From positions 1 to 3,770 of the forward strand of contig SCQK01000022.1 in assembly GCA_004321885.1 (NCBI GenBank): a stretch of 3,770 nt of DNA, given 5' to 3'. Below are positions 1-3,770 of the stretch, in pieces (positions within the stretch are counted from its first letter, which is position 1; every line of letters starts with the position of its first letter). Under the pieces are notes generated by a model. The model saw only the letters and a program-made list of their open reading frames with translations. It did no database searches and was not told the origin of the DNA. The DNA is from Patescibacteria group bacterium (GTDB taxonomy: Bacteria > Patescibacteriota > Patescibacteriia > Magasanikbacterales > GWA2-37-8). The translations under genes and the position numbers were made by a program.

Positions 1-57
1 TTTTACCGCTTCCGCTCGAAACTCCTTCGTGTACCTTCCCTGTGGAATCCCCTTCAT
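1..57 (-). CDS. Partial (first 19 codons) IS3-family transposase OrfA (HTH DNA-binding subunit); the gene continues beyond the left edge of the window
   Basis: The reverse complement of 1..60 reads AGGATGAAGGGGATTCCACAGGGAAGGTACACGAAGGAGTTTCGAGCGGAAGCGGTAAAA. The ATG is at 57..55 and the ORF stays open to the window edge, translating MKGIPQGRYTKEFRAEAVK. The R-Y/F-T/S-x-EF-K/R-x-EA-V/L-K pattern is the characteristic N-terminus of IS3/IS51-group OrfA proteins. A GGAGGT Shine-Dalgarno lies 7 nt upstream on the minus strand (+ coordinates about 65-70). Only 19 aa are visible, so this is a motif-level call. Confidence 0.42.
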   Translation of the reverse strand, partial: MKGIPQGRYTKEFRAEAVK

Positions 58-125
58 CCTGACACCTCCATCATTGCATTTTACACGACTTTGGTGTCCA
101 GTTTTTCCATCCTACCTCAACTGAC
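1..125 (-). mobile_element. Probable terminal 125 bp or so of an IS3-family insertion sequence (left inverted repeat, 5' UTR and start of orfA). The right boundary is uncertain, somewhere in 117-130
   Basis: OrfA starts at 57 on the minus strand. IS3-family elements usually carry about 60-70 bp between the TG... terminus and the orfA start and end in TG/CA. Candidate termini on the + strand are the TCA at 117-119 or the CA at 129-130. No second copy is present in the window to define the inverted repeat. Confidence 0.3.
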
Positions 126-174
126 AAGGTTCGGTTTCGCGCTATAGTAGCCTTGGGCTGAAGGAACGTATGCG

Positions 175-218
175 CAACCCTTTGGAGTGTACTGCACTCC
201 AAAGGGTTGTTCTGTTTT
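175..218 (+). terminator. Intrinsic-terminator-like structure: a perfect 15-bp inverted repeat (CAACCCTTTGGAGTG / CACTCCAAAGGGTTG) with a 5-nt TACTG loop, followed by TTCTGTTTTG
   Basis: Read directly from the sequence. The arms are 175-189 and 195-209, and a T-rich tract follows at 210-218. On the minus strand the hairpin is not followed by a T-run, so if it terminates anything it does so for rightward (+) transcription. It could instead be a protein operator upstream of the 366 gene. Confidence 0.5.
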
Positions 219-365
219 GAGAAGCTGGGGTGCAGTAGGCGGGAAGCGATAGGAGCGTGACCCCTTCACCTGCTCTGGAGCGGAAATACCCCACGCGGCC
301 AGGGAAAGGATTGGCAAGGGGTGTTCCCTTCTGCCTTCCGAACACCAATCAAAAGGAGATTGAAA

Positions 366-524
366 ATGAAAACCAACCATCTTGTTCGCACACTGGCAGC
401 GTTCGTCCTATTGGCGGCGATCTTTACCTTCGCGTTCAGCGTGCAAGCCGCGTCGCCCAATGGTGTTGATCACCTTCGCGGCCGCTGGGACGGTACGCTC
501 CAAAACCTGTACGGGGACGACTAG
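366..524 (+). CDS. 52-aa ORF encoding a Sec-type signal peptide (MKTNHLVRTLAAFVLLAAIFTFAFSVQA, then ASPNG...) that ends at an in-frame TAG. It is probably the N-terminal part of the downstream secreted-protein gene, which would make the locus a pseudogene or a readthrough gene
   Basis: AAAGGAGA Shine-Dalgarno at 352-359, 6-7 nt before the ATG at 366. The peptide has a positively charged n-region (K, H, R), a 16-residue hydrophobic core and an A-x-A-like VQA cleavage site. The stop is TAG at 522-524. The reading frame (position mod 3 = 0) matches ORF 570..1595, and 525..569 contains no stop. Confidence 0.5.
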   Translation: MKTNHLVRTLAAFVLLAAIFTFAFSVQAASPNGVDHLRGRWDGTLQNLYGDD

Positions 525-569
525 CCTTTCCGCCTCCTGTTTGACCGTTCAGGGCCTGACCCAAACGAC

Positions 570-1595
570 TTGCAGGCTGCACTCTACAACGGATGTATGG
601 CCGTCGGCTCGGGCGGACAGTATACGCCCATTTCTGCTCGTGTGATCGTCAGCGGCAGCGGACAGTTTGATGTCACGATTTTCGGGACACCCCTGGGATC
701 GGTGATCAAACTAACAGGGTTGGCAGAGACGCGCGGAGCTGGCATTACGGATGATTCCGTCGACGGAGCGTGGCAGACTCAGGATGCCTGGGGCGATTGG
801 TCTGCCTTTCATCATGATCGACGCAACCCAAAATGCCCGGCAGTTGAGATAGGGAATGGTTTGCACTTCCGGGGTGACGTCTCTGCCGCCCGCTTTAAGC
901 GGGCGGCAGAAAGCATAGGTGAACAAACCATTCTTGAGGGCATGACCAATATCGTTTCGTCTGGGATGAGAGTGACTCTACCGGATGGAAACAGTGTGGA
1001 TGTTCCGTCCTACACTGATATTTTCTCTCCATCAGTAAATTTCATCGATTCATTCCGCTTCACGACCCTCTTCCCGGGCCTGCCAGTCAGCGGTGGTAAC
1101 CATGCATTCGCTCTTCTTGATATATTCGGCCAGCCAATTCCTGGTGCGACCTCCAACGATGTCTGGAACGCCTGTTTACAGGACGCACCGCGTAATGTTT
1201 CCGCGATCGTGAATGCTGATGGGATTCTCGCAACCTGGAATCCCGTTCCTGTTGTGCCCGGCTTTGACCCGAGCGGTAGTCCATCGCTGGGTTTCTATCA
1301 AATTGAGATTCGCCAGGATTTGGGTGGTGATCTTTATGGTGCGAGTCTCATCCTCAATAGTTCGCATTTAATTCCGTTCCTGGATTTCGGAGGCGTTGGG
1401 CCTGGCGTTCCCGATGGAAATAATTTTGGGAGCAGCCTGCTGGAATTAGGTAATGGCACCTACGTCTTCGACGTAATTGCTTTCTCCAAAGGTGTCCCTG
1501 GAACTGCTTCAGCCGGATTGGAATGTCAGGTCCGTGCCGTGGATGAGCAAATCCACTTCGAAAAATCGGGGGCCACGATTACCGTCCTACCTTGA
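570..1595 (+). CDS. Hypothetical secreted or cell-surface protein. It is rich in Gly, Asn, Ser and Thr, has 5 Cys, and carries a fibronectin type III-like domain at the C-terminus (about 1180-1592). The start is uncertain: TTG at 570, ATG at 597, or truly 366 if the TAG is read through
   Basis: A 341-codon ORF ending in TGA, with no transmembrane segment. The C-terminal segment reads ...ILATWNPVPVVPGFDPSGSPSLGFYQIEIRQDLG...GNGTYVFDVIAFSKGVPG..., which fits the FN3 pattern of a Trp in strand B, a Y-x-I/V-x-I/Y stretch in strand C and Y-x-F-x-V-x-A in strand F. No Shine-Dalgarno precedes either 570 or 597, and there is no signal peptide on this ORF itself. Antisense ORFs inside it are shadows. 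Confidence 0.7.
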   Translation: MQAALYNGCMAVGSGGQYTPISARVIVSGSGQFDVTIFGTPLGSVIKLTGLAETRGAGITDDSVDGAWQTQDAWGDWSAFHHDRRNPKCPAVEIGNGLHFRGDVSAARFKRAAESIGEQTILEGMTNIVSSGMRVTLPDGNSVDVPSYTDIFSPSVNFIDSFRFTTLFPGLPVSGGNHAFALLDIFGQPIPGATSNDVWNACLQDAPRNVSAIVNADGILATWNPVPVVPGFDPSGSPSLGFYQIEIRQDLGGDLYGASLILNSSHLIPFLDFGGVGPGVPDGNNFGSSLLELGNGTYVFDVIAFSKGVPGTASAGLECQVRAVDEQIHFEKSGATITVLP

Positions 1596-1655
1596 AAAGG
1601 CGATCGGCGCGAAAAACAAAGTCCTAGAAACCCCCACCTCCAACCCCCTCCCCCG

Positions 1656-2199
1656 ATAGGGCGCATCGCTGGGTTGCGCGAGGCGATCCGTTGGGTCAAC
1701 AAATTCCGGGGACACCACACGCAATGCGTGACGTTGTGCTGACGCCGCCATAGCGTGGCCGCGTGGCAAGAATCGCACGGATCGTCGCGCCAGGCCAACC
1801 CCATCACGTCACATAGCGGGGCAATCGCCGGTAGGCGACTTGTTTCTGTGAAGAGGACGATGCGACATACCTCCGCATGATGTCTGAGTGGTGCTCCCGC
1901 TGGAACGTGGAGGTGTGGGCGTACTGCTTGATGCCCAATCACGTACATATGATCGCGGTTCCCGTTTCAGGCGAAGGCAACGGTCTCTGAGGGTCACACC
2001 CTTGCTTGAAATGGTCTGGACTTGGCGGGACGTTCTTCTGAGTGACGTATCGGGTGACGAGCGTGACAGGATACGGCGTCATGAGAGGACGGGCAGACCT
2101 GTGGGGAATGACGGGTTTGTTGAAACGCTTGAACAGGCATCGGGTTGTATCCTGCACCGCCAGAAGCCAGGGAGGAAAAAGGGGCTGAACCGGAAATGA
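1656..2199 (+). pseudogene. Decayed IS200-like/RayT-like (COG1943, Y1 HuH tyrosine transposase family) gene. The start codon is mutated to ATA, there are at least 2 frameshifts, and about 85 aa are missing from the middle
   Basis: Frame 2, 1841..1990, reads CFCEEDDATYLRMMSEWCSRWNVEVWAYCLMPNHVHMIAVPVSGEGNGL and then a stop; the H-V-H HuH motif is at 1940-1948. Frame 1, 1981..2199, reads RSLRVTPLLEMVWTWRDVLLSDVSGDERDRIRRHERTGRPVGNDGFVETLEQASGCILHRQKPGRKKGLNRK and then a stop, which matches the conserved C-terminal tail of this family (...RTGRPLG.D.F...LE...GR.L.P.KPGRK...). Frame 0 from the ATA at 1656 reads IGRIAGLREAIRWVNKFRGHHTQ..., resembling the family N-terminus M-x-R-x-A/P-R-x-x-x-P-G-x-P-H-H-V-T-Q-R-G-N. 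The piece RGKNRTD at 1762.. lies in a third frame. The conserved region between the HuH motif and the V-x-P-L-L-E segment is absent. Confidence 0.6.
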
Positions 2200-2367
2200 G
2201 TATGGTGTCCCCCGACTAAAGACCCAGCGTTAGCCATCTACTGTGCAACGAAGTGTGGCGCTTAACAGGTAAGCGTGGCATACTGAACTTAAAGATTGCT
2301 CCGGTCTAGGCGTTAGGCTCAATGAATCAGCATTGACGGAATGTTGTCAGGAAGGAGAGACTAGACC

Positions 2368-2568
2368 ATGTCAAAGGTAGACGAACTCAAAACGGAAATC
2401 GAGCAACTTCCCCGGGAGGAGTTCTCGAAACTCATCCGCTGGCTGTCAGAAAAGGAATGGGAGAGGTGGGACAAGGAGATCGAAGCCGATTCTGAAACGG
2501 GAAAGCTGGATTTTCTGGTGCGTGAGGCGATTGACGCGAAAGCTAAGGGAAGTCTTAAGGACCTGTGA
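2368..2568 (+). CDS. Type II toxin-antitoxin antitoxin: a 66-aa acidic, helical protein
   Basis: AGGAAGGAGAG Shine-Dalgarno 8 nt upstream of the ATG at 2368. The protein is MSKVDELKTEIEQLPREEFSKLIRWLSEKEWERWDKEIEADSETGKLDFLVREAIDAKAKGSLKDL. The pattern L-P-x-E-E-x-x-x-L-x-x-W-L followed by W-x-R-W-D-x-x-I-E-x-D-x-x-x-G-K-L-D-x-L-x-x-E-A is typical of small addiction-module antitoxins. Its stop overlaps the start of the downstream toxin ORF (CTGTGA). Confidence 0.7.
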   Translation: MSKVDELKTEIEQLPREEFSKLIRWLSEKEWERWDKEIEADSETGKLDFLVREAIDAKAKGSLKDL

Positions 2569-2828
2569 GGCATCGTACGACAGCTCGGTTTTGGGCTCAC
2601 CTTGCTTGCCTTCCAGAAGGTGTCCAGAGAGTGGCCCGACGAAACTTCGCGCTCCTGAAAGAAAATCCTGCACATCCTTCGCTACACTTCAAAAAGGTTG
2701 GCAGGCTGTGGTCCGCGAGAGTTGGGCCTCATCATCGGGCGCTGGCGGTTGAGGACGGCGCGGATTTCATCTGGGTTTGGATCGGTGCTCACGATGAGTA
2801 CGAGCGAATCATCGAGCAGCAAGGCTAA
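2565..2828 (+). CDS. Type II toxin-antitoxin toxin of the RelE/ParE superfamily (ParE-like, HigB/YafQ-like mRNA interferase fold); 87 aa with a GTG start
   Basis: The GTG at 2565 overlaps the antitoxin stop by 4 nt (GTGA), and an AAGGA sits 4-5 nt upstream. The protein MRHRTTARFWAHLACLPEGVQRVARRNFALLKENPAHPSLHFKKVGRLWSARVGPHHRALAVEDGADFIWVWIGAHDEYERIIEQQG carries the conserved N-P-x-H-P-S-L ... W-S-x-R-I/V ... R-A-L ... W-x-W-I-G-x-H-x-x-Y-D/E-x-I/L signature seen in ParE-like and YafQ-like toxins. Its small size and its position downstream of the antitoxin also fit. Confidence 0.68.
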   Translation: MRHRTTARFWAHLACLPEGVQRVARRNFALLKENPAHPSLHFKKVGRLWSARVGPHHRALAVEDGADFIWVWIGAHDEYERIIEQQG

Positions 2829-2992
2829 CTCCTAGCTCCAGGTCAATCGCTAATCGCGACGGCTGAGCGATGCGTCAGGCTGTCACCTCTGTCCAACAAA
2901 CCAGAATTAAACGGGCGTTCCACCCCTTCCATTATACAAGCTCGCCTCCATGACTTCGATAGTCTCTTGCTCCCTCCTGAAATCCCCCCTCG

Positions 2993-3012
2993 CCCCCCTT
3001 TTGAAAGGGGGG
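2993..3012. repeat. Strong GC hairpin CCCCCCTTT-TG-AAAGGGGGG (a C6 stem, with an extra C6 run just upstream and a G7 run), not followed by a U-tract on either strand
   Basis: Read directly: 2984-2989 is C6, 2993-2998 is C6, 3007-3013 is G7. The stem has 6 GC pairs plus 2-3 AT pairs. Homopolymeric G7/C6 runs are also prone to slippage. Confidence 0.4.
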
Positions 3013-3398
3013 GAACTGAGATTGCCGCGCACCCGTCTGGTGCTACTCAGAAACTGGCTAAGTGGTCAGTTTCACAATTACGGTCACGTATCCGTTCGTG
3101 GTGAGCTTGTCGAACCATGAACGTGGAGGCCACCCTTCGACTGGCTCAGGGTGAACGGATTCGTGGCATAGCTATGAAATGCTATACTACGTTTCTCCCG
3201 TCTGCGGGTCAGCCTCGCCGGATGGATTACTCGCAACGACAGACAAACGAGCGGGTTGCGCGATCAATCTCTTCTCGGGTGCTGCCAAGCGATGCGGTCG
3301 CAGAACCCATCAGAAGGCGAGTGATGTTGCAAGCATTCAGGAGCCGAAGATGGGCTATGGAAGCGGATTTTTCTGGTGTGCTCTTCAGGAGAAAAGAC

Positions 3399-3427
3399 TT
3401 GACAGTCTTGGAATCGTTAGTAATATA
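3399..3427 (+). promoter_or_regulatory. Near-consensus sigma70 promoter: TTGACA (3399-3404), a 16-nt spacer, then TAATAT (3421-3426). The -35 element is embedded in the inverted repeat AAGACT-TGAC-AGTCTT (3394-3409)
   Basis: Read directly from the sequence. The -35 is a perfect consensus and the -10 matches 4 of 6 positions with a 16-nt spacer (TATAAA is also possible at a 19-nt spacer). The predicted transcription start at about 3433 leaves a leader of about 80 nt before the ATG at 3515. Confidence 0.5.
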
Positions 3428-3450
3428 AAAGTGAGATTGTATGGCGCGTT

Positions 3451-3495
3451 GCCCTTGGGTTACGTAGCGCGACGATGAGCGGAGGGGCCAAGGGC
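3451..3495 (+). promoter_or_regulatory. Leader stem-loop: GCCCTTGG (3451-3458) pairs with CCAAGGGC (3488-3495) around a 29-nt loop, and it ends 2 nt before the AAGGAGG Shine-Dalgarno
   Basis: Read directly: an 8-bp perfect inverted repeat inside the 5' UTR of the 3515 gene. It may be an attenuator or regulatory structure. Confidence 0.3.
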
Positions 3496-3514
3496 GCAAG
3501 GAGGTCAGGCGACA

Positions 3515-3770
3515 ATGAATGACCCCGAAAAGGGCTCGGCGAGGTTAAGTTCTCTCAGAAAGACCATGCGGAAGCTCTCTGAGCAGCTTCCAGGGAGCGA
3601 CGCGACGTATCACCGTAAGCTTTCTCAATACGAGGATGAGATCGAGGTCCTCCAGGCGCAAGTGAAGACGCTCGAAGAGGAGATCTATCACCTGACGCGG
3701 CGACTGGACCAGACCCCGAAAGAGTTTGAGTTTCTCCGGTCCAAGCTCGACCAATCCCGCGAACAGTTGG
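3515..3770 (+). CDS. Partial (N-terminal 85 aa) hypothetical coiled-coil protein; the gene continues past the right edge
   Basis: AAGGAGG Shine-Dalgarno at 3498-3504, 10 nt before the ATG at 3515. The frame is open to the window end: MNDPEKGSARLSSLRKTMRKLSEQLPGSDATYHRKLSQYEDEIEVLQAQVKTLEEEIYHLTRRLDQTPKEFEFLRSKLDQSREQL, with heptad-like spacing of E, K, Q and L. It was missed by the ORF track because there is no stop in the window. The minus-strand ORF 3545..3754 is its Leu-rich antisense shadow. Confidence 0.65.
   Translation, partial: MNDPEKGSARLSSLRKTMRKLSEQLPGSDATYHRKLSQYEDEIEVLQAQVKTLEEEIYHLTRRLDQTPKEFEFLRSKLDQSREQL

Follow-up and report, generated by a model that had tools for sequence, protein, structure and literature searches.

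An amber codon within a secreted-protein gene of an Anaerolineae family, very probably a recent nonsense mutation

We analysed a contig of 3770 nt (the window; GC 54.6%) in which a gene for a secreted protein is interrupted by an in-frame TAG codon beginning at position 522. Comparison with intact relatives indicates that this stop is, very probably, an ordinary, recent and real nonsense mutation, which makes the gene either a young pseudogene or a null allele at the strain level. We infer that the T at 522 is present in the cells. The features of the gene are as follows.

366..1595, plus strand: one secreted-protein gene with an in-frame TAG inside it, recognised from full-length ortholog matches and 88-94% nucleotide identity to intact relatives.
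354..358, plus strand: Shine-Dalgarno sequence AGGAG, 7 nt 5' of ATG366, read from the sequence.
366..449, plus strand: Sec-type signal peptide of 28 codons ending in SVQA, with A as the next residue, recognised from sequence features.
462..494, plus strand: GVDHLRGRWDG motif, intact and 5' of the stop, from an alignment of 43 sequences.
522..524, plus strand: amber TAG, from CAG (Gln), with C as the next nucleotide; based on CAG in the relative L001, Gln in the relative protein P0178, and the ortholog column.
597..1595, plus strand: CDS of 332 aa in the NCBI annotation (TAN32130.1, EPN28_04935), the same translation as the database match P0002.

The original prediction had described a 52-aa ORF with a Shine-Dalgarno sequence and a Sec signal peptide that leaves only 24 residues, followed in the same frame by a longer ORF with poor starts, and we observed each of these elements in the sequence. 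The AGGAG at 354-358 is kept in both L001 and a second relative, L029. The N-terminus of the gene, MKTNHLVRTLAAFVLLAAIFTFAFSVQA before ASPNG, combines a basic n-region with a hydrophobic core and a VQA-A cleavage motif; an equivalent hydrophobic N-terminus, with A-x-A and APPNGVDHLRGRWDG after it, is present in every ortholog. The 52-aa product consists of the signal peptide plus 24 residues. The reading frame is the same at 366 and 570 (both 0 mod 3); it is open from 525 to 569, passes TTG570 and ATG597, and closes at the TGA at 1593-1595. Inspection of the sequence revealed no convincing Shine-Dalgarno sequence before either TTG570 or ATG597. The remaining stop codons of the window are TGA at 2197-2199, TGA at 2566-2568 and TAA at 2826-2828, such that TAG accounts for 0 of 4 window stops, in agreement with the earlier statement that the other genes end in TGA or TAA.

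We aligned the 409-aa conceptual fusion, with TAG read as X, to protein databases. The search matched 57 proteins, 36 of which (403-433 aa) cover 95-100% of the fusion at E<=1e-123, with a best E of 1e-227. Approximately 50 orthologs of 400-412 aa run continuously across the position of the TAG. None of the fusion-search matches is an ortholog whose start corresponds to 570 or 597; the lone short match is the window's own annotation, P0002 (TAN32130.1, 332 aa from ATG597). Nor did we find the 52-aa peptide conserved on its own, the other pattern that had been named as contrary to a single gene: GVDHLRGRWDG belongs to the full-length family. In the alignment of 43 sequences, this is the most conserved motif of the family, with G33, V34, D35, L37, R38, G39, R40 and W41 invariant or nearly so, and the TAG column holds Gln in 27 of 42 orthologs. 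The window gene has the features of the family, namely full-length colinear homology, the signal peptide and GVDHLRGRWDG, but its frame is interrupted.

Two intact relatives from Logan assemblies are the nearest to the window gene. L001 (SRR22388342) has 88% nucleotide identity to it and encodes protein P0001; L029 (SRR22387773) has 94% nucleotide identity over 332-1598 and encodes P0178 (409 aa), to which the fusion is 91% identical (374 of 410 positions). L001 reads GACGACCAGCCT at the site where the window reads GACGACTAGCCT, and P0178, encoded by L029, has Q at the site of the TAG. Given CAG or Q at this site in both of the nearest relatives, the lesion is a single C-to-T transition at 522 that changed CAG to TAG. 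The continuity of the orthologs, with Gln at the site, and the CAG of the nearest relatives bear out the proposal that one gene has been split by a single amber codon.

An AlphaFold2 model of P0001, an ortholog with 83% identity, was built from a 51-sequence alignment (pLDDT 90.9, pTM 0.82). It consists of a helix at residues 5-22, a low-confidence disordered linker at 24-32, and an all-beta body with an FN3-like C-terminal domain. Strand 1 (39-48) of the model carries the RGRWDG part of the motif. Residue 53, the position of the TAG, is in strand 2 (51-65) of an N-terminal avidin-like barrel, and Met78, the residue encoded by ATG597, is inside strand 3 (68-80). By this model, the 52-aa product holds only the signal peptide and one barrel strand.

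These observations suggest the following course of events. The ancestral gene encoded a Sec-exported all-beta protein in which the signal peptide is followed by an avidin-like 8-stranded barrel, then by a middle beta domain, and at the C-terminus by an FN3-like domain. The C-to-T change at 522 turned the conserved Gln53 codon CAG into amber TAG, such that translation from the strong Shine-Dalgarno sequence and ATG366 would end after 52 residues. Re-initiation at TTG570 or ATG597 would yield a product that has lost the export signal together with about 2.5 strands of the barrel; in the model this holds for the 332-aa CDS because Met78 is in the middle of strand 3. Both the 52-aa product and the re-initiated product should be non-functional, and the allele would represent a recent loss of function within decaying, mobile-element-rich DNA. 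Judged from its sequence, the 332-aa CDS of the NCBI annotation (EPN28_04935) represents only the 3' part of the interrupted 409-aa gene, and it ought to be annotated as a pseudogene.

Beyond TAG522, we found no further stop or frameshift in the CDS. Of the 91 alignment columns in which the other orthologs are conserved at >=90%, the window differs at 2, as does P0001. Pairwise dN/dS between the window and L001 is 0.38. Lineage changes were polarised with L001 as the outgroup. On the branch leading to the window there are 25 non-synonymous and 19 synonymous changes (omega 0.42); the branch of L029 has 10 and 13, respectively (omega 0.25). The non-synonymous fraction in the window lineage is significantly under the neutral expectation (p=0.007). 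An omega below neutral, together with the lack of any other lesion, indicates that the stop is recent. Non-synonymous changes are more numerous in the window lineage than in that of L029 (25 vs 10, p=0.017), an excess that would fit a short period of relaxed constraint. The ratio of non-synonymous to synonymous changes does not differ significantly between the two lineages (Fisher p=0.32), such that relaxed selection is only hinted at. Overall, the pattern fits purifying selection over most of the branch with constraint lost only recently, and it is also compatible with a base-call error.

A second locus in the window, 3' of the secreted-protein gene, also contains in-frame TAG codons.

1763..2199, plus strand: remnant of a REP-associated/IS200-like Y1 transposase gene, from a PF01797 match and 222-aa homologs that align to both halves.
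1814..1816, plus strand: in-frame TAG at a conserved Gln (HHVTQRGN); Q in homologs, CAG in the relative contig L002, TAG likewise in the Logan contig L030.
1832..1834, plus strand: in-frame TAG at a conserved Gln (GNRRQ); Q in homologs, CAG in L002, TAG likewise in L030.

Both Gln sites are invariant in nine homologs (HHVTQRGNRRQ). Relative to the 222-aa homologs, the remnant has an internal deletion of ~80 aa, common to L002 and L003, each of which has further lesions of its own; a 1-nt deletion near 1986 is particular to the window copy. The PF01797 match covers only profile positions 32-56 of 121, leaving the Y1_Tnp domain incomplete, and the NF047646 match of a full-length transposase homolog is under the family cutoff. 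On the strength of these lesions, the transposase remnant is a pseudogene. Its two TAGs are real to the extent that an independent run supports them: L030, a contig of that run, matches the window over 1582-3004 with 100% identity. The window's in-frame TAGs, three in total, are each a CAG-to-TAG change, with CAG in relatives at each site (L001 and L029 for 522, L002 for the remnant sites). In a simple neutral simulation, at least two stops, all of this type, arose in the 75-codon N-terminal part of the remnant with a probability of ~7e-4, in a test that was post hoc. The coincidence of three Gln-site TAGs is probably due to chance, and the mutational causes considered below do not account for it.

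We considered several mutational causes for these changes. C-to-T hypermutation or deamination was rejected: the window-specific changes in the remnant are mixed, with C>T or G>A in 7 of 31, and relative to L001 the window has fewer differences with T/A for C/G than the reverse (38 vs 56). A Dcm-like 5-methylcytosine hotspot at CWG was also rejected, since CWG accounts for 8 of the 71 C>T-type differences, as compared with a background of 14%.

The near-intact state of the secreted-protein gene might instead mean that T522 is an artefact of sequencing, consensus calling or strain mixing, in which case the actual genome would have CAG at this site and an unbroken gene of 409 aa. Consistent with this, the rest of the gene looks functional, with no other lesion, an omega of 0.42 and intact motifs. 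The contig is also short (3770 nt), and Logan assemblies of the same runs break at 1582 without a complete copy of the gene, which suggests low coverage or strain variation in the region. Logan contigs identical to the window begin only at 1582, that is, 3' of position 522, and we found no independent copy of T522 by exact-product look-ups of the 332-, 341- and 52-aa ORFs, or by scanning JGI metagenomes for the DNA pattern that surrounds the TAG. By contrast, the contig elsewhere is reproduced base for base in two other assemblies, including the TAGs of the remnant: window positions 1582-3004 have a 100% identical counterpart in the Logan assembly of each of two separate runs (SRR8426592 and SRR8426596). 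Moreover, there is no damage-like excess of C-to-T changes relative to the relatives, and true nonsense alleles are commoner, by orders of magnitude, than consensus substitution errors that happen to place a stop in one particular 1.2-kb gene. We therefore consider an artefact unlikely. Still less credible, to the point of being extremely improbable, is the existence of two genuine genes, one for a 24-aa secreted peptide and one for a separately started cytoplasmic protein of 332 or 341 aa. The NCBI annotation agrees with this arrangement in placing a 332-aa CDS at ATG597; however, all full-length orthologs are continuous and none starts there, neither 570 nor 597 is preceded by a Shine-Dalgarno sequence, and the 332-aa product is predicted to begin inside a beta-strand of the barrel. 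The 52-aa peptide does not stand alone either, since an exact look-up was empty and the motif is present only within long proteins. The earlier judgement that a separate small-peptide gene is the less likely arrangement is upheld by these results.

The stop might also be read as Gln, at least partly, by a supE-like tRNA-Gln(CUA), a code-15-like reassignment, or near-cognate readthrough at TAG-C. Genetic code 15, in which TAG encodes Gln, is found in some phages and eukaryotes, and C after a stop codon, as at TAG522, is a weak context for termination in E. coli. In favour of such decoding, each of the three in-frame TAGs of the window is at a conserved Gln codon, none of the four window stop codons is TAG, and the secreted-protein gene is otherwise intact. 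An early TAG-to-Gln reassignment or a tRNA-Gln(CUA) would allow CAG-to-TAG changes to be tolerated, and would explain both the three Gln-site TAGs in 3.8 kb and the lack of a TAG-ended gene; we regard this scenario as very unlikely. Relatives at 88-94% nucleotide identity carry CAG rather than TAG, and L002, which is 89% identical to the window at the nucleotide level in common regions, has TAG as the stop codon of 5 of its 9 called genes. The C at 522 in relatives and the use of TAG as a stop in relatives disfavour recoding or suppression, and TAG-to-Gln decoding was rejected as the main explanation on these grounds. Two of the three in-frame TAGs are in a dead gene with a deletion and a frameshift, and since the transposase remnant is dead anyway, decoding of TAG as Gln cannot explain its stops on Gln codons.

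Searches for the machinery of suppression or readthrough gave a similar picture. ARAGORN detected no tRNA in the window, including any with anticodon CUA, and an Rfam search of the window gave no match. There is no unusual RNA structure around or after the TAG: the 121 nt from 510 to 630 fold like shuffled sequence (z=0.33), and dS is 0.6 for codons 54-77, just 3' of the TAG, indicating that there is no hidden conserved RNA element there. We saw no signs of programmed readthrough or pyrrolysine, in that a stimulatory RNA element is lacking and the homologs have plain Gln. A six-frame scan with TAG as a sense codon lengthened two coding regions, those of the secreted-protein gene and of the transposase remnant, and no others. 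In the searched text of two genome-wide code screens, covering 250,000 and ~2.7 million assemblies, bacterial TAG reassignment is not mentioned (PMC8629427; bioRxiv 10.64898/2026.04.02.715157). Overall, partial or complete reading of this TAG as Gln appears highly doubtful; suppression, if true, would matter for genetic-code biology, and otherwise not. Of the three causes that the original prediction had set side by side, a recent nonsense mutation is the one that stands; sequencing or assembly error keeps a small share of the probability, and recoding or suppression is disfavoured by the CAG codons and TAG stops of the relatives.

Pfam and NCBIfam searches of the secreted protein gave no family match, and by the distribution of its relatives the family is an unnamed one, found only in Anaerolineae/Chloroflexota. 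Some members among P0019, P0032 and P0047-P0052 are fused to periplasmic-binding-protein domains (PF13458/PF01094) or CarboxypepD_reg domains (PF13620/PF13715), and several ortholog genomes encode a separate CarboxypepD_reg protein just upstream. The domain fusions and the CarboxypepD_reg neighbour are hints of an extracellular, ligand- or surface-associated role. This well-folded, secreted, three-domain family is confined to Anaerolineae, has no entry in Pfam or NCBIfam, and could be described. The 22 genome loci of the relatives are from Anaerolineae, Anaerolineales or Chloroflexota MAGs, except for one labelled "uncultured delta proteobacterium" and one labelled "Chloroflexia". The deposited label for the contig that encodes TAN32130.1-TAN32132.1 is "Patescibacteria group bacterium". 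Since relatives of the secreted-protein gene are almost only from Anaerolineae/Chloroflexota, this label is most likely a binning error, and the contig has probably been mis-binned.

The homology of the window to L001 and L029 is limited to 332-1598, whereas L001 and L029 match each other well past the gene on both sides. In more distant orthologs, the gene is flanked by genes for a CarboxypepD_reg protein and a GAF histidine kinase, a context that is absent from the window. The gene sits in rearranged, mobile-element-rich DNA, where decay is common. About 150 nt 5' of the gene, a terminator scan identified one further feature.

174..218, plus strand: terminator-like, perfect 17-bp hairpin with a T-tract.

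The relatives lack this hairpin, which falls in a gap of the alignment with L001. A promoter-like site at 121-148 (CTGACA-16-TATAGT, 10/12) is ~25 nt before the hairpin, and 121-218 could be a small transcript, or the outward promoter of an IS end plus a terminator. At the left end of the window, a minus-strand ORF that starts with MKGIPQGRYTKEFRAEAVK occupies 1-126 and runs off the end; it presumably resembles the N-terminus of an IS3-family OrfA. Further 3', two small genes at 2368-2568 and 2565-2828 overlap by 4 nt, and the second matches a ParE-like toxin (PF24732, E=9e-6); on the basis of this match and arrangement, the pair at 2368-2828 is probably a toxin-antitoxin system. L002 has BrnT/BrnA-type pairs at the equivalent place. 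Relative to L002, the window has a 185-nt insertion at 3045-3229 with an imperfect inverted repeat of 30-nt arms (3085-3114 and 3136-3165; DNA fold z=-4.3), which looks like a REP/MITE-type element. Sequence of a similar flavour (GAGCTTGTCGAA) is present upstream of the L029 ortholog. Lastly, a near-consensus promoter at 3399-3426 (TTGACA-16-TAATAT) is ~90 nt 5' of a good Shine-Dalgarno sequence and ATG3515, from which a coiled-coil-like ORF (3515-3769) runs off the right end.

The secreted protein resembles avidin/streptavidin-like 8-stranded barrels and FN3 domains at the level of fold only, with sequence identities of 4-14%; its three-domain architecture and GVDHLRGRWDG motif are specific to the Anaerolineae family and are not shared by avidin or FN3 proteins. 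The transposase remnant shares the N-terminal HHVTQRGNRRQ and LMPNHVH motifs and the C-terminal RRHERTGRP with RAYT/IS200-like Y1 transposases; unlike these proteins, it lacks ~80 middle residues, its frame is broken, and two of its Gln codons are now TAG. With supE suppression and code 15, the window has in common in-frame TAGs at sites where homologs have Gln. Unlike in those systems, only one TAG here is in an otherwise intact gene, the window contains no suppressor tRNA, and close relatives carry CAG and stop genes with TAG; a bacterial precedent, moreover, goes unmentioned in the searched text of the two genome-wide screens. The closest parallels are classical amber alleles and young pseudogenes, which have the same single Gln-to-TAG transition in an otherwise intact gene, with intact orthologs nearby. 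A 5-methylcytosine hotspot of the lacI type is not supported in our case, and nothing essential differs from the classical alleles. Decaying loci are typically found amid IS and transposase debris, as is this gene.

Follow-up and report, generated by a model that had tools for sequence, protein, structure and literature searches.

The window, which is the whole stretch of 3,770 nucleotides that was analysed, carries an upstream gene of 409 codons, a degenerate transposon unit at 1701-2218, a gene for a ParE-like toxin of 87 aa (PF24732, 26 bits vs 24.4), a 66-aa antitoxin candidate that found no match in Pfam, and the N-terminus of a proteasome ATPase homolog at its end. The toxin and antitoxin genes lie 3' of the degenerate unit. 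The upstream gene is also interrupted by a stop (CAG to TAG at codon 53), so the 'decaying islet' of the original prediction is a reasonable description of the region. The sole basis for a putative IS3 neighbour is an N-terminal fragment of 19 codons where the contig stops. The degenerate unit and its parts are as follows.

1701-2218, + strand: whole degenerate TIRtron, 518 bp (intact equivalent about 749 bp)
1705-1723, + strand: left terminal inverted repeat (TIR), core GGGGACACCACAC at 1708-1720, 12/13 vs the family core
1729-1757, + strand: remnant of an upstream pair of conserved boxes, GTGACG ...17 nt... TAGCGT; TTGACT/TTGACA in intact relatives (alignment A2)
1763-2199, + strand: coding remnant, the corrected extent inside the element 1701-2218
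1763-1765, + strand: start-codon position, GTG here and ATG in L001-L006
1763-1963, + strand: N-terminal coding remnant in frame +2 (codons 1-67); TAG at 1814-1816 and 1832-1834
1814-1816, + strand: nonsense lesion, CAG to TAG, from the alignment with relatives
1832-1834, + strand: nonsense lesion, CAG to TAG, from the alignment with relatives
1937-1948, + strand: HUH motif NHVH, frame +2, inside the VEVWAYCLMPNHVHMIAVP block
1963/1964, + strand: junction of an in-frame 231-bp deletion that removes residues 68-144 (77 codons)
1986/1987, + strand: 1-bp deletion with a G to C change, frame +2 to +1, the single frameshift
1987-2199, + strand: C-terminal coding remnant in frame +1, with RHERTGRPVGNDGFVETLE...KPGRKKG; helical C-terminal domain
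2197-2199, + strand: original stop TGA, kept, frame +1
2197-2215, + strand: right TIR, core GTATGGTGTCCCC at 2200-2212, 13/13 vs the family core

Extent and ends of the element

The limits of the element came from comparison with the related loci L001-L006, in which similarity opens at 1701 (AAATTCCGGGGACACCACAC) and closes at 2218 (...GTATGGTGTCCCCCGACTA). The stretch shared by the window, two intact copies and the three other deleted ones spans about 1701 to about 2218 (+/-3), and the flanks diverge outside. The right end reads ...GACTA at 2218, and three independent right junctions break directly after GACTA. Within these limits, the pair 1705-1723 and 2197-2215 (19 nt, 84% complementarity) exceeds every other inverted repeat of 1590-2300 in length, and the TIR core GGGGACACCAYAC / GGGGACAC is found on both arms. 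The arms are inverted repeats of 13-19 nt that are individually non-palindromic. With up to two mismatches allowed, the core GGGGACACCATAC occurs at two sites in the window, inverted and one per end, with 0.05 expected. The same core motif is found at the ends of the intact elements L004-L006.

It had been proposed that the fossil of an IS200- or RayT-type transposase starts at an ATA at 1656, lies in pieces in four frames, and is flanked by the 8-mer TCCCCCGA as an 8-bp duplication or REP remnant. This is scarcely credible. The 8-mer indeed occurs twice (0.24 expected for the window), at 1649-1656 and 2208-2215 and so shifted by one base from the 1648-1655 and 2209-2216 given at first, but it is one of five exact direct repeats of that length within the same 711 bp. 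The left copy is in sequence peculiar to the window, 45 bp away from the element, while the right copy is inside the right TIR and conserved as a part of the element. On these positions it was rejected as a target-site duplication, and no direct repeat was found adjoining the true ends 1701 and 2218; the element is bounded by the TIRs instead. Moreover, similarity to the other copies opens only at 1701, no family match lies 5' of 1763 in any frame (tblastn, Pfam), and the frame-3 translation of 1656-1880, with ATA as its start, has no match in Pfam or NCBIfam. The homologous start is at 1763-1765.

The coding remnant was delimited by tblastn of the intact proteins P0001, P0003 and P0013 against the window, which gave exactly two significant HSPs, collinear, with nothing else in the window scoring below E = 0.4. 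Residues 1-72 of the intact relative P0001 align to 1763-1978 in frame +2 (76% identity, E 1e-34) and residues 155-217 to 1993-2181 in frame +1 (75% identity, E 7e-26), and the C-terminal alignment of P0003 reaches residue 222 at window 2196. Thus the VEVWAYCLMPNHVHMIAVP block and the RHERTGRPVGNDGFVETLE...KPGRKKG C-terminus, whose presence had been noticed from the sequence, are both borne out as collinear matches to intact 222-aa homologs, and they do sit in different frames (HUH block +2, C-terminus +1). In the three-frame translation of 1600-2260, the frame with the N-terminal two-thirds reads RVARIARIVAPGQPHHVT-stop-RGNRR-stop-ATCFCEEDDATYLRMMSEWCSRWNVEVWAYCLMPNHVHMIAVPVSGEGNGL-stop, and the C-terminal part reads ...RVTPLLEMVWTWRDVLLSDVSGDERDRIRRHERTGRPVGNDGFVETLEQASGCILHRQKPGRKKGLNRK-stop in another frame. 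The N-terminus, assigned at first to two further frames, is in frame with the HUH block, with two TAGs interrupting it; likewise, the several frameshifts that had been assumed reduce to one, the 1-bp deletion at about 1986/1987. The distance between the two blocks is contracted, as had been stated, though the figures are about 38 codons here vs 116 in intact proteins and not about 30 vs 120. The spacing is shorter because of the in-frame 231-bp (77-codon) deletion, and the internal deletion of the original prediction is therefore upheld by alignment to the intact L004 and L005.

A RayT-like transposase of the TIRtron type

The translation of 1752-1987 scored 29.3 bits on Pfam Y1_Tnp (PF01797), above the gathering cut-off of 23, and this profile, which had been named for the check, gave 53-54 bits for intact relatives. 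On NCBIfam REP_Tyr_transpos (NF047646), with a cut-off of 80 bits, the window piece scored 26.8 and intact relatives 69-74, both below. On NCBIfam transpos_IS200 (NF033573), with a cut-off of 55 bits, the window piece scored 15.3, and the scores were about 15-18 overall including intact relatives. As the cut-offs of both the RayT equivalog and the IS200 model are missed, the protein is RayT-like and neither a RayT of REPtrons nor IS200; the label RayT-like is based on fold and motifs because even intact relatives miss the REP_Tyr_transpos cut-off. With the joined remnant as a query, 7974 homologous proteins were found, the best of about 222 aa with 72-79% identity over each half, and intact homologs at this identity carry NHVH, HLWQGRF and RYVELNP.

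The fold comparison was made on the intact relative P0001 and not on the fossil. An AF2 model of P0001 (42-sequence alignment, mean pLDDT 87) has a strand at 14-20, a helix at 30-46, strands at 49-57 and 60-67 with HUH at 60-62, a helix at 70-92, a strand at 103-108, a helix at 110-121 that bears RYVELNP with Tyr119, and a helical C-terminal domain at 141-204. The C-terminal region retained in the window corresponds to residues 155-222 of intact relatives. The top Foldseek match of the model was E. coli TnpA-REP/RayT 4ER8 (E 2.8e-8, TM 0.74 on target), followed in the PDB by the ISDra2, IS608 and IS200 transposases, and 4ER8 was also the sole PDB sequence match to P0001 (phmmer E 4e-4).

The motifs of the intact homologs agree with those given for subclass 2.1 of TnpAY1, namely NHVH, W[EQ] and Y[IV]ELNP; this subclass has a median length of 238 aa, an extra C-terminal domain and no REPs (PMC6006769 and its Table 1). 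Quentin et al. (2018, PMC6006769) treat it as the same as the TIRYTs of Di Nocera et al. A resemblance of its C-terminal domain to HTH or DnaA domain IV has been claimed; Pfam HTH models gave no match at E<=0.01. TIRtrons, as described by Di Nocera, De Gregorio & Rocco (2013, PMC3733652), are RayT-like genes between terminal inverted repeats with the consensus GGGGWSAS, and such repeats are also found singly, as dimers or in groups. The window TIR core GGGGACAC fits GGGGWSAS. The element is a TIRtron/TIRYT of TnpAY1 subclass 2.1, and not a REP-flanked REPtron or IS200. We take TIRYT / subclass 2.1 to be RAYT group 1 of Bertels.

With TIRtrons, the window shares the arrangement of one RayT-like Y1 gene between TIRs carrying GGGGWSAS, and the intact relatives share the length of about 222 aa, NHVH, WQ, Y[IV]ELNP and the extra helical C-terminal domain. 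The window copy differs in being a pseudogene without the W and Y motifs and with nonsense codons and a frameshift. E. coli RayT/TnpA-REP has the same HUH/Tyr chemistry and a gene bracketed by an inverted short repeat that is also dispersed; on the other hand, the window repeats are not GTAG-tagged self-complementary REP hairpins, and its family has the additional C-terminal domain. IS200/IS608 share the Pfam domain PF01797, the fold and a unit size of about 0.7 kb, but here the motif is Y---NP and not Y---Q, the ends are inverted repeats and not subterminal hairpins, and there is no tnpB. An IS200 identity was ruled out by the scores of 15-18 bits vs 55, by YVELNP in place of Y---Q, and by the TIR ends. 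Of the IS200-like/RayT-like Y1 identity first suggested, the RayT-like Y1/HUH part stands on Pfam, motifs and fold, and IS200 proper drops out.

Lesions and descent of the deleted copy

The lesions were mapped by nucleotide alignment with the intact L004 and L005 and the three other deleted copies, plus coordinate mapping. The 231-bp deletion leaves the junction CCCGTTTCAGGCGAAGGCAACGG in DNA and VPVSGEGNGLVRV in protein, and by the AF2 model of P0001 it takes the helix 70-92, the catalytic-Tyr helix that bears RYVELNP (Tyr119), and the strand 103-108 between them. The catalytic tyrosine helix is missing from the window copy and retained by intact relatives; the W and Y motifs are gone and NHVH is retained. 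With its central helix, one strand of the core and the helix of the catalytic tyrosine lost in this way, the copy could not encode a transposase even if its other lesions were absent. Assembly errors in a single contig do not account for the lesions, since two independent Logan assemblies match the window with 100% identity over 1582-3004.

Both TAG sites are CAG (Gln) in L001, L003, L004 and L005, and the stretch is deleted in L002. It might be argued from this that TAG is recoded as Gln and that the genes are not broken by in-frame TAGs, as all three in-frame TAGs of the window (522-524, 1814-1816, 1832-1834) replace CAG/Gln of homologs and none of its complete ORFs ends with TAG. By transition, TAG arises most often from CAG, and the count of three in three at Gln is therefore not significant. 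TAG terminates ordinary genes in the close relatives L001, L003 and L006, a lesion in L003 is TGG to TAG, and the transposase remnant is also frameshifted with its catalytic core lost; recoding is thus close to inconceivable.

The identical deletion junction was found in three other contigs, each with further lesions of its own.

P0002/L001, JGI sample 3300010391: deleted copy; 1-bp deletion (frameshift)
P0055/L002, ENA ERZ27249422: deleted copy; 70-bp deletion and 1-bp insertion
L003, Candidatus Methylomirabilis oxygeniifera MAG, JACPQW010000183.1: deleted copy; 9-bp deletion, 1-bp deletion and TGG to TAG

The window and L003 are 93% identical over 1700-2906 and 80% identical over the start of the proteasome-ATPase gene. 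The deleted copies are 5-11% apart from each other, and the flanks likewise. The right flank with the ParE-like TA module is common to the window, L002 and L003; L001 is without that module and continues with sequence that in L003 comes after it. This right-flank synteny indicates that all four deleted copies are the same ancestral insertion, and the shared junction at one locus indicates that the deletion is older than the split of these strains.

In the four deleted copies, variable sites fall about equally on codon positions 1/2/3 (16/19/20, chi-square p = 0.78), compared with 22/18/48 for an intact pair. The dN/dS ratio was 0.47-0.65 among the deleted copies vs 0.23 between intact copies, a comparison that is underpowered (10-14 synonymous differences per pair, no single pair significant), and the codon-position test is the more informative of the two. 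On these figures, the copies have decayed with no coding constraint that could be detected. A different reading is that the deletion created a shortened functional protein, present or past, for example one that regulates by binding TIRs or that inhibits transposition, because it is exactly in frame and conserved in four contigs and because dN/dS among the copies is below 1. This is highly improbable, since every copy has independent disabling lesions, the substitutions are even over codon positions, and the -35-like TTGAC box is GTGAC in all four copies. We infer that the copy is no longer able to make a transposase, and nothing points to a functional product. A promoter role of the box pair at 1729-1757 may be suspected from its sequence; scans of 1590-2400 found no sigma-70 consensus promoter and one terminator-like match, at 1825-1838, which is at chance level, and Rfam gave no match in the whole window at E<=1.

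The left flanks, by comparison, are unlike each other: the window has the 409-codon gene, which is for a secreted protein, L001 and L002 have a 136-aa gene, and L003 has an 81-aa gene. In all three versions the break falls at the left end of the element, and the indel of the TA module begins exactly at the right end. In L001 the right end of another TIRtron copy precedes the 136-aa gene. Such end-exact breaks on the left are not explained by simple vertical inheritance alone and hint at end-associated rearrangement or mobility. They could reflect insertions targeted beside TIRs, recombination between TIRtron copies, or residual processing of TIRs in trans.

Terminal inverted repeats in metagenomes and the fate of the relic

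To see the window pair among its relatives, metagenome contigs were scanned for GGGGACACCATACNNAWT, which was found in at least 120 contigs from many environments. Among the matches listed, there were 8 full units with a spacing of 737-793 bp, each with a TIRYT gene, 20 gene-less doublets of 42-113 bp, 3 wider gene-less pairs (2-6 kb), and 56 unpaired motifs, gene-less with 800 bp or more of sequence available. Intermediate pairs (285 and 478 bp) made up only 2 of the 33 convergent pairs among the matches listed. These size classes agree with the published picture of TIRtrons. The window pair is spaced 505 bp apart, and adding the deleted 231 bp gives 736 bp, the size of a full unit. This makes the window copy one of the rare intermediates and not a standard miniature derivative. 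Relatives do share with REPINs and MITE-like derivatives the gene-less inverted TIR doublets as well as a derivative of about 150 bp consisting of the ends only (L003 4958-5107), whereas the window copy is a relic of intermediate size at a conserved locus with no sign of copying.

These data bear on whether the 231-bp-deleted unit is a live MITE-like non-autonomous element that is mobilised in trans by an intact TIRYT, which would account for the differing flanks. Its TIRs are almost intact, the left flank changes exactly at the left end in three contigs, related genomes hold further derivatives (the mini copy in L003 and the second right end in L001), and gene-less TIRs, both dimers and solo motifs, are common in metagenomes. 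Nevertheless, such mobility is decidedly unlikely, because the four deleted copies are at one locus by their right-flank synteny, they diverge as much as their flanks, no contig has two copies with the 231-bp deletion, and intermediate sizes are rare. Moreover, a junction-specific DNA scan gave one match in genome contigs, a related MAG, and no match in metagenome contigs.

Taken with the lesions, 1701-2218 is very probably a dead non-autonomous TIRtron remnant. A TIRtron is a unit of about 740 bp in which a single gene, coding for a Y1/HUH tyrosine transposase of the RayT-like kind, stands between short TIRs with the core GGGGACAC. On this reading, one copy lay in a Methylomirabilis-like ancestor just upstream of the present TA islet, itself upstream of the proteasome ATPase gene. 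The in-frame 231-bp deletion then joined the HUH strand region to the C-terminal helical domain, and the deleted copy passed on by vertical descent under neutral drift. The window copy further acquired the change of ATG to GTG, the two CAG to TAG stops and the 1-bp frameshift, and the sisters their other lesions. Elements of this kind are known, and the remnant is an ordinary genomic fossil.

Having near-intact TIRs, the relic could at most be acted on, as a passive substrate, by some intact TIRYT with its gene elsewhere. Intact TIRYTs presumably act on TIRs by HUH/Tyr cleavage and rejoining of ssDNA, as their homologs TnpA-REP and IS608 do. We know of no experimental characterisation of the TIRYT class, including the action of TIRYTs on TIRs, and a literature search with the TIR core sequence found no papers. 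That the ends of this relic are still recognised by a TIRYT from elsewhere and act as points of breaking and rejoining seems unlikely. If true, it would explain the boundary-exact exchange of left-flank genes and of the TA module in the sister genomes, and also the 'stuttered' partial duplications of the outer edge that were seen at 16% of the metagenome TIR sites among the matches listed. Pairs of TIRYT and TIRs would then drive a cassette-like reshuffling of neighbouring genes and not mere self-copying. The 13-nt TIR core, conserved very widely across environmental metagenomes, should be a good handle for testing the TIRYT class.

For annotation, 1701-2218 should be entered as a TIRYT/TIRtron pseudogene, and neither as a 103-aa or 37-aa ORF nor as IS200. 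The shared 231-bp deletion is a synapomorphy that ties this contig to Candidatus Methylomirabilis-like genomes despite its Patescibacteria label. The original prediction of an old mobile-element insertion beside a ParE-like TA module in a variable region agrees with the junction shared by four contigs and with the varied cargo, and the fossil is one border of a variable toxin-antitoxin islet. Between it and the proteasome ATPase gene (an ORF of 614 aa in L003), the cargo differs among the sister contigs, with two BrnT toxins in L001 and the ParE module, an HTH_37 protein, a PIN toxin and a tryptophan 2,3-dioxygenase in L003.

The interrupted gene left of the element and the label of the contig

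Positions 366-1595 of the window hold a single gene of 409 codons, which is split at codon 53 by an in-frame TAG (522-524) into two open reading frames:

366-524: ORF with signal peptide, the 5' part of the interrupted gene
570-1595: ORF of 341 aa, the 3' part of the same gene

Full-length homologs of this gene (403-412 aa, up to 83% identity, most of them labelled Chloroflexi) carry Gln (GDDQPFRLL) at the position of the codon-53 TAG. Likewise, TAG has replaced CAG at all three in-frame TAGs of the window. Because TAG serves as a normal stop in relatives, all three codons have most likely arisen by ordinary nonsense mutation.

The window makes up one entire NCBI contig of 3770 bp, which was probably binned wrongly. 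The 332-aa ORF of the window is annotated as 'hypothetical protein EPN28_04935 [Patescibacteria group bacterium]', and yet the DNA is 93% identical to that of a Candidatus Methylomirabilis MAG, despite the Patescibacteria label. The start of a proteasome ATPase gene is also present on the window. At its left edge, the contig begins inside another ORF:

1-57, minus strand: ORF fragment of 19 aa, starting MKGIPQGRYTKEFRAEAVK

We take this fragment to resemble the N-terminus of an IS3-family OrfA, its 19 aa being below the length usable for family tools.

Upstream box and further relics of the family

Intact elements (L004, L005 and L006) and the mini copy of L003, a contig of the Candidatus Methylomirabilis oxygeniifera MAG, share a conserved TTGAC box that lies 28-34 bp before the start codon. 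On the other hand, GTGAC stands instead of TTGAC (window 1729-1734) in four of the four copies with the 231-bp deletion. Promoter loss could have accompanied or preceded the decay of these deleted copies. More relics of the TIRtron family lie close to the orthologous locus in L003 and in L001, a related contig that also carries a deleted copy:

L003 4958-5107, minus strand: ends-only TIRtron derivative of about 150 bp
L001 4-120: second TIRtron right end; the deleted copy of L001 follows 640 bp downstream

In the ends-only derivative, approximately codon 14 is fused to approximately codon 209; its right TIR is perfect and its left TIR is degraded.

Stuttered TIR edges in metagenomic contigs

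The outer edge of the TIR is stuttered at 26 of 158 TIR-core sites in the metagenomic contigs L008-L127, among the matches listed, against 1/720 in the control. The stutter unit, which joins the 6-7 nt that lie outside the TIR to a TIR start of variable length (GGG, GGGG, GGGGACAC...), is repeated two to five times in tandem. No such stutter is seen in the window copy, and the parts of the TIRYT paper (PMC3733652) that the analysis covered make no mention of it. Examples are:

L028 2362-2419: stuttered TIR edge
L013 1395-1451: stuttered TIR edge
L057 6293-6350: stuttered TIR edge

Repeats and palindromes around the element and the TA islet

A repeat of about 90 bp (window 2950-3044), which includes CCCCCCTTTTGAAAGGGGGG and a G/C hairpin, has two direct copies in L001 (1371-1445 and 3826-3901, 95% identical) that bracket the BrnT/antitoxin cassettes. 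Both Logan contigs stop inside this repeat, at 3004. Possibly the repeat marks cassette boundaries in the TA islet. The 41 bp directly left of the element (1659-1699), preceded by a tandem AACCCCCACCTCC/AACCCCCTCCCCC (1629-1654), match L001 2550-2590, which is intergenic and lies ahead of a BrnT gene, at 85% identity. This short repeat has no connection with the transposase. The hairpin and three palindromes of the window are as follows:

~2993-3012: G/C hairpin
3085-3165: imperfect palindrome, ...GTGAGCTTGTCGAA / TTCGACTGGCTCAGGGTGAACGG, 30-nt arms, 77% complementary, 21-nt spacer
175-209: near-perfect short palindrome, 35 nt, 91% self-complementary (self-BLAST)
882-910: near-perfect short palindrome, 29 nt, 97% self-complementary (self-BLAST), inside the 409-codon gene

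The segment 3045-3229, which holds the imperfect palindrome, is missing from the collinear stretch of L001.

Follow-up and report, generated by a model that had tools for sequence, protein, structure and literature searches.

A probable type II toxin-antitoxin module pairing a RelE/ParE-fold toxin with a small acidic protein of a widespread family

The stretch of Patescibacteria DNA analysed here (3,770 nucleotides in all, hereafter the window) carries two small, overlapping genes that very probably form a type II toxin-antitoxin module, in which a small acidic protein is encoded directly upstream of a basic protein with the fold of the RelE/ParE superfamily. A fuller reading, in which positions 2255-2828 make up a self-contained type II toxin-antitoxin cassette, scattered among chromosomes, and the toxin operates as a ribosome-dependent RNase, is held with less assurance and considered reasonably likely. 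An earlier note on this DNA, made from the letters of the window, had proposed a probably functional, antitoxin-first type II layout with a RelE/ParE-fold toxin, and every point of that proposal open to checking in silico held. The residues and the fold of the toxin, the composition of its partner and the distribution of the pair provide the evidence for the module, and they also bear on four other explanations of the locus.

Both open reading frames, their GTGA overlap and the strong Shine-Dalgarno sequence of the antitoxin gene are found at the positions at which they had been described (Table 1), and relatives of the module carry a GGGAGG or GGAGG block at the position matching this Shine-Dalgarno. 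The two products are of opposite charge, the upstream one being acidic (pI 4.76, net charge -5.5) and the downstream one basic (pI 10.0, net charge +4.1). The GTGA overlap suggests translational coupling of the toxin to the antitoxin. Among 69 loci in which the junction could be scored, its value is -4 in 39, 0 in 24, -1 in five and +17 in one. The two sequence motifs singled out in the earlier note, W31-x-R-W34-D35-x-x-I-E-x-D41-x-x-x-G45-K-L47-D48 in the antitoxin and W70-x-W72-I73-G74-x-H76-x-E78-Y79 in the toxin, are present as quoted, and both correspond to the highest-conservation columns of their respective families.

Table 1. Coordinates of the module and of its putative control elements in the window.
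Feature	Position	Strand	Remarks
Putative promoter block	2255..2284	+	Conserved upstream in nearest relatives; presumed function
-35-like GTGGCG, weak	2255-2260	+	Relative L002 reads TTGACC at the -35 column
Inverted repeat CGCTTA-N5-TAAGCG, 6-bp	2259-2275	+	Within the promoter spacer
Extended -10 TG	2276-2277	+	5' of CATACT
-10 hexamer CATACT	2279-2284	+	CATAxT invariant in 13/13 sequences
Direct repeat TAGGC-GT-TAGGC, candidate operator	2307..2318	+	Downstream of the putative -10
Shine-Dalgarno AAGGAG of the antitoxin gene	2352-2357	+	10 nt 5' of the ATG; read from the sequence
Antitoxin gene	2368..2568	+	ATG start, 66 aa; from the list of open reading frames
GTGA overlap	2565..2568	+	Toxin GTG 2565-2567 and antitoxin TGA 2566-2568
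Toxin gene	2565..2828	+	GTG start, 87 aa; Pfam PF24732, RelE/ParE-superfamily fold

The profile search called for in the earlier note matches the toxin above threshold to PF24732 (ParE_like, 'ParE-like toxin domain'), with a score of 26.0 bits against a gathering threshold of 24.4 (E 9e-6) and an alignment that runs over residues 20-81 of the toxin and positions 3-67 of the 67 in the profile. All of 44 diverse relatives of the toxin match the same profile, above or near its gathering threshold (best E 1.3e-9), and the assignment is also found precomputed on many of the toxin's relatives in the databases. The window toxin has no match to PF05016 (ParE_toxin), for which two of the 44 relatives reach E 0.057 at best, and none to the RelE, YoeB, YafQ or HigB models of Pfam and NCBIfam; Gp49 is matched weakly by four of the 44 (best E 4.4e-4). 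Searches of NCBIfam, in which the PF24732 family has no model, and of PADLOC and PHROGs returned no match for the toxin, nor did single-sequence and profile searches of PDB sequences. Its AlphaFold model, built from 128 sequences (pLDDT 88.5, pTM 0.74), runs from a β-strand through helices at residues 7-14 and 18-33 and strands at 43-45, 48-52, 57-64 and 67-75 to a final helix at 76-86, and thereby displays the two N-terminal helices packed on an antiparallel sheet of three to four strands that define the RelE/ParE fold. [quoted passage not shown]

Within the toxin family, residues L16, S39, L40, R52, R58, W72, I73, G74, H76 and Y79 are invariant, and H37, K43, K44, W49, S50 and E78 are conserved in at least 90% of the members; the window toxin carries every one of them. 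The earlier statement that the catalytic residues appear intact stands as far as the family-conserved Lys/Arg/His/Tyr set is concerned, but the catalytic status of these residues is not something that can be read by eye. In a similar vein, the C-terminal W-x-W-I-G-x-H-x-E-Y string, which had been taken as characteristic of the RelE/ParE/YafQ fold, does mark the toxin family and finds an echo in the T-H-K-E-Y of Escherichia coli HigB, but it is not a general marker of that fold. RelE uses Lys, Arg and Tyr, and YoeB and YafQ use Arg, His and Tyr together with Glu or Asp, with these residues located on the face of the sheet and at the C-terminus; to our knowledge, ParE toxins lack such a catalytic residue set. 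In the light of this chemistry, the conserved Lys/Arg/His/Tyr set leads us, contrary to the name of its Pfam family, to interpret the toxin as an mRNA endonuclease that depends on the ribosome.

Two further comparisons point in the same direction. On the one hand, the closest structural neighbours of the toxin model are RNase members of the superfamily, and ParE ranks below all of the RNase-type toxins. On the other hand, when the profile of the toxin family is compared with E. coli and RP4 proteins taken from annotated records, the best pairwise result is with YoeB (E 4.6e-4, at a probability of only 33% and with an alignment that stops before the C-terminus). In this weak alignment, W49-S50 falls on W56-S57, R52 on R59 and R58 on the catalytic R65 of YoeB. 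The match to HigB is also weak (E 0.078) and sets HPSL against FPSL and H76-D-E-Y79 against H-K-E-Y, and no real alignment is obtained with RelE, YafQ or RP4 ParE (E 0.18-0.29, the last value being that of RP4 ParE). Taken together, the fold ranking, the profile alignment and the pattern of residue conservation suggest that the toxin would most likely be a ribosome-dependent mRNase of the RelE/YoeB/HigB type and not a DNA gyrase poison of the ParE type. The latter alternative, a genuine toxin-antitoxin module with a gyrase-directed toxin, is the one that the Pfam name itself suggests and the strongest of those considered, but the conserved Arg/His/Tyr set of the toxin resembles that of an RNase, and we regard this alternative as unlikely.

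Comparison with characterised systems places the predicted mRNase module near several of them and not demonstrably within any. The toxin shares 11-16% identity with YoeB-type mRNases, as found in the YefM-YoeB system of E. coli, and has no match to the Pfam YoeB family; furthermore, it lacks the loop that bears Glu46 in YoeB, and beyond H76 it terminates in a helix of 10 residues, whereas YoeB ends at H83-Y84. The antitoxin does not resemble YefM (hhalign probability 0.4%). The closest structural analogue of the module is the archaeal RelB-RelE pair (1WMI of Pyrococcus horikoshii and 3BPQ of Methanocaldococcus jannaschii), with 11-18% sequence identity and neither chain matched by sequence searches. 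The HigB-HigA system of E. coli K-12 (YgjN/YgjM) differs in gene order, higBA being toxin-first, and in its antitoxin, a 138-aa HigA that is unrelated to the 66-aa protein of the window. Lastly, as regards the ParD-ParE (RK2/RP4) and PaaA2-ParE2 systems, the profiles show no similarity to RP4 ParE, at the value reported above, or to ParD (E 0.7).

The antitoxin, in turn, belongs to a widespread family that is absent from the protein-family libraries searched. Searches of Pfam, NCBIfam, PADLOC and PHROGs, which covered the window protein, 49 relatives at 38-71% identity and nine more distant locus partners, returned no match, PDB sequences gave none beyond the borderline one described below, and hhalign comparisons with E. 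coli YefM, HigA, RelB and DinJ and with RP4 ParD gave probabilities below 1%. No ribbon-helix-helix (RHH), helix-turn-helix (HTH), Phd/YefM or AbrB DNA-binding domain was detected by Pfam, NCBIfam or PADLOC in the window protein or in 59 relatives. These results, which include the lack of any RelB signal, bear out the earlier view that the antitoxin is not of the canonical ParD/RHH or HigA/HTH type. A DNA-binding domain is common in antitoxins and not obligatory, so that its absence does not exclude toxin-antitoxin status. The AlphaFold model of the antitoxin comprises helices at residues 3-12, 16-25, 28-41 and 47-59, and its confidence is low (pLDDT 62.6), which makes any mode of binding conjectural; low confidence of this kind is common when an antitoxin that folds on its toxin is modelled as an isolated chain. 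The conserved residues of the family (I11, L14, W25, W34, D35, D41, G45, L47, D48, L50, A54 and L63) are hydrophobic, aromatic or acidic, and not basic; such a pattern gives no indication of a DNA-reading surface and is consistent with a peptide that binds the toxin and could mask a basic active site. Over its first 28 residues, the antitoxin profile gives a borderline match (E 0.009, among PDB sequences) to the N-terminal domain of ribosomal protein L7/L12, its dimerisation hairpin, which is taken to hint at a helical-hairpin dimerisation motif and not at homology.

The distribution of the two genes shows that they are genuinely paired. When one genome per species was scanned, 212 loci were confirmed, of which 80 were kept, and these span more than 12 phyla, including the Methylomirabilota, Nitrospirota, Acidobacteriota, several classes of Proteobacteria, Chloroflexota, Planctomycetota, Verrucomicrobiota, Cyanobacteria, Bacteroidota, Clostridia, Armatimonadota, Omnitrophota and others. 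According to profile HMMs of both families, an antitoxin homologue adjoins the toxin gene in all 80 loci, a pairing far beyond chance. The antitoxin gene lies on the same strand and directly upstream of the toxin gene in 78 of them, and the two genes are convergent in the other two. In 77 of these 78 loci, the upstream antitoxin adjoins the best toxin match; the exception is L073, where an insertion has split the toxin gene and the antitoxin lies next to its N-terminal fragment. A further conserved gene, for example a regulator like PaaR2, was rejected, no cluster of flanking open reading frames being found in more than six of the 80 loci, and the two genes are therefore the whole of the conserved unit. 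The pairwise identities of toxins and antitoxins are correlated (r 0.81 for 67 intact pairs), and none of 999 permutations in a Mantel test reached this value. Moreover, both genes are under purifying selection, with dN/dS of 0.07-0.24 (0.07-0.19 for the antitoxin) against twelve close relatives at dS of 0.5-1.3.

The abundance of the two families in sequence databases is considerable. A database clustered at 90% identity contains 687 close relatives of the toxin, and a profile search extends its family to at least 7,932 clusters at 90% identity, which occur in the Nitrospirota, Acidobacteriota, Methylomirabilota, Planctomycetota, Chloroflexota, Cyanobacteria and other groups. For the antitoxin, 446 close homologues were retrieved, and at E<=1e-3 the family comprises at least 1133 clusters at 50% identity. 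The source databases label both proteins 'hypothetical', with the sole exception of one toxin relative from JGI that is labelled 'RelE'. The literature searched yielded no publication on members of PF24732 or on the antitoxin family, and PF24732 is known as a database entry only.

The same body of data bears on whether the conserved pair is a toxin-antitoxin module at all. It could instead be a two-gene module of another kind, for instance a non-toxic RelE-fold regulator that binds ribosomes or RNA and is accompanied by a small acidic partner. Such a reading would sit well with a 66-aa protein that matches no antitoxin family, with the empty PADLOC searches, and with a module that is close to absent from plasmids, only four of 72,556 plasmid records matching, all of them cyanobacterial, and absent altogether from phage records; an association with plasmids or phages is in effect rejected by these results. 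Against it stands the textbook layout, in which a small acidic protein precedes a small basic RelE-fold protein across a stop/start overlap. Furthermore, more than 12 phyla carry the module, in neighbourhoods that are unrelated, which implies that it is mobile as a unit. The pattern of decay also argues against a different function, since 11 of the 80 loci have a damaged toxin gene, while the antitoxin is clearly truncated in one locus only (L076), where the toxin is damaged as well, and shows variant C-termini in two more. A toxin that decays more often than its antitoxin is what is expected if the free toxin is harmful, and the residues of catalytic type in the toxin are invariant. A function other than toxin-antitoxin is hence quite improbable, and the type II module is by far the preferred reading.

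Within that reading, the toxin might still act otherwise than by cleaving mRNA or poisoning gyrase. One member of the RelE/ParE superfamily, Vp1843, is a DNA-nicking endonuclease, and a nicking activity or some undescribed one could be considered here as well. The superfamily has at least three activities (PMC7935541), and the identity of the window toxin to solved members is only 7-24%. No specific similarity points to either activity, and the best structural and profile matches are with ribosome-dependent RNases, and this alternative is, if anything, slightly less probable than that of a non-toxin-antitoxin function. It could not be shown that the RelE/ParE-like module 1065/1067 of Microcystis (PMC7935541) is of the same family as the module of the window.

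The immediate neighbourhood of the module includes a relic of mobile DNA. Between positions 1700 and 2200 lies a decayed gene for an IS200-like tyrosine transposase, interrupted by two stops and a frameshift, and the translation stitched across them matches PF01797 (Y1_Tnp) with 27.6 bits against a cut-off of 23, which substantiates the transposase fossil that the earlier note had seen upstream. The wider association with mobile DNA drawn from it holds for this locus, where the remnant does adjoin the module, and goes no further: the arrangement is local and shared only with the relative L001, and no neighbour recurs across the 80 loci. That the window copy might itself be an inactive relic, as the adjoining degraded transposase, the damaged toxins at 11 of 80 homologous loci and the GTG start could be taken to indicate, is the least probable explanation of all, given that both reading frames are full length, that every invariant and near-invariant residue is kept, that a GTG start with a -4 overlap is normal for the toxin gene of the closest relatives, and that comparison with the L001 copy, which is 93% identical, gives dN/dS of 0.16-0.24.

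Upstream of the antitoxin gene, the homology among close relatives reveals a candidate promoter. Nucleotide homology with these relatives begins at about 2227-2253 and ends just past the stop codon of the toxin gene, and it contains the conserved block GTrGCGCTTAnCAtGtnAGCGTGGCATACTGA, corresponding to window positions 2255-2287. In 11 related loci, the sequence TGGCATACT is found once per locus, 7-95 nt 5' of the antitoxin ATG, and it fits a candidate extended -10 element (TG-n-CATACT). A scan of positions 2150-3100 with consensus promoter models reported no sigma-70 promoter and did not flag the putative block. The two arms of the inverted repeat in the promoter spacer are paired in 79.5% of cells, and L010 presents a double change that retains the pairing (CGCTGA/TCAGCG); the repeat is not supported as a proven operator, with 10 of 500 shuffles reaching the observed pairing and 170 of 500 the covariation score. 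The TAGGC-N2-TAGGC repeat to which the earlier note had drawn attention as a possible operator does exist, at the position given in Table 1 and not at 2303-2316, and about nine of 13 close relatives carry a semi-conserved form of it, CAGGC-GC-CAGGC or CTGGC-GC-CAGGC. A structured 5' leader was also considered and rejected, the RNAalifold consensus amounting to -3.57 kcal/mol and Rfam yielding zero matches at E<=1. At the other end of the cassette, no intrinsic terminator was found 3' of the toxin gene, where folding is no better than that of shuffled sequence (z -0.10), and the sole terminator-like site in a scan of positions 2150-3100 is on the minus strand.

By analogy, the module is predicted to work like YefM-YoeB or RelBE. 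A single transcript would probably start just 3' of the extended -10 TGgCATACT (2276-2284), and the antitoxin would be made efficiently from its AAGGAG and ATG. As the GTG of the toxin gene overlaps the stop codon of the antitoxin gene, translation of the toxin is expected to be coupled to that of the antitoxin, and probably to be lower. The antitoxin, probably disordered in part when alone, would bind the toxin and cover its active face, as do RelB, archaeal RelB, YefM and PaaA2. On loss of the antitoxin, the toxin would most likely be released to cleave mRNA in a ribosome-dependent manner, as enzymes of the RelE/YoeB/HigB type do, with Lys43/Lys44, Arg52, Arg58, His76, Glu78 and Tyr79 as its presumptive active residues. 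For regulation, the only candidate operators are the 6-bp inverted repeat of the promoter spacer and the TAGGC repeat.

A more far-reaching proposition is put forward tentatively, as something that may be so and that we stop short of expecting. The 66-aa protein may represent a large, undescribed antitoxin family (at least 1133 clusters at 50% identity, in more than 12 phyla) that lacks a DNA-binding domain and works only with an uncharacterised family of RelE/YoeB-like RNases mislabelled 'ParE-like', in which case control of the operon would not follow the classical binding of an antitoxin to its operator. If so, one possibility is that control is exerted through the inverted repeat of the promoter spacer, bound by a host factor; another is that the N-terminal helical hairpin of the antitoxin, resembling that of L7/L12, serves as a new unit of DNA binding or dimerisation.

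The module is thus of an ordinary kind, with an antitoxin partner that is uncharacterised, and the general understanding of toxin-antitoxin systems is unchanged by it; new antitoxin partners of RelE/ParE toxins are regularly found. If confirmed, however, the interpretation presented here would correct a database label, moving 'ParE-like' towards RelE/YoeB-like RNase, and would supply finders of toxin-antitoxin and defence systems with an antitoxin family new to the catalogue that they use. It would also open to experiment a toxin-antitoxin family of great abundance, with 7,932 or more clusters of the toxin at 90% identity.

The taxonomic label of the contig is called into question by its similarity to a contig (JACPQW010000183, locus L001) from a Candidatus Methylomirabilis metagenome-assembled genome (MAG). 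The part of the window that takes in the decayed IS200-like transposase gene and the toxin-antitoxin module (1700-2906) is 93% identical at the nucleotide level to positions 3145-4342 of L001, and a second stretch of the window (3233-3708) matches the same contig at 80%. Given these matches and a window GC content of 54.6%, the NCBI name "Patescibacteria group bacterium" on this 3.77-kb contig looks like a binning error.

The remaining features of the window flank the module on both sides (see table). The truncated ORF at the left contig end is too short for HMM analysis, and its start appears, by eye, similar to the N-terminal residues of OrfA transposases of the IS3 family; an insertion sequence would occupy the left end of the contig if this likeness is genuine. 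In the signal-peptide ORF, the lone in-frame TAG falls at 522-524, after codon 52, and the segment 3' of it has no match in Pfam; the interrupted ORF could be a pseudogene, the product of a sequencing error or a case of read-through. Beyond the toxin gene, the hairpin is followed by no U tract, and folding around it is no better than that of shuffled sequence. The coiled-coil ORF located 3' of the putative promoter starts at 3515 and remains open at the right end of the window, with weak, below-threshold Pfam matches, mostly to coiled-coil families.

Features of the window outside the toxin-antitoxin module
Feature	Window position	Strand	Remark
ORF truncated by left contig end, beginning MKGIPQGRYTKEFRAEAVK	1-57	-	Similarity judged by eye
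Signal-peptide protein, ~409 aa, single frame	366-1595	+	One in-frame TAG
Strong hairpin, CCCCCCUU-UUGA-AAGGGGGG	about 2996-3015	+	~170 nt past toxin stop codon
Putative near-consensus sigma-70 promoter, TTGACA-16 nt-TAATAT	3401-3428	+	Read by eye

Further observations concern the homologous loci. In two Alphaproteobacteria MAGs (L058, 4001-4471; L062, 1113-1564) the pair is convergent: the antitoxin homologue is encoded downstream of the toxin gene but on the other strand. In L062 the toxin starts 11 nt beyond the end of an unrelated 206-aa ORF, which may encode a replacement partner for the toxin. In a third locus, L073 (2416-2721 and 4085-4237), an insertion of ~1.36 kb splits the toxin gene and separates the antitoxin and toxin codons 1-36 from the part for toxin residues 35-85. 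In L008, a mere 7 nt separate the conserved TGGCATACT element (3789-3797) from the ATG of the antitoxin gene downstream of it, compared with 70-95 nt in most other loci, and the L008 mRNA would hence be leaderless if this element is indeed a -10 element. Lastly, the Methylomirabilis contig has, a short distance downstream of its homologous module, a gene (4447-4788, minus strand) for a HigA-like, XRE-type HTH protein, its domain assigned by eye, and this proximity suggests that toxin-antitoxin genes are clustered near the module in L001.
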